DNA from: Terriglobia bacterium
GTDB lineage: Bacteria > Acidobacteriota > Terriglobia > JAJPHL01 > JAPKYU01
Assembly (NCBI GenBank): GCA_965223005.1
Contig: CBDCVK010000010.1
Location: 1,024,001 to 1,088,000, forward strand
DNA: 64,000 nucleotides
Direction of reading: 5' to 3'
Positions 1 through 64,000 of this stretch are shown piece after piece (the stretch's first letter is position 1; every line of letters begins with the position of its first letter). Position numbers and translations under genes: made by a program. The notes beneath the pieces are model-generated. The model saw nothing but the letters and a program-made list of their open reading frames with translations. It was not told the origin of the DNA and made no database searches.

Positions 1-888
1 GATCGCGACCAGGTCGGCGAGGGTGTCCGCCCCCACGTGGCTGGCCACCAGGGGAGCCCCCACGACACGGGCCTTGGGATGCGTCAGCAGGCCCAGGCGG
101 TGAGCCAGCTCGGTCAGCGCCGTCGTTGTGCGCTGCCCGGCCAGGTATTCGTGCTCGACCAGCGACTTGTAGGGTTTCTGGCCGATGGACTGCACGTCCA
201 GATTGAAGAACAGGTCGCGCATCGTAGAGTTGCCGACCAGAATGGCCTCGTAAATCTCATGGCGCACGATTCCCAGTGTCTGACACATCGCCCGCAGCTC
301 GTAGTTGACTGCCGTGATCACACTCTTGTGGAGTTCACCCTGGAATGGGCCGGAATCGTAGGAGATGCGGTGCATGATGTCGCTGCCGCCGAAGCGCTGA
401 GGGTTCTCCAGCGAGCCCAGGCAGGCGACCGCGCCCGTCTCCAGGTCCACGAGCTCGACAACAATGGTGGTGGTACCCAGGTCAATGGCCAGGCCGTAAA
501 GGTGGCCGCGGTAGTGGTCAACCACCTCGCCGTCGTAGAGGACTTTGTCGCCGGCGCGGGTGACCAACGGATCCAGTTCAACTGCGGTGGCGGCGGAACT
601 GGTCAGAATCTGCGGGCGGCGGCGGAGCAGTTCGAACGCAACGTCAATGTCGGGATCTTCGACCACCGCCTGGCAGGCCAGCCGGTAGTTCTCCCGCAGG
701 AACTCTTCCGCCTCGGTGCGCGGACATAAGGCCTCCACGCCGCGCTTGATTTCCACGATGCATTCGTGACAGATGCCGCTGCGGCCGCAGGAGGTGGGCA
801 CCTGCACGGCGAGATCGTCGGCATAGTCGAAAACGGTGCGGCCCCGCTCCAGGCTGCAGCGGCTGCTGTCATAGGAGATGTGGGCCAT
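1..888 (-). CDS. ASKHA-domain reductive activator of corrinoid proteins (RACo/RamA-like, DUF4445) with N-terminal 2Fe-2S domain; runs off the window edge
   Basis: Not in ORF track; read by hand from ATG at 888: MAHISYDSSRC...PTSCGRSGICHEC...YRLACQA (2Fe-2S), then GLAIDLGTTT, ENPQRFGGSDIMHRI, VGNSTM, SHVGAD (RACo motifs); open frame to position 1. Confidence 0.9.
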   Translation of the reverse strand, partial: MAHISYDSSRCSLERGRTVFDYADDLAVQVPTSCGRSGICHECIVEIKRGVEALCPRTEAEEFLRENYRLACQAVVEDPDIDVAFELLRRRPQILTSSAATAVELDPLVTRAGDKVLYDGEVVDHYRGHLYGLAIDLGTTTIVVELVDLETGAVACLGSLENPQRFGGSDIMHRISYDSGPFQGELHKSVITAVNYELRAMCQTLGIVRHEIYEAILVGNSTMRDLFFNLDVQSIGQKPYKSLVEHEYLAGQRTTTALTELAHRLGLLTHPKARVVGAPLVASHVGADTLADLVAI

Positions 889-892
889 CTTT

Positions 893-928
893 GCTCAGGA
901 GGTTCCCGGGGCTCAGGAGGTTCCCGGG
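893..928. repeat. Perfect 18-bp tandem duplication (gctcaggaggttcccggg x2)
   Basis: Seen directly in the spacer before the RACo start codon. Confidence 0.95.
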
Positions 929-929
929 G

Positions 930-1172
930 TCAGGCAGTTTCCCACGCCTTTCGGTAATCCAGCTTGTCGTCGCTGGCGCACACGGGCAGCTCCCCAGCCT
1001 GCTTGGGCTTGCGCTTGTTGCGGCAGCCAAACTGCGCCGTGCATTGGTCCAGGCGGTTCTTGTAAGGGCAACGCCGGAGAGACAGCTCGTCGGCGTGCGC
1101 CGCGATCCCCGTCAGGATTTCGGTGAGCCGGTCCAGGCGTTTTTGGTACTCGTGTTGGTCGATTTTCTCCAT
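930..1172 (-). CDS. Small Cys-containing hypothetical protein (Cx8Cx5Cx14C)
   Basis: 80-aa ORF tightly packed between the corrinoid protein and RACo on the same strand. Confidence 0.75.
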   Translation of the reverse strand: MEKIDQHEYQKRLDRLTEILTGIAAHADELSLRRCPYKNRLDQCTAQFGCRNKRKPKQAGELPVCASDDKLDYRKAWETA

Positions 1173-1188
1173 GCCGTCGCCCTAGAGT

Positions 1189-1938
1189 CTAGACCGGCAC
1201 CCCCATCAGCCGCTTGGCTAGCGCGACGCAGGCCATCGCGTCCTTGCCGTAACCGTCGGCTCCCATGTCGTCGGCAAAGTCCTGTGTGACAGGCGCGCCG
1301 CCGACCATGATTTTCACGTTGTCCCGCAGGTCGGCGTCAATAAAGGCTTCGATCGTCTTGCCCATGTTGGGCATGGTGGTGGTCAGCAGCGCGGACATCC
1401 CCATCAGGGGGGCCTCGTGCTCCTCGACGGCCTCAATGAACCGGTCCGCCGAGGTGTCCACTCCCAGGTCAATCACCACAAAGCCGGTGCCTCGCAACAT
1501 CATGATGCACAGGTTCTTGCCGATGTCGTGCAGGTCTCCTTTGACGGTGCCCATGACCACCTTGGCAATGGGCTTAACGCCGGAGGCCGACAGGATGGGC
1601 TCAATGTAGGCCATGCCCGCCTTCATTGCCCGAGCGCAGGCCAGAACTTCCGGCACAAAGATGAAGTTCTCCCGGAACTTGATGCCGACAATCCCCATGC
1701 CGGCAATCAAGCCGTCGTCCATCACCTCCAGCGCCACGGTCCCTGCCTCCAGCTCCTCTTTGGTCAGTTGATCCACCGTGCCGTTGTCACCGTCAATCAG
1801 CGCCGCCGCGATGGTCTGCATTTTCGGCCTGACCTTCGCGAAGGTGTCAATCATGCGCTGCCGCTCTTCGGGACGCTCGATGTACTCTTCGATCTCCTGC
1901 CGGATGAAGTCGTTGGAAATGTCGCTGAGCTCCGCCAT
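1189..1938 (-). CDS. Cobalamin (corrinoid)-binding methyltransferase cognate protein
   Basis: B12 cap domain (GLIAGMGIVG..F...FVPEVL) plus GTVKGDLHDIGKN base-off/His-on motif, SALLTTTM, MVGGAPVT. Confidence 0.95.
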   Translation of the reverse strand: MAELSDISNDFIRQEIEEYIERPEERQRMIDTFAKVRPKMQTIAAALIDGDNGTVDQLTKEELEAGTVALEVMDDGLIAGMGIVGIKFRENFIFVPEVLACARAMKAGMAYIEPILSASGVKPIAKVVMGTVKGDLHDIGKNLCIMMLRGTGFVVIDLGVDTSADRFIEAVEEHEAPLMGMSALLTTTMPNMGKTIEAFIDADLRDNVKIMVGGAPVTQDFADDMGADGYGKDAMACVALAKRLMGVPV

Positions 1939-1959
1939 AGTGTGTTCCTAAGCCCGTTC

Positions 1960-2997
1960 CTAGTTGGCCGAGGCGTGCTGCCGGTGCCACTCGCGCACGG
2001 CCCCGGGAATCTCCTTAAGGTTCTCGACCGTAGTCTGCAGCGGGATGGCGCACTCCGGGCCCACCAACTGCACGCCCGCGTCCAGGTTCTTCCAAACCTC
2101 TTGCCGGACTTCCTCAGGGCCCCTCGAATACAGGATCTCCGGATTGTTGATGTTTCCCACCAGCGAGATGCGGTTCTTCATGATCGCCATCGATTCGGCG
2201 GGGTCGTTCTTGGAATCGTAGTGAAACGCCGCGAATCCGGTCTGCGCAATGTACTCCATGCGGTCCAGCGTGCGGCCACAGATGTGCATAATCAGCGGAA
2301 TCGGAATCCGCTCGGCAAACTCGATGTGCATGTCGCGCAGGTAGCGCCGGTAGTACTCGCCGCTGACCAGGTCGCCGGTGGCGTGGTCGGGCAGAGTCAG
2401 GGCATCGGCGCCCGCTTCGATCTGGGCCAGGCCAAAGTCAATGGTGACCTGCTTGAGTGCCTCCAGGCACTGCATGGTCTTGCCCGGATCATCCAGCGAC
2501 AGCAGCAGAAACGGCTCCACGCCGAAGCAGTGGTAGGCCAGCGACCAGGGTCCCATCGTCTTGCCGACGATCGCCACCTCGTCGCCGAACTCTCGGCGCA
2601 GAATCTTGATGGCCTGGATCACGCACTGCATGTCGGGATGCTTCAGCACGTCCGCGGGAATCCGGATGTCTTCCGGCTTCTCGAAGATCGGCTCGCGCAT
2701 TTTCACCGTCGGCCAGTTGTCTTTCTGCTCCCACTGGATCTTGCAGCCCAGTGCGGAAGACTCCTGAATGATGCTGAAGACCGGCATGATGGTGTCGAAG
2801 CCGAACTCGGTGTGTCCGGTGGCGGCCAGCCGCGCCATCAGTTCCGGCTTGCGGTTGGCGTCCGGGAAGGGTGCGTCCACCAGATCCATCATCTCCACCG
2901 TGGCCACCGAGGTGGGGTTGCAGACCGGCGTGCGGTCCACCGGCTCGCGGCGCAAGGCGGCCAGCACGCGCTGGCGACTCGTCATTGGTCCGACCAT
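1960..2997 (-). CDS. MtaA/CmuA-family methylcobamide methyltransferase (URO-D fold)
   Basis: Starts MTSRQRVLAAL; GPWSLA, QIEAGADA, Zn ligands MHICG ... GPECA, LVGNINN. Confidence 0.9.
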   Translation of the reverse strand: MVGPMTSRQRVLAALRREPVDRTPVCNPTSVATVEMMDLVDAPFPDANRKPELMARLAATGHTEFGFDTIMPVFSIIQESSALGCKIQWEQKDNWPTVKMREPIFEKPEDIRIPADVLKHPDMQCVIQAIKILRREFGDEVAIVGKTMGPWSLAYHCFGVEPFLLLSLDDPGKTMQCLEALKQVTIDFGLAQIEAGADALTLPDHATGDLVSGEYYRRYLRDMHIEFAERIPIPLIMHICGRTLDRMEYIAQTGFAAFHYDSKNDPAESMAIMKNRISLVGNINNPEILYSRGPEEVRQEVWKNLDAGVQLVGPECAIPLQTTVENLKEIPGAVREWHRQHASAN

Positions 2998-3018
2998 CTC
3001 CTTCTCCTCTCTTTCCCT

Positions 3019-3654
3019 CTACGCTTTTTGCTGGCTCGGCGCGACCAACTGGCCGCGGGAGGCAGCCGCCTCTTCTTCGCGCAACACCGCGCGCAGGTTC
3101 AAGGTGCGAACCAGCAACAACCCGACCAGCGCATCGTGGGTCTGCCCGCAGGGGAATGCCACCCGGTCGGCGCTGCCTTCCACCGGCGACATCTCGGCCA
3201 GCTTCCGGAATCCGGCTGCGATGGCTTCCACCCGCTTAGACTTGTCTTCCTCGGGCCCGTCTGCCGTTACCTGGTAGACCCCCGCCCCCAGGCTCGCCAC
3301 GACGATGTTTCGGCCCGATCGTTTGTCAAAGGCGCGGAGCGGCTTCGGTTCGAGCGCCGGGGTGGAGGGCAGCTTGCATGCCTCCAGAAAACCACGCTTG
3401 GCCCCAGCCTGGTGCGCCGAGCCACAGGAGAAGCGGAGCCGAACGTCCGTCCGCTCCGCCCCCGCCAGGTTCTCGAGCGCCCGGGCCACAAATTCGATTC
3501 GTTCGCGAACGCCTTCCAGCCGGCTGTAGCTGTGCACCAAGTATTCCGGCTGGTGACCGCCATCCTGGCGATAGAGAGCAACGGTGATGTCCTGGCAATG
3601 GGGATCCATCGGGACCAGTTCGACGCGTTTACCCAGATCCAGCGTTAGGCCCAT
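3019..3654 (-). CDS. Hypothetical protein with two FxCGxxxH motifs; first gene of the corrinoid operon
   Basis: ATG 3654 preceded by AGGAGG; 211 aa; LRFSCGSAH and VAFPCGQTH. Confidence 0.8.
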   Translation of the reverse strand: MGLTLDLGKRVELVPMDPHCQDITVALYRQDGGHQPEYLVHSYSRLEGVRERIEFVARALENLAGAERTDVRLRFSCGSAHQAGAKRGFLEACKLPSTPALEPKPLRAFDKRSGRNIVVASLGAGVYQVTADGPEEDKSKRVEAIAAGFRKLAEMSPVEGSADRVAFPCGQTHDALVGLLLVRTLNLRAVLREEEAAASRGQLVAPSQQKA

Positions 3655-3717
3655 AGTCAGGATCCTCCTGGCAGAGAGTGCCGGCCGGCAGGGAGTCAAG
3701 CCGGAAGGGAATCAGGT

Positions 3718-3785
3718 TTGACATCCTGCCTGCTTGTCTGCTAAGCTGACACTTCAGTATACCCCAGTTGGCAGCAAGCTGTAAA
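3718..3785. promoter_or_regulatory. Putative overlapping divergent sigma70 promoters
   Basis: + strand TTGACA(3718)-N18-TAAGCT with extended TG; - strand TTTACA-N18-TATACT (3785-3756). Confidence 0.5.
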
Positions 3786-3807
3786 GCCCCAGGAAGGTGT
3801 CAAGCCG

Positions 3808-4626
3808 ATGGTTGAGTCTCTCCAGCCAGTCGCTCGCAGGTTGCTCAGCGAGGGTATCGTCGAGCAGATCACCGCTATGATTGCGCGCAACGTGTTCCAG
3901 CCGGGCGACCGCCTCCCCTCCGAGAAGGAGCTCTGCCGGCAGTTCCGGGTGGGCCGGACCTCGGTTCGGGAAGCACTGCGGTCGCTCTCGGTGATGGGGA
4001 TCCTGGAATCGCACGCGGGCGAAGGAACCTTCGTTTGCCTCAACCCGGGCCGCTATCTGGAGCGGGCCTTTCAGTGGGGCCTGCTGCTGGACCGCAAGGT
4101 AGTCGAGGACCTGGTGGAAACCCGGTTGATGCTGGAGTCGCAAACGGCCGATCTGGCTGCCCAGAAGGCAACGAAGAAAGACCTGAGCGACATCGAAGTG
4201 GCCCTTCAGGGCATGGAGAAATCGCTGGCCGATCCGGAGAAATACCTGGAAAGTGACCTGCGGTTCCACCTGGGCATCGCCCGGGCGACGCAGAACTCGA
4301 TCCTACACAACCTGCTGACCACCATCCGGGGCTATCTGCAGGCCTTTATCCGGGAGACCCTGGCGTCTTCCCCGGCCAGCGACTCGACCCGGCGAGCCGC
4401 TGTTTCCCTCGCCGAGCACAAGAAAATCTTGCGAGCCCTCAAGAAAGGTGACCCCGAGGAAGCGCGGCGGGCCATGACCGAGCACATCGTTTCCTCGCGA
4501 GACGATCTGAGGAAGCATCTGTCGAACCGTCCCCATGCGCGAGACCGCGACGTTGTTAGTCTTCTGCCCCGACCAGAAGGGGCTCGTGGCCAGGATTTCC
4601 GGGTTCATCTTTCGCCACGGCGGTAA
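3808..4626 (+). CDS. GntR/FadR family transcriptional regulator
   Basis: PGDRLPSEKELC...VGRTSVREAL wHTH plus FCD domain (FHLGIARAT.N, EHKKIL). Confidence 0.92.
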   Translation: MVESLQPVARRLLSEGIVEQITAMIARNVFQPGDRLPSEKELCRQFRVGRTSVREALRSLSVMGILESHAGEGTFVCLNPGRYLERAFQWGLLLDRKVVEDLVETRLMLESQTADLAAQKATKKDLSDIEVALQGMEKSLADPEKYLESDLRFHLGIARATQNSILHNLLTTIRGYLQAFIRETLASSPASDSTRRAAVSLAEHKKILRALKKGDPEEARRAMTEHIVSSRDDLRKHLSNRPHARDRDVVSLLPRPEGARGQDFRVHLSPRR

Positions 4627-5389
4627 CATTCTGGACGCCGACCAGCACACGGATCTCGAGACCGGGGTGTTTCTGGCGCGGATGGAATGGGATCTGGAGG
4701 GGTTCGAGATCCCGCGCGCGCAAATCGCCGCGCGTTTTCAGCCGCTGGCCCAAGAACACCAGATACAGTTCGAGGTCCACTTCAGCGATGACGCTCCGAA
4801 ACTCGCGATCTTCGCCTCCGGGATGCTGCATTGCCTCCAGGATCTGCTGCTCCGGCACCGGGCCGGCGAGTTCCAGGCCGAGATCGCAATGGTCCTCAGC
4901 AATCATCTGGAGGCCAATGCGGTGGCGCAGGAGTTCGGAATCCCGTTCCTTCACTTCCCCATTACCGCGGCCAGCAAGAAGGAGCAGGAGGCCAGGGAGA
5001 TCGACGAGCTGCGGGCCAGAGGAATTGACCTGATCGTGCTGGCCCGCTATATGCAGATTCTGAGCGAGGATTTTGTCGCCGCCTTTCACAACCGGATCAT
5101 CAATATCCACCATTCCTTTCTTCCGGCCTTTGCGAGGGGCCAAGCCTACCACCAGGCTTTCCAACGTGGGGTGAAGCTGATCGGAGCCACCTCTCACTAC
5201 GTGACAATGGATCTGGATGAAGGTCCGATCATTGACCAGGAGGTCGTGCGCGTGAGCCATCGTGACTCAGTCCAGGATCTGATTCGCAAGGGGAAGGATC
5301 TGGAACGAGTGGTTCTGGCCCGCGCAGTGCGCCTGCACCTGGCTCATCGGGTGTTGACTTACGGGAACAAGACCGTTGTTTTCGACTAA
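4535..5389 (+). CDS. purU: Formyltetrahydrofolate deformylase
   Basis: ACT domain CPDQKGLVA; INIHHSFLPAF, GVKLIGATSHYVT, DEGPII, NKTVVF. Confidence 0.96.
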   Translation: MRETATLLVFCPDQKGLVARISGFIFRHGGNILDADQHTDLETGVFLARMEWDLEGFEIPRAQIAARFQPLAQEHQIQFEVHFSDDAPKLAIFASGMLHCLQDLLLRHRAGEFQAEIAMVLSNHLEANAVAQEFGIPFLHFPITAASKKEQEAREIDELRARGIDLIVLARYMQILSEDFVAAFHNRIINIHHSFLPAFARGQAYHQAFQRGVKLIGATSHYVTMDLDEGPIIDQEVVRVSHRDSVQDLIRKGKDLERVVLARAVRLHLAHRVLTYGNKTVVFD

Positions 5390-5497
5390 GCCCCGGGGCC
5401 TACCACCCTCCTTAACGCACGGCTGCGGATGATCAGTTACGCCTTGTTTGGTAGCTTCCTTCCGCTATAAAATAGGGCGCTCCCCGGGGAGGACATT

Positions 5498-6028
5498 ATG
5501 GGTGCCGCACTGACTGCAGGATTGTCCAGGCTGGTTGATGAAGCCGGCAAGTCCGGAGGGGGTCTGTCCGGGCAGGTTCTGGAAAAAATTGTCGCCGAAC
5601 TCGCCAAGGCCTTCCATGTAAAATTGGACGAAGTGGCCGTTTTGCACCTGACCCACGGCGGCTCCTTGCTTTCCTTTATTTATCCGTTAAAGCTGCAAAA
5701 AGTGGGCAACATCCCGATGACCAGCACCTCCTCACTAGCGGTGCGGACCGTGCGCGAGAAGCGGCCGGAAATGATCAACAATTTCCCCGCCCAAAAACAC
5801 CCGACAATTTTTGAGGCCATCGCACTGAGCGCCGAGACCAAGGGCAGCCCCATTCAGAAGATTATGAGCGCCCCCTTGGTGGTGGATGGCAAGGCGGTAG
5901 GGGTGATCCAGGTCTCTCGCAAGGGCAAGACCGCCCCGGCATCGGGTCCTGATTTCACCATCAAAGACCTTACCACTATGATTTCCGTGGCCGGGGTACT
6001 GGCGAAGGCTTTCAAAGGCGCCAAGTAG
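5498..6028 (+). CDS. Stand-alone GAF domain protein
   Basis: IMSAPLVVDGKAVGVIQVSRK...DFT GAF signature; GGAGG RBS. Confidence 0.8.
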   Translation: MGAALTAGLSRLVDEAGKSGGGLSGQVLEKIVAELAKAFHVKLDEVAVLHLTHGGSLLSFIYPLKLQKVGNIPMTSTSSLAVRTVREKRPEMINNFPAQKHPTIFEAIALSAETKGSPIQKIMSAPLVVDGKAVGVIQVSRKGKTAPASGPDFTIKDLTTMISVAGVLAKAFKGAK

Positions 6029-6048
6029 TCGGTCCCACCTCTCAGGTC

Positions 6049-6744
6049 TCAGCTCTCAGGTTTCAGTACCTGCGTCAGCCAGCCAACGATGGTGTCCAGC
6101 GCTTCGGTGTAGACCTGTGTCTGCGGCCGGCCGCGGACGCGGAAGGAGTGGTCGCCGTCCTCAATCCAGACCAACGTGGCACGGCGTCCGGGCCCACTGC
6201 CGGCGAGCCGTTCGACGACCGGGACCAACAAATCCCTTTGGGCAAAGGCATCTCGGGTCCCGGACAGGAATAGCATCGGGCAGCGAATGGAGTACAGGTG
6301 CTGGTCCCGGATCTGCTGCGGCCTGCCGAGCGGGTGGAGCGGATAACCTAGAAACACCAGCGCGTGGGCGGGGTAGCCGGCGGCGACCAGATGGGAGGCG
6401 ATGCGCCCGCCCATGGACTTGCCGCCTAGCACAATTTTCGGCTCTCGAGGGGCAGGCACCTTCGCTTGCCCGCGCGCGAAGTCGGCCGCGGCACGATAGC
6501 AGGTTTCCAACAGTGGCCGGCGGTCTGGCAGGTTCCGTTTGGCTTCCTTGTAAGGGAAATTGAAGCGCACCGCCAAGCAGCCGCGCTCAGCCAGGCCGTC
6601 GTGGAACACCCGCATGAACTCGGAATCTATGCCGCTGCCCGCGCCGTGGGCAAGCACGGCGACGGTGCGTGAGGCGGGCTCTCCGGCCAAGGCCGCCGAG
6701 ACGCGCTCGGCCCCGGGAACCGCAATGGTGACCCGCTGTTCCAA
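6049..6744 (-). CDS. Alpha/beta hydrolase (KANL3/Tex30-like)
   Basis: LAHGAG, GGKSMGGR nucleophile elbow, GYPLHP, GTRD, GDHSF. Confidence 0.88.
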   Translation of the reverse strand: MEQRVTIAVPGAERVSAALAGEPASRTVAVLAHGAGSGIDSEFMRVFHDGLAERGCLAVRFNFPYKEAKRNLPDRRPLLETCYRAAADFARGQAKVPAPREPKIVLGGKSMGGRIASHLVAAGYPAHALVFLGYPLHPLGRPQQIRDQHLYSIRCPMLFLSGTRDAFAQRDLLVPVVERLAGSGPGRRATLVWIEDGDHSFRVRGRPQTQVYTEALDTIVGWLTQVLKPES

Positions 6745-6852
6745 TGGCTCGCGGCCAGGGAGGGGAAAGGGGGATTTTCCCCAGCGAGAGGTCGCAGCAC
6801 GACGCTTCAGAGCATGACTCTGCGCGTCCTTCCGCGACCCAACGGTGAGAAG

Positions 6853-7137
6853 CTACTTCCTGCTCCTGTTGACTGCGGCTTTCAGTTCGGCGCCGGGCGC
6901 GAACTTGGCCACGCGCCGGGCGGCGATTTTCAGTGGCCGTCCGTTCTGTGGATTGCGTCCGGTGCGCGCCTTGCGGTGAGAAGTGGAAAAGGTGCCAAAC
7001 CCGACCAGGGTTACCCGGCCTCCCTTCTTGAGAGCGCCGGTCACACCTTCTACCAGCGCGTCCAGGGCGCGGTTGGCCTGCACCTTGCTGATGCCAGCAT
7101 CGTTCGAAACCCGCTCAATCAAGTCTCCCTTATTCAT
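6853..7137 (-). CDS. hup: HU family DNA-binding protein
   Basis: MNKGDLIE...GFGTFS...RTGRNPQ; start placed at ATG 7137. Confidence 0.95.
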   Translation of the reverse strand: MNKGDLIERVSNDAGISKVQANRALDALVEGVTGALKKGGRVTLVGFGTFSTSHRKARTGRNPQNGRPLKIAARRVAKFAPGAELKAAVNRSRK

Positions 7138-7297
7138 GAAGACATCCTCCTGGTTTGTTGCAGCGGTAGAGCAGATTGCGGCGAGTTTATAGCACCCACC
7201 CCGCACCTTGTCAACCAAAGAAATCGGTGGCGCGATCGCTGCCATCAGGCCAGCGCCTGCTTGCAGCCAAGAGGGTTCAAGAGCAATCAGCGCATTG

Positions 7298-7984
7298 TTA
7301 CGGCTTGCGGCCGGAGATGGAGGGCGGCCGGCCGCGAAGGGCGTCGTCCAGGCTGACTTCGAAATACATCAGCGGCTGTGAGTTGTGGGCCCAGACAAGC
7401 TGGGTGAGGTAGAGCTTGGAACCGGACAGCCAGTCCCTACCACTCCCGATCTCGAAGTAGAAGAAGCCGCTGGCCGTGGACTCCGGCGGCAGCAGGCGCA
7501 TGTTGAACTCGTGAACCAGCACTTCCATGACTATGTTTGCCCGTGACCCGCCGGGTAAGCGCGGCAGTGGGTAGGGCACCGTTCGGCGCGGCTGTTTCCC
7601 TTTCCCCGTCAGCCGTTGAACCACAACCCCCGCCGGGGTGGGCTCGATCTTCTGCCGGTCCCTCGTCAGCAATTGCACCAAAAGGTCATCCAGGCGCACC
7701 GTCTTGTCCGTCGTGTTGGCAATCACCACCAGCACCGGCAGGATGCCCGCTTTCGCCAGATTGTGCTTTCCGAAAACCGGCTTGGCTTTCTGGCGGGTCT
7801 CGAACGGTTCGGCGGCCGCGATTAACCCCTCGTGCGCGTCGCGTGCCGGATAGGCCTCCGCGGGCTTGGCACGGAACGCCAAGCGCTCCTTCTCGCCGGC
7901 CACAGCGCCACAGGCCCACAGCGCCACTCCCAGCAAGGCAACCCAACCGCGAATCCTTAGCCTGGGCCGCCGGTGTCGAGTCAT
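7298..7984 (-). CDS. Hypothetical exported protein
   Basis: Long ORF with signal-peptide-like N-terminus; start uncertain (ORF extends to 8071). Confidence 0.65.
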   Translation of the reverse strand: MTRHRRPRLRIRGWVALLGVALWACGAVAGEKERLAFRAKPAEAYPARDAHEGLIAAAEPFETRQKAKPVFGKHNLAKAGILPVLVVIANTTDKTVRLDDLLVQLLTRDRQKIEPTPAGVVVQRLTGKGKQPRRTVPYPLPRLPGGSRANIVMEVLVHEFNMRLLPPESTASGFFYFEIGSGRDWLSGSKLYLTQLVWAHNSQPLMYFEVSLDDALRGRPPSISGRKP

Positions 7985-8108
7985 CAACCAATTATGGGAA
8001 CGGGACGTTAGTTCAGCAAGATAGAGTTGCTCGGCAAGATATAATGGGGACCGGACCGGTAGAACAACCATTTTCGCCAGTTTCCGTTTTACCCTTCGCT
8101 CGGAACAG

Positions 8109-9458
8109 ATGTATCTTCTCTACAGTTTCCTGCTGGCCCTGGCTGCCCTGGTGATGTTCCCTTACTTTCTGGTGCAGGGCCTGCGCCACGGAAAGTATCT
8201 GGGCAGCCTCCGCGCGCGGCTGGGCTGGGTGCCGGAGACGGCCCGCACCCCAGGAGACGCGCTGTGGCTCCATGCGGTTTCCGTGGGAGAAGTGCTGGCC
8301 TGCCAGAGCCTGCTGGCCGGGCTCAGGCGGCGTTTCCCGCAGCGGCCCCTGCTGGTTTCCACCACCACTGAGACGGGGTTTCGCACGGCGCAGCAGCGAC
8401 GGGAAACTGGGGCGCTTGAAGCCGATGGCATTTTCTACTGCCCCTTCGATTTTCGCTTTTCCGTGCGGCGGGTGCTGCGGCGCGTGCGGCCGGCGTTGCT
8501 CTTGGTGGCGGAAACCGAGTTCTGGCCAAACCTGTTCCGGGAAGCCTCCAGGAGCGGAGCTCGAGTGGTTGTGGTGAATGCGCGGATCTCCGATCACTCA
8601 TTTCCTGGATACCGCCTCTTCCGCCTTTTTGTCCAGAAGGTGTTGAACCAGACGACGCTGCTGCTGGCGCAGTCGGAGGTAGATGCCGAACGCCTGCGGC
8701 AGCTGGGTGCGGATCCGCCGCGCGTCCGGGTTGCCGGAAACTTGAAATTTGATCGGGAAGCTGCCGCTCCGCTGCCGCCTTGGCTGGACCGGCAGCTCAG
8801 CCGCTGGACTGCGCCGGGGGCTCTGGTAGCCGGCAGCACCGCCGTTGGTGAAGAGGAAATTGTTCTGGCGGCGTTCCAGCGACTTCGCGCGCAGCGGCCC
8901 GCGTTGCGCCTTCTGCTGGCCCCGCGTCGCCCGGAGCGGTTCGAGGAGGTGGCGGAGTTGATCGAGGCCCGCGGCTTCCGTTTGGCACGCCGCTCGCGGC
9001 TCACCTCGGCGCCGGCCGCAGAGCCAGACGCGGAGCCAGATGTGGAGATTGACCCGGAGGCAGCCGTGCTGCTTTTGGACAGCGTGGGCGAGTTGGGCGC
9101 CGCCTATCGGTACGCCACCGTCGCGTTTGTGGGCGGCAGTTTGGTGCCCCACGGCGGGCAGAATATCCTGGAAGCGGCGCAGTTTGCCCGTCCGGTGGTA
9201 GTGGGTCCATACATGCAGAATTTCCGGGACATTACGCACGCATTTCGCGCGGCAGGCGCGTTGCGGCAGGTCGCTTCGGGCGCCGAATTGTCCCCCGCAA
9301 TCGAGCAGCTTTTCGCCGATCCCGTTGCCGCGGCGGCGATGGGTCAGGCCGGCCGCCGGTTGCTGGAGGCCAATCGCGGCGCCACCGAACGGGTGCTCGA
9401 GGCTGTGGCCGCGCTGCTGCCAGCGCCGGCTAAGGTGGCCGTGGGGCGGACCTTATGA
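8109..9458 (+). CDS. waaA: 3-deoxy-D-manno-octulosonic acid (Kdo) transferase
   Basis: WLHAVSVGE, ETEFWPN, GNLKFD, APRRPERF, FVGGSL..GGQNILEAA. Confidence 0.95.
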   Translation: MYLLYSFLLALAALVMFPYFLVQGLRHGKYLGSLRARLGWVPETARTPGDALWLHAVSVGEVLACQSLLAGLRRRFPQRPLLVSTTTETGFRTAQQRRETGALEADGIFYCPFDFRFSVRRVLRRVRPALLLVAETEFWPNLFREASRSGARVVVVNARISDHSFPGYRLFRLFVQKVLNQTTLLLAQSEVDAERLRQLGADPPRVRVAGNLKFDREAAAPLPPWLDRQLSRWTAPGALVAGSTAVGEEEIVLAAFQRLRAQRPALRLLLAPRRPERFEEVAELIEARGFRLARRSRLTSAPAAEPDAEPDVEIDPEAAVLLLDSVGELGAAYRYATVAFVGGSLVPHGGQNILEAAQFARPVVVGPYMQNFRDITHAFRAAGALRQVASGAELSPAIEQLFADPVAAAAMGQAGRRLLEANRGATERVLEAVAALLPAPAKVAVGRTL

Positions 9459-9474
9459 GCGTGCTGCTGTGGCT

Positions 9475-10518
9475 ATGAGTGTAGTGCTGTGGCCGGCGGC
9501 ACGTCTGTGGTCGCTCGCCGCGCGCACACGTGTCCGCCTGTACGCTTCGGGCACCTGGCGCCAGCAACGGCTGGACCGCCCGGTAGTCAGCGTCGGCAAC
9601 CTCTCGGCAGGCGGAGCGGGGAAGACCCCGTTCGTCATCTGGCTCTTCTCCGCACTGGTGGAGCGCGGTCTGAGACCGGCGGTGCTGACGCGCGGCTATC
9701 GGCGTCCGGCCGGAGGGGAAACGCTACTGTTCACTCGCGCAGGCCACGGTGCCGCATGGCCGCCGGACGCTGTGAGCGCGGGCGACGAAGTACAGGTGAT
9801 GCTGCGGCATGGGCTGGCACCTGTTGGCGTTGACGGGAACCGCCTCCGGGCCGGACGAGCACTGGAAGCCCAGGGCGCAGTGGACGTACACCTGCTCGAT
9901 GACGGGTTTCAACATCTGGCACTGGGCCGGGACCTAGACATTGTGCTGGTGGACAGCACCCGCCCACCGTGGGAGGATGACCTGCTACCGGCTGGGCGGC
10001 TGCGAGAGTCACCTTCGGCCTTGGGACGTGCTGGAGTTATCGTGTTAACCCGGGTGCAGGATTGGACGGCGAGAGGGCAGCTGGAAACGCGCCTAAGAGG
10101 CGTGGCGCCGCAGGCCGAGATTTACGGGGCGCGCACGCGCCTGACGGCCGACGTTGGCGCAGCCGAGCCTTCGGTTCCAAGCCTCTCATCTGCGTCCTCG
10201 CAGCCTGCTCTGGCGTTTGCGGGTGTAGGCAATCCGAGGGCCTTCTTCGCCGACCTTTGCTTGGCGGGGTTTCGGGTCGTGGGCACGCAGCCGTTTCGCG
10301 ACCACCATCGCTACACGGCGCGCGACCTGCGGCGACTCGAGCAGCGCGCCCGCCAGGTGGGCGCCGAAGCGCTCGTCACCACCGAGAAGGACGCCGCCAA
10401 TCTGTCCGACTCCTGCCGAAACGGGCTGGAGCTGCCACTGCGGGTCGTGGGAATGGAGCTGGAGGTGGAACAGGGGGCCGCGCTGGTAGATCGCGTCGCG
10501 GGGTTGGTGCGTAAATGA
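9475..10518 (+). CDS. lpxK: Tetraacyldisaccharide 4'-kinase
   Basis: VSVGNLSAGGAGKTP, LTRGY, GDE, LDDGFQH, LLPAGRLRE, FRDHH, TTEKD; start at ATG 9475. Confidence 0.95.
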   Translation: MSVVLWPAARLWSLAARTRVRLYASGTWRQQRLDRPVVSVGNLSAGGAGKTPFVIWLFSALVERGLRPAVLTRGYRRPAGGETLLFTRAGHGAAWPPDAVSAGDEVQVMLRHGLAPVGVDGNRLRAGRALEAQGAVDVHLLDDGFQHLALGRDLDIVLVDSTRPPWEDDLLPAGRLRESPSALGRAGVIVLTRVQDWTARGQLETRLRGVAPQAEIYGARTRLTADVGAAEPSVPSLSSASSQPALAFAGVGNPRAFFADLCLAGFRVVGTQPFRDHHRYTARDLRRLEQRARQVGAEALVTTEKDAANLSDSCRNGLELPLRVVGMELEVEQGAALVDRVAGLVRK

Positions 10519-11576
10519 GCCGGCTGGTCGAAGCGCGGAGAATCCTGGTGCGGGCCACCAACTGGGTGGGCGATGCGGTGATGACTCTGCCGGCACTGCG
10601 CGAGCTGCGCCGAGCGTTGCCGGCTGCCCACATCACCCTGCTGGCCCGGCCCTGGGTCAGCACCGTCTTCGAGCGAGAAGCTGTCGCTGACCGCCTGCTG
10701 CTGTATCCCAGCAATGGAAGCATGGGCTGGCGCCAGACCGCCGTCGCGCTGCGCACGGAGCGCTTCGACGCGGCGGTGCTGTTCCAGAACGCTTTCGAAG
10801 CCGCTCTGCTGGCCCGCTGGGCGCGGGTTCCGGTCCGCTGCGGCTACGCCCGCGACGGCCGGTCCTGGCTGCTGACCCACGCGGTCCCGGTCCCGCGCCA
10901 GGACGAGATTCCTGCGCACGAGTGCTACTACTACCTGGAGTTGCTGCGGCGCCTGAACGTGCTGCCGGAACTGCCGCAGGTCTCCCAGATCCTGCTGGCC
11001 CGACTGCCCTCGCGAGAAATTGGCCGCGACAAGCTGGTGAGCTTTGGTCTGCCTGACGCCTTTCGCGGTCCAGTGATCGGGATCAATCCGGGAGCCATGT
11101 TTGGTACGGCGAAGCGTTGGTTCCCGTCGCGGTTCGCCGCGGTGGGACAGGCCCTGGCCGCGCAAGGCGCGGCCGTGGTCCTGTTCGGCGCTGCCTCGGA
11201 ACGCAAGCTGGCTGAGGAAGTGGCCGCCACCGTTGGCCCGGCGGCAGTTTCCACCGCTGGCCGCACGAGCCTGAGCGAATTTCTCGAGCTGGTGGCAGGC
11301 TGCGATCTGTTTCTGACCAACGACACCGGCACCATGCATCTGGCCGCAGCGGCCGGCGTTCCGGTGCTGGCGATCTTCGGAGCCACGGACGAAGTGGCCA
11401 CCGCCCCGCTCGGCCCTTGTGTCCGGATCATCAAGAAGCCAGTGCCGTGCAGCCCCTGCAAGCTGCGCGATTGTCCCATTGACCATCGCTGCATGAGCGG
11501 CGTGGAGACCGAGGAGGTGCTGGCTGCCGCGCAGCAGATGCTGGGAGAACCCAGTCTTCGTCGAGGCCATGCCTAA
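10515..11576 (+). CDS. waaF: LPS heptosyltransferase II
   Basis: NWVGDAVM, INPGA.FGTAKRW, TNDTGTMHLAAA (GT9). Confidence 0.92.
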   Translation: MSRLVEARRILVRATNWVGDAVMTLPALRELRRALPAAHITLLARPWVSTVFEREAVADRLLLYPSNGSMGWRQTAVALRTERFDAAVLFQNAFEAALLARWARVPVRCGYARDGRSWLLTHAVPVPRQDEIPAHECYYYLELLRRLNVLPELPQVSQILLARLPSREIGRDKLVSFGLPDAFRGPVIGINPGAMFGTAKRWFPSRFAAVGQALAAQGAAVVLFGAASERKLAEEVAATVGPAAVSTAGRTSLSEFLELVAGCDLFLTNDTGTMHLAAAAGVPVLAIFGATDEVATAPLGPCVRIIKKPVPCSPCKLRDCPIDHRCMSGVETEEVLAAAQQMLGEPSLRRGHA

Positions 11577-11618
11577 TTCACCCTTGCCTTGTCCGGGTTC
11601 AAAAGGAGCAGCGAACCG

Positions 11619-12710
11619 TTGAGCCAGGAAAAGCCAAGTACGTATCTGGAGATTCTCGAGCGCTTCCCCGCACAGACGGTGTTGGTGGTTGGCGATCTGG
11701 TGGCCGACGAGTTCGTGCTGGGCGAGATTTCCCGGGTTTCGCGGGAAGCCGCAGTGCTCATTTTGAAGCACCGGCAGACGCAGATTCTGCCTGGTGGCGG
11801 CGCCAACGCGGCGTATAACCTGGCCGATCTCGGGGCCAAGGTGATTCCAGTGGGGGTGGTTGGCGACGACGACGCCGGGCGGGCGTTGCTGGAGTGTTTT
11901 CGCAAGCGCCGCGTGGAAACACGCGGCGTCGTGGTGGCGCGCGAATTGACCACCACCACCAAGAGCCGCGTTCTAGCTGGTACAGTGCACGGCAGCCGCC
12001 AGCAGGTAGTGAGGATTGACCGCGAGCCCGCGCAGCCGGCCTCCCCGGCCCGGCGGGCGGAGGTCCAGCGGCGCGCACTGCGCCTGGGGCGCCGGGCAGA
12101 CGCCGCTCTGGTCTCCGACTACGGCTACGGCGCCACCTCTCCGGAACTGGCCGGTGCGCTGGGCGCTGCCCTCAATGGCCGTCCGGTGACGATTGATTCG
12201 CGCTTCGACCTGCTGAAGTACGCCGGAGCCACCGCGGCCACGCCGAATGAGCCGGAACTGGAAGAGGCGTTTCACGCGCGCATCGGCGCCGACACGCACA
12301 AGCTGGAGCACACGGCGCGAAGCGTGCTGCGCCGGATGCGGCTCGAGGCCCTGCTGGTTACTCGCGGGCGGCACGGAATGGTGCTGTTTGAGCCGCGCCG
12401 CCGCCCGGTGTACATCCCCGTCTGGGGCTCTGATGAGGTTGCGGACGTGACCGGGGCCGGCGACACGGTGATTGCCACCTTCACCCTGGCCCTGGCCGCC
12501 GGCGCCAGCTTTGAGCAGGCGGCGCGGCTGGCGAACTTTGCGGGCGGCATTGTGGTCATGAAGCGCGGCACGGCCACCGCAACCTTGGAGGAACTTCGAG
12601 AGGCAGTCACGAGCAGGGAAGCGCTCGGCCCGGCAGTGCCGGACAGGGGCCGGACAGGGGCCGGGCAAGGGCGGGGCAAGGGCCGGGCAAGGGGAGATGA
12701 ACACAGCTGA
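11619..12710 (+). CDS. hldA: Heptose-7-phosphate kinase (HldA / RfaE domain I, PfkB family)
   Basis: VVGDLVADEF, RVSREA, GGGANAA, SDYGYG, TPN, DVTGAGDTV; TTG start after AAGGAG. Confidence 0.88.
   Translation: MSQEKPSTYLEILERFPAQTVLVVGDLVADEFVLGEISRVSREAAVLILKHRQTQILPGGGANAAYNLADLGAKVIPVGVVGDDDAGRALLECFRKRRVETRGVVVARELTTTTKSRVLAGTVHGSRQQVVRIDREPAQPASPARRAEVQRRALRLGRRADAALVSDYGYGATSPELAGALGAALNGRPVTIDSRFDLLKYAGATAATPNEPELEEAFHARIGADTHKLEHTARSVLRRMRLEALLVTRGRHGMVLFEPRRRPVYIPVWGSDEVADVTGAGDTVIATFTLALAAGASFEQAARLANFAGGIVVMKRGTATATLEELREAVTSREALGPAVPDRGRTGAGQGRGKGRARGDEHS
12638..12692. repeat. Five 11-bp tandem units (gccggacaggg x2, gccgggcaagg-like x3)
   Basis: Seen directly in the 3' end of hldA just before the hldC start. 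Confidence 0.92.
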
Positions 12711-13191
12711 CAAATTCGTGGGCCGCGTGCGAGCGCGCGAGCTTGCGGACCAGGCGCGGGGCGACGGGCGCCGCCTGGTGCTGGCCAACGGCTGCTTTGA
12801 CCTGCTGCACGCGGGCCATGTGCGTTACCTGCAGGGCGCGCGAGCCTGCGGCGACCTGCTGGTAGTGGGCATTAACTCCGACCGAAGCGTGCGCGCTCTG
12901 AAGGGCGACGGGCGCCCGCTGATGGACCAGCAAGCGCGCGCTCGCATGGTGGCCGCCCTGTCGGCGGTGGACTGGGTCGTCATCTTCGACGAGCCAGACG
13001 TGACCGCGCTGCTGAGGGAACTGCGCCCGCAGGTCCACGCCAAAGGCACCGACTACACCTCCGAGACCGTGCCCGAGCGGGAGACGATGCGCGCTCTGGG
13101 CGGCGAGGTCGCCATTGTCGGCGACGCCAAGCACCACTCGACCCGCGACCTGATCAGCCGCATCGTGAAGGCGCAAGACAGTACGCAGTAG
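12697..13191 (+). CDS. hldC: Heptose-1-phosphate adenylyltransferase (HldC / RfaE domain II)
   Basis: ANGCFDLLHAGHVRYL, GINSDRSV..LKG, KGTDY, HSTRDLI. Confidence 0.92.
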   Translation: MNTADKFVGRVRARELADQARGDGRRLVLANGCFDLLHAGHVRYLQGARACGDLLVVGINSDRSVRALKGDGRPLMDQQARARMVAALSAVDWVVIFDEPDVTALLRELRPQVHAKGTDYTSETVPERETMRALGGEVAIVGDAKHHSTRDLISRIVKAQDSTQ

Positions 13192-13263
13192 GCGGTAGGC
13201 AGGTGGGAGGCTAACTGTGCGGCTGGTACCTGAAACCTGGAACCTGACACCTGGCTTGGTTCG

Positions 13264-14316
13264 ATGCAAAGGATCTTGATTCTGCGCCTGGGCTCGATGG
13301 GCGACATTATTCACACGCTGCCGGCAGTGGCCACGCTGAAGCGCGGCTTCCCCGATGCGGAGATTGATTGGGTGGTGGAAGGGCACTGGGCGCCGCTGCT
13401 TGAGCGCAATCCGTATCTGGCCCAACTGCACCGGCTGGAAACACGCTCCTGGAGGCGGCGGCTGGCCGCAGCCGGCACTTGGCGCGCCTTGCTGGGGAGC
13501 GTCAGCCGGCTCCGGCGCCGGGGCTACGATTGCGCGCTGGACTTTCAGGGCCTTGTCAAGTCGGCCGTAGTGGGGCGCCTGAGCGGCGCGGTGTCGGTGG
13601 TGGGGTTCGGCCGTGCTGAATTGCGCGAACGGGCCGCCGCCCTGTTCTACACAGCGCAGGCGAGTCCCCCCGCAGACGGGCGTGCTGCCCACGTGGTGGA
13701 GCGGAACCTGGCGCTGGCTGCCGCGGTGGGAGCCAAAGAACCGGTGATGGAGTTTTGCTGTACGCCCGCCCCGGAAGCCGTGGCAAGCATGCGGGCGGCG
13801 ACGGCCGGCTCCGCCGGCCTGCCCAGCCTATCCCACGTGCCACGCTACGCGATCGTGAGCCCTTCGGCCGGTTGGGCCGCCAAGCGCTGGCCGGAGGAAG
13901 CCTATGCAGGCCTGGTGTTACGCCTCCGCCGGGAGCTGAGCTTGCGGGTAGTGATTCATTGTGGCCCCGGCGACGAGCTGATCGCCGAACGAGTGGCGGA
14001 ACTTGCCGCCGACGCCCGACCCCTGCTGCTGCGCCCTTCGCTGGGCGAATTGATGGCTTTGGTGCGCGAGGCGGCGCTGCTGGTGGCGGGCGACACCGGT
14101 CCGTTGCATCTGGCCGCTGCCTGCGGCACGCCAGTGGTGGCGGTCTTCGGCCCCACTGACCCGGCGCGCAACGGCCCCTTTTCTACAGCCAGCCGCGTGG
14201 TCCGGGCCGAGGACGCGTCGACCACCTACTCGCGGGCCGCCGACCGGCAAGCCATTCGCAGTGTCACGGTCGAGCAGGTGTTTCGTGCCGCGGACGAGCT
14301 GCTGCAGGCCCGATGA
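13264..14316 (+). CDS. waaC: LPS heptosyltransferase I (GT9)
   Basis: LGSMGDIIHTLP, DFQGLVKSA, KRWP, GDTGPLHLAAA, FGPTDP. Confidence 0.88.
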   Translation: MQRILILRLGSMGDIIHTLPAVATLKRGFPDAEIDWVVEGHWAPLLERNPYLAQLHRLETRSWRRRLAAAGTWRALLGSVSRLRRRGYDCALDFQGLVKSAVVGRLSGAVSVVGFGRAELRERAAALFYTAQASPPADGRAAHVVERNLALAAAVGAKEPVMEFCCTPAPEAVASMRAATAGSAGLPSLSHVPRYAIVSPSAGWAAKRWPEEAYAGLVLRLRRELSLRVVIHCGPGDELIAERVAELAADARPLLLRPSLGELMALVREAALLVAGDTGPLHLAAACGTPVVAVFGPTDPARNGPFSTASRVVRAEDASTTYSRAADRQAIRSVTVEQVFRAADELLQAR

Positions 14317-14858
14317 GTTGGAAGCGCTACGCCGAATTGGCTGCCCGCATCCGTGTCCCCTGCGGATTCCTGCTGGTGGCCGTCTATGCGTTCTTTACGC
14401 AGCCCAGTCCAAAACTGCTGACTCTAGGCGCGGCCGTGGCGCTGGCGGGGATTGCTCTGCGGGCGTACGCTGCCGGGCACCTGGAGAAGAATCTTCGGCT
14501 GGCAACTTCGGGACCCTATGCCTACTCACGCAACCCCCTCTACCTGGGCTCCGCTCTCGTGGCGCTGGGGTTCGCCCTGGCCGGAGGAGTCTGGTGGTTG
14601 GGACTGTTGTTGACGTTGTTCCTGGTGACGCTGTACCTGCCAGTGGTGAGCGAAGAAGAAGCGCATTTGGCCAAGCTGTTTCCCGAGTTCCGTGAGTACG
14701 CAGCGGCAGTGCCGCGATTCTGGCCCAGGCGGCCTGTCCGGGTCGAAAGGTCCGCCTCAAGCAGCTTCCGCTGGGCCTTGTATTCGAAGAACCAGGAGTA
14801 CAATGCGTTGCTGGGCTATCTGCTTGGCATTGCGTTGCTGCTTTGGAAGCTGCTCTAG
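14313..14858 (+). CDS. ICMT/PEMT-family membrane methyltransferase-like protein
   Basis: LATSGPYAYSRNPLYLG, EEAHL..F..Y...VPRF. Confidence 0.85.
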   Translation: MSWKRYAELAARIRVPCGFLLVAVYAFFTQPSPKLLTLGAAVALAGIALRAYAAGHLEKNLRLATSGPYAYSRNPLYLGSALVALGFALAGGVWWLGLLLTLFLVTLYLPVVSEEEAHLAKLFPEFREYAAAVPRFWPRRPVRVERSASSSFRWALYSKNQEYNALLGYLLGIALLLWKLL

Positions 14859-14909
14859 TCGCCTGACTGGCTCATTCCGCTGTGCTGCCATGGTGCAGCC
14901 GCGGCACTT

Positions 14910-15722
14910 GTGGCAAAGGCTCACTCGATGACCCACGGCAACTGGGCGAAACTCGTTGGAGCGACACTTGCAGCAGCGCTACTGGGGGCGCTTGCGGCCT
15001 GGCCTCAGGCCTCCGGCCTTACCTCCGACACTACCGTTCCGTTCCCTTCGGGGGAGGTCCTGCGATACCGCATTTCGTGGCGGTTGTCCCCAGCTGGGGA
15101 AGGTCGCATCCAGGTTGAGGGCCATAGCCCAACCGACGGGCTACCTTACTGGGAAGCCACGGTCAAAGCCGCCTCCAATGGCTTTGTCTCCAAGTTGTTC
15201 CCGGTCAACGACACGTTGATTTCCCGCTTTGATAACGGGGCGATGTGTTCTCAATTCCTCCTCAAGACCCTGCACGAAGGCCGCCGGCACCGCTCCATCC
15301 GCATTGACTTCCAAAAGGAGCGCCAGATGGCAGTGCTGGAGGAAACCGACCCGAACCACGGCCGCCTGGTTCGTCAGGCCGAGAACTCCATCCCCAAATG
15401 CGCTTACGACCTAGTCTCCGCACTGTTCTACGTGCGTTCGCTGCCGCTGGTGGTCGGCCGGACCTTCCAGGTACCCGTCAACGATGGGTCTAAGACCCTG
15501 CCCATCCAGGTGGAAGTACAGGCCGAGGAAGAAGTGAGGACCGGCGCGGGGGACTTTCCCGCCATCCGTGTCGAACCCACAATTGTGGGTGGATACTTGT
15601 TCCAAGGAAGAGGCCGCTTGCACATCTGGTTCAGTGACGATCCCCAACGCCTCCCAGTTCAGATACGGGCCCGCTTATGGGTGGGCACCATCACCGCTGT
15701 CCTGGAAGAAATCGAACGCTAG
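14910..15722 (+). CDS. DUF3108-like exported protein
   Basis: GEVLRYRISW, DLVSALFYVR, GAGDF, IWFSDD..RLPVQI. Confidence 0.75.
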   Translation: MAKAHSMTHGNWAKLVGATLAAALLGALAAWPQASGLTSDTTVPFPSGEVLRYRISWRLSPAGEGRIQVEGHSPTDGLPYWEATVKAASNGFVSKLFPVNDTLISRFDNGAMCSQFLLKTLHEGRRHRSIRIDFQKERQMAVLEETDPNHGRLVRQAENSIPKCAYDLVSALFYVRSLPLVVGRTFQVPVNDGSKTLPIQVEVQAEEEVRTGAGDFPAIRVEPTIVGGYLFQGRGRLHIWFSDDPQRLPVQIRARLWVGTITAVLEEIER

Positions 15723-15869
15723 AAGATCGTCCCATTGCCGGGGGAGTTGGCCTATGTTCATTTCGCCCTATGGCCGAGTTCGTCCAAAACATGACTGGTC
15801 GGATGTATACTTGCGGCCACCAGAAGCCGAAAACGGAAATCCTGGCTTAAGCCCTCAAAGGAGCGAGAC

Positions 15870-16745
15870 ATGCCATTCTGCTCTAACTGTGGTTCGCCGA
15901 TGGAAGGAAACTTCTGCGCCAAGTGCGGGACGCGCACGGGGTCGACCGCCACGGCGGGCAGCCCGCCCCCGGCAGCGACCCCCATGACCACCACGTCCGG
16001 CCCGGGGGCGCCGCAAAAGAAAAAGGGACCTCTGTTCTGGATCCTGGTGGTGGTGGCGGCACTTTTCGTGCTTACCAGCATCGCTGTCATTGGCGGCGGG
16101 TTGTTCGTTGCTCAGAAGATCAAGCAAGCCGGCTTCGATCCGGAGCTGGCAGAGAAGAACCCGGGGCTGGCGGCGGCCAAGATGATCGCCGCAATGAACC
16201 CTAACGTGGAAGTGATCTCTACCGACGAGGACAGCGGCACCGTCACCTTGCGGGATAAGAAAAGCGGCGAGACCGTGACGATGAATTTCGAGGACGTTAA
16301 GAAGGGCAGGATTGTCTTCGAAGGAAAAGGCGGCGAGAAAGTCGAGATCCAAGGGCAAGGCCAGGGCTCCTCCGAGTCGCTTCGTGTAGACTCCGCTGAG
16401 GGCTCCATGGTTTTCGGCGCCGGTGCCGGCAAGCTTCCAGCCTGGTTGGCCGCTTATCCGGGAGCTGAGGCGACCGGTGGCGCGACCATGCAAGGTCCGG
16501 AGGGCGAGGGTGGAACGGCAGGGTTCAAGACCGGCGACTCCCCCGAGCAGGTTGCCGCGTTCTACGAGCAGCAGCTCAAACAAGCCGGGATGAAGACGAC
16601 CAAGAACGTCATGGACCAGGGTGGAGGGGTCAAACTCATCAGTCTGCACGGCGCCGATGACGCCAGAAAGCGAACCGCCACCATCGTGGTTACCGTCACC
16701 GACGAGGGCACGGCCGTCGCTGTGACCCACCAGAGCAAGAAATAG
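15870..16745 (+). CDS. Zinc-ribbon, single-TM hypothetical protein
   Basis: MPFCSNCG...FCAKCG, Pro-rich linker, one TM helix; AAGGAG RBS. Confidence 0.8.
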   Translation: MPFCSNCGSPMEGNFCAKCGTRTGSTATAGSPPPAATPMTTTSGPGAPQKKKGPLFWILVVVAALFVLTSIAVIGGGLFVAQKIKQAGFDPELAEKNPGLAAAKMIAAMNPNVEVISTDEDSGTVTLRDKKSGETVTMNFEDVKKGRIVFEGKGGEKVEIQGQGQGSSESLRVDSAEGSMVFGAGAGKLPAWLAAYPGAEATGGATMQGPEGEGGTAGFKTGDSPEQVAAFYEQQLKQAGMKTTKNVMDQGGGVKLISLHGADDARKRTATIVVTVTDEGTAVAVTHQSKK

Positions 16746-16767
16746 CGCCGCCTCGTCCCTGGAATTC

Positions 16768-17325
16768 TTATTTGAAGGCGTCGCCACGATCGCAAACGGC
16801 CTCGCCTTTGACCGTCACCTGCGCTCGATCTTCTTTGCCTTCACTCTTGTCGTACGCCGTGAACTCGAACCGGACCTTGACCTGGTCGCCGAACTCGAGA
16901 AACTCCGCCTCTCCTTGCGTGTCATGGGAGAAAAGCATTCTCGGTCCGGTAAACGATCCCCCCAGCGTGTTCTTCCTGTTCAGATAGCTAAATTGCACGG
17001 GATACTTGCCCGGCTTGGGGTCAAACTTTCGCGAGAAGAACAGGTTGACGCCGTACGTCCTCTTCAGCCGCTTGACCGCCGCGGGCGAGGAAACCATGTT
17101 CAACGCCCAAATATTGCGCCGGTTCTTGATCAGAGTAGCCGTTGCGTCATCCACAGCCACAGTCACGTCGCCTGCGACCTCGAAGTACGTGGATGATCGC
17201 TGGGCGGGCGGCGGGGAGCTGGCGCTCGCGGACGGGCGCGCGTATTGCGAGCCCTGCGGCGAGCCGTCGGATTGACAGCCAATAAAGAGCCCGAACAGCA
17301 CGAAGACGAGAAAGGACTTGCGCAT
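16768..17325 (-). CDS. Hypothetical lipoprotein
   Basis: Lipobox-like FIGC after hydrophobic N-terminus; GGAGG RBS. Confidence 0.7.
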   Translation of the reverse strand: MRKSFLVFVLFGLFIGCQSDGSPQGSQYARPSASASSPPPAQRSSTYFEVAGDVTVAVDDATATLIKNRRNIWALNMVSSPAAVKRLKRTYGVNLFFSRKFDPKPGKYPVQFSYLNRKNTLGGSFTGPRMLFSHDTQGEAEFLEFGDQVKVRFEFTAYDKSEGKEDRAQVTVKGEAVCDRGDAFK

Positions 17326-17558
17326 CTGAGGCCTCCGACCAGGAGGCTACCGGAGCCTGGCTCGTGGGTCAATCCAAAGCAGCCTGCGGGCTGTCGCTCA
17401 GCCAGGTCAGGCAGAGCGTGCGAGCAGGCGTTTGCCAGGACTTACATGGACGTCGCTGGTCCCTCCCGCGTCCAACGCGAAAAGCTTTCAGCAAGCAAGG
17501 CAAGCCAACTACGACACCGTGGCGAAATGCACGTTACACTTGGGCGCCGGAGGCAAAG

Positions 17559-17882
17559 ATGAGTCAACAACGAACCGTGATGCAGGAGATTGCTCCACGC
17601 CTGGCGGAGCTGAGCACCCAGGTATTGTTCGGCGACATTTGGGAACGTCCGGGCCTGTCCAAGCGCGAGCGCAGCCTGATTACCGTGGCGGCGCTAACGG
17701 CCCTTTACCGCACCGATCAACTGCGCAGCCATGTCCGGAGGGCTCTGGCAAATGGGGTCACGAAAGAAGAGATCGGCGAGGTCATCACCCACATGGCTTT
17801 CTACGGAGGGTGGCCCACAGCGGCCAATGCGGTTCAGGTGGCCAAGCAGGTGTTCGACGAGGCCGGACCGGGCAATCCCTGA
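17559..17882 (+). CDS. Carboxymuconolactone decarboxylase family protein
   Basis: LFGDIWERPGLSKRERSLITVAAL, EVITHMAFYGGWP; ATG 17559 after GGAGG. Confidence 0.9.
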   Translation: MSQQRTVMQEIAPRLAELSTQVLFGDIWERPGLSKRERSLITVAALTALYRTDQLRSHVRRALANGVTKEEIGEVITHMAFYGGWPTAANAVQVAKQVFDEAGPGNP

Positions 17883-18238
17883 CGGCCCGTTACTGCCACC
17901 GCGCAGGGCAGGCGTCAATCTCCCGATGCCGCGCGTGGGGAAGGGTCTTCCCGCCTTCGTGGCCGGAACCTCGCGGGGTAGTCGGCTGCCGAGTGCAGGC
18001 GGCGCTTCGCGCCCCTTGCACATGATTGCCTGCGCCGCTCGGCCTCGCCCCCGAGCCTCAGCACAATACGTTTCCGACCCGTGCGGTGGTCCCTCCGGCC
18101 GAATCCATATGTTCAACGCCACCCCTTCGCCCATGACCACCTACGAAAGCTGACTGTAGCAAAGCAGCTTCCGTTGCTCCATCCACGCCGGCGGCGAAAA
18201 GCGTCGCGCGGCCTGCCGTGATAAAATAGAAAGAAGAG

Positions 18239-21127
<2,889 letters not shown>

Positions 21128-21318
21128 CCCCCAAGGCTCAGAGGCCCCGGCCCCGGTTCCCGTTTCCCGCAGCTGTCCATCTTTCCCAAAGCCGCGCGCG
21201 TCTTTGCCGAAGCTTTCCCGAAGCTGGCCCGAAACTGAAGATTGGCACAGGCGTGGACGCTTGTCGCCACTTCTGCTAAATTGCAATAAGTAGTCGGAAG
21301 GAGCACTCAACGGGCGCA

Positions 21319-22536
21319 TTGGCCAGCAAGCAGAAGCACCTGGTGGCGCTGGACGCAGGCAGCGTCAAGACGTGCGCGCTGGTGGCCGAGGTCACGGCCA
21401 CCGGCAAGCTCAGATGCCTGGCGCTGGGACGGGTCGAATCCAGGGGCTGGCGCAAGGGCCTGATCATCAATCTGGACGCGGTTGTCTCTTCCATCCGCAG
21501 AGCTGTTGAACAAGCCGAGCACGCCATCGGCGCACCAGTGGAAAGCGCGGTCATGGGTTTGGGGGCCTCCCAGCTGAAGGGGGTCAACAGCCGGGGGGGC
21601 ATCAACATTTCTTCCCGCCATCGAGAGATACAGCGCGAGGATGTGCGCAAAGCGGTGGAGGTAGCCCGCACGATCCCGCTGCCGTCGGATTGCACCGTGT
21701 TACACGTCGTGCCCCAGGAATTCTTGCTGGATTCCCAGGATGGCATCCGCGACCCGGTGGGGATGATCGGGGGGCGGCTGGAGGTCAACGTGCACATCGT
21801 AACGGCCGCCTCCGGCGCTGTTACCAACCTGGTGACTGCCGCGAACCGGGCCGGCTTAGTTGTGGAGAAGACCGTGCTGGAACCGCTGGCCGCCTCGGAG
21901 GCCGTGCTAAACAGTGATGAGCGGGAGCTTGGGGTGGTGCTGGTGGACATCGGGGCCGGTTCGACGGATGTAGTAGTCTTCCGCCAGGGGGCACTCCAGC
22001 ACTGCGTCACCATTATGATCGGAGGTGATCATTTCACCAATGACATCGCAGTCGGCCTTCGTACCCCCATCCCCGATGCGGAGAAGATCAAACGCAGCTT
22101 TGGCGTGGCAACTCACCTGCTGGCCGGAGAAAACACTTCCATTGAGGTGCCCAGCGTGGGCGACCGGCCGTCTCGGCTGATGCCCCAGCGCGCTCTGGCC
22201 GATATCCTGGAGCCGCGCGCCCAGGAAGTGCTCACCCTGGTACGGGACGAGTTGCGTCGCGTGGGTCTGGAGCGACAAGTGGGTGCGGGGGTAGTCTTGA
22301 CCGGCGGCGGCGCCCGACTGGCGGGGATGTGCGACGTCGCCGAGGAGATTCTGGACGTTCCAGCCCGCATCGGCCTACCGGCTAAACTGGATGGCGGACC
22401 AGAAACACTGGAGCACCCGGCCTACGCCGCACTGGTCGGCTTGTTGTTCTTCGCCCAACGCGTGCGCCAGCGCCAAGAATTCCAGCGGACGGGCCTGGGA
22501 CCCCGGATTCGGACCTTTTTCGCGGGCAAAGGATAG
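21319..22536 (+). CDS. ftsA: Cell division protein FtsA
   Basis: [35 protein letters not shown]. Confidence 0.96.
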
Positions 22537-22565
22537 GAGAGCGGAGATTGCGGACAGTCAGCTGA

Positions 22566-22640
22566 CAAGACAAAGACACAAAGAGACGCAAGTGCATGAA
22601 GATTTTGTTTGTGTTCCTGTGCTCTTTGTGTTGTTTCTTG
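22566..22640. repeat. Imperfect long inverted repeat between ftsA and ftsZ
   Basis: caagacaaagacacaaagag ... ctctttgtgttgtttcttg. Confidence 0.7.
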
Positions 22641-22663
22641 ACTTCGGGCCCCGAGTTGGCTCT

Positions 22664-23878
22664 ATGGACGAAACCATCAAATTCAGTTTTGGCGACGAAC
22701 CGCGTGGCGGCGCGCGAATCAAGGTGATCGGGGTCGGCGGGGGAGGCGCCAACGCCGTCAACCGCATGATCTCGGTGGGCATGGAAGGCGTGGAATTTTT
22801 GGTGACCAACACCGACGCCCAGGCTCTCCGCCAGTCGCAGGCCCCGGTGAAGTTGCAGATTGGCTCCAAGCTCACCAAAGGACTGGGAGCCGGCGCCAAC
22901 CCGGACCTTGGCCGCCGGGCCGCGCTGGAGGATACCGATAAACTGATCGAAGCGCTGGAAGGCGCCGACATGATCTTCGTGACCACCGGCTTGGGCGGCG
23001 GCACGGGTACCGGCGCTGCGCCCATTGTCGCTTCGCTGGCCGGCGAACTGGGCGCGCTGGTAGTCGCCGTCATCACCAAGCCCTTTCCCTTTGAAGGCAA
23101 GCGCCGCATGCAGCAGGCCGAGGAAGGACTGGGCGCGCTGGCCGAAACTGTGGATACCGTCATCACCATCCCCAACGAACGCCTACTGTTGCTGGACCAC
23201 GGAACCAGTTTCTTTGAAGCTTTCCACATCGCCGACGACATCCTGCGCCAGGCTGTGCAGGGCATTAGCGACATCATCACCATTCCCGGCATCATCAACC
23301 GCGATTTTGCCGACGTAAAGGCGGTGATGCAGGGAATGGGCTACGCGTTAATGGGAACGGCGGTGGCCTCGGGGGAGAACCGGGCAGTGGAGGCGGCCAA
23401 CCGCGCCATTTCCAGCCCGCTGCTGGAAGATGCCTCGATCCAGGGAGCCAAAGGCATCCTGATCAACATCACCGGCTCCAGCGACCTAATGCTGCACGAG
23501 GTCCATGAAGCCTCCTCCATCATCCACCAGGCGGCGCACGAAGACGCCAACATCATCTTCGGCGCGGTGCTGAATGATCAGATGAAAGACGCGGTCAAGA
23601 TTACCGTGATCGCCACTGGGTTTCGCTCGGAAACCGTCGGTGGACGGAGCGCCGCAGCGGTTGCTACCACCGCGGCGAAGGCCACTCGAGCGCCCGAGGA
23701 GGCCTCGCCTCCTTCGCCGCCTCCGATTCGCACGGCCTCTCCGATGCCCGCGGCCCCGGTGTCCAAGGGCCAGGACGCGCGCCGGGAGGAATTAGTGCAC
23801 CAGCTCGATGGAGAGTTTGCCGAAGACGACCTGGATGTGCCCGCGTTCCTGCGCCGCAAGAAACCGGCTCCGGAGTGA
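22664..23878 (+). CDS. ftsZ: Cell division protein FtsZ
   Basis: [21 protein letters not shown] tubulin motif, C-terminal DLDVPAFLR; ATG 22664. Confidence 0.98.
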
Positions 23879-23939
23879 GAGGGCAGCGGTCGACGTTCCT
23901 CCTGTCCAGCAGTTCCAACTCAAGCACAGAAGGAAGAAT

Positions 23940-24722
23940 TCAAGAAACCGAAAGCATGTAGCGTTCAATGGAACGGGCGCGGCCGGTGGCTTCATCGGCG
24001 TCAAGGATCACTGCAGCAAGGCGCACATCGCCCCGGGCCGGCTCAAAGCGGACCGGCATGTGGGTGAGGAATTTTTGCAGAGCGATCTGGTGGTCTACGC
24101 CGATCACTGACTCGTAGGGGCCGGTCATCCCCACGTCGGTGATGTAGGCAGTGCCGCCGGGCAGTACGCGCTCGTCGGCGGTCGGCACGTGCGTGTGCGT
24201 GCCGATGACTGCGGTGACCCGCCCGTCGAGGAACCAGCCAAACGCCTGCTTCTCCGAGCTGGCTTCGCCATGGAAGTCCACGATACGAATGCGGCACTCG
24301 GCCGGCAACCGGGCCAGCTCCGCTTCGGCGGTTCGGAAAGGGGAATCGAGCGGCTCCATGAAAACGCGCCCGATCAGGTGCAGCACGGCATAAGGAACAC
24401 CGGCCTGCGTCTGGCCACAAAAGAGTCCGCGCCCCGGCGCCTGGCACGGGTAGTTGGCACCCCGCAGCAGCCGCGGCTGCTGACCCAAATAGTCCAGGAT
24501 TTCCTTCTTATCCCAGACATGGTTGCCGGTGGTCATTACCTCAATGCCTAGTTGAAACAGTTCTTCGGCCAGCCGCGGCGTGATGCCAAAGCCGGCAGCG
24601 GCATTCTCGCCGTTGGCCACGACCAGGTCAATTTTCTTGTTGGAAACGATGTCGGCCAGGTAATCAGCCACCGCCTTGCGGCCGGGACTGCCGTAAATGT
24701 CACCGATGAACAGGATTCGCAT
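23940..24722 (-). CDS. ymdB: YmdB/TIGR00282 metallophosphoesterase
   Basis: LFIGDIYG, NGENAA, TGNHVWD, DFHGEASSEK, GTHTHV, TDVGMTG. Confidence 0.93.
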   Translation of the reverse strand: MRILFIGDIYGSPGRKAVADYLADIVSNKKIDLVVANGENAAAGFGITPRLAEELFQLGIEVMTTGNHVWDKKEILDYLGQQPRLLRGANYPCQAPGRGLFCGQTQAGVPYAVLHLIGRVFMEPLDSPFRTAEAELARLPAECRIRIVDFHGEASSEKQAFGWFLDGRVTAVIGTHTHVPTADERVLPGGTAYITDVGMTGPYESVIGVDHQIALQKFLTHMPVRFEPARGDVRLAAVILDADEATGRARSIERYMLSVS

Positions 24723-24807
24723 GATGGGAAGGTGTCAGGCCTTAGGTTTCAGATGCCAGGTGTCAGCCGGGAACGAAGGCGTCGGCGCCAGACCACGGAC
24801 ACCTGTC

Positions 24808-25113
24808 TCAGACGGCGGTTTTGCGGAGTTCGGTGTCCAGCAAGCGGCTGAACTCGGCGCTTTTCTCGCTCACTGCCGCCAGCAGCGCTTCATGCAGGTT
24901 TTTCAGGGAGTGATACTCGTCGGCAATGTGGAGCGCAGTGAGCACGGCCACCCGAAGCGAGTCCACGTCCCGAGTTTTTCCGGCGATCGCCCGCATGCGG
25001 GTGTCCACGTACCGGGCCAGCCGTTCCACCTGTTCCGGGTCAAAGTCGGTGCCCGGACGAATGTGGTAAACCTGATCGTAGATGACAACGCGAATTCCAG
25101 AAGTTTCAGCCAC
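24808..25113 (-). CDS. zapA: Cell division protein ZapA
   Basis: VVIYDQVYHI, LARYVDTRM, RVAVLTALHIADE; GTG start 25113. Confidence 0.9.
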   Translation of the reverse strand: MAETSGIRVVIYDQVYHIRPGTDFDPEQVERLARYVDTRMRAIAGKTRDVDSLRVAVLTALHIADEYHSLKNLHEALLAAVSEKSAEFSRLLDTELRKTAV

Positions 25114-25194
25114 GGATTCGCCTTCTTTGCTGCCTGGTTCGCTTCCCCTGCTCAGCCCGTTCAAGGCAGGCGGCCGAAAGCGCGGGTCGCGCTA

Positions 25195-25485
25195 TTATCC
25201 GCCAGTTAGCTCCTTGGTCAATGAGTCTATCTGCCGCAGCAATTTTTCAACTCGCCGACGGACCTCTTCGCGCTCCTTGTGGGCTTCGGCCAGCTGCCGG
25301 CGCAGGGTTGCAACTTCCGCATCGTGCCCGGCCATCTCGGCGCGCACTTGTGCCGTCGTGGTTTCCGCCGCTTGGCGCGCCTGCCGCATCTGAGTCAGCA
25401 GCCGGATGGTATGGACGATCCGTTCCTCGAGCTCCTGGAGCTGCTCTAGAGTCTGCCGCTCGCCGCCAGGGGTCGTTTGGGCCAT
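25195..25485 (-). CDS. Coiled-coil ZapB-like protein
   Basis: All-helical coiled coil between pheT and zapA; EREEVRRRVEKLL. Confidence 0.7.
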   Translation of the reverse strand: MAQTTPGGERQTLEQLQELEERIVHTIRLLTQMRQARQAAETTTAQVRAEMAGHDAEVATLRRQLAEAHKEREEVRRRVEKLLRQIDSLTKELTGG

Positions 25486-25488
25486 TTC

Positions 25489-27564
25489 TCATCTGTCCAG
25501 TTTAGGTTTCAGTTGCTCGGTCCGCAGGGTGGCGCCCAATTCTTGTTCCAGGGCGGCGCCAATTGCCCGGCTCCACTGGTTAACCTCAGAATCCGACAGC
25601 GTTTGCTCGAGGCGCTGGAACACCAGCCGCAAGAGCAGGCTGTACTTGCCTTCCGGCACCGCCTCGCCGCGGAAGATCTCCACCGGCCGAATCTCGGCCA
25701 ACTCCGGGATGCCCGGCCTTCGCGCAGCCTGCGCTACTTGCTCGAATGTAACACCGTCAGGAAGCAGCAAGGAAAAGTCCCGATCCACTGACGGCACGCG
25801 GGGCAAGGCTTCGTAGCGCGGCCGGCGCAACGGGCGTCCCCAGAGACGGTCCAGGAATAGTTCCGCCACCAGCACCGGCTGCCGCCACTTACGCGCAGCG
25901 GCGATCTTGGGGTGGATTTCTCCGAAACGCGCCACAGTTTCGCCATCCATGATCGCCTGCGCTGCCCGTCCCGGATGATAATAGTCCACGCCCGCGCCGG
26001 AATCAAAAGAAAGCCCGCGCTGCTCAAACCGCTCCAGCAAAGTTTCGACGTCCCCTTTCAGGTCATAGAAGCCGAGCTCGCGCGCCGGCGCGTGGACCGA
26101 CGGCTCGTCGGCCGGCCCGGACGCGGCCAGGCACAGCACCGGCGGCTCCTGGTAACCCTCGTCGGTTTCCCGGTAGATCTTGCCGATTTCGAACAGCCGG
26201 ATCCGCCGCTGGCCGCGATTCAGGTTCCACTCCACGGCGTTCAGGGCTCCGGGGACACTGGAGGTGCGCAGCACGCTGGCTTCCTCGCTGAGCGGATTCG
26301 CCAGGCGTACAGGCCGTTGCCCGGAGAATTGCCCGGCCTCGCGCAGCGAGATCAGGCTGAAGCAGATGGTTTCACTATAGCCCAACGCGCGTGCGGTTTC
26401 CCGCATGGTGCATTCTGCATCCCAGTGGGGCGCGCGACAGGACACCCCGGTCCAGACGGGCAGGCGGTTGGAAAAGCGTTGGTAGCCGAAGTGACGCGCC
26501 ACTTCTTCGATCAGGTCAATTTCGCGCTCTACGTCCAGCCGGAAACTGGGCGGCAGCGCCGTCCATCCCTCGGTGCCGTCGGCTGGCGCCACTTGGAAGC
26601 CGAGACGGCGCAGGATGCGCTCCACCTGTTCGGAAGGGACCGCTTCGCCCAGGATGCGGTCCAGTTCGCGCCGGCGCAGAGTGATCGGGGAGCGTGGTTG
26701 CCGCGCCGGGTAGACGTCGAGCAGCCCCCGCAGGATCTCCCCACCCGACACGGCCGAGATCAACTCGGCGGCGCGGTCTGCGGCCAGGCCGGGAATGGCC
26801 GGGTCGGCGCCACGCTCAAAGCGGTGACTGGCCTCGGTGTGCATCCCGAACTGTTTGGCTGTCTTGCGGATCGAACGCGGCTCAAGCCAGGCGCTCTCCA
26901 GCAGCACATTGCTGGTGCCCTCACGGATGCCGCTCTCCAATCCGCCCATGACCCCCGCAATGGCCACCGGACGCTCAGCGTCGGCGATGACCAAGTTGTG
27001 GGGCGCCAGCTCGCGTGTCACTTCATCCAGCGTAGTCACGGTTTCGCCGACCCTCGCGCGCCGAACGATAATCTTGCGCCCGGCCAGCCGATCCAGATCG
27101 AAGGCGTGGAGCGGATGCCCCAGCTCCAGCAGCAGGTAATTAGTGACGTCGGTGACGTTGTTGATCGGGCGCAACCCGGCTGCTTCCAGTCTTCGAGCCA
27201 ACCATCCGGGGGATGGACCCACCTTCACGTCCAGGATGACCCTCGCCGAGTAGCGCGCGCACAAGTCGGCGTCGGCGATTTCCACCGAAGCGAACGAAGC
27301 CGCGGACCGCTCGCCCTCCTTCGGCACGGCCTGGTAGGGCTTGAGGTCGCGATCGTAGATGGCTGAGGCTTCCCGCGCCACCCCGTAGTGATTCATGGCA
27401 TCGGGGCGGTTGGTGGTGATATCGGTCTCCAGCACCGTCTCACCGTTGTCCGTGCTGGCGAGGGAATCAATGGCGATGCCGGCCATCGTCAGGTCTTCTG
27501 CCAGTTGCCGGTCCTCGACCGGAATGTTCATGAACTCGCGCAGCCAGCTGGAGACCAAGAGCAT
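25489..27564 (-). CDS. pheT: Phenylalanine--tRNA ligase beta subunit (short form lacking the B2 OB-fold)
   Basis: SWLREF, NRPD, INNVTDVTNY, RFERG, DLIEEVAR, RDFS. Confidence 0.96.
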   Translation of the reverse strand: MLLVSSWLREFMNIPVEDRQLAEDLTMAGIAIDSLASTDNGETVLETDITTNRPDAMNHYGVAREASAIYDRDLKPYQAVPKEGERSAASFASVEIADADLCARYSARVILDVKVGPSPGWLARRLEAAGLRPINNVTDVTNYLLLELGHPLHAFDLDRLAGRKIIVRRARVGETVTTLDEVTRELAPHNLVIADAERPVAIAGVMGGLESGIREGTSNVLLESAWLEPRSIRKTAKQFGMHTEASHRFERGADPAIPGLAADRAAELISAVSGGEILRGLLDVYPARQPRSPITLRRRELDRILGEAVPSEQVERILRRLGFQVAPADGTEGWTALPPSFRLDVEREIDLIEEVARHFGYQRFSNRLPVWTGVSCRAPHWDAECTMRETARALGYSETICFSLISLREAGQFSGQRPVRLANPLSEEASVLRTSSVPGALNAVEWNLNRGQRRIRLFEIGKIYRETDEGYQEPPVLCLAASGPADEPSVHAPARELGFYDLKGDVETLLERFEQRGLSFDSGAGVDYYHPGRAAQAIMDGETVARFGEIHPKIAAARKWRQPVLVAELFLDRLWGRPLRRPRYEALPRVPSVDRDFSLLLPDGVTFEQVAQAARRPGIPELAEIRPVEIFRGEAVPEGKYSLLLRLVFQRLEQTLSDSEVNQWSRAIGAALEQELGATLRTEQLKPKLDR

Positions 27565-27651
27565 GGATCGTTAGTCCGGGGCCTAGAGTCCAAGGTCCAA
27601 AGCCGCAAGCCGCTCAACCTTGGGCCTTGGACTTTAGACGTTGGACCCTGT

Positions 27652-28743
27652 TTAGCGGAACTGTCGCAAGAATCTCAAATCCCCCTGGAAGAACAGTTGC
27701 AGGTCGTCAATGCCATAGCGGAGCATGGCACACCGTTCGACCCCCATGCCGAAGGCAAAGCCGGAATATTTCTCGGCGTCATAGTGGACGAAGGGATACA
27801 GTGCCGGGTCCACCATGCCGCAACCGAGTAGCTCAATCCAGCCCGAGTGCTTGCAGAGGCGGCAACCGCGGCCGTCGCAGCCGATGCAGGAGATGTCCAC
27901 CTCGGCGCTGGGCTCGGTGAAGGGGAAGAAGCTGGGGCGGAAGCGAGTCCGCACGTGCTCGCCGAAATAGCACTTCAAGAAATGGTCGAGCGTGCCTTTT
28001 AGGTCGCAGAAGGTGATGTGAGTATCCACGGCCAGCCCTTCCACCTGGTGAAACATGAAGGAGTGCGTGGCGTCGGGAGTATCGCGGCGATAGACCTTGC
28101 CCGGGACAATCACTCGCAGCGGGGGTGGCTGCCGCTCCATGGTTCGAATCTGCACGGGGGAGGTATGCGTGCGCAGCAGGTAGTCGCCGCTGACGTAGAG
28201 TGTGTCTTGTACATCGCGGGCCGGATGGCCGCGCGGGATGTTGAGAGCTTCGAAGTTGTAGTAGTCGCTCTCGATCTCCGGCCCCACTTCCACCGAGTAA
28301 CCCATGGAGAAGAAAATCTCCTGGATTTCCTCCAACGCCACCTGGACAGGATGCCGCGCACCGGGCGTGCGGCGCACGCCCGGCAGGGTGATGTCCAGGC
28401 GCTGGGCGGCCGGCAGGGCCGCCTCCTGCGCCGCTTCCAGTTCCCTGCGGCGGGTTTCCAGCGCCTCCCCAGCGTACTGCTTCAGCTCGTTGAGCAGCCG
28501 GCCGACGGAGCGCTTCAGCTTCGGGACCACCGGCTTAAGCCAGTTGTCGTTGGCCGCAGTCAGAATGCCCCGTTTGCGTCCCAGCCAGCGCACGCGAAAC
28601 TGCTCACCGTCGTCCGAGGCGGCGAGGTCGCGCAGTTCGCGGTCCATCTGCTCGCGCAACTTCTGGAAGAGCCGAGCGACTTCGGCTTCCTCGTGCACTC
28701 CTAGCTGGTCGAGCTTGCGGCGGACTTGCTCGTCAATTGGCAT
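27652..28743 (-). CDS. pheS: Phenylalanine--tRNA ligase alpha subunit
   Basis: HPARDVQDT, LRTHTSPVQ, FHQVEG, FPFTEPS, GFAFGMGVER. Confidence 0.98.
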   Translation of the reverse strand: MPIDEQVRRKLDQLGVHEEAEVARLFQKLREQMDRELRDLAASDDGEQFRVRWLGRKRGILTAANDNWLKPVVPKLKRSVGRLLNELKQYAGEALETRRRELEAAQEAALPAAQRLDITLPGVRRTPGARHPVQVALEEIQEIFFSMGYSVEVGPEIESDYYNFEALNIPRGHPARDVQDTLYVSGDYLLRTHTSPVQIRTMERQPPPLRVIVPGKVYRRDTPDATHSFMFHQVEGLAVDTHITFCDLKGTLDHFLKCYFGEHVRTRFRPSFFPFTEPSAEVDISCIGCDGRGCRLCKHSGWIELLGCGMVDPALYPFVHYDAEKYSGFAFGMGVERCAMLRYGIDDLQLFFQGDLRFLRQFR

Positions 28744-28835
28744 GGAAAATCAGCTCAGGTGGCATGGAGAATCAGACCAGGAATTTGCTGTGGCCCCTGC
28801 CAAGCTGAGGCGCGGGGAAAGCAGGCGTGCCGCGG

Positions 28836-29393
28836 CTAATCCTTGGTGCTACGTTTGCGAGGCGGCGCGGGTTTTCGCTTGGCCGCCGGAACTTCGCCAA
28901 CCGACGAGGGTTTTCGCTTGGCTGCCGGAGCTTGGCCAGCCGGCGTGGGTTTTCGCTTGGCTGCCGGAGCTTGGCCAGCCGGCGCGGGTTTTTGCTCGGC
29001 TGCCACGGCTTCGCCAGTAGGCGGTGCTTTTCGCGGTGCTGCCAGAGCAGTGCGGGCTTGCTCGGCAAGCGTGGCAAAGCCGGGAGCATCCCGAACTGCC
29101 AGGTCGGCCAGAATCTTGCGATCCAGTTCCACCCCGGCCAGTTTCAGGCCGTGGATGAACTGGTTATACGTAAGTTGATGCTGGCGGGCAGCGGCTCCAA
29201 TGCGGACGATCCACAAGGAGCGGAATTGCCTCTTCCGCTGGCGGCGGTCCCGGTACGCATACCGCAGTCCCTTTTCCACCTGCAGCCGGGCCGCCCTGAA
29301 GAGTTTGGACTTCGTGAGGAAATATCCGGAGGCCCGCTCGAGGATCTTCTTGCGCCTCTGCCGGCGCTTGCTTCCTCTTTTTACTCTGGGCAC
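28836..29393 (-). CDS. rplT: 50S ribosomal protein L20 with repeat-rich C-terminal tail
   Basis: [38 protein letters not shown]. Confidence 0.96.
28850..29043. repeat. About five 39-bp units encoding 13-aa repeats in the L20 tail
   Basis: [61 protein letters not shown]. Confidence 0.9.
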
Positions 29394-29414
29394 TGGGTTG
29401 CTCCTTTTGACTGT

Positions 29415-29609
29415 CTACTGCCCAAGCATGCGCGCCACGCGTTTGGCCTCAGCTCCCTCGACCAGCACTGCCGTTCCCAGCTTGCGCTTCCGCTTGCGCG
29501 ATTTCTTGCTCAAGATATGACGCGCAAAGGCGTGGCGCCGCACCACCTTGCCGGTTGCAGTCTTCTTGAAGCGCTTACGAGCGCCCCGATGCGATTTCAA
29601 TTTCGGCAC
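29415..29609 (-). CDS. rpmI: 50S ribosomal protein L35
   Basis: [21 protein letters not shown]. Confidence 0.97.
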
Positions 29610-29711
29610 CTACACACCTCAATCGGTTAGGGTGATGAGTTCAACGAGCAATGAGTGAAACCCGATGGCGTGCCGAGCCTGCCTTAACTCATGACTCTTC
29701 ACTCAAACTGT

Positions 29712-30278
29712 TTAACTCTTAACCTGCCCGGCAGACTCGGAGGATTGCGGCCGGGACTGCTGCGCCTGCTTTTTCGGGGCCAGAATCGCGATGATGGTAT
29801 GCCCTTCCATGCGCCCGCGACTCTCGACCATACCCAGGCCCGAGATGTCCTGAATCAAGCGCTCCAACACCTGCCGTCCGATGTTGGAGTGGGTGATCTC
29901 GCGACCGCGAAACACGATGACCACCTTGACCTTGTCCCCTTCCGTGAGAAAGCGCGCGACATGGTTCTTCTTGAACTGGTAATCGTGCTCATCCACGTTG
30001 GGCCGGAACTTGACTTCCTTGACCACCACATGATGCTGGCGCTTGCGAGCCTCGTGTGCGCGCTTGCTCTCCTGGTAGAGGAACTTGCCGTGGTCCATGA
30101 TCCTGCACACGGGCGGCTGTGCAGTGGCCGAAATCTCTACCAGATCCAGGCGCTGCTGGCGGGCGATCTTGATTGCCTCGCTGGGAGGCATGATGCCCAA
30201 TTGCTCCCCGGAATCGGAAATGACGCGTACCTCACGGGCACGGATGCGCTCGTTGATACGGTTCGGGCGTTGGGCGAT
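29712..30278 (-). CDS. infC: Translation initiation factor IF-3, non-canonical ATC start
   Basis: Frame extends upstream of the track ORF: AGGAGG-N6-ATC GCC CAA... RINERIRAREVRVI; LDLVEIS..PPVCRIMD, KEVKFRP. Confidence 0.93.
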   Translation of the reverse strand: MAQRPNRINERIRAREVRVISDSGEQLGIMPPSEAIKIARQQRLDLVEISATAQPPVCRIMDHGKFLYQESKRAHEARKRQHHVVVKEVKFRPNVDEHDYQFKKNHVARFLTEGDKVKVVIVFRGREITHSNIGRQVLERLIQDISGLGMVESRGRMEGHTIIAILAPKKQAQQSRPQSSESAGQVKS

Positions 30279-30383
30279 AAAAATCCTCCTTTACTAACCG
30301 TGGAAACAGGGATTCCTGCGCTGGCCGGCCGCGGCCGCCCCCAGGGAAGCCGACAGTATAGCACAGCGCGACTTCGCTGGGCG

Positions 30384-30421
30384 GGGATGGAAACAGTTGT
30401 TTTCTTCCACTGTTTTCATCC
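30384..30421. terminator. Hairpin downstream of thrS (possible terminator)
   Basis: ggatggaaacag...ctgttttcatcc inverted repeat; no clear U-tract. Confidence 0.35.
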
Positions 30422-30432
30422 GGCGGGCGTTC

Positions 30433-32373
30433 TCATTCTGCTGGAACCTTGCGCTCGACCAGCTCCTGTGTCTCGGCGATGAACTGCTCCAGGCTGCGGC
30501 TGCCCAGGTCGCCGTGCCGCCGGTTCCGGACGCTGACGGTGCCCTCCCGCGCCTCCCGGTCGCCCACCACCAGCATATAGGGGACCTTCTGCAGCTGCGC
30601 CTCCCGAATCTTGAAGCTCACCTTCTCGTTTCGCTCATCGGGACGGGCGCGTAGCCCGGCCTCCTTCAGGCGGGCCGCCACCCGCCGGCCGTAGTCGTGG
30701 TGCCGGTCGCTGATGGGCAGCACCACAGCCTGCACCGGGGCCAGCCACAGCGGGAACGCCCCGGCGTAGTGTTCCAGTAGCACGCCGAAGAAGCGCTCCA
30801 CCGCCCCGTACAGGGCACGGTGCACCATCAGCGGCTGGTGCGGCTTGCCATCCTCAGCGATGTACTCGAGCCCGAAGCGGTGGGGCAGCGTAAAGTCAAA
30901 CTGGATGGTGCTGAGCTGCCACGGGCGGCCCAGCGCGTCCAGCAGCTTCAGGTCAATCTTGGGGCCGTAAAAGGCAGCCTCGTCGTGCATGATCTGGACG
31001 GAGATGCCACGCTCCTCTAGTGCCTGGCGCAACGCGGTTTCCGCCAGACGCCACTGCTCGGGGGTGCCGTCGTACTTACCCGAGGCGCCGTCATCCCAGG
31101 TGGACAGCTCCACCTGGTAGCGTTCGAAGCCGAAGGTATCGAGCACGTGGAGCGCGAAATCCAGGCAACCCACCACTTCGTCTTTGATCTGCTCCGGAGT
31201 GCAAAAGATGTGCGCGTCGTCCTGGGTGAAGCCGCGGACGCGGAGCAGCCCGTGCATCACTCCGCTGCGCTCGTAGCGGTAGACCGTTCCCAACTCGCCG
31301 AACCGGACCGGCAACTCGCGGTAACTGCGCAGTCGATCCTGGTAGATGAGGATGTGGAAGGGGCAGTTCATCGGCCGGAGCTGGTACTGGGCGTCCTCCA
31401 GCTCCATCGGGATGAACATGTTCTGGGCGTAGAAGTTGGTGTGCCCGCTCTTCTTCCACAGGTCCAGCCGGGCCACGTGCGGCGTGTACACCAGGTCATA
31501 GCCATGCTTCAGATACTCGTCCCGCATCCAATCTTCCATGATCTTGCGGACCAGGCTGCCCTTGGGATGCCAGAAGATCAGTCCTGGCCCGGCGGCCTCC
31601 TGGACGCTGAACAGGTCCAGCTCGCGTCCCAGCTTGCGGTGGTCTCGCCGGCGGGCCTCCTCCAGCCTGGCCAGATACTGTTCCAGCTCCTTGCGGGTGT
31701 AGAAGCTGGTCCCGTAGATGCGCTGCATCTGAGGGTTGTGCTCGTCGCCCTTCCAGTAGGCGCCGGCAACGGACAGCAGCTTGAAGGCCTTGATCTTGCC
31801 GGTCGAGGGAATGTGCGGCCCGCGGCAGAAATCAATGAAGTTCGGCCCCAACGTGTAGCAAGAAAACACATCTTCGGCCTTCTCATTGATCAGCTCGCAC
31901 TTCATCTGCTCGCCCATCCCTGCAAATTTCTTCAGACCCTCTTGCTTGGGGAATAGCAACCGGTCGTAGGGGAGATCCTTCTCGACCAGTTCCTGCATCT
32001 TCTTCTCGATCCGCTCCAGGTCCTGCTCGGTGAAGCGCTCGGAACGCTGGAAATCATAGAAGAATCCGGTGTCGGTGGGCGGGCCGATGCCCAGTTTGGT
32101 TTCCGGGAACAATTCCAGCACGGCGGCGGCCAGCAGGTGGGCGCTCGAATGGCGGTAGACTTCCAGTGCCTCTGGGTCTTTCTCGGTCAGGATTCGAAGC
32201 CGGGTATCCTGCTCCAGCGGGCGCTTCAGCTCTACCAGATTCCCGTTGACCTGGGCCACCAGCGCGGCCTGAGCCAGCCGTGGGCCCAGCGAGCGGGCTA
32301 CCTCCAGAGGGGTAGTGCCCTTTTCGCAATCCTGCCCACTGCCGTCGGGGAGAGTAACCTTGATCGTCGCCAT
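30433..32373 (-). CDS. thrS: Threonine--tRNA ligase
   Basis: TGS domain, RHSSAH, DFCRGPH, RDHRKLG, PMNCPFH, RVRGFTQDDAH, HRA. Confidence 0.99.
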   Translation of the reverse strand: MATIKVTLPDGSGQDCEKGTTPLEVARSLGPRLAQAALVAQVNGNLVELKRPLEQDTRLRILTEKDPEALEVYRHSSAHLLAAAVLELFPETKLGIGPPTDTGFFYDFQRSERFTEQDLERIEKKMQELVEKDLPYDRLLFPKQEGLKKFAGMGEQMKCELINEKAEDVFSCYTLGPNFIDFCRGPHIPSTGKIKAFKLLSVAGAYWKGDEHNPQMQRIYGTSFYTRKELEQYLARLEEARRRDHRKLGRELDLFSVQEAAGPGLIFWHPKGSLVRKIMEDWMRDEYLKHGYDLVYTPHVARLDLWKKSGHTNFYAQNMFIPMELEDAQYQLRPMNCPFHILIYQDRLRSYRELPVRFGELGTVYRYERSGVMHGLLRVRGFTQDDAHIFCTPEQIKDEVVGCLDFALHVLDTFGFERYQVELSTWDDGASGKYDGTPEQWRLAETALRQALEERGISVQIMHDEAAFYGPKIDLKLLDALGRPWQLSTIQFDFTLPHRFGLEYIAEDGKPHQPLMVHRALYGAVERFFGVLLEHYAGAFPLWLAPVQAVVLPISDRHHDYGRRVAARLKEAGLRARPDERNEKVSFKIREAQLQKVPYMLVVGDREAREGTVSVRNRRHGDLGSRSLEQFIAETQELVERKVPAE

Positions 32374-32516
32374 GTCCGATTCGTCTGAATGCGCGTAAGC
32401 CCCTTAAGGTATCAAAGATCGCCTGGCATGCGAAGTAGGAGGCACCCGCCGCCGGCGCTTCCGATCGGCATTGGCCAGGTATGATATAAGCTCCACGTTG
32501 CCGGCCTGAGCGTTCT

Positions 32517-34073
32517 ATGTTTCGGAAAGTGTTGATTGCTAATCGTGGCGAGATCGCGGTGCGCATCCTCCGCGCCTGCCGGGAGATGGGTATCGCAACC
32601 GTAGCCGTCTACTCGGAAGTGGACCGCGCGTCGCTTCACGTGCTGCGCGCCGACGAGGCCTACTCCATCGGCCCGGCGGCGGCCCCGGAAAGCTATCTGC
32701 GAATTGACCGCATCCTGGAGGTAGCCAAGCGGTCCGGCGCCGAGGCCGTCCATCCCGGCTACGGGTTCCTGGCCGAGAATCCGGAGCTGGCGCGAGCTTG
32801 CGAAGCGAGCGACATCGCGCTGGTTGGCCCTAGCTCGGCGGCCATGGATCTGATGGGCTCCAAGACGCGCTCCCGCCAAGCGATGAAGGCCGCTGGCGTC
32901 CCGGTGGTGCCCGGCACCCACTCGAGCGTGGAATCCACCGAGCAGGCGGCGTCCGTGGCTGCTGAGCTGGGCTACCCGGTGATGGTGAAAGCGGCGGGCG
33001 GCGGCGGCGGCAAGGGCATGCGTCTGGTTCAAGACGCTGCCGGATTGCCCGCGGCCTTCCGTGATGCGCGCTCGGAAGCGTTGAACGCCTTCAATGATGC
33101 GGAAGTGTACCTGGAGAAGTACCTGGAACGGCCGCGCCACATTGAAATTCAGGTGCTGGGCGACCTGCACAGCAATCTCGTGTATTTGGGCGAGCGCGAG
33201 TGCTCCATCCAGCGCCGCCACCAGAAGCTGGTGGAGGAATCCCCTTCCCCGCTCGTGGACGAGCCGCTGCGCAGGCGAATGGGGGAAGCGGCAGTCCGGG
33301 CGGCGCGTGCCGCCGACTACTGGAACGCCGGCACGGTGGAATTCCTGGTGGACCGCAATCGCAATTTTTATTTTCTTGAGATGAACACCCGGCTCCAGGT
33401 GGAGCACCCGGTCACAGAGATGGTTACCGGACTGGACCTGGTGAAGCTGCAACTGGCGGTAGCGGCCGGCGAGCCGCTCCCGTTTACCCAGAAACAGGTG
33501 CTGGCCGGACGGCATGGCGCGGCGCTCGAATGCCGGATTTACGCCGAAGACCCCGACAATCAGTTCTTTCCTTCTCCCGGCATGATCACCGAGCTGGTCG
33601 CTCCGGGCGGGCCGGGGGTGCGCGAGGATAGCGGCGTCTACCCCGGCTGGACGGTACCGGTCGAGTACGACTCACTCATCGCCAAGCTCATCACCTGGGG
33701 CCGTGACCGCGGTGAAGCCATCCAGCGCATGCGCCGCGCCCTGGACGAATATTTCATCGCGGGCATCAAGACCACCATTCCGTTTTTCAAGCGCCTGCTG
33801 GAAAATCGGGAGTTCGTGGCTGGCGAGTTGGATACCGGCCTGCTGGACCGGCTGCAGGCGGCCGCGCCGACCTCCGATCCAGGCAGGACTGCGGACCTTG
33901 CCGATATCGCCCTGATCGGTGCCGCGCTCTATGCCGCCGGGCGCAACAGTCGCGGGAATGGGCAAGGGCAAGGGAATACGTCACAGCGGGATTCGGGGTC
34001 GCGGACGAGCGCCTGGAGGCAACAAGGCCGACATGAGCTCATGCGCATCCCGGTTTTCAGATCGCGCAAGTAA
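32517..34073 (+). CDS. accC: Biotin carboxylase (acetyl/propionyl-CoA carboxylase)
   Basis: KVLIANRGEIA, HPGYGFLAEN, GGGGKGMR, ERECSIQRRHQK, EMNTRLQVEH. Confidence 0.93.
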   Translation: MFRKVLIANRGEIAVRILRACREMGIATVAVYSEVDRASLHVLRADEAYSIGPAAAPESYLRIDRILEVAKRSGAEAVHPGYGFLAENPELARACEASDIALVGPSSAAMDLMGSKTRSRQAMKAAGVPVVPGTHSSVESTEQAASVAAELGYPVMVKAAGGGGGKGMRLVQDAAGLPAAFRDARSEALNAFNDAEVYLEKYLERPRHIEIQVLGDLHSNLVYLGERECSIQRRHQKLVEESPSPLVDEPLRRRMGEAAVRAARAADYWNAGTVEFLVDRNRNFYFLEMNTRLQVEHPVTEMVTGLDLVKLQLAVAAGEPLPFTQKQVLAGRHGAALECRIYAEDPDNQFFPSPGMITELVAPGGPGVREDSGVYPGWTVPVEYDSLIAKLITWGRDRGEAIQRMRRALDEYFIAGIKTTIPFFKRLLENREFVAGELDTGLLDRLQAAAPTSDPGRTADLADIALIGAALYAAGRNSRGNGQGQGNTSQRDSGSRTSAWRQQGRHELMRIPVFRSRK

Positions 34074-34096
34074 AGCTCCGTCGTCGGTTTCTCTCT

Positions 34097-34858
34097 ATGG
34101 CTCCTGAAAGTTCTTCTCTGAAGGGGCGGGTGGCGGTGGTGACCGGAGCCAGCCGCGGGCTGGGCAAAGCTATGGCTGCAGCGCTGGCCGAAGCCAACGC
34201 CTCGGTGGTGCTGGTCAGCCGAGACCTCCAGACGCTGGAAAGAGTGGCGGGCGAACTGGCCGGCGGCGCGCGCCACCTCTGCTGCGCGGCCGACGTCGGG
34301 GACCCGGCCGGTGTGGACACGCTGGCCTCCCGCGTGCTGAACGAATTTGGCCGCGCCGACATCTTGATTAACAACGCCGGGACCGTTAGTCGCAAGACGC
34401 TCGAAGAATCTCCTTTCGAGGAGTGGCGGTCGGTCATCACCACAAACCTGTTCGGCCCCATGCTTTGCTCGAAAGCCTTCCTGGCGCCAATGGTCCGGCA
34501 GTCTTATGGGCGCATCCTGAACATTGCCTCCATCATGGCTCACATCGCAATGCCTGGACGCACCGCCTACTGCGCCAGTAAAGGTGGGTTGGTGGCGATG
34601 GCGCGGTCGCTCGCTCTTGAGTTAGCCCCACACGGCATCACCGTGAACAGCATCAGCCCAGGCCCGTTTGTCACTGAAATGACCCAGCCGCTGCGGGAGG
34701 ACGCAGTTAAGAACCAGGAGTTTGTCAGCAAGATTCCGCTGGGGCGCTGGGGCCGGGGAGGCGACATCGGCCCTCTAGTCGTGTACATGGCCTCCGAGGC
34801 CTCCGGCTTCATCACCGGCACCGACATCGTGATTGACGGCGGCTGGACAGCTAACTAG
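34097..34858 (+). CDS. SDR family oxidoreductase
   Basis: TGASRGLG, NNAG, YCASK, DGG. Confidence 0.93.
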   Translation: MAPESSSLKGRVAVVTGASRGLGKAMAAALAEANASVVLVSRDLQTLERVAGELAGGARHLCCAADVGDPAGVDTLASRVLNEFGRADILINNAGTVSRKTLEESPFEEWRSVITTNLFGPMLCSKAFLAPMVRQSYGRILNIASIMAHIAMPGRTAYCASKGGLVAMARSLALELAPHGITVNSISPGPFVTEMTQPLREDAVKNQEFVSKIPLGRWGRGGDIGPLVVYMASEASGFITGTDIVIDGGWTAN

Positions 34859-34904
34859 CGGCCCGCTCATAGCTTGCAGTCACCCGCGCGGAACGCCTGC
34901 TGGA

Positions 34905-34974
34905 GAGCTACGAGCCACAAGCTGCCGCCCACGGCGTGCAAGCTACGAACCACAGGCCACAAGCTACGGGCTAA
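34905..34974. repeat. About ten degenerate 7-nt units (aagctac/gagccac)
   Basis: Seen directly at the convergent SDR/VWA junction. Confidence 0.8.
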
Positions 34975-36154
34975 ACTGCGCGGAAGTCTTGGCTGGAGGT
35001 GCTGCGGGAAGGCTGCTGCCAGGAAAATAATAGCCCGGGCGGGTGCGCACCTTAACTTCAGGCCGATCCACGACCACCCTGATGCGGTGAAAGCCGGCCT
35101 GGTTGAGATTGTTCGGGCGGTAGGTAATCAGGTACTGGCTGCGCAGTTCTCGAGAAATCTCGCTCACCGCTCGCTCCACCGCACGACTGGAGAACCCGTC
35201 CAGGAGCACCGCGCCAGTCGATTTGGCAAATGCTTCCAACGGGTGATCCCAGAAGATGTTCTTCACGCCATGGAAGGCTTCCACCAGCAGGTTGCCAATG
35301 TTGACGGTGGGGCCGGTCGCCAGTTCCATAGAGGGCGTCGGCGGGATCCCGGGAATGGTGCCGGTGGCCCCTGGCGGGAAGCGCGAGGGAGGAGGTGGGG
35401 GTGGTTTCCGGGTCAATTGGGCGCGGACCGTGCTGAGTCCCACAGCATAAATAGAGATATTGGCCCGTTGTGCCTCCTGCATCACGAACCCTAAGTTCGC
35501 CTCACTGCCCATGTCGCGGCTTTCCGCAATAGCCAGAACCACTTTGCGCCGTCCCAGGGGACGAGTGCTGAGCATGGACAGGGCACGAACCATCGCATCG
35601 GTCAGCCGCGACTGCGAGCTGCCCGGCTTCAGATCCTTGAACACTTTCTCCACCCGTTCCGGGTCGCGAGTAAAGTTCTGAACCACCTCTACCCGGTGAT
35701 CAAACCTAATCAGGGCGGCCTCGTCATTTTCTCCGAGCAGCAGATTGGTGAACAGCGGTGCCGCCTTCTTCACCTGGGGAAGCAAAGGTTCCACCCGGGA
35801 GCTAACGCTAAGCAGGATGGCCACTGAAAGCGGCATCTCGGTCAACTGCACTTTGATCTGCTGGCGAATCGTGTTGTCGAACAGCAGAAAGTCTTCCGGC
35901 CTCAGGTTCAGTACGAATTCGTCGTACCCGTCGGTGACGGTGACCGGAGCCATTACCTCGGTTACTCCGACGCGGAAGGTGGGGATCCGCTGTTGGCTGT
36001 CTGGTGGTGGCGCCGCGGTTGGCGGCTTCGCTTCTGTGGGCGGTGTTTGCGCCGCAGCCGCCGCAGCCAATGCTACGCAGAGGCACAGCAGGGAGGGTAG
36101 CCGCCAGAAGCACTTCATCCCGACTATTCTACATTCATTTCGAGTGGGGTGCAC
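34964..36154 (-). CDS. VWA-domain protein (Acidobacteria VWFA-related type)
   Basis: PTFRV...VTVTD...FV.NL..EDF; STG; ELRSQYLITYRP...GFHRIRV...VRTRPGYY; true start may be the ATG of MKCFWR. Confidence 0.85.
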   Translation of the reverse strand: MHPTRNECRIVGMKCFWRLPSLLCLCVALAAAAAAQTPPTEAKPPTAAPPPDSQQRIPTFRVGVTEVMAPVTVTDGYDEFVLNLRPEDFLLFDNTIRQQIKVQLTEMPLSVAILLSVSSRVEPLLPQVKKAAPLFTNLLLGENDEAALIRFDHRVEVVQNFTRDPERVEKVFKDLKPGSSQSRLTDAMVRALSMLSTRPLGRRKVVLAIAESRDMGSEANLGFVMQEAQRANISIYAVGLSTVRAQLTRKPPPPPPSRFPPGATGTIPGIPPTPSMELATGPTVNIGNLLVEAFHGVKNIFWDHPLEAFAKSTGAVLLDGFSSRAVERAVSEISRELRSQYLITYRPNNLNQAGFHRIRVVVDRPEVKVRTRPGYYFPGSSLPAAPPAKTSAQFSP

Positions 36155-36391
36155 CTAGTTGCGGTGGGATTGATCGGCCAGGCGGGGGCGTCGCCGGCCC
36201 TGGGAGCTCATTGCGCTGCCTCTGCGCCAGCTGCGACAGGGATTTTTCCTGCTTGAAACGTCAGGACGAGCGCTTAGACTATACTCCCTTTGCCGGCGTG
36301 CCTGCGGGCAGCTTCCAGCCGCGCAGGGCACGCCAGGGGCTTCTGATCGTCGCGCAAAGCGAATGCAAATCCCGGAAAAGGAGAGCGAACC

Positions 36392-37786
36392 ATGGCACTC
36401 TTGAAACCTGACCCAACGTTTTACCCTTCCCCCAAGATGGCGATGCAGGCGCCAGCTGAAAAGCTGGCCTATCTGGCCCTGCTCAATCCGAAGCACAAAG
36501 GCCAGCACGACGCTATCGCGGTGGTGGATGTCGACCCTAAATCATCTAGCTATAGTCAGGTAGTTGGCCAGGTGGAGATGCCCAAAGCAGGCGATGAGCT
36601 TCACCACTTCGGCTGGAACGCCTGCAGCGCCTGCCTGTCCCCCTACGCGCCGCATGCCCATCTGGAACGGCGCTACCTCGTCGTTCCGGGCCTTCGCTCC
36701 TCCCGGATTCACGTCATTGACACGAAGCCTAACCCCCGGAAGCCGAAGATCGTCAAAGTGATTGAGCCGGAGACATTGGCGAAGCGCACGGGCTACAGCC
36801 GGCCGCACACGGTTCACTGTGGTCCGTGGGGTATCTACGTCAGCGCGCTCGGCTCACCGACCGGCGAAGGGCCCGGCGGTGTCTTCATGATGGACCAGGA
36901 CAACTTCGAGGTGCTGGGAAAGTGGGAGTTGGACCGTGGCCCCCAGTACCTGGCCTATGATTTCTGGTGGCATCTGGGCTACGACGCCATGGTCACCAGT
37001 GAGTGGGGCACGCCGAACATGATCGAACAGGGTGTGAACCCAGAGATCTTGCTCAAAGGTGGTTATGGCCACAAGCTCCACATCTTTGACTTAAACAAGC
37101 GGCGTCATCTGCAGGAGCTGGATTTGGGCGCCGAGTATCAGATGGCCTTGGAGCTTCGACCGGCCCACGACCCCACCAAAGCTTACGGTTTTCTGGGCGT
37201 GGTGGTCTCGCTCAAGGATCTTTCAGCGTCAATCTGGTTGTGGAACCTGGAGAACGGCAATTGGGGCGTGCGCAAGGTCATCGAGATCCCGGCCGAGCCA
37301 GCCGATCCGGACAAGCTGCCGCCGATGCTGAAAGACTTCAAGGCGGTGCCGCCGTTGGTGACCGACATCGATCTCTCTCTGGACGATCGCTTTCTCTACG
37401 TTTCCTGCTGGGGGACGGGTGAGTTCATCCAGTACGACGTGACGGATCCGTTCAACCCCAAGAAGACCGGCTCGGTGCATCTGGGTGGCATCGTGCGGCA
37501 CGCAGCGCACCCCAAGAAGCCCAAGCAGGCGCTGAATGGCGGGCCGCAGATGGTCGAAGTGAGTCGCGATGGCCGGCGGATCTACTTCACCAACTCTCTC
37601 TATGCTTCATGGGACGAGCAGTTCTATCCGGAAGGCATCCGAAGCTGGATGGTGAAGCTGAATGCCAAGCCGGAGGGTGGCATGGAGATTGACCCGCGCT
37701 TCTTCCTGGAGTTCAAGGAGTTGCGCAGCCATCAGGTCCGCCTGGAAGGCGGCGACGCTTCCTCGGACTCTTACTGCTACCCATGA
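36392..37786 (+). CDS. Selenium-binding protein SBP56 / methanethiol oxidase family
   Basis: GDELHHFGWNACS, RPHTVHCGP, YDFWW, SEWG, LSLDDRFLYVSCW, GGPQMVEVSRDGRRIY.TNSLY..WD.QFYP, GGDASSD. Confidence 0.93.
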   Translation: MALLKPDPTFYPSPKMAMQAPAEKLAYLALLNPKHKGQHDAIAVVDVDPKSSSYSQVVGQVEMPKAGDELHHFGWNACSACLSPYAPHAHLERRYLVVPGLRSSRIHVIDTKPNPRKPKIVKVIEPETLAKRTGYSRPHTVHCGPWGIYVSALGSPTGEGPGGVFMMDQDNFEVLGKWELDRGPQYLAYDFWWHLGYDAMVTSEWGTPNMIEQGVNPEILLKGGYGHKLHIFDLNKRRHLQELDLGAEYQMALELRPAHDPTKAYGFLGVVVSLKDLSASIWLWNLENGNWGVRKVIEIPAEPADPDKLPPMLKDFKAVPPLVTDIDLSLDDRFLYVSCWGTGEFIQYDVTDPFNPKKTGSVHLGGIVRHAAHPKKPKQALNGGPQMVEVSRDGRRIYFTNSLYASWDEQFYPEGIRSWMVKLNAKPEGGMEIDPRFFLEFKELRSHQVRLEGGDASSDSYCYP

Positions 37787-38436
37787 GCGAGGGGGCGTCG
37801 TGGGCCTGGCCCGCCTTGCTCCTGTTGGGCGCCTACCACGGCATTAATCCGGGCATGGGCTGGCTGTTCGCCGTCGCACTCGGGATGCAGGAGAAGAGCC
37901 GTGGAGCCGTCTGGCGGGCTTTGCCCCCCATTGCCCTGGGTCACGGTGTGGCGATCGGTCTGGTGCTGCTGGTCGCCGGGCTGGTCCAGGTGGTCGTGCC
38001 GCTGGCTTACCTGAAAATTCCAGTCGCCCTGCTCTTGTTTGCTTTCGGCCTGTATCGCTTTTTGCGCGGTCGTCACCCCCGGTGGGGCGGAATGCAGGTC
38101 GGGTTCCGCGACCTCACCATCTGGTCCTTTCTGATGGCCTCGGCTCACGGCGCCGGCTTCATGGTGCTGCCGGTTCTGCTCGCGATGCCTTCCGGAGAGG
38201 CCGCCGGACACTCCCTCGGGGGCCATCATCTCGGGGCGAGCGCCTTCCAGGGACCGTTGACAAGCCTGCTGGCGACGCTGGTTCACACCCTGGGCTATTT
38301 GCTTGTCACAGGACTGGTGGCCTGGCTGGTCTATGAGAAGCTCGGGCTGGCTCTGTTGCGGAAAGCCTGGCTGAATCTCGACCTGATATGGGCCTTCTCA
38401 CTGATGGCGACCGGCTGCCTGACACTGTTGATCTAG
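37783..38436 (+). CDS. His-rich membrane protein coupled to SBP56
   Basis: ATGA overlap with SBP56; GAYHGINPGMGWLFAVALG, WSFLMASAHGAG, W.NLD.IW; multiple TM helices. Confidence 0.85.
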   Translation: MSEGASWAWPALLLLGAYHGINPGMGWLFAVALGMQEKSRGAVWRALPPIALGHGVAIGLVLLVAGLVQVVVPLAYLKIPVALLLFAFGLYRFLRGRHPRWGGMQVGFRDLTIWSFLMASAHGAGFMVLPVLLAMPSGEAAGHSLGGHHLGASAFQGPLTSLLATLVHTLGYLLVTGLVAWLVYEKLGLALLRKAWLNLDLIWAFSLMATGCLTLLI

Positions 38437-38470
38437 CAGGGTGCTTCATCCAACTGCATCCAGCAAACTG

Positions 38471-38848
38471 CTAGTCGAGGATTGCCGTGCCCCAGGGGTT
38501 GTCGATCACCAATCGCCACGTCCCATCCGGTTGCCGTCGTGCAACGTCGGAGCTCGTCCCCGTCATGGTCAAGGGTTTGCCGTCCGGCCCGGTACCGTTC
38601 AGGGTCCACTTGACCAGTGACAGCGCGAGGTCACCGGCCGTGATCATTTCGCTTTTCTCCTGCGTCAACTTTGGCTTCATTCCCAGGAAGGCGCCCAGTG
38701 CCTCGCGCAGGGCGGCCATGCCGTGCGCCGTCTTGCCAGGCTCGGCGACAAGCGCGGCATTGGGCTCGTAGAGGGCCAACGTGGCATCGAGATCGCCCGC
38801 GTTGAAGGCGCGAAAGAATGCGTCGAGCAATGCTTGTGGAGTTGTCAC
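38471..38848 (-). CDS. NTF2/SnoaL-like (ketosteroid isomerase-like) protein
   Basis: FNAGDLDA..ALYEP.A, DVARRQPDGTWRLVIDNPWG; GTG start after GAGGAG (longer track ORF overlaps the tRNA). Confidence 0.85.
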   Translation of the reverse strand: MTTPQALLDAFFRAFNAGDLDATLALYEPNAALVAEPGKTAHGMAALREALGAFLGMKPKLTQEKSEMITAGDLALSLVKWTLNGTGPDGKPLTMTGTSSDVARRQPDGTWRLVIDNPWGTAILD

Positions 38849-38884
38849 TGACAGGCTTTCCTCCTCATCGTGTTTGTTAGGCAG

Positions 38885-38977
38885 TGGCGGTGAGGGAGGG
38901 ATTCGAACCCCCGGTCCCGGGGCTACCAGGACAGCCGCTTTCGAGGCGGCCCGATTAAACCACTCTCGCACCTCACC
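38885..38977 (-). tRNA. tRNA-Ser (anticodon CGA)
   Basis: GGTGAGG acceptor stem, GCCGC-CT-CGA-AA-GCGGC anticodon arm, long variable arm, GGTTCGAATCC T-loop, encoded CCA. Confidence 0.96.
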
Positions 38978-39002
38978 GCAAGGCGGGAACGGGCAGTCCG
39001 GT

Positions 39003-39461
39003 TCAGGAAAGGCGTTTCTGCTGAAAAAAGCTGCGGATCAACTCCGCGCATTCAGCGCTAAGAACCCCACCGGCGACCTCCACCCGGTGGTTCAGTCGGG
39101 TATCATCGGCCACCTGGTAGAGCGACCGAACCGCCCCGGCCTTGGGGTCGTCGCAGCCGTACACCAACCGTGCCAAGCGCGCCTGCACGGCCGCCCCGGC
39201 GCACATAACACACGGTTCGATTGTAACATACAGCGTACATAGGGGCAGGCGGTGGTTGCCCAGCCGCCGAGCGGCTTCGCGCAGTGCCAGGATTTCGGCG
39301 TGCGCCGTGGGATCGCGATCGGTGATGTTGCGGTTGTGGCCGCGTCCCACCACCTGGTTTTCCGAGACCACCACCGCTCCGACCGGGACCTCTCCTTCCC
39401 GCAGGGCGGCTTCGGCTTCCTCCAGCGCCAGGCGCATGAATTGCTCATCCACAGCTGCCAC
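39003..39461 (-). CDS. tadA: tRNA adenosine(34) deaminase
   Basis: EVPVGAV, DPTAHAE, TIEPCVMC, NHRVEV..G. Confidence 0.95.
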   Translation of the reverse strand: MAAVDEQFMRLALEEAEAALREGEVPVGAVVVSENQVVGRGHNRNITDRDPTAHAEILALREAARRLGNHRLPLCTLYVTIEPCVMCAGAAVQARLARLVYGCDDPKAGAVRSLYQVADDTRLNHRVEVAGGVLSAECAELIRSFFQQKRLS

Positions 39462-39508
39462 TCCAGGATTCTAGCGCGGCGGCCGCAGACATGGCGGGGA
39501 AAAGCGGG

Positions 39509-39532
39509 CCCCTCGCTGCGCTCGGGATGACA
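39509..39532. repeat. Half copy of a REP-like intergenic element (cccctcgctgcgctcgggatgaca)
   Basis: Resembles from memory a dispersed GTCATCCCGAGCGCAGCGAGGG-type repeat; only one copy in this window. Confidence 0.4.
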
Positions 39533-39553
39533 AAGGGAGCGGTGGGGGGAGCC

Positions 39554-40952
39554 TCAGAGGCGGTATTTCTTGGCGTAGTGGCGGAAGGAGCGGTAGCTCA
39601 TGTGGAGCAGTTCAGCGGCGCGCGTGCGAACGCCACCGGCGCGCTCGATCGCCGCTTCAATGTAACGGCGCTCCAGTTGGGTGATGTGCTGTTCCAGGTC
39701 CAGACCTGCATCAGGCAGAGAAGGCAGCGGGGAGGGGACGGCGGAGCCGTCGCCGCTGGCGGCGGCCGCCACCCCTTGCGGCGCGACCCCGGAGACGCGT
39801 TCGGGCAGCGTCCACACCGCAACCTCCTCGTGTTTCTCCAGGGCGACGGCACGCTCCAGGGCGTTTTCCAGTTCCCGCACATTGCCCGGCCAGTCGTACC
39901 GTTCCAGGCACTTCATGGCCGGCTCGTCAATCTTGTGGACCGGTTTGTTCATCGCCCGAGCAAACTTCTTCAGGAAGTGGACGGCCAGCAGGCGGATGTC
40001 CTCGCGGCGCTCTCGGAGCGGCGGCAACTCCACCGGGATGACACTGATGCGGTAGTAGAGGTCCTCACGAAAGGAGCCTTCCTGGACGCGTTGGTGAAGG
40101 TCCTTGTTGGTGGCCACGATCAGGCGCACGTCTATCGGCACCTCCTCGCTGGCCCCGATCGGACGCACCAGCCGCTCCTGCAACACACGCAGCAGCCTCA
40201 CTTGCATCGCCAGGCTCGTCTCGGCGATCTCGTCCAGAAACAGGGTGCCGGTGTCAGCGTACTCAAACAGCCCCTTCTTATTGGTGGTGGCTCCGGTGAA
40301 GGCGCCTTTGACGTAGCCGAACATCTCGCTCTCGAGCAGTGTTTCGGGGAAGGCGCCGCAGTTGACCGAGACAAACGGGCGGTCCCAGCGGCCGCTGGCG
40401 GCGTGAATGGCGCGGGCCACCAGTTCCTTGCCGGTGCCGCTCTCGCCGGTGATCAGGATGGTGCTGTTGGTGGGGGCGACGGTGGCCACCAACTCCTTTC
40501 AACGCCTTGATGGGCGGGCTCACCCCCAGCAGGCTGTCCAGGCTCTTGCGCAACTCGCGCTTGAGCGCACGATTTTCCTGCCGCAGGCTGCGATCCTCGA
40601 CTCCCCGGGCCACAGTGACCCGCACTTCGTCCACCAAGTTGGGAGTCTTGATGATGTAGCGGAAGGCGCCCAGGTTCAGGGCTTGCACTGCCGAATCCAC
40701 CGAGGCATAGGCGGTCACCAGGATGACCAGGGTCTCAGGCTGGGTCTCGCGGACGTGTTGCAGGACATCCAGGCCGCTGCCCTGCGGCAGTTTGATGTCG
40801 GTGATGACGATGTCGTATATGTTGGAGAGCAGTCGGCGATGCGCCATCTCCAGCGAGGTGACCGTTTCCACCCGGTGCCCCTGCTTGCGCAGGGCGATAT
40901 CCAGCATTTCGCAGATGGATTTCTCGTCATCCACCACCAGCAGGTGGGCCAT
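39554..40952 (-). pseudogene. Sigma-54-dependent response regulator (PilR/NtrC family), frameshifted near 40498
   Basis: Receiver ORF 40278-40952 and AAA+/HTH ORF 39554-40492 ([14 protein letters not shown]) join if one A is removed from TTGAAAGGAG (restores ...IKALKELVAT...). Confidence 0.85.
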
Positions 40953-40955
40953 GGC

Positions 40956-42687
40956 TCACTCGGTTGCGGCGCTCCGCGTATGCGCGAACGGAATGGATCC
41001 GGGCTCGGAGGCACGAGGAAGGTTCGGTTTCCCCAGGGTCAGCGGAAGCTCCAGCTGGAACACCGAACCTCCTTCGGGTACCGATTCGACCCCGACCGTT
41101 CCCTGGTGCGCCGTGATGATTTCATACACAATCGCCAACCCCAGGCCGGTGCCATTGGTGAAGGCGGACTGGAACGGCTCGAAGATTTTTCCCGGAAGGG
41201 CCGGGCTCAGCCCGACACCGGTGTCGTGGAAGCGGATCACGCCATGCCCGTCGGCGCGGACCGTTTCCACCTTCAGCTTGCCGCCCTCGGGCATGGCCTT
41301 CAGCGCGTTGTCGCAGATATTCCAGAAGACCTGCTTGATGGCGTCGAGATCCACCTGGGCCACCAGCGGCTCGGCCACAAAGACGCGCTCGAAGCGGATG
41401 CGGCCCGCGTCGGGATGGTTCTCCAGCAGGACCAGTGTTTCTTCCAGCAGCCCATGCAGGTCAGCCGGGCGAAACTCATAGCGGCGTTCCCGGGAATAGC
41501 TCAGAAAATCGGAGACGATGCGATCCAGGCGCTGTGACTCCTTCACGACGATCCCCACCAGTCGCTGCTGTTCACTGGGGAGCGAGCCCAGGGTGGAAAA
41601 GACCTTGATGGAGCCGGCGATCGAGGTCAACGGGTTGCGAATCTCGTGGGCGATGGCGGAAGCCATGCGGCCCAGTGCCGCCATGCGCTCCTTCAGCCGG
41701 ACCTCTCGCTCCAACCGCTTCAGTTCGGTCAAGTCCTGAAAAAAGTAGACGTGCCCCTGCGAGGCATGTCCCTGTCCGCTGCTGTCAGGCCAGGTGAGCT
41801 CCGACACGCTCACGCGCAGGTATTTCTCCTGCCCGCCGGGAGTGAAGATCTCGACCTCCTGTGCCGGGGCATTCAGCGATAGGCGAGCGAATTCCGGCAG
41901 CACCTCCGCCAGCGGCCGACCCACGGCGGCAGCAGGCGAGCGCTCCAGGGTCAGCGCGGCGGCCCGGTTCAACAGCAGTACGCGTCCCCCCAGGCCGGTG
42001 GTCACCAGCCCGCCGGCCATGCTGTCAATCACGTTCTCGTTGAACGCCTGCAGGTTCTCCAGCTCGCCGCTGGCGGCCTGAAGCCGGGTGCCAGTCTTGC
42101 GCAGGTTCTCCACCAGACTGCTGGAAAGGTAGGCCATCGCCAGGAAGGCAAACAGGTTGGTAAAGATTCGCACCTGCAAGTCCTGCAGCTCCGGCGTCAT
42201 TTCTGAAAGCGCAAGGAGAAAATCCTTCAACTCGTTATACAAGGAGAGTTCCAGCGTGGCCCCGGCCAGAATGAAGCTGAGGCTGGCGACCAGGTACGTC
42301 CCCGCCCTCGACAGCGAGATAGCCGCCAGGATGATCACCAGCGGGTAGAGGAAAAAGTAGGGGCTGCCCACCCCCCCGCTGAAATGGATGACCGCCGTAA
42401 TCATGCAGATGTCGCAGATGATCTGCAGGTAGGACTGCATGGTGTAGTCGGTGGAGAGTTTCAGCAGCAAGCTGAAGAAGATGGTCAGCGCATACCAGAA
42501 CAGGACAGTGAAGACGAACCATCGGACCGGGATCTGAGCCTGGGTTAACTGCGCCACCGCCAGTTGGATGCATCTGAGCCTGGGTTAACTGCGCCACCGC
42601 CAGTTGGATGCCGAGCAGGAACGTAATAATGACGATCCGGACGCGGATCAGCCACAGCAACCACTGCCTCTGATTTAGCGCTTCCAT
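40956..42687 (-). pseudogene. PilS-like membrane sensor histidine kinase interrupted by a 40-bp duplication
   Basis: N-terminus MEALNQRQWLLWLIRVR loses frame at 42532-42611; downstream frame has TM helices, PAS, AHEIRNPL, GTGLGL. Confidence 0.85.
42532..42611. repeat. Perfect 40-bp tandem duplication
   Basis: atctgagcctgggttaactgcgccaccgccagttggatgc x2. Confidence 0.97.
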
Positions 42688-42842
42688 CCCCGAGCGATCG
42701 CGGCCATTATAGCACCCGAGGCTACGGGATGTTGCCGTCGGCTACCTGTGGTAGCCGGAAGTGTAGCGCATTCCAATTCCTTGCAAGCTGTTCTATCATT
42801 AGGAGAAAACTGCCGATCTCCGATGAAGCTCTGGAGGTTTGA

Positions 42843-43451
42843 ATGAACGCACTAGCCTCTGTTCACACCCTGGTGGTGAGCCAGAAAAAGGAATGGGGAG
42901 AAATTCTCAGTGGTTTTGAGACGAGAAACCGCTACGTGATTCTCTCGGAGCTGGGGGACGAGCTCTACTTTGCGGCAGAAGAGAAGGGCTCCCTGTTGCT
43001 CCGTTTGTTTCTTAAAGCCTTGAGGCCCTTCACCATCATCGTGACGCGCACCGACGGCAGCGTTGTCCTTCGACTGGAACGGCCCTTCCGCTTCTACTTC
43101 CACAAGATCGACGTGCGTGACGCCCAGGGAAGGTTGTTAGGGACTGTGGACCGCGAATTTTCTGTGGTGCGGCGGCTCTACCGGGTCTCCGACGCCACCG
43201 GAAACGTGACCTGCCAGCTGTACGGACCCATCCTTCACCCGTGGACGTTTCAGATCCGTGAGCGGTTCGGTGACATTGAGCAAGAGTCGGGCAAGATCAC
43301 CAAGAGATGGAGCGGCGCCCTGAAGGAGGTCTTCACCGCTGCGGACAACTTCGCCATCGAAATGCCTCCTGGCAAAAGTGTAGAGGCTAAAAGTGTGCTC
43401 CTGGGCGCAGTCTTCTTGATCGATTTTATCCACTTCGAGAGGCAGGGATAG
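42843..43451 (+). CDS. Phospholipid scramblase / LURP-one-like protein
   Basis: QKKEWGEI..GFETRNRY, RPF, ITKRWSG..KE.FT.ADNF, LLGAVFLIDF..FE. Confidence 0.85.
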   Translation: MNALASVHTLVVSQKKEWGEILSGFETRNRYVILSELGDELYFAAEEKGSLLLRLFLKALRPFTIIVTRTDGSVVLRLERPFRFYFHKIDVRDAQGRLLGTVDREFSVVRRLYRVSDATGNVTCQLYGPILHPWTFQIRERFGDIEQESGKITKRWSGALKEVFTAADNFAIEMPPGKSVEAKSVLLGAVFLIDFIHFERQG

Positions 43452-43489
43452 GTTCGAGAGGAAGGATAATTTCGAGAGACAGGGATAGG
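43434..43489. repeat. Three ~19-bp copies of the scramblase gene 3' end
   Basis: ttcgagaggcagggatagg / ttcgagaggaaggataat / ttcgagagacagggatagg. Confidence 0.85.
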
Positions 43490-43662
43490 CCCGGCAGGGT
43501 CAGCCCTGGGCGCGATGGGTCGCTCAAGCCGTCAGGAGACCTCCAGCCCGGCACTTCCTCCGCTCGAAGCGAACGCTTCTCCTCTTACCGAGCGGTTCAG
43601 CTACCCCGCAGGCAATCGATGCGCCTCGATCCCCCGCACCATTGCCCCCAACAGCCGCAGCG

Positions 43663-45168
43663 TCAGATCGGAGTGCAGACCGACTTCACTTCGGTGTACG
43701 CCTCGAGCACTTCATGTCCCATCTCGCGCCCCCATCCGGATTGTTTGTATCCGCCGAAAGGCAGCGCCGCATCAAAGATGTTGTAGCAGTTGATCCAAAC
43801 GGTGCCCGCACGGAGTTGAGAAGCAATGCGGTTTGCCTTTTGAATATCGCGGGTCCATATGCCTGCCGCTAATCCGTAGATCGTGTCGTTTGCTTGCGCA
43901 ATGAGTTCATTTGCGTCACGAAACGGAATGGCAGTTACTACCGGGCCGAAGATTTCCTCTTGGACTACCTTCATTCTTTCGTTGGTATTCACCAACACTG
44001 TCGGCTTTACAAAATATCCCTTCTCGCCGAGCCTGCTGCCTCCAACGACTGCCTTGGCTCCTTCTGAAAATCCGGATTCCAGGTAACCGCAGACCCGATT
44101 CAATTGTTCCTCGGAAACCAGGGGGCCCATATCAGTGGAGGACTCCAAACCAGGGCCGACATGGATTTTTTGGGCTTGTTCGGCGATGCCTTCCACCACC
44201 TTGTCAAATGATCCTTTCTCGATGTACAGCCGGGACCCGGCAGAGCAGCACTGACCGTGGTTGAAGAATATTGCGCTCGCCGCGCCAGGAATCGCGGTTT
44301 GCATATCAGCATCGTGCAACACAACGTTCGGCGATTTGCCGCCAAGTTCCAGAGAGACCTTCTTGAGATTTCCGGTGGCCGCTTGAATGATCAGCTTTCC
44401 TACCTCGGTGGATCCAGTGAACGCAACTTTATCCACTTTCGGATGAGCGGCTATCGCTGCGCCAGCCGTTTCTCCGTATCCTGGAACGATATTGACAACT
44501 CCGTCAGGGAATCCTGCTTCCTGAATCAGTTCGCCGAGTCGAATAGAGGTGAGAGGCGTCTGCTCGGCCGGCTTCAAGACCACCGTGCAGCCAGCCGCCA
44601 GCGCCGGGCCAAGCTTCCAGGCGGCCATCAAGAGCGGGAAATTCCATGGGATGATCTGTCCAACAACCCCCACCGGCTCGCGCAGGGTATATGCGAGGTA
44701 TTTCACGCCGGGGGTGTAGGGGACAGAAATTGGAATCGTATTTCCTTCGATCTTTGTCGCCCACCCGGCCATATAGCGAAATAGGTCGACCGCAAGTGGT
44801 ACGTCGGCGGCGCGGGCAACTTTGAGCGGCTTGCCATTGTCCAGAGACTCGAGTTGAGCGAACTCTTCCAGATTCTTTTCTAGGAGATCAGCGAGCTTCC
44901 AAATGAGACAGCCGCGCTCCGAGGCAGTGAGCCTTGACCACGGCCCGGTGTCAAATGCAGCCCGGGCCGAGTTAACTGCGCGATCGATATCCTCTCGGTC
45001 TCCCTCGGCAACCTGGGAAAGAACTTCTCCGGTCGCCGGATTATAGGTTGCAAATGTCTTTCCCGACGCAGATTGCACCCACTTTCCATTGATGAGCATC
45101 TTTTGAGTTGTTGAAACAAAGCGGGTTACCTTGTCATCCAACTTATGGGTTTGCGTGGCAGTGGCCAT
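43663..45168 (-). CDS. Aldehyde dehydrogenase (ALDH1/2-like)
   Basis: IIPWNFP, KPAEQTP, FTGSTEVG, LELGGKSP, GQCCSAGSR, EEIFGPV, PFGGYKQSG. Confidence 0.96.
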   Translation of the reverse strand: MATATQTHKLDDKVTRFVSTTQKMLINGKWVQSASGKTFATYNPATGEVLSQVAEGDREDIDRAVNSARAAFDTGPWSRLTASERGCLIWKLADLLEKNLEEFAQLESLDNGKPLKVARAADVPLAVDLFRYMAGWATKIEGNTIPISVPYTPGVKYLAYTLREPVGVVGQIIPWNFPLLMAAWKLGPALAAGCTVVLKPAEQTPLTSIRLGELIQEAGFPDGVVNIVPGYGETAGAAIAAHPKVDKVAFTGSTEVGKLIIQAATGNLKKVSLELGGKSPNVVLHDADMQTAIPGAASAIFFNHGQCCSAGSRLYIEKGSFDKVVEGIAEQAQKIHVGPGLESSTDMGPLVSEEQLNRVCGYLESGFSEGAKAVVGGSRLGEKGYFVKPTVLVNTNERMKVVQEEIFGPVVTAIPFRDANELIAQANDTIYGLAAGIWTRDIQKANRIASQLRAGTVWINCYNIFDAALPFGGYKQSGWGREMGHEVLEAYTEVKSVCTPI

Positions 45169-45352
45169 TGCCTTTCCTCCTTTATGTTGAAACGCTCACA
45201 GGGGCGCCTCCAGCCAGATAAAGAATGCGTGAACCCTGGCGCGGACCCCATTTATTACGCCCCCCAGTCCTGAATTGCAAGGGAAATGGTCAGCCCAGAC
45301 GGGATACTGAGAACGCCAGAGTGCTCACTCCAAGGGCCTACCTCGGCAGGTT

Positions 45353-46204
45353 CTATTTGGGGTGCTTGGTGCGGATGGCCTTGGCGCGGGCTTCCAGCTT
45401 GGCCGCCTCACCATCATCGCGCTTCGTCTTGCGTAGCATCTTGGCGTAGTTCTCCAAGATGGTGGCCACCTTGGGATGCTGCGGTCCTAAGGCGTTCTCA
45501 GAAATCGCCAGTGACCGCTTATAAAGCGGCTTAGCCTCTTCGTGCGCGTTGTCGTTGTAGTAGAGGAACGCCAGGTTGTGGAGGCTCTGACCCACGTCCA
45601 GATGCTGCGGCCCAAGGGCCTTCTCTCGGATGGCCAGCGCGCGTCGGTAGAGCCCCCCGGCCTTGCGGTATAACGTCGCGCGACTGGTCTGATCCCGCGC
45701 GCGCCCGCCCATATCGTGATACAGCTCCGCCAGGTTGTCGATGCTCTTGGCCACGTCTGGATGTTGCTCCCCCAGGGCCTTCTCCCGGATCGCCAACGCT
45801 CGTTGGTAAAGCGGCTCGGCTTCTTTGTACTTGTCCTGGGCACGATAGAGCGCCGCCAGGTTGTTGAGGCTTCGGACCAGGTCCGGATGCTCCTCTCCCA
45901 GGGCTTTTCCTTTGATCGCCAACGCACGTAGGTAGTGCGGCTCGGCCTTCGCGTACTTTCTCTGCGCTTGGTAGAGCGCCGCCAGGTTGTTCAGGGTTGT
46001 GGCCAGGCGGGGGTCTTCCTGGCCGAACTTTTCCGCCTCCTTGAGTGCAGCCACCCATTGTTTCTCAGCTTTGGCGTACTGACCACTTCGGTAAGCCTTG
46101 GCGCCGGCCATGATGTACTTCTGCCATGCGTCGCCTTGGGCCACAGCAAAGGCAGCCAAACACAAGATTGCCAGCAGCAGCCATGAAATTCTTGTTCTTG
46201 TCAT
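45353..46204 (-). CDS. Exported tetratricopeptide repeat protein
   Basis: Signal peptide plus repeated LNNLA.LY..Q..Y..AEP.Y.RALAI.EKALG..HP. Confidence 0.9.
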   Translation of the reverse strand: MTRTRISWLLLAILCLAAFAVAQGDAWQKYIMAGAKAYRSGQYAKAEKQWVAALKEAEKFGQEDPRLATTLNNLAALYQAQRKYAKAEPHYLRALAIKGKALGEEHPDLVRSLNNLAALYRAQDKYKEAEPLYQRALAIREKALGEQHPDVAKSIDNLAELYHDMGGRARDQTSRATLYRKAGGLYRRALAIREKALGPQHLDVGQSLHNLAFLYYNDNAHEEAKPLYKRSLAISENALGPQHPKVATILENYAKMLRKTKRDDGEAAKLEARAKAIRTKHPK

Positions 46205-46428
46205 ACTGGTCTCTAGTCTCCTTAACTGTACGAGGGCCGGTCTTCAGCTCCCCTCAGACGATGATACAACTATTTGGAAATCCGCGGATAGCCTGTATTT
46301 TGGAATCCGGATAGCTTGGCCGAAGCTTCCGTTTCAAACCAGCCCTGCATCCTCCCTCAACTCACACACAGCCATTTGCAAAGGCCTGACTCCGTGCACT
46401 GTTTGACATTAGCCCGGGGGCAAGGATA

Positions 46429-46830
46429 TTGTGCTCGGGCTCGCCGCTGGCTGGGCGGCTGGAACAGGCTGTGGAAGCGGAACTGGAGCGTCGTGGGGAA
46501 TGCTTGGTCTTTCGCGTCAAAGGAGACATGCGCCTATGGAGCCGTCCCGAGCAGGCAGAGAGCCTGCTGGAGAAGTTTCGCTCGGGGCTGGGCAATCCTC
46601 CGGCACAACTGGTGCTGAGCCTGGGCGGTGTGACTCAAGTAGACACGCGGGGGATCATGGCGCTGGCTTCGGTGCTGGAGGAATGTTCCAAGCGGAAGAT
46701 TGAACTGAAAATCGTGATGCCCTCCGGGGTGGCCGCCGAGCCGATGCGCTACGTGCGCATCTTCGCGCCATGGCCTTCATTTCCCAACGAAACGGCAGCC
46801 TTGCAGGCAGTGGGCGCACCGCCCCCGTGA
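46429..46830 (+). CDS. STAS domain protein (anti-anti-sigma-like)
   Basis: FRVKGDM, LVLSLGGVTQVDTRGIMAL; start uncertain. Confidence 0.65.
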   Translation: MCSGSPLAGRLEQAVEAELERRGECLVFRVKGDMRLWSRPEQAESLLEKFRSGLGNPPAQLVLSLGGVTQVDTRGIMALASVLEECSKRKIELKIVMPSGVAAEPMRYVRIFAPWPSFPNETAALQAVGAPPP

Positions 46831-46854
46831 GCGTGGCGGGCCTGCTGGAATAGC

Positions 46855-47022
46855 TCAACACTCCGCGCTGGCCTCGGTTTGATCAAACTGGCGGAAGCTG
46901 CACTTGGGGCAGGGCGGCAGCAGTTGTCCCTTCTTCAAGCTTAAGACGTTGCCGCACTCGCCGCACTTGTAATTGGCGTCTGCCGGCGTCGTTTGAAAAC
47001 TGGAAAGTCGTTCGGTTTCCAT
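46855..47022 (-). CDS. Small zinc-ribbon protein
   Basis: YKCGECG...LPPCPKC; ATG 47022 after AAGGAG. Confidence 0.75.
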   Translation of the reverse strand: METERLSSFQTTPADANYKCGECGNVLSLKKGQLLPPCPKCSFRQFDQTEASAEC

Positions 47023-47241
47023 CGAGACTCCTTGTGCTTCGGGGATTCCACCTCGGTCTGCGCTCCCGGACAGGCTCCCCGGCCAACGCCCCCAAAGGCG
47101 CGAACAGTCCAAAGGCGCGAAAAGTAAAGATACACTTGACCGGTTTGCCTTGTATTAGGTTAAAGTATTCGGTTCCAAGGTTGCCAGGTTGGATGGAACT
47201 CAAGGCCTGATGTTTCCCGACTCGAGCGAGGATATCTTACC

Positions 47242-48030
47242 ATGGCGCTAGCGTTGGCCCTAGTGTTGGCCCTGATCACCATTTCCAGCATGCTTGTGTT
47301 CGCCGGGCAGTACTGGTGGTTTCCCGTGCTGGCCTCCGAACACGGGGGCGCCATTGACCAGCAGATCGTCTGGACGTTCGTGCTTTGCGGCGTCATTTTC
47401 TTCGCGGCACAAATCGGGCTGGGATGGGTGATCTTCCGCTACCGCGCGCGGGGCCAGCAGACCCAATACTCGCACGGCAGCAACCGGATGGAAGTGGCCT
47501 GGACGATAGCCACCGCCATCATGTTCATCGGGATCAATCTGCTGGGGCAGAAGGTTTGGGCCGAGCGCTACTTCGCCAGTGCGCCGCGCGGGGCTATGCA
47601 GATTGAGGTGGTGGGCCAGCAGTTTGTCTGGAACATTCGCTACCCGGGCCCGGACGGCAAGTTCGGCCGCACCGACATCCACCTGGTGAACGATGCGGCC
47701 GGCAACCCCTTGGGCCTGGATGACACGGATGCCGCTGCCGGCGATGACATTGTGGTGCCGACTATGGCGGTGCCCATCAACCGCCCGGTGGAGCTGATCC
47801 TGCGCTCCAAAGACGTGACCCACAGCTTCTTTGTGCGCGAGTTGCGGCTCAAGCAAGACACCGTGCCGGGCATGGTGATCCGCGCGCATTTCACTGCCAC
47901 CCGGGTCGGCCAATACGAGATCGTCTGCGCCGAGCTCTGCGGCCTGGGGCACTACAAGATGCGCAGTTTCCTGGATGTGCTTTCGGAGCAAGACTATGAG
48001 AAGTGGTTGGAAGAACGAGCAGTTGAGTAA
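47242..48030 (+). CDS. coxB: Cytochrome c oxidase subunit II
   Basis: Two TM helices, DVTHSF, CuA motif CAELCGLGHYKM. Confidence 0.95.
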   Translation: MALALALVLALITISSMLVFAGQYWWFPVLASEHGGAIDQQIVWTFVLCGVIFFAAQIGLGWVIFRYRARGQQTQYSHGSNRMEVAWTIATAIMFIGINLLGQKVWAERYFASAPRGAMQIEVVGQQFVWNIRYPGPDGKFGRTDIHLVNDAAGNPLGLDDTDAAAGDDIVVPTMAVPINRPVELILRSKDVTHSFFVRELRLKQDTVPGMVIRAHFTATRVGQYEIVCAELCGLGHYKMRSFLDVLSEQDYEKWLEERAVE

Positions 48031-48067
48031 CGGCCGGAGGGGCCGGCGGGGCTAAGGAGGACCAGCG

Positions 48068-49812
<1,745 letters not shown>

Positions 49813-49813
<1 letters not shown>

Positions 49814-50457
49814 TGCCGGTTGCTTCTGAAACTGTGGAGAAAGTTCCGGGCGTCGGGGGACGTGGCCCGCGCGACGGCGGCTTCGGTGATGAAGGAGGCC
49901 GTGCCGGTCCCCAACCCAACCGGCGCGTCTACCGCACGGGTATCTGGATTGCCCTGGCGCCCATCATGATGATGTTTGTCGCCTTTTCCAGCGCCTACAT
50001 CGTGCGCCGCGGCCTCGGCAGGGACTGGCAACCTCTGGAGCTGCCTGCCATCCTGTGGCTGAATACGGCGCTGCTGGCAGCCAGCAGCCTGGCCCTGGAG
50101 CGCGCTCGCGATTGCTTGAACCGCGGGCTGCGAGACGGGTTTAGCCGCTGGTGGTCGGCGACCACAGCCCTAGGCGTGGCGTTCCTGCTCGGCCAACTGG
50201 GTGCATGGTGGCAACTGACGGATCGTGGCGTCTATCTGGCCAGTAATCCCAGCAGCTCGTTCTTTTACTTGTTGACGGCCACTCACGGCCTGCACCTACT
50301 GGGCGGGGAAGTGGCGCTGTTGTATGTGGCCTTCCAGGCGGCGCGCTCGGGAGTGGGTCCGGCCCCGCGCACCGCGGTGGACGTGAGCGCCGTCTACTGG
50401 CATTTCCTGGGCGGCTTGTGGGTCTTCATCTTTTTGCTGCTTCTGGTTTGGAGGTAG
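49813..50457 (+). CDS. Cytochrome c oxidase subunit III (first paralog)
   Basis: FFYLLTATHGLH, YWHFL..LW. Confidence 0.88.
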
Positions 50458-50463
50458 GGAAAA

Positions 50464-51087
50464 TTGTCTGACGCAATAGCACAAGCTCGGGCGGAGATTT
50501 GGGGCGGCGGAGTACGCCCCTATGCCGTGCCCTCCAAGAAGCTGGGCATGTGGCTGTTCATCATCTCTGACTCACTCACCTTCTCCGCGTTATTGGTTAC
50601 CTACAGCTACGTGCGCCTGGCCAGCGTTGACTGGCCCACCCCGTTTCATGGCTCCAGTATCGCGCTGGCCAGTGTCATGACCTTTTGCCTGCTGTCCAGC
50701 AGCTTGACCATGGTGATGGCGGTTGCCGCTGCCCATCAGGACCGTCGCAAGCAGGCCGCGCGGTGGCTTTTCGCCACCATCGCGGGCGGCCTGGCGTTTA
50801 TTGTTCTGCACGTGAATGAGTGGCTCGGTCTGATCCATGAGGGGATGACCCCGTTCAGCAACCCGTGGGGTACGCCCTTATTCGGAGCCACCTTCTTTGC
50901 CCTGACCGGCCTGCACATGACCCACGTCGCCATCGGTGTGATTTACCTGACGATCGTGGCCCTGGGGTTCCGCGCCGGTCGCTGGAGTGGAACGGACGTG
51001 GAGGTCAGCGGGCTGTACTGGCATTTTGTGGATTTGGTCTGGATGTTCATTTTCCCGCTCGTCTACTTGATGTCGACCAAGATCTAG
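50464..51087 (+). CDS. Cytochrome c oxidase subunit III (second paralog)
   Basis: KLGMWLFIISD, FFALTGLHMTHV, GLYWHFVDLVW. Confidence 0.9.
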   Translation: MSDAIAQARAEIWGGGVRPYAVPSKKLGMWLFIISDSLTFSALLVTYSYVRLASVDWPTPFHGSSIALASVMTFCLLSSSLTMVMAVAAAHQDRRKQAARWLFATIAGGLAFIVLHVNEWLGLIHEGMTPFSNPWGTPLFGATFFALTGLHMTHVAIGVIYLTIVALGFRAGRWSGTDVEVSGLYWHFVDLVWMFIFPLVYLMSTKI

Positions 51088-51106
51088 CGGGCAGGGAAGG
51101 AGGAAT

Positions 51107-51418
51107 ATGAGCGCGCATAGCGAGGAGCACGCTGGAGCCGGGAACAAGCTGTATTTGTTCGTCTGGGGCTGGCTACTCGGCCTCACCGCGGTGGAGATAT
51201 TCCTCGCCTACCTGCAGATGCCGCCGGTACCGATGCTCACCCTGCTGATGGGCCTCTCCATCGTCAAGGCTGCCCTGATCATGGCCTACTTCATGCACCT
51301 GCGCTTCGAGCGGCTGCGGTTGGTGCTGACGTTGGTGCCCGCGCTGGTGATCACCATCTGCCTGCTGTTCGTGTTTTACCCCGATAGCCTCCGCATCCTG
51401 GAGTTGGGCCAGCCGTGA
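51107..51418 (+). CDS. Cytochrome c oxidase subunit IV family protein
   Basis: LTAVE, KAALIMAYFMHLRFE. Confidence 0.88.
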   Translation: MSAHSEEHAGAGNKLYLFVWGWLLGLTAVEIFLAYLQMPPVPMLTLLMGLSIVKAALIMAYFMHLRFERLRLVLTLVPALVITICLLFVFYPDSLRILELGQP

Positions 51419-51708
51419 CCTTTCCTCGTGCCCTCGCGCTCGCTGTCCTGCTTCTGGCGGTCACTGCTGCCCCGGCCGCCGCGCAGTGCGCCATGTGCTA
51501 CAGCACGGCCGCGGCCCAGGACTCGGAGGCTATAAAGGCACTGAACCTGGGTATCCTGGTCTTGCTGATTCCTCCTGTGGCCATCATGGTCGGCATCCTC
51601 TTGCTCGCCTTCCGCTACCGCAACTCCGATCACACGAAAGCGGAACAGACTCGCTCTCCTCAGCCCTCGCGGAAATCGTTTCAGGTGGTCTCCTCACCCA
51701 CCGTCTAA
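51415..51708 (+). CDS. Small membrane protein with AQCAMC motif at the end of the cox operon
   Basis: GTGA overlap; signal peptide, CxxC, one TM helix. Confidence 0.7.
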   Translation: MTFPRALALAVLLLAVTAAPAAAQCAMCYSTAAAQDSEAIKALNLGILVLLIPPVAIMVGILLLAFRYRNSDHTKAEQTRSPQPSRKSFQVVSSPTV

Positions 51709-51757
51709 TCGCGCGTCATTGCGGCACGGTTCCCTCAGTGCTCGAAGGTAGGAGAAC

Positions 51758-52495
51758 ATGCTGCTGAACTTGGAGACAGATGCATTGCTCGTCGTAGACG
51801 TGCAGCCTACTTTCATGCCCGGTGGCGGCTTGCCTGTGGCGGAGGGCGATCAGGTCGTGCCAGTGGTGCGGAAACTGATGCAGCGCTTCCCGACGGCGAG
51901 CCGCTTCGCCACCAAGGAACAGCACCCTCGGGGGCATATTTCTCTGGCCAGCTCCTATGTCGGCTCTGCCCCAATGGCGCTGCTGACGGGGGCCACGGTC
52001 GCCACCTGGACCGACGCTCGGCATTGCCTTGCCCCGAACGCCCAGTTCACGCTCGCCGATTTGAAACAATACCTCAGCCAGGTGCAGGTGCAGATGCTTT
52101 GGCCCGATCATGCCCTTGCCGGCACGGCGGAAGCGGAACTGCACCCGGCGCTTTCGGAATCGGAATTCGCCTTTGTCCAGGTGAAGGGTATGGACCCGAA
52201 GTGCGACTCCTACAGCGGCTTTTTCGACAACCTCCGGCGTCCCAAGAGCCTGGCCGACCAGCTCCGGCAGAGCGGCATCCGACGTTGCTTCTTCGTGGGG
52301 TTGGCGTTCGACTACTGCGTGGGCTGGTCGGCTGAAGGGGCGGTATCCGAGGGCTTTGAAGCGGTGGTCGTTGAGGATGCGACGCGAGCGGTCAGGTTTC
52401 CCACCGGAAGCGTCGACAAGATGCGCGCCTCCTTCCGCGAGAAAAACATTGCCGTGGTGCGCTCGGCCGACCTCAAGATGTCCACCGTGGGCTAA
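51758..52495 (+). CDS. pncA: Nicotinamidase / isochorismatase family
   Basis: LLVVDVQ..F.PGG.L.V, HP.GH.S, WPDH, KG...DSYSGF, GLAFDYCV. Confidence 0.85.
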   Translation: MLLNLETDALLVVDVQPTFMPGGGLPVAEGDQVVPVVRKLMQRFPTASRFATKEQHPRGHISLASSYVGSAPMALLTGATVATWTDARHCLAPNAQFTLADLKQYLSQVQVQMLWPDHALAGTAEAELHPALSESEFAFVQVKGMDPKCDSYSGFFDNLRRPKSLADQLRQSGIRRCFFVGLAFDYCVGWSAEGAVSEGFEAVVVEDATRAVRFPTGSVDKMRASFREKNIAVVRSADLKMSTVG

Positions 52496-52519
52496 CTTTA
52501 CCTTTGCCCGGAGGGCGCG

Positions 52520-54673
52520 ATGAAGGCAAGAAGAGTCTTTCTATTTTTCAGTTTACTTCTCGTCAATAGCGAAGCAGGAATTTCCGGTCAAGCTGGTTCA
52601 GGCCCACACCTGGGACAGTCTATCTCCGTAGATGTCGCGAAGAATCTGGACCGGTTGATCGCCGAAGAGGACACAGATGGCGACAAGAAAATTACAGTTG
52701 AAGATACTTATGTAAAAGAAGAGGAACGTGGAGATAAGCGTTTTTGGCTCTTGTCGACAACCGAGAAATGCTACGAAGTGATCGGAACATATTATTTGTC
52801 CAACTTGCTCCAGGAACTGAAGCTGGCCCAGGAGGCTGGATCTCAGCACGCACAAATTGAGTTTCAGAAACTCTTTGAGAGTCCTGTCCGGCGAGTTTCC
52901 CGCTCCATTCGTGAACTTTACTGGGATGGCCTGACGAGGCGCGTCGATGAGAAGAACCTTGAGCAGGCCTTAAGGGACGAGAAAGTTACAGGTAGCGGGT
53001 TGCACTACCTATATGTGCCTGCTGGGGATCCGGAGGCCTATGAGTACTTTTCGAAGGTGGCCGAGCAGCAACCAGACCGTCGGCTGCGGGTGGAGCGCCT
53101 GCCGAGGCGGATCACACCACAATACGTCAGACAAAATCTTGAAGGCAGACATGGGCTTTTGTGCCTGGCGCTGGAAAGGACATCAAAAGGTGAGCACCGC
53201 GGAGTTCCGTTTGTGGTGCCGGGAGGGCGTTTTAATGAAATGTACGGCTGGGATAGCTACTTTGAAGCGCTAGGTTTGCTGGAAGATGGCCGCGTCGATC
53301 TAGCGAAAGCCATGGTGGACAATTTCGTTTACCAGATTACTCATTATGGCAAGATCCTGAATGCCAACCGCACCTATTACCTCACGCGTTCCCAGCCTCC
53401 TTTTCTTACCTCGATGGCGTTAGCGGTCTACGATCGCCTGCCAAAGAGGACCGAAACCAAGACCTGGCTCAAGAACGTTCTTCGAGCGGCAATCAAGGAC
53501 TACTACACGGTGTGGATGAGCAAACCACGATTAACCGAGACTGGGCTCAGCCGTTACTACGGGAGTGGCCTCGGACCACCTCCGGAAGTCGAAGAGGACC
53601 ACTTTGATGCGATCTACAAACCACATGCAGATCAACGCAAGTTGGACGTGCGAGCATTCGAGAAGAAGTATAACGCCGGTGAAATCAGAGTCCCGGAACT
53701 GGACGAGTTCTTTGTTCACGACCGATGCGTCAGGGAATCGGGACACGACACAACCTACCGCTGGAGTTGGGACGGAGATCGCTGTGCTGATTTTGTCACA
53801 ATCGACCTCAATTCGCTCCTCTATAAGATTGAGGTAGATATAGCAAACACGATAGAAAAGGAGTTCGGTGGGACGCTGAGGCGAGCCGACGGTTCTGTCG
53901 AGACCAGTTCGATTTGGGGTAGACGAGCAGCAAAACGTAAGGTTCTCATCAACAAGTACCTCTGGAATAATGAGCGAGGCATGTTTTTCGACTATGACTT
54001 CAGAAATAAGAAAAAGCAGCATCTCTTTGTGAACGCCACCACGTTGTATCCTCTCTGGGCCGGCTTGGCATCTCCGGACCAGGCGAAAAAGGTTGTGGAA
54101 AACGCCTTGCCGATGCTGGAACAGGCGGGGGGCATCGTAGGTTCAACCAAGGAATCGCGCGGTCCACTCTCGGAGTCTCGACCGGCGCGCCAATGGGACT
54201 ATCCCAACGGATGGGCACCACATCAGATGTTGGCCTGGCGTGCGTTGTTAAATTACGGCTTTAATCAAACTGCGCAACGTGTAATTTACCGCTGGTTATA
54301 CACAATTACCAGAAATGCGGCAGATTATAACGGGACAGTTCCAGAGAAACTGGATGTGATCACAAGATCGCATAAGGTCTTTGCGGAGTATGGCAACGTG
54401 GGAGTGGAGTTTGCCTATATTACGAAGGAAGGCTTCGGCTGGATGAACGCATCCTACCAAGTGGGACTTAGACTTCTCTCGGCGGATCTACGGATGCATC
54501 TGGAGCGGCTTGTTCCTCCTGAGTGGCTCTTGCCTTTCTTCAATATTCCCACAAGCTCTCAGGGCATCTCCCACCCGGCATATCCCCACCACCGTTTGCC
54601 GGGCAGCTTTTTCGGAATAAGTGGCTTTAGAAACTCAATCGACTTTTCAAGTCCCTCTTTGACATCAAAATAA
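52520..54673 (+). CDS. Trehalase (GH37, neutral-trehalase type with Ca-binding motif)
   Basis: DTDGDKKITVED, VPGGRFNEMYGWDSYF, NANRTYYLTRSQPP, RESGHD, QWDYPNGWAPHQ, EGFGWMN. Confidence 0.92.
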   Translation: MKARRVFLFFSLLLVNSEAGISGQAGSGPHLGQSISVDVAKNLDRLIAEEDTDGDKKITVEDTYVKEEERGDKRFWLLSTTEKCYEVIGTYYLSNLLQELKLAQEAGSQHAQIEFQKLFESPVRRVSRSIRELYWDGLTRRVDEKNLEQALRDEKVTGSGLHYLYVPAGDPEAYEYFSKVAEQQPDRRLRVERLPRRITPQYVRQNLEGRHGLLCLALERTSKGEHRGVPFVVPGGRFNEMYGWDSYFEALGLLEDGRVDLAKAMVDNFVYQITHYGKILNANRTYYLTRSQPPFLTSMALAVYDRLPKRTETKTWLKNVLRAAIKDYYTVWMSKPRLTETGLSRYYGSGLGPPPEVEEDHFDAIYKPHADQRKLDVRAFEKKYNAGEIRVPELDEFFVHDRCVRESGHDTTYRWSWDGDRCADFVTIDLNSLLYKIEVDIANTIEKEFGGTLRRADGSVETSSIWGRRAAKRKVLINKYLWNNERGMFFDYDFRNKKKQHLFVNATTLYPLWAGLASPDQAKKVVENALPMLEQAGGIVGSTKESRGPLSESRPARQWDYPNGWAPHQMLAWRALLNYGFNQTAQRVIYRWLYTITRNAADYNGTVPEKLDVITRSHKVFAEYGNVGVEFAYITKEGFGWMNASYQVGLRLLSADLRMHLERLVPPEWLLPFFNIPTSSQGISHPAYPHHRLPGSFFGISGFRNSIDFSSPSLTSK

Positions 54674-55542
54674 TCGCACTCCATCTCGATCGAGAGGGCC
54701 CCTTCGTAGCCGACGAACTGCAAAGCCGATAGGAAGTCGCGCCAGAACAGCTGGTCGTGGCCCCACCCGACCAGCGCGAACACCCAGGAACGCCCACCAG
54801 GTGTCATATGGGACGCGGGGTCAAGGAGGCCTTGTACTGCCATTCGGCCACGATCAAAGCGAATATCTTTGACGTGAACGTGAAGGATTGCATCGGACAA
54901 GAACTTGACCACCTCGATCAAGTCCATGCCCTGCACAAACAGGTGCGACGGATCCAAGTTGCAACCGATCACCGGTCCAACCGCCTCGCGCAGCCTCATC
55001 AGCGTCTGCGGGGAGTAGACGAGATCACAGAGCTGGGGCTCGACCGCCACCTTGCAGCCGTGGTCCTCAGCAATCTTTCCGTGTTCACGCCAATAGGGGA
55101 TCAGGCGCTGTTCCCACTGCCAACGCGTAATGTCGTGGCTGAAGGTCTTGGTAGAGTCGGCGACCCAATAAGGGGTCGTCTCCCCGGGACCAGCCTCTGG
55201 AAGACCGGACAATACCACCAACCGGTCGACACCAGCCGCTTCCGCCAGTCGGCAAATCTCACGGAACCCCCGGGAGTACGCCTCCGCCACCTTCTTGTTG
55301 GGCGACAAGGGCTCACCATGCGCACAGAACGCGCTTATTTCCAGCCCGTGCTGTTTGAGCTTATCCAGCCATCGGTTCAGCTCGCCTTTGTCCTTGAGAA
55401 GCTTTTCGGTGTCGCAAAACTTGCGTGCGGGCTCTTCCAAAACCCCAACCTCAATCGTCTGCACGCCACGCTTCTGGAGGAAATCCAGCGCCTCCTCGAA
55501 CTCAAAGCACAAAAGAAAAAAGGTATTGACGCCAAGTTTCAT
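54559..55542 (-). CDS. Sugar phosphate isomerase/epimerase (xylose-isomerase-like TIM barrel)
   Basis: NLDPSHL, HVHVKD, VGWGH, LSIEME; ATG 55542 after GGAGG. Confidence 0.88.
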   Translation of the reverse strand: MKLGVNTFFLLCFEFEEALDFLQKRGVQTIEVGVLEEPARKFCDTEKLLKDKGELNRWLDKLKQHGLEISAFCAHGEPLSPNKKVAEAYSRGFREICRLAEAAGVDRLVVLSGLPEAGPGETTPYWVADSTKTFSHDITRWQWEQRLIPYWREHGKIAEDHGCKVAVEPQLCDLVYSPQTLMRLREAVGPVIGCNLDPSHLFVQGMDLIEVVKFLSDAILHVHVKDIRFDRGRMAVQGLLDPASHMTPGGRSWVFALVGWGHDQLFWRDFLSALQFVGYEGALSIEMECDYFDVKEGLEKSIEFLKPLIPKKLPGKRWWGYAGWEMP

Positions 55543-55565
55543 ACGAACTTCCCTCCGAAAGGGTC

Positions 55566-55614
55566 GCCAGGCTGATGGGCCGGGTTGATGGCCAGGTTGA
55601 TGGCCAGGTTGATG
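55566..55614. repeat. Four ~12-bp tandem units (gccaggttgatg)
   Basis: Seen directly between the two TIM-barrel genes. Confidence 0.88.
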
Positions 55615-55646
55615 GGTGGTGGCACCCTTTGCCGCTTCTTCATTTC

Positions 55647-56534
55647 TCACCCGATGCCGATTTCGCGCAGGTAAGCACGTGTCCGCTTGGCGATGGGTAG
55701 CGGTTTATCGAACGCCGTCGGATACATGTCCTGTTCCACAATCGCCCAGCCGTCGTAAGCAATCTCCTGCAGTGCATCGCGATAAGCGACAAAATCTACC
55801 ATCCCTTGGGCCGGTTCGCAAAAGATGCCCATTTCGGTGGCCTTGTTCAAGGGTATGCGTTCTGCCGCCACTTTCGCGCGGATCTGGGGGTCAATGTTCT
55901 TCAGGTGCATGTACCGGATCCTAGCGTGATGTTTCCTCAGAAAAGCAACAGGGTCTCCCCCGCCATAGGCATGGTGACCAGGGTCCAAGCAAAGGGAAAC
56001 GCGCTGCGGGTCAGTCTGTTCCAAAAGGGCTTCGATCTGGTGCTCATGCTGGACATGGGTCTCGACATGGGGATGAAAAACGAGGTCCAGCCCAAAGCGC
56101 TCGTGGACCAGATCGGCCAGTGTCTGTGTCGTATGGATCAACCTCTTCCATCCGTCTTCGTCAAGACGGCTCGGGCCCGTCGGCTTGCCGGTGTGCAGAT
56201 CGATGTAGACGTCGTCGAGGAGCATCACATATTTTCCGTCCACACCCGCCATCATTGCACCCACTTTGAGCGCCTCTTCTTTTATGACTGGCCACAACGC
56301 CGGATCTTCCAGCGGTAGCATCACGTCGCATGCGACTGCCTTCAGATTTCGCCGTTCCAGTTCCGGGCGAAGAATCTTCGGATCCGTGGGCAGATAGCCG
56401 TACGGGGCAAGTTCGATCCACTCATAATCTGCCTGGATGAGTTCATCCAGAAATCGCTGCCAAGGGATTTGTTTAGGATCGCTGGCAAAGTTAACGCCCC
56501 ACGAGCAGGGTGATGAGCCGATTCTGACTTTCAT
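55647..56534 (-). CDS. IolE-like (inosose dehydratase family) TIM barrel
   Basis: P.SWG, ELAPYGYLP, FHPHVETHV, LCLD.GH, HLK, W.IVEQD. Confidence 0.85.
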   Translation of the reverse strand: MKVRIGSSPCSWGVNFASDPKQIPWQRFLDELIQADYEWIELAPYGYLPTDPKILRPELERRNLKAVACDVMLPLEDPALWPVIKEEALKVGAMMAGVDGKYVMLLDDVYIDLHTGKPTGPSRLDEDGWKRLIHTTQTLADLVHERFGLDLVFHPHVETHVQHEHQIEALLEQTDPQRVSLCLDPGHHAYGGGDPVAFLRKHHARIRYMHLKNIDPQIRAKVAAERIPLNKATEMGIFCEPAQGMVDFVAYRDALQEIAYDGWAIVEQDMYPTAFDKPLPIAKRTRAYLREIGIG

Positions 56535-56623
56535 GATGTTAATTGCGTCGCGCCGACCGGCCTCCTACCATGAGGAGGGTGCTGTCACCCGTTAAGGCGA
56601 ACCGAGTTCGTCGTGCCCCTACA

Positions 56624-57409
56624 TCACGTCGTGTGCTTGGCCTGGCTGGCTCTTTTCCAGGTGGCGGCGAGTGGTTCGATTTCGCTTCCCACGATCACCC
56701 AGGACGCGCCTTGCTTGATGGCGTCCGGCACGCCGTCAGGCGAGGAGACCAGAGCGCCATAATGGACACCTCGTTGGCGACAGACCTTGCGAACGTGCTC
56801 AACCAACTCCCGGAATCGCTCATGGTGGGTCTGCCCAGGAATCCCCAAATCAAGCGACAGGTCGGTTGGCCCGATCATCACACCATCGACGTCGCCCCCA
56901 TCGACGTCGCCCAAAGATACGAGTTCATCCAATCTGCGGATGGCCACCTCCGACTCGACCTTCAGAATCAGAGAGATTTGCTTATCGTAGTCGGCGACCT
57001 CCTCGGCAATGGGCCGAGCCGCGTATAGATTGTGACCGGCCGTACCACACCGGCCCCGCTTGCCTTTGGGAGGATGGCGCACCGCAGCGATCGCCCGTGC
57101 CACGTCGTCGGTCGTTTCGACGTGAGGGAGCACGATGCCGGACGCGCCGGAATCCAAGGCATGATCGATTGCGTGGTAGCTGATGTCCTTTGTGGTGACC
57201 AGCGGCGCCATGCCGGTGAGCCGCGCGACCTGCGCGAGGTCGTGAATGGTTTCCGGATTATGGGGGCGGTGCTCCACGTCAAGCATGACAAAATCAAGAC
57301 CGGCGGCGGCGGCGATCTCGATCGTTGCAATGTCGGTGCTGTACAAGATCATGGTGCCGACGGCCACGCCACCAGCCTGCCATATCTTTTTGAGAGGATT
57401 CACGTCCAT
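56624..57409 (-). CDS. HpcH/HpaI aldolase family protein
   Basis: DFVMLDVEH, ALDSGASGIVLPHV, PPKGKRG, MIGPTDLS. Confidence 0.9.
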   Translation of the reverse strand: MDVNPLKKIWQAGGVAVGTMILYSTDIATIEIAAAAGLDFVMLDVEHRPHNPETIHDLAQVARLTGMAPLVTTKDISYHAIDHALDSGASGIVLPHVETTDDVARAIAAVRHPPKGKRGRCGTAGHNLYAARPIAEEVADYDKQISLILKVESEVAIRRLDELVSLGDVDGGDVDGVMIGPTDLSLDLGIPGQTHHERFRELVEHVRKVCRQRGVHYGALVSSPDGVPDAIKQGASWVIVGSEIEPLAATWKRASQAKHTT

Positions 57410-57631
57410 TTGGTCAACCAGCCTATTCGCAGTTCAATTTACCCGTTATCGCCTCGACTCGTACGACCAAAACATCGACGATCTCGGGGCAAACGCATCT
57501 TAGGCTCCTCTCAGCCGCCCGTCAAGCAGCTCTTCGTCGGATCGCCGGCCGATGGAAACCCAAATTCATGCTGGTTCCTGCGCCAGGGCATATAATATAG
57601 GCTGGAAGTTAGCATCGCCCCAGGAGAGTAA

Positions 57632-58345
57632 ATGATGAGTGTGCAACTTGAGTTCGTCGGCCACGCTTGCTTCCGGCTGTGGGAAAATGGCCGTCCCGTC
57701 CTTGTCACCGATCCGCTCCGCTACGAACAGTTGGGTTTGTCCGATCCGGGAACGCGGTTCGAAGCCGACACCGTGATTGCCAGTTCATTGACGGACGAGG
57801 CGCATTCTAACATCGGGCTCGTGAAAGGCAGTCCCCGCGTGATTAACGCGCTCGATGTGGCCCAGGGCAAGACCAAGGCGAAGATCAGCGGGCAACCGGT
57901 TCTCACGGCTCAGGCCCGCGAAGATCCCAAGCACCCCGAACACGAGCCCATGGACAACGCCCTGTACGCGTTCAAGTTTGGCGACCTGTGGTTTGTCCAC
58001 ATGGGCGACGTCGGTCCCCACCAACTGCCGCACGACCAGCTGGCGCCTTTCACGGGGCACTGCGATGTCCTTTTCGCGCTCACGGGCGAGCAACTCACGC
58101 CGAAACACGAAGAGCTGGACTCCTGGATCGATCTCCTCAAACCGAAGTGGCTCGTGCCGATGCACTACAACATCCCGCCGGTGTCGTTCGAGATGTCCAA
58201 GATCGACGACTTCATCGAGCACCGAGCCGATGATCCTGTTTTCTTCGTGCGCCACCACACGGTCGAGTTGCCACTGCCGACACCGAAGGAGGGCCGACCC
58301 ACGATCGTCGTGCTCGACCCCTCGGCGTACCAGCGGTCGGGGTAA
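57632..58345 (+). CDS. MBL-fold metallo-hydrolase-like protein
   Basis: GHACF, VTDP, HMGD, PMHY; HxHxDH motif degenerate (SSLTDEAH). Confidence 0.75.
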   Translation: MMSVQLEFVGHACFRLWENGRPVLVTDPLRYEQLGLSDPGTRFEADTVIASSLTDEAHSNIGLVKGSPRVINALDVAQGKTKAKISGQPVLTAQAREDPKHPEHEPMDNALYAFKFGDLWFVHMGDVGPHQLPHDQLAPFTGHCDVLFALTGEQLTPKHEELDSWIDLLKPKWLVPMHYNIPPVSFEMSKIDDFIEHRADDPVFFVRHHTVELPLPTPKEGRPTIVVLDPSAYQRSG

Positions 58346-58625
58346 AGGAACCGGTGGATCGACCGAAGGTCTCCGCGTCATCATCATGGTGACGAGAATG
58401 GCCTGTCTGCCCGTGGTTGTTTGCTTCTGTGGTCGCACTGGCGTCCGGTTGAGGCAAAGGGCTGGCATTGATTCGTAGAGGGATTGTCCCCGAGCATCCA
58501 GAGGCGGTTCCTTCCCGGGTTCGAGCTTCGGGCCTCCCGGCCAGGAGCATAGGTAAATTTTCAACTCTTCAAGTCTTCAAGTCTACAATTACGTCCTGGT
58601 ATAAAAGATTGCTGGAGGGAGCTTT

Positions 58626-60161
58626 ATGACGATTGCATTCGCCCGTCGTGCGGCAACTTGCCTGCTCGCGGCTTTTCTTTTGGCGGGGACAGCACGCGCC
58701 GGGGAGCCCGACTCGGAGGCTCAAACATTTCCCTACAATGACGTGCGGAGGAAGCTGGAAGAACATCAGGTCCGTATCCGGGAACTGGAACGCCTGCTGA
58801 AGGAACAAGAACGTCTGCTGCGAGCCCTGCAACAACAATTGGCCGAGCAGCGAACCCACTCGGCGTCGGGGCCGCGCTCGGCCTCGGCCTCAGAACCACT
58901 CGGGCACGGCGTAACCGCCCAGGAAGAGGTGAACCGCACATCCGGGGAGGTGAATGCCCCGGCTAAGTCGCTCGCGCCAGTACGGTCCGACGTGCAAAAG
59001 CCTGCGGAAGCTCAACACGAGCAAGAGAAGGCATCGCCGCTCACCGCTGGATGGACCGGCAGCCACCCCTACATCCGCAGTGCCGACGGTGATTTCACCA
59101 TGCAGTTTGGAGGCCGCATGCAGTTTGATTGGCGCAGCCACACTGGAGAGGTCACCCCGGCAGGGACGTTCTTAATCCGCCGAGCGCGGCTGGAGGCGGA
59201 GGGGCAATTGTTTAAACACTATGAGTACAAGGTGCAGGCCGACTTCGCAGAGGTCGGCACCACGCTGCTGCGCGATGGGTTCCTGAACATCAACTACATC
59301 AAGCCTTTCCAGGTCAAGTTTGGGCAGTTCAAGGCCCCCTTCAGCCAGGAGCAATCGCAATCGTCGAAATACATGGATTTTGTCGAGCGCTCCAGCGTCA
59401 ACAACCTGGCGCCGGGTCGCAGTCAAGGTCTGATGATCCACGGGGAAGTGACCGATGGTGTTTTCCAGTACGACCTCGGTGCCTTCAACGGGCGCGGCGT
59501 GCTGTTGAGGGCGACGGCCACGACGCCCGAGACGTTCTTGCGCTTGCGCTTCACCCCCTTCAAGAAGGGGGGGGGGCCAATCCCGAAGAACTTCAGTTTT
59601 GGCGGTGCCGTGTCGCAAGGGCGCAACCGGGGCGGACTTAACTTCGGCGGACGCACAGCCAGCCGCAGCATCACCTTCTTCGACCGAGTGCCGGTGAACG
59701 GCAAGGTCCAGCGCGCTAACGGGGAATTCTGGTGGAATCATCGCAACTTCTCCTTGCGGGGCGAGTACGTCCAGACAAACCAGTTCCGGGAAGGGCTCGA
59801 CGCCGGCAGCGGAAACCTGCCTGGTGTGGTTGGTAAGGGGTATCTGCTGCAGGCGAGTTATCTACTGACCGGTGAGGAAAAAGGGCGGCGAGGAATCGGC
59901 CCCCGGTCGGCCTTTCTGGGAGACAAAGGCGGTCTCGGCGCCTGGGAACTGGCCTTCCGCTATGAGAACCTGCAAATGCACGATGCGTTCAATCCCAACC
60001 GACACGAGGCCTACACCTTCGGCCTCAACTGGTGGCTGACCAAATTTGTGCGCTACCAGTCGAATTTCATTCTGGAGCGGTTCAAGGACCCCAGCCGGGC
60101 GCCGACCCCTGGCAAGCGGGACCACTTCAGCTTTCTGAGCCGGATGCAGGTGATCTTCTAG
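58626..60161 (+). CDS. OprO/OprP-family outer-membrane porin
   Basis: Signal peptide, coiled coil, GRMQFD, IRRARL, GQFKAPFSQE, GAWELAFRY, GLNWW, terminal F. Confidence 0.87.
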   Translation: MTIAFARRAATCLLAAFLLAGTARAGEPDSEAQTFPYNDVRRKLEEHQVRIRELERLLKEQERLLRALQQQLAEQRTHSASGPRSASASEPLGHGVTAQEEVNRTSGEVNAPAKSLAPVRSDVQKPAEAQHEQEKASPLTAGWTGSHPYIRSADGDFTMQFGGRMQFDWRSHTGEVTPAGTFLIRRARLEAEGQLFKHYEYKVQADFAEVGTTLLRDGFLNINYIKPFQVKFGQFKAPFSQEQSQSSKYMDFVERSSVNNLAPGRSQGLMIHGEVTDGVFQYDLGAFNGRGVLLRATATTPETFLRLRFTPFKKGGGPIPKNFSFGGAVSQGRNRGGLNFGGRTASRSITFFDRVPVNGKVQRANGEFWWNHRNFSLRGEYVQTNQFREGLDAGSGNLPGVVGKGYLLQASYLLTGEEKGRRGIGPRSAFLGDKGGLGAWELAFRYENLQMHDAFNPNRHEAYTFGLNWWLTKFVRYQSNFILERFKDPSRAPTPGKRDHFSFLSRMQVIF

Positions 60162-60269
60162 GCGTCTAAGCTTTCCTAGCCCGTACCTGAAGACAAGCCA
60201 CCGCGCGCTGGCTTGTGGAGAGGGGTGTTTGCGTTGGTCAAGAGGGCTTTGGCAATTCAGCAAAGCAAT

Positions 60270-61910
60270 CTAGGCCGACAACCTCTTGGTTCGGGAAAGA
60301 TACTTTTCAGCCCTTTCAATAGCTCGTTTCTCGGCCTCTTCTTTGGTGGAACCATCAGTCCGCGTTAAACATGCTCCTGGGTCCACATTGTCGGCCTTGC
60401 AATAGTACCTGTCTCCTAGCTTGTAAGAGGTAAGCCTTGCTGGCCAGCCTGCCAATTCGAGAGTCCTTTCGGAATATTCGGTAGGTCTCATGAGCTTGCT
60501 CGCTTGGGCTGTCTCACCTCCTAGGATCTCGAACCCTGATTTCTCCCATGCAGTAATCCCGCCAAGCAGGTCACACACATCCTTGATCCCAAACTGTCGA
60601 AGCAAGCTCGCAGCCATGGAGGAACGGTAGCCTCCTGCACAGTGGACAACCAGATTCTTGTCACGGGGCAGCTCCCCGATTCGTTCTCTCAGACGGGTCA
60701 AAGGAATGTGAAAGCTCCCTTCGATCCGCTTTTCCTGTCTCTCCTTGTCGTTGCGAACGTCCACAACCAGAGGCGGAGTCTCACAGGCCAGTTGTTCGGC
60801 GAGTGTCGTTGCCGTCAACCGGGTGACACGTTGAACGAGTTCGGGATACGAGCGAGCGGCCTCCATGCCGCCCTTCAGATAGCCAGCCAAGTGGTCGAAG
60901 CCGATGCGGCCGAGGCGCATCGCTGCCTCCTTTTCGGATCCGGGCGAAGCAATGATCATGATTGCCTTTTGCATATCGAGCAACGTGCCGGCCCAGCTCG
61001 CAAACTGCCCGGCCAAGCCGATGTTTATGCTGCCGGCAAGGTGGCCGCCTGAGAATTCTGTCGGATCGCGCACATCTACAATTTGTGCTCCGGAGTTGGC
61101 CATTTCGAGGAATTGGGGCAACTTGATCGGTCTCAAATGCTGTTCTAGACTCTCCTCCAGAGTTGGCCGCTCTTTCGCGTTGAGGATCGCGTCATAAGTG
61201 AAGTAGGACGGAGCGTCAGGCTGTTCAGCGGTGACCAGTTGTACGAACTCCTTCTTACTCATGGGTTGTAGCGCGTAGTTGTACTGGCGCTGGGCGCCAA
61301 TCGTGGATACGGTTTCGGTGCTCAATTGCCTTCCACATAAAGATCCCGCCCCGTGCGCCGGATAAACCAGTGTTTCATCCGGCAGTTTCATCAGTTTCTG
61401 GTGCAGCGAATCGTAGAGCAGGCCAGCGAGCTGTTGTGCCGAAAACCCAATGGACGCCCTCAAATCCGGGCGACCCACATCGCCGATAAAGAGTGTGTCA
61501 CCGGTGAGGACCGAGTACGGTTTCTGAGAGTCTGAGGCCAGATCGTAAACAACTATCGAGATAGATTCTGGTGAGTGACCGGGTGTCTCGAGGATACTCA
61601 GCCTTAGCGTTCCAAATTCCAAACTGTCGCCATCTTTGAAACCGATGAACTCGTATTCGGCCTTCGCTTGGGTTCCCAGGCAGATTTTGGCTCCGGCACG
61701 TTCCCTCAGCTCCACATGCCCCGCGAGGAAGTCGGCGTGCAGATGGGTAAGGATAACGTGACTGATCTTCAGCTGTTGCTCCGCGGCCTCTGCCAGATAT
61801 TGGTCAATATCACGCTGAGGATCAACGATGACCGCCGTCCGGCTCCCCTCATCGCCTACTAAATAAGAAGCATGGGCGAGACAGCCGAGATAATACTGCT
61901 TGAGGATCAT
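60270..61910 (-). CDS. Persulfide dioxygenase-like MBL domain fused to two rhodanese domains plus an extra C-terminal domain
   Basis: CLAHASY, VDPQRD, THLHADF, TPGH, GDTLFIGDVGRPDL, PAHGAGS.CG; rhodanese HCAGGYRS. Confidence 0.92.
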   Translation of the reverse strand: MILKQYYLGCLAHASYLVGDEGSRTAVIVDPQRDIDQYLAEAAEQQLKISHVILTHLHADFLAGHVELRERAGAKICLGTQAKAEYEFIGFKDGDSLEFGTLRLSILETPGHSPESISIVVYDLASDSQKPYSVLTGDTLFIGDVGRPDLRASIGFSAQQLAGLLYDSLHQKLMKLPDETLVYPAHGAGSLCGRQLSTETVSTIGAQRQYNYALQPMSKKEFVQLVTAEQPDAPSYFTYDAILNAKERPTLEESLEQHLRPIKLPQFLEMANSGAQIVDVRDPTEFSGGHLAGSINIGLAGQFASWAGTLLDMQKAIMIIASPGSEKEAAMRLGRIGFDHLAGYLKGGMEAARSYPELVQRVTRLTATTLAEQLACETPPLVVDVRNDKERQEKRIEGSFHIPLTRLRERIGELPRDKNLVVHCAGGYRSSMAASLLRQFGIKDVCDLLGGITAWEKSGFEILGGETAQASKLMRPTEYSERTLELAGWPARLTSYKLGDRYYCKADNVDPGACLTRTDGSTKEEAEKRAIERAEKYLSRTKRLSA

Positions 61911-62089
61911 GACCTCTCCTTCCGATTAGAAGGGGAATTTCCGATTTCGGCCTACTGCGTGCACGATAAGACACCCACAGCCAGCCGACGCATGACCACG
62001 AAGCACGCCGGGTTAGGGTAACCTCCTCGGGAACTCAGACGAGTGGAATCGGCTCTCAAGGTCGAGCAGTCGCGGCGCCAAAACTTAAG

Positions 62090-62749
62090 CTACTTCGGCT
62101 GGGCGACGATGCGAAGATAAGGCTTGGGCGCCTTCCAGCCGCCGGCGAATTTCTGTTTCGCGTCCGCGTCCGACACCGACGGCAGGATGATGACATCATC
62201 GCCCTGCTTCCAGTTCACCGGTGTAGCAACTTTGTGCTTGGCCGTGAGCTGCATCGAATCAAGGACCCGCAGTACTTCGTCAAAGTTGCGGCCGGTGCTC
62301 ATTGGGTAGCTGAGCATCAGCTTGATCTTCCTGTCTGGACCGATCACGAACACCGTGCGCACGGTGGCATTGTCCGCCGCGGTACGGCCCTCAGAGGTAT
62401 TCCCGGTTTGGGCCGGCAGCATCCCATAAAGCTTGGCGACTTTGAGCCCCGGGTCGCCGATCATCGGGTAGGTCACCTTGTGGCCCTGAGTCTCCTCAAT
62501 GTCCGCTGCCCACTTGCTGTGATTGTTCACCGGGTCCACGCTCAACCCGATGATCTTGCAGTTTCGCTTCTCGAATTCGGGTTGGAGGCCTGCCATATAG
62601 CCCAGTTCTGTAGTGCACACCGGAGTAAAGTCTTTCGGGTGTGAAAACAAAATCGCCCAGCCGTCGCCAATCCATTCGTGAAAGTTGATCATGCCCTGGG
62701 TCGTTTCGGTGGTGAAATTGGGTGCTTCGTCATTTATGCGTAAGGACAT
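62090..62749 (-). CDS. 1-Cys peroxiredoxin (Prx6)
   Basis: FSHPKDFTPVCTTE, YPMSTGRNFDEVLR; ATG 62749 after GGAGGAGG. Confidence 0.95.
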   Translation of the reverse strand: MSLRINDEAPNFTTETTQGMINFHEWIGDGWAILFSHPKDFTPVCTTELGYMAGLQPEFEKRNCKIIGLSVDPVNNHSKWAADIEETQGHKVTYPMIGDPGLKVAKLYGMLPAQTGNTSEGRTAADNATVRTVFVIGPDRKIKLMLSYPMSTGRNFDEVLRVLDSMQLTAKHKVATPVNWKQGDDVIILPSVSDADAKQKFAGGWKAPKPYLRIVAQPK

Positions 62750-63115
62750 CGTTCGCCTCCTCCGACAGTTTACTCGCGATTTCCGATTTGGATTTGCCCC
62801 AGCGAAAATTCTACATCTGCCAACCTCGAAGCCGATGCCGCCGAGGTAGGTAGAGTAGACCCAGGAGGGCCCCCAAAGCAACACCGTCACCATCGCCGTG
62901 CAGTAGTCTGCTTCGCCTCGGTCCAAGTCTCTGAGTACAAGACGCTTGCCTCAGGTTCAGTGGACTAGTCCCTCTAGGCGGTTAGCGTTTACTTGTGCTT
63001 CAGAACGAACTGAGAGGCTTCAGGTGTCAGGACCCGCCGGAACCGACAGCGTCAGCCTGTCGAGGTGAATTGATGCCGTCCCATGCGCAAATGCACCGCG
63101 GATTCACTAGAGATG

Positions 63116-64000
63116 TCATCCCGCCACTCCGAGCGGGGAGAAATAGATCATTATGAGGACGATGACCGAAATGATAATCGCCGTGTGGATCACCTCCTTG
63201 TAGCTCCAGCTCGCTCTGGAGAGCGCCCTGTCTTGTGCCAAGGTTGTGGCGTAGGTCAGTCCCCTCAGCCTCTGTTCCGATGGGTTCTCTGTCAGGAGGC
63301 TCACGATGGTCATGATGGCGACGGCGATGAGGAACAAAACTGGCGCAAAGTATAGGAAGTTAATCCTGGCATAGGCATGGAGCAGCGGTACCCCTTCCAC
63401 GGGGAAGACCTCGACGGCGAGCTTGCTCATGCCCAGAAGGAAGCCGGCGATCAGCGCCGAGAGGGCACCCTTGCCGTTGATCCGCTTGAAGAAGACGCCG
63501 AGCAGGAAGACCGCCGTGATCGGCGGAGCAATGTAAGCCTGTACGTTTTGGAGGTACTTATAGAGCGAACTCTCCTCCGACATCCCCTTCAGAACCGGAA
63601 TCCAGGCGATCCCCAGGGCGACGACGACCGTCGTGGCGATGCGTCCCACGCGCACCAGCGTCGCCTCGGTGGCTTCGGGTCGGAGCTTCTTGTAGATGTC
63701 CATGGTGAACAGGGTCGAGCAGCCGTTAAACACCGCAGCCAGCGAGCTCATAAGCGCCGCGATCAAGCCGCCGGCAATGAGTCCCCGCACGCCCACCGGG
63801 ATCAGAGTCCTGACCATTGTAGGGAAGACCTGGTCCGCCGTCTCATAGTGGAGCTTGCCCTGCTTGTTCAGGGCAAAGGCGATGATCCCGGGGACGAGAA
63901 AAATAAAAAATGGGAGAAGTTTCAGGTAGCCCGCAAAGATCGTTCCCCTGCGCGCGTTTGCTTCGTCCTTGGCCGCTAGTGTCCGCTGGACGATGCACTG
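63116..64000 (-). CDS. Sodium:solute symporter (SGLT-like); N-terminus outside the window
   Basis: Frame open to the window edge: IVQRTLAAK, GYLKLLP, AALMSSL...FN..STLFTMDIY. Confidence 0.92.
   Translation of the reverse strand, partial: QCIVQRTLAAKDEANARRGTIFAGYLKLLPFFIFLVPGIIAFALNKQGKLHYETADQVFPTMVRTLIPVGVRGLIAGGLIAALMSSLAAVFNGCSTLFTMDIYKKLRPEATEATLVRVGRIATTVVVALGIAWIPVLKGMSEESSLYKYLQNVQAYIAPPITAVFLLGVFFKRINGKGALSALIAGFLLGMSKLAVEVFPVEGVPLLHAYARINFLYFAPVLFLIAVAIMTIVSLLTENPSEQRLRGLTYATTLAQDRALSRASWSYKEVIHTAIIISVIVLIMIYFSPLGVAG

Follow-up and report, generated by a model that had tools for sequence, protein, structure and literature searches.

The left end of the 64,000-nucleotide stretch of DNA analyzed here (the window), from a soil-type Terriglobia bacterium, carries the first five of eight genes of an operon that appears to encode a cobalamin methyl-transfer hub. 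Nearly unchanged across many bacterial phyla, this B12 operon pairs a methanogen-type zinc enzyme, A, with U, a protein of a new family. We give the explanation as a whole, a hub through which A and U bring methyl groups inward, a little better than an even chance of being correct. No published description of this cassette was found in the literature searched.

In the proposed scheme, one corrinoid protein, C, would be served by two methyltransferases, A and T. The zinc enzyme A would act in complex with U, which would cover its zinc site, and the MeTr-like, pterin-binding T would exchange the methyl group between C and tetrahydrofolate (THF). An activase of the RACo type, R, with its Cys4 module z and ATP, would hold cobalt at Co(I), and the MetF/MetV-type reductase F would interconvert methyl-THF and methylene-THF. 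A homocysteine methyltransferase, H, would be a third spoke in many other genomes, allowing the same carrier to make methionine as well. For this genome, we favor a donor of the methyl-sulfur or methyl-halide type that is taken up: a small donor able to cross membranes would give its methyl group to Co(I) through A-U, T would pass the group to THF, F would oxidize it, and FolD and PurU would release formate or feed C1 biosynthesis.

Operon layout, conservation and regulation

All seven genes predicted in an earlier note on this DNA are present at the positions given there, five of them on the minus strand (1-3699) opposite gntR-purU, with intergenic gaps of 16-41 nt between the minus-strand genes. 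The first, U (211 amino acids [aa]; 3019..3654), has a reading frame open to a TTG at 3699 (3019-3699), with conservation placing its start at the ATG at 3654. It is followed by A (345 aa; 1960..2997), a URO-D TIM-barrel zinc methyltransferase of the MtaA/CmuA family; by C (249 aa; 1189..1938), with the Pfam domains B12-binding_2 and B12-binding; by z (80 aa; 930..1172); and by the N-terminal 296 aa of RACo (1..888), with Fer2 (2Fe-2S) and RACo_middle. The operon continues to the left of the window (genome G000, contig C10), as the earlier note had expected. The full RACo has 543 aa and includes an ASKHA ATPase domain (L002:14257-15888; RACo_C_ter E value, 1e-67). Next come, with overlaps of 4 nt, the genes for a 515-aa MTHFR + DUF5981 protein (F) and a 350-aa pterin-binding MeTr-like protein (T), and the last cassette gene encodes an 88-aa PF13769 protein (v). 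MeTr and MetF thus lie directly left of the window, where a THF-linked corrinoid methyl-transfer operon had been predicted to carry them; FolD, sought in the same flank, is encoded elsewhere in the genome, and no MttB was found anywhere in it.

In other genomes, 80 loci spread over about eight phyla show the gene order GntR | U-A-C-z-R-F-T-(H)-v; among them, A is 78-86% identical and C is 69-91% identical. Parts of this order are kept in all 80 loci. Counting loci broken off at contig ends, U is present in 78, C in 68, z in 63, R in 59, a GntR orthologue divergent from U in 50, T in 45, v in 42, F in 41, H in 27 and purU in 3. The loci were retrieved by A, so these counts do not measure how often a C-R-T core occurs apart from U-A. 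The U-A-C-z block is also kept in all five loci of relatives (L004-L008), and, within the class, A occurs in 6 of 41 genomes, the same 6 that have a C at least 79% identical. Judged from these neighborhoods, the linkage of the cassette genes is far above chance, and the two uncharacterized components singled out earlier, U and z, are real and conserved. The gene families shared by 10 or more of the 80 loci included neither transporters nor linked thiol-producing genes; glycoside hydrolase genes lie close to some loci and are not conserved across them. Record titles place the carriers in soil, sediment, sea water and sponges.

The regulator (272 aa; 3808..4626, plus strand) belongs to the FadR/FCD subfamily of the GntR family (Pfam GntR and FCD), with NanR and LldR as the closest NCBIfam models, both below their cut-offs. 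A sigma-70-like operon promoter on the minus strand (3756..3785; TTTACA, 18 nt, TATACT) was assigned by consensus match only: it agrees at 10 of 12 consensus positions, with one such site found and 0.0 expected in shuffles, and the TTTACA box is seen in most aligned intergenic regions. Five nucleotides downstream of its -10 box lies a 17-nt imperfect palindrome (3735..3751) with two TGTC...GACA half-sites. Of 39 GntR-U intergenic regions taken from other loci, 35 contain its short form, GGTCWGACC / TGTCWGACA; for comparison, all loci together (1.43 Mb) contain 83 matches; the longer variant occurs in this genus and in L023. We infer that GntR represses the operon through this candidate operator, in keeping with the divergent GntR control proposed previously. 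Downstream, purU (4535..5389, plus strand) begins 92 nt before gntR ends and encodes a 284-aa formyltetrahydrofolate deformylase (ACT and Formyl_trans_N domains; TIGR00655, 377.7 bits; cut-off, 285.95). In close relatives, the genes are covered by metatranscriptome contigs from four runs (two studies) that also run across the U/A, A/C and C/z junctions; this is weak evidence because RNA libraries may contain DNA.

Zinc enzyme A and its predicted partner U

A matches PF01208 (E value, 3e-66) and exceeds the cut-off of TIGR01463, the "MtaA/CmuA family" (256.7 bits; cut-off, 235.4), while scoring under those of the equivalog models for MtaA and MtbA. Its closest solved structure is MtaA (4ay7; E value, 2.3e-54), with HxC and C aligned; MtaA is the sole strong relative, and no O-demethylase-type chain appears among solved relatives at an E value of ≤0.001. 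The zinc motif is H238-x-C240...C316, and across 33 A sequences H238 and C316 are invariant and C240 is kept in at least 90%. A zinc motif is known from CmuA as well. The accessible text of PMC10418091 gives His-Cys-Cys as the mark of S-methyltransferases of the UroD superfamily, in which O-demethylases substitute the Cys ligands. Together with the TIGR01463 score, the MtaA structure and the conserved motif, this suggests that A is an S/halide-type enzyme.

Only two URO-D genes are encoded in this genome, hemE and A, and a search throughout the 96%-complete genome found neither MttB nor MtaB. The absence of a canonical MT1 noted earlier within the window thus extends genome-wide. Its description as a system with no recognizable MT1 was nonetheless a misreading: MeTr covers the THF side, which leaves A itself as the probable substrate-side methyltransferase, a role that CmuA, MtsA and MtpA also fill. 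A counterpart, in an aerobic host, of the anaerobic O-demethylase, acting on methoxylated aromatics or methylated sugars and induced through GntR by a carboxylate such as vanillate, would also use four components (MT I, corrinoid protein, MT II and activating enzyme), and these together with MetF fit the present gene set. GntR-type regulators of vanillate demethylation exist, the glycoside hydrolase genes near some loci would suit such substrates, and MT I enzymes are UroD-superfamily proteins (PMC10418091, in the text available). The ligands of A are not the carboxylate-substituted set described in that source, however, its solved relatives point to MtaA, and the neighboring hydrolases vary between loci; we therefore give this reading very little weight.

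U is built from two beta3-alpha-beta2-alpha repeats, both of which bear the motif F-x-C-G-x-x-H (conserved residues C77, H81, C169 and H173), and a conserved C-terminal tail. It matched nothing in Pfam, NCBIfam, PDB sequences or the Atlas, and fold comparison of its AF2 model (pLDDT, 89.7; pTM, 0.83) gave no clear match. The family is small: a set of 1.84 billion proteins yielded just 278 representative clusters. U adjoins A in 78 of 80 loci, and in Poribacteria genomes with U-A only, the pair is still adjacent although the sole C orthologue is located elsewhere (5/5). Prediction of a U-A complex scored 0.85, with 0.00 for the best of three controls; among solved complexes, 116 of 157 attain that mark, as do 2 of 215 mismatched pairs, and both figures are rough because the alignments here were self-made. 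The prediction runs share at least 77% of contacts, with a partner pLDDT of at least 86, and the interface takes in A residues 240 and 316-317, over the zinc site. U is thus predicted to be a subunit of A, placed over that site. In this pose, U hides the barrel face to which, by analogy, the corrinoid would also need access. Perhaps U serves as a removable lid; alternatively, the pose may be incorrect.

The earlier note had instead taken A as a thiol-methylating MT2, a reading in which loading of the corrinoid protein would fall to U, as a substrate-specific MT1 of a novel kind. The four Cys and His residues could hold a catalytic metal, U is present almost throughout, and no known fold was found for it. 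Such a role is nevertheless very improbable in our view: the pterin-binding MeTr is already the second methyltransferase, U is predicted at the active site of A rather than acting alone, and in split cassettes it accompanies A and not C. At 211 aa in two small alpha/beta repeats, it is also unlike the known TIM-barrel MT1s.

Corrinoid protein, activase and Cys4 module

The NCBIfam models nearest to C are MtgC and methyltransferase cognate corrinoid protein, both under cut-off. RACo has the Fer2, RACo_middle and ASKHA C-terminal domain order of RACo/AcsV, but its matches to the NCBIfam AcsV and RamA models fall under their cut-offs, and it differs from RACo/AcsV in the extra Cys4 module, z, which is either a separate 80-aa protein, as here, or an N-terminal fusion. 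In z, a long N-terminal helix leads into a loop region that carries C-x8-C-x5-C-x14-C, and the four cysteines (C35, C44, C50 and C65) are invariant in 28 sequences. It belongs to no Pfam or NCBIfam family, and its model (pLDDT, 77.7) found no match in the PDB by Foldseek. In many loci and lineages, z forms the N terminus of 607- to 651-aa RACo proteins. This fusion places z with RACo, of which it is probably a metal or Fe-S module.

Direction and substrate of methyl transfer

Inward flow draws support from the joint transcription of purU and gntR in this genome and in L013, L017 and L025. This arrangement follows the same logic as the cmu pathway, in which cmuA, cmuB, metF and purU are required for chloromethane growth (PMC3621897, as excerpted). 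The formate link proposed earlier is narrow in reach, with purU next to the cassette solely in this genus and in those three of the 80 other loci. With purU linked in 3 loci and H in 27, the conserved purpose of the cassette may be biosynthetic. The absence of a transporter from the recurring gene families fits a small permeant donor. GntR/FCD regulators usually sense carboxylates, a poor fit with a volatile donor. Methyl transfer from a thioether to THF would be uphill, judging from the energetics of Mtr and MetH. Methylation of Co(I) by a thioether is likewise described as thermodynamically unfavorable for MtpA (bioRxiv 10.1101/548461, in the text available), and this uphill chemistry favors a better leaving group (halide or sulfonium) or the outward direction. 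For the A-U step itself, a methyl-sulfur donor (thioether or sulfonium) is our leading candidate, at somewhat less than an even chance; a methyl halide and outward thiol methylation are each clearly less probable, and anything else is unlikely.

The cmu genes of Methylobacterium extorquens CM4 (cmuA, cmuB, cmuC, metF2, folD and purU), as described in the accessible text of PMC3621897, resemble the cassette in their aerobic host, in the linkage of purU to the cluster and in a route from an MtaA-like enzyme with a corrinoid through a pterin-binding methyltransferase to THF and then through MetF, FolD and PurU to formate. They differ in that CmuA is one two-domain protein, whereas A and C are separate genes and A has an obligate-looking partner, and in that cmu clusters carry a PaaE-like oxidoreductase instead of a RACo-type activase with a Cys4 module. 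The cassette could be a split methyl-halide dehalogenase for chloromethane, bromomethane or iodomethane, in which A-U and C would be the two CmuA domains, T would be CmuB, F would be MetF2 and PurU its equivalent. The match of A, C, the pterin-binding methyltransferase, metF and purU to essential cmu genes (PMC3621897), the TIGR01463 score and the lack of a linked transporter, as for a gas, are consistent with this reading. Against it, GntR/FCD would be an odd halomethane sensor, and dehalogenation leaves the homocysteine module in 27 loci unexplained. A plasmid search gave no cmuA record with which A could be compared (13 records, all <30% identity). A halide leaving group would make methyl transfer to THF favorable, and methyl halides occur in the soil, sediment, sea water and sponge habitats of the carriers. 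The newer anaerobic CdmBCA chloromethane system belongs to an O-demethylase-like branch, unlike A (PMC13222342, as excerpted). On balance we regard a dehalogenase of this design as improbable; if real, it would be a widespread methyl-halide sink beyond the Alphaproteobacteria.

Dimethylsulfide, methanethiol and methylmercaptopropionate are handled in Methanosarcina by MtsA/MtsB and MtpA/MtpC, in which, as proposed for A, an MtaA-family zinc enzyme uses a methyl thioether and its cognate corrinoid protein directly, and no MT1 of the MttB/MtaB type takes part in the accessible accounts (bioRxiv 10.1101/548461; PMC10418091). Those systems, unlike the present one, use coenzyme M as the acceptor in strict anaerobes; here the acceptor would be THF (homocysteine in relatives) in hosts with heme-copper oxidase. 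The oxidase reported earlier in the window is indeed a heme-copper oxidase subunit I gene (COX1, 48068-49813). To our knowledge, no U-like partner accompanies MtsA/MtsB or MtpA/MtpC. The methyl group could also travel outward: MetF would generate methyl-THF, MeTr would load the corrinoid protein, and A-U would S-methylate a small thiol (or sulfide or selenide), in parallel to the homocysteine module of methionine synthase, yielding a methyl thioether for detoxification, signaling or biosynthesis. The thiol-activating His-Cys-Cys site of A, its closeness to the methylcobamide:CoM methyltransferase MtaA and the favorable direction from methyl-corrinoid to thiolate are all compatible with outward flow. 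So is the robust methylation of mercaptopropionate by MtpA, the reverse of which requires high substrate (bioRxiv 10.1101/548461, as excerpted). F and T would suffice to supply methyl-THF, and 27 of 80 cassettes hold a homocysteine-methylating module. However, purU, an enzyme of C1 oxidation and THF recycling, is cotranscribed with the regulator here, a horizontally spread, repressor-controlled cassette has a catabolic look, and no thiol-making gene is linked to it. SAM-dependent thiol methyltransferases are a cheap alternative, beside which a route through B12, ATP and THF is costly. Outward methylation is therefore a serious but doubtful alternative, and we retain inward flow as the preferred reading.

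Bacterial MtaA-like (SCMT-like) His-Cys-Cys enzymes accompanied by a corrinoid protein plus a bacterial-type Ram/RACE activase are also found in the type 1 mlp clusters of Kountz and Balskus, proposed for methyl-sulfur or methyl-selenium compounds (PMC10418091). In the accessible text of that source, these clusters require at least two different Mlps (Mlp2 and Mlp3), have no THF methyltransferase and are confined to obligate anaerobes, mostly Firmicutes, whereas the present cassette has one MtaA-like gene with MeTr and MetF in aerobic-type hosts. The aerobic host, to which the earlier note had drawn attention, is not new per se, with the cmu pathway (PMC3621897) and the Roseobacter MtgBCDE system (PMC12478193) both described from aerobes. 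The latter, the MtgB-C-D-E hub or split cobalamin-dependent methionine synthase of Ruegeria pomeroyi and Phaeobacter inhibens, has a RamA-like activase (PMC12478193, PMC5764234, as excerpted). This hub and the present cassette each combine a single stand-alone corrinoid protein for pterin, homocysteine and substrate-demethylating modules with an ATP-dependent ferredoxin-DUF4445/RACo-type activase in place of the MetH reactivation domain, and the homocysteine module lies within the cassette in 27 of 80 loci here, so the core shared by the loci amounts to a split methionine synthase. The hub uses the MttB-family MtgB where the substrate module here is A plus U, and the present genes form a compact, GntR-controlled operon with MetF/MetV, PF13769 and Cys4 proteins. 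Also unlike the hub, this genome encodes its homocysteine domain only elsewhere, in a YitJ-like fusion.

Gene order of the operon and its flanks

Gene calls and family scans bear out the operon that the earlier note had proposed from the sequence alone: five closely spaced minus-strand open reading frames (ORFs) occupy window positions 1-3699 and face a gntR-purU pair on the plus strand. The ORF nearest to the regulator (3019-3699) has no family match, and its conserved start ATG at 3654 yields a 211-aa protein that we call U. It is followed by a 345-aa URO-D barrel enzyme (enzyme A, 1960-2997) that passes the NCBIfam "MtaA/CmuA family" model, and, after 21 nt, by a 249-aa corrinoid protein that combines a B12 cap with a B12-binding domain (1189-1938). 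An 80-aa ORF without a family match in the scans (protein z, 930-1172) and the N-terminal part of a RACo-type activase (1-888) complete the five. On the plus strand, gntR (3808-4626) encodes a GntR/FCD regulator, and the product of purU (4535-5389) carries ACT and formyltransferase domains and scores well above the TIGR00655 equivalog cut-off (377.7 bits versus 285.95).

The window spans G000:C10:1024001-1088000, and the operon continues in the 15 kb directly to its left. There, RACo reaches its full length of 543 aa, including the ASKHA domain, and its 2Fe-2S ferredoxin (PF00111), RACo middle (PF17651), and C-terminal ASKHA (PF14574) domains define it as a RACo. A 4-nt overlap leads to a 515-aa protein (MetF/V) that joins an MTHFR domain to a MetV-like DUF5981 domain at its C terminus, a second 4-nt overlap to a 350-aa pterin-binding (PF00809) protein nearest to methyl-THF:corrinoid methyltransferase (MeTr), and an 88-aa PF13769 protein is encoded 8 bases past the latter. 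The THF-side methyltransferase and MetF that the earlier note had expected on this side are therefore both present just outside the window, while the FolD gene is located elsewhere in the genome, outside the operon. The earlier reading also turned on the lack of a recognizable MttB- or MtaB-type MT1, and neither MttB (PF06253) nor MtaB has a match anywhere in the 96%-complete genome, both controls being positive in Methanosarcina. The genome contains only two URO-D genes, hemE and that of enzyme A. The presence of COX1, the heme-copper oxidase subunit I (48068-49813, E 1e-147), confirms the oxygen-respiring background claimed for the host.

Several neighboring genes adjoin the operon. A lipoprotein-like M19 membrane dipeptidase gene (G000:C10:1019133-1020395, on the contig of the window) follows the PF13769 gene almost without a gap and is itself adjoined by genes for an OPT oligopeptide transporter and a cyclophilin; the dipeptidase does not recur in other loci and is thus left out of the system. 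Genes for a stand-alone GAF-domain protein (5498-6028, plus strand) and an Abhydrolase_11 protein (6049-6744, minus strand) lie 3' of purU, and neither shows a tie to the cassette in other loci.

Phylogenetic distribution and regulation of the cassette

Relatives of enzyme A number in the thousands, with identities of 79% or more throughout the best 120. When species-representative genomes were scanned with enzyme A, 80 loci emerged at 78 to 86% identity, which by record title belong to Acidobacteriota, Gemmatimonadota, Latescibacterota, Poribacteria, Lentisphaerota, Verrucomicrobiota, Planctomycetota, and Actinomycetota. One of them, L042, is from a metagenome-assembled genome labeled Gemmatimonas phototrophica. 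Searches of these loci with the proteins of this genome (tblastn) reveal a recurring order: a divergent GntR, then U, A, the corrinoid protein, z, RACo, MetF/V, MeTr, and the PF13769 protein. Conserved linkage, for which the earlier note had proposed a neighborhood analysis, thus extends over the 80 loci and about eight phyla. Counting many loci that are ended by contig edges, U was found in 78 of the 80, the corrinoid protein in 68, z in 63, RACo in 59, GntR in 50, MeTr in 45, the PF13769 protein in 42, MetF/V in 41, a homocysteine methyltransferase in 27, a PhyH-like dioxygenase in 10, and PurU in 3. The two loci without U have merely 304 and 102 bases available upstream of A.

Within the class, the distribution of the cassette is patchy: A is present in 6 of 41 genomes, and a corrinoid protein of at least 79% identity is present in exactly those six. 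In a tree restricted to members of the A family, phylum labels cluster and are partly mixed, with some mixed-phylum pairs starred. The 14 label changes, compared with a minimum of 7 and a shuffled mean of 41.9, speak for patchiness only; since bin labels may be wrong, we do not claim specific horizontal transfer events.

Individual loci depart from the common order. Ten of the 80, all Poribacteria, carry a PhyH-family dioxygenase gene and an uncharacterized 227-aa gene between RACo and MetF/V (L043:14757-16237 and nine others), and locus L021 has a PhyH gene upstream of U where gntR would normally stand. In some Poribacteria cassettes, an HNH endonuclease gene and an uncharacterized 123-aa ORF lie between A and the corrinoid protein gene (L043:11085-11864) and look like a small mobile insertion within the operon. 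The corrinoid protein gene of an Acidobacteriaceae metagenome-assembled genome was matched as two overlapping pieces (L009:11054-11798), which suggests a frameshift or an assembly error.

In this genome, 153 nt separate gntR from U. A scan of this spacer found one promoter-like site for the operon (TTTACA, 18 nt, TATACT; 0.0 expected), and five bases downstream of it lies a 17-nt palindrome (3735-3751). Across other loci, 35 of 39 intergenic regions have a shorter palindrome, GGTCWGACC or TGTCWGACA, in the equivalent position, and the four misses, in this genus and in locus L023, have the longer variant instead. Of 38 further loci, 9 also have the shorter form ahead of U, and the 80 loci taken together contain 83 matches in 1.43 Mb. 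The regulator combines an N-terminal GntR winged helix (PF00392) with a C-terminal FCD domain (PF07729), which together with the GT...AC-type palindrome places it in the FadR/FCD group. Because the palindrome is shaped like a GntR-family operator, we strongly infer that the divergent GntR represses the operon through this candidate site. An Rfam scan of 10 kb at E <= 1 yielded a chance miRNA match and no B12 or SAM riboswitch, so no riboswitch accounts for the regulation.

A second conserved element lies in the same intergenic region at 3718-3723 and reads TGTCAA along the operon and TTGACA along gntR. It precedes the start of U by 11 to 110 nt in 35 of the 39 regions, and may serve as a further half-site or as the -35 box for gntR transcription. 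The purU gene starts 92 nt before the end of the gntR ORF (overlap 4535-4626). The FCD domain of the regulator ends near residue 227 of 272, and the last 35 to 45 codons of gntR may be a tail that is not conserved or may result from a late stop codon. In locus L013, gntR and purU do not overlap and are separated by 9 nt.

In four metatranscriptome runs (two studies), close relatives of every gene are covered by contigs, some of which span the U/A, A/corrinoid protein, and corrinoid protein/z junctions; as DNA may be present in an RNA library, this support is weak. Summed over the contigs of these runs, depth peaks by a wide margin, at up to about 930, in the B12-binding part of the corrinoid protein (1348-1681; L002:16348-16681 in the locus extended to the left). 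This depth probably adds together the conserved parts of many organisms, and we do not take it as a ranking of genes.

Enzyme A, its predicted partner, and the activase module

Enzyme A belongs to the MtaA/CmuA family by TIGR01463 (256.7 bits, cut-off 235.4), as well as to PRK06252 (253.9, threshold 244) and PF01208 (224.2, threshold 23.9). It falls short of the MtaA equivalog NF040654 (234.8 bits versus 400) and the MtbA equivalog NF041608 (200.7 versus 600), and among solved structures it is nearest to MtaA (E 2.3e-54). In the alignment with MtaA 4ay7, the HxC and C positions, which we take to bind zinc, are occupied by H238-I-C240 and C316. This assignment agrees with Kountz and Balskus (PMC10418091), in whose account His-Cys-Cys marks the S-methyltransferases of the UroD superfamily, unlike the O-demethylases; the MT I of the anaerobic O-demethylase swaps its Cys zinc ligands for carboxylates, whereas A keeps His-Cys-Cys. 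Across 33 family members, H238 and C316 are invariant and C240 is present in at least 90%. Since MeTr already covers the THF side, A is most simply read as the substrate-side methyltransferase, the role in which the likewise MtaA-like CmuA, MtsA, and MtpA act. A tblastn search of 72,556 plasmids with A returned 13 records, all hemE-like or generic URO-D at less than 30% identity, with no cmuA among them.

Protein U has features of a family of its own. Its 33 members share MDPH and HTYS motifs, two F-x-C-G-x-x-H motifs (one per half), and a conserved C-terminal tail, and the AlphaFold model (pLDDT 89.7, pTM 0.83) consists of two beta3-alpha-beta2-alpha repeats. A profile search of 1.84 billion representative proteins recovered no more than 278 clusters; their members are either similar in length to U or fragments, and none is fused to another domain. 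The modeled fold is without a convincing structural relative: Foldseek found no PDB match at E <= 0.001, and the best VIA-align hit among 48,161 chains (urea carboxylase, Z 6.8, 87 residues, rmsd 2.9) is within the stated noise range of the tool. Pfam gave two single matches over all 33 members, both at E > 0.1, the ESM Atlas no usable match, and a PDB sequence search antibody chains only, at E ~1.

U remains with A where the pair has parted from the rest of the cassette; in five of five Poribacteria genomes in which U and A stand by themselves, the single corrinoid protein orthologue (83 to 89% identical) is located elsewhere. The predicted U-A complex scored 0.85, and the best of three controls scored 0.00. 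The mark for such scores was attained by solved complexes in 116 of 157 cases and by mismatched pairs in 2 of 215, counts that are rough because our own alignments served as input. Prediction runs agreed in at least 77% of contacts, with a partner pLDDT of at least 86. The predicted interface involves residues 240 and 316-317 of A, i.e., the zinc cysteines, and the N-terminal strands, HTYS motif, and tail residues 200-205 of U. The modeling supports binding of U to A, and we read U as a subunit that may cap or shape the active site of A. As the corrinoid needs the same face of A, either U may need to shift aside or the predicted pose may be inexact.

The four cysteines of z are invariant in 28 sequences. 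In many loci of Poribacteria, Gemmatimonadota, Latescibacterota, and Planctomycetota, the z module forms the N terminus of a 607- to 651-aa RACo (Pfam was run on one such fused protein). This gene fusion ties z to the activase, and z is probably an extra metal or Fe-S site of RACo. The model of z is only moderate (pLDDT 77.7), and Foldseek gave no structural match for it, its three matches all having E > 6.

Relation to known systems and direction of methyl flow

Corrinoid methyl-transfer systems have mostly been studied in methanogens and acetogens. To our knowledge, aerobic examples are few, such as chloromethane use in methylotrophs and glycine betaine demethylation in Roseobacters. The kind of system represented here, a corrinoid three-component methyltransferase and split MetH hub, is already known, and its new elements are the pairing of an MtaA-like module with U, the Cys4 module of RACo, the GntR operator, and the spread over phyla of aerobic heterotrophs. 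We found no description of the cassette or of U in the literature searched, which did not extend to subscription journals and supplements.

By family assignment, the conserved core (corrinoid protein, pterin-binding module, homocysteine module, and RACo-type activase) corresponds to the parts of a split methionine synthase. When all ORFs of the 80 loci were clustered, 27 loci proved to have a 339-aa homocysteine S-methyltransferase (PF02574) within or next to the cassette; PF02574 is absent from the present operon, and the only such domain encoded in this genome, on contig C2, belongs to a 630-aa fusion resembling YitJ. The same parts have been shown genetically in the aerobe Phaeobacter (PMC5764234), and they also make up the MtgBCDE hub of Ruegeria, in which one corrinoid protein serves glycine betaine demethylation and methionine synthesis (PMC12478193). 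Like split MetH and MtgBCDE, the present system has a stand-alone corrinoid protein, a separate pterin-binding module, and a RamA/RACo-type activase. Its substrate module is U-A, in contrast to the MttB-family (PF06253) MtgB, and, unlike type 1 mlp clusters, which have at least Mlp2 and Mlp3 and no THF methyltransferase, it combines one URO-D methyltransferase with MeTr. We saw no full-length MetH in this genome, where PF00809 matches FolP and the MeTr of the operon only. A simple replacement of MetH was considered and rejected: MetE is encoded here, and a canonical MetH reactivation domain is present in two of five other cassette genomes tested, which indicates that the cassette is more than a MetH substitute.

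On balance, we lean towards a regulated methyl-harvesting hub in which methyl groups would flow inward, from a donor via A-U onto the corrinoid protein and then to THF. Co-transcription of purU with the regulator, as suggested by their arrangement here and in three other loci, and a gene set equal to that of the cmu pathway (PMC3621897) favor this direction. As in the cmu pathway, a pterin-binding methyltransferase, metF, and purU are linked to the methyltransferase, the first two corresponding to CmuB and MetF2 at the level of protein family. No transporter proved to be conserved around the 80 loci when the ORFs of their flanks were clustered; this would fit a small donor that permeates the membrane and likewise favors inward flow. 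Methyl transfer from a thioether to THF runs uphill, as judged from the energetics of Mtr and MetH. Methylation of Co(I) by methylmercaptopropionate is also thermodynamically unfavorable (bioRxiv 10.1101/548461). Such energetics speak against a simple thioether donor and make a donor of the halide or sulfonium type, or else outward flow, more likely. In outward flow, A-U would pass methyl groups from THF to a thiol, which also fits the frequent homocysteine module; we keep it as a live but less likely rival. A split cmu-like methyl-halide system would gain from the same energetics and is likewise kept as a rival, at a still lower probability. CmuA fuses its methyltransferase and corrinoid-binding domains; A and the corrinoid protein are separate here and wherever both were found (68 of 80).

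Taking the favored inward flow further, U-A might tentatively be a previously unrecognized enzyme of two subunits, its zinc site capped by a member of a new protein family, and the cassette a global, oxygen-tolerant, B12-dependent sink for volatile methyl compounds. If so, its donors would be methyl halides, or methanethiol, dimethylsulfide, or sulfonium compounds, and its hosts would be common heterotrophs of soil, sediment, sea water, and sponges, including Acidobacteriota, Gemmatimonadota, Latescibacterota, Poribacteria, and others. Methyl groups gained in this way would enter folate and, in many lineages, directly methionine.

The cassette is regulated and nearly invariant (A at 78 to 86% identity in about eight phyla), common in abundant, poorly cultured bacteria of soil, sediment, and sponges, and includes two proteins outside every described family. 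A methyl halide or volatile methyl-sulfur donor would make it an unaccounted biological sink for climate-relevant trace gases, with a marker gene, and outward flow would make it a new B12-dependent route to methylated sulfur compounds. Whichever way the methyl groups flow, the cassette offers three concrete points open to testing, namely the predicted pairing of U with A, the RACo Cys4 module, and the conserved operator, and these also bear on how Co(I) chemistry is maintained in oxygen-respiring bacteria.

Two further loci of this genome were considered. An SBP56/methanethiol-oxidase homologue lies about 30 kb away and was rejected as a part of the cassette, no counterpart recurring in the 10-kb flanks of the 80 loci. 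Five adjacent genes with B12-binding domains on contig C6 (62114-70101; ORFs of 387 to 543 aa) probably encode B12-binding radical SAM enzymes unrelated to the operon.
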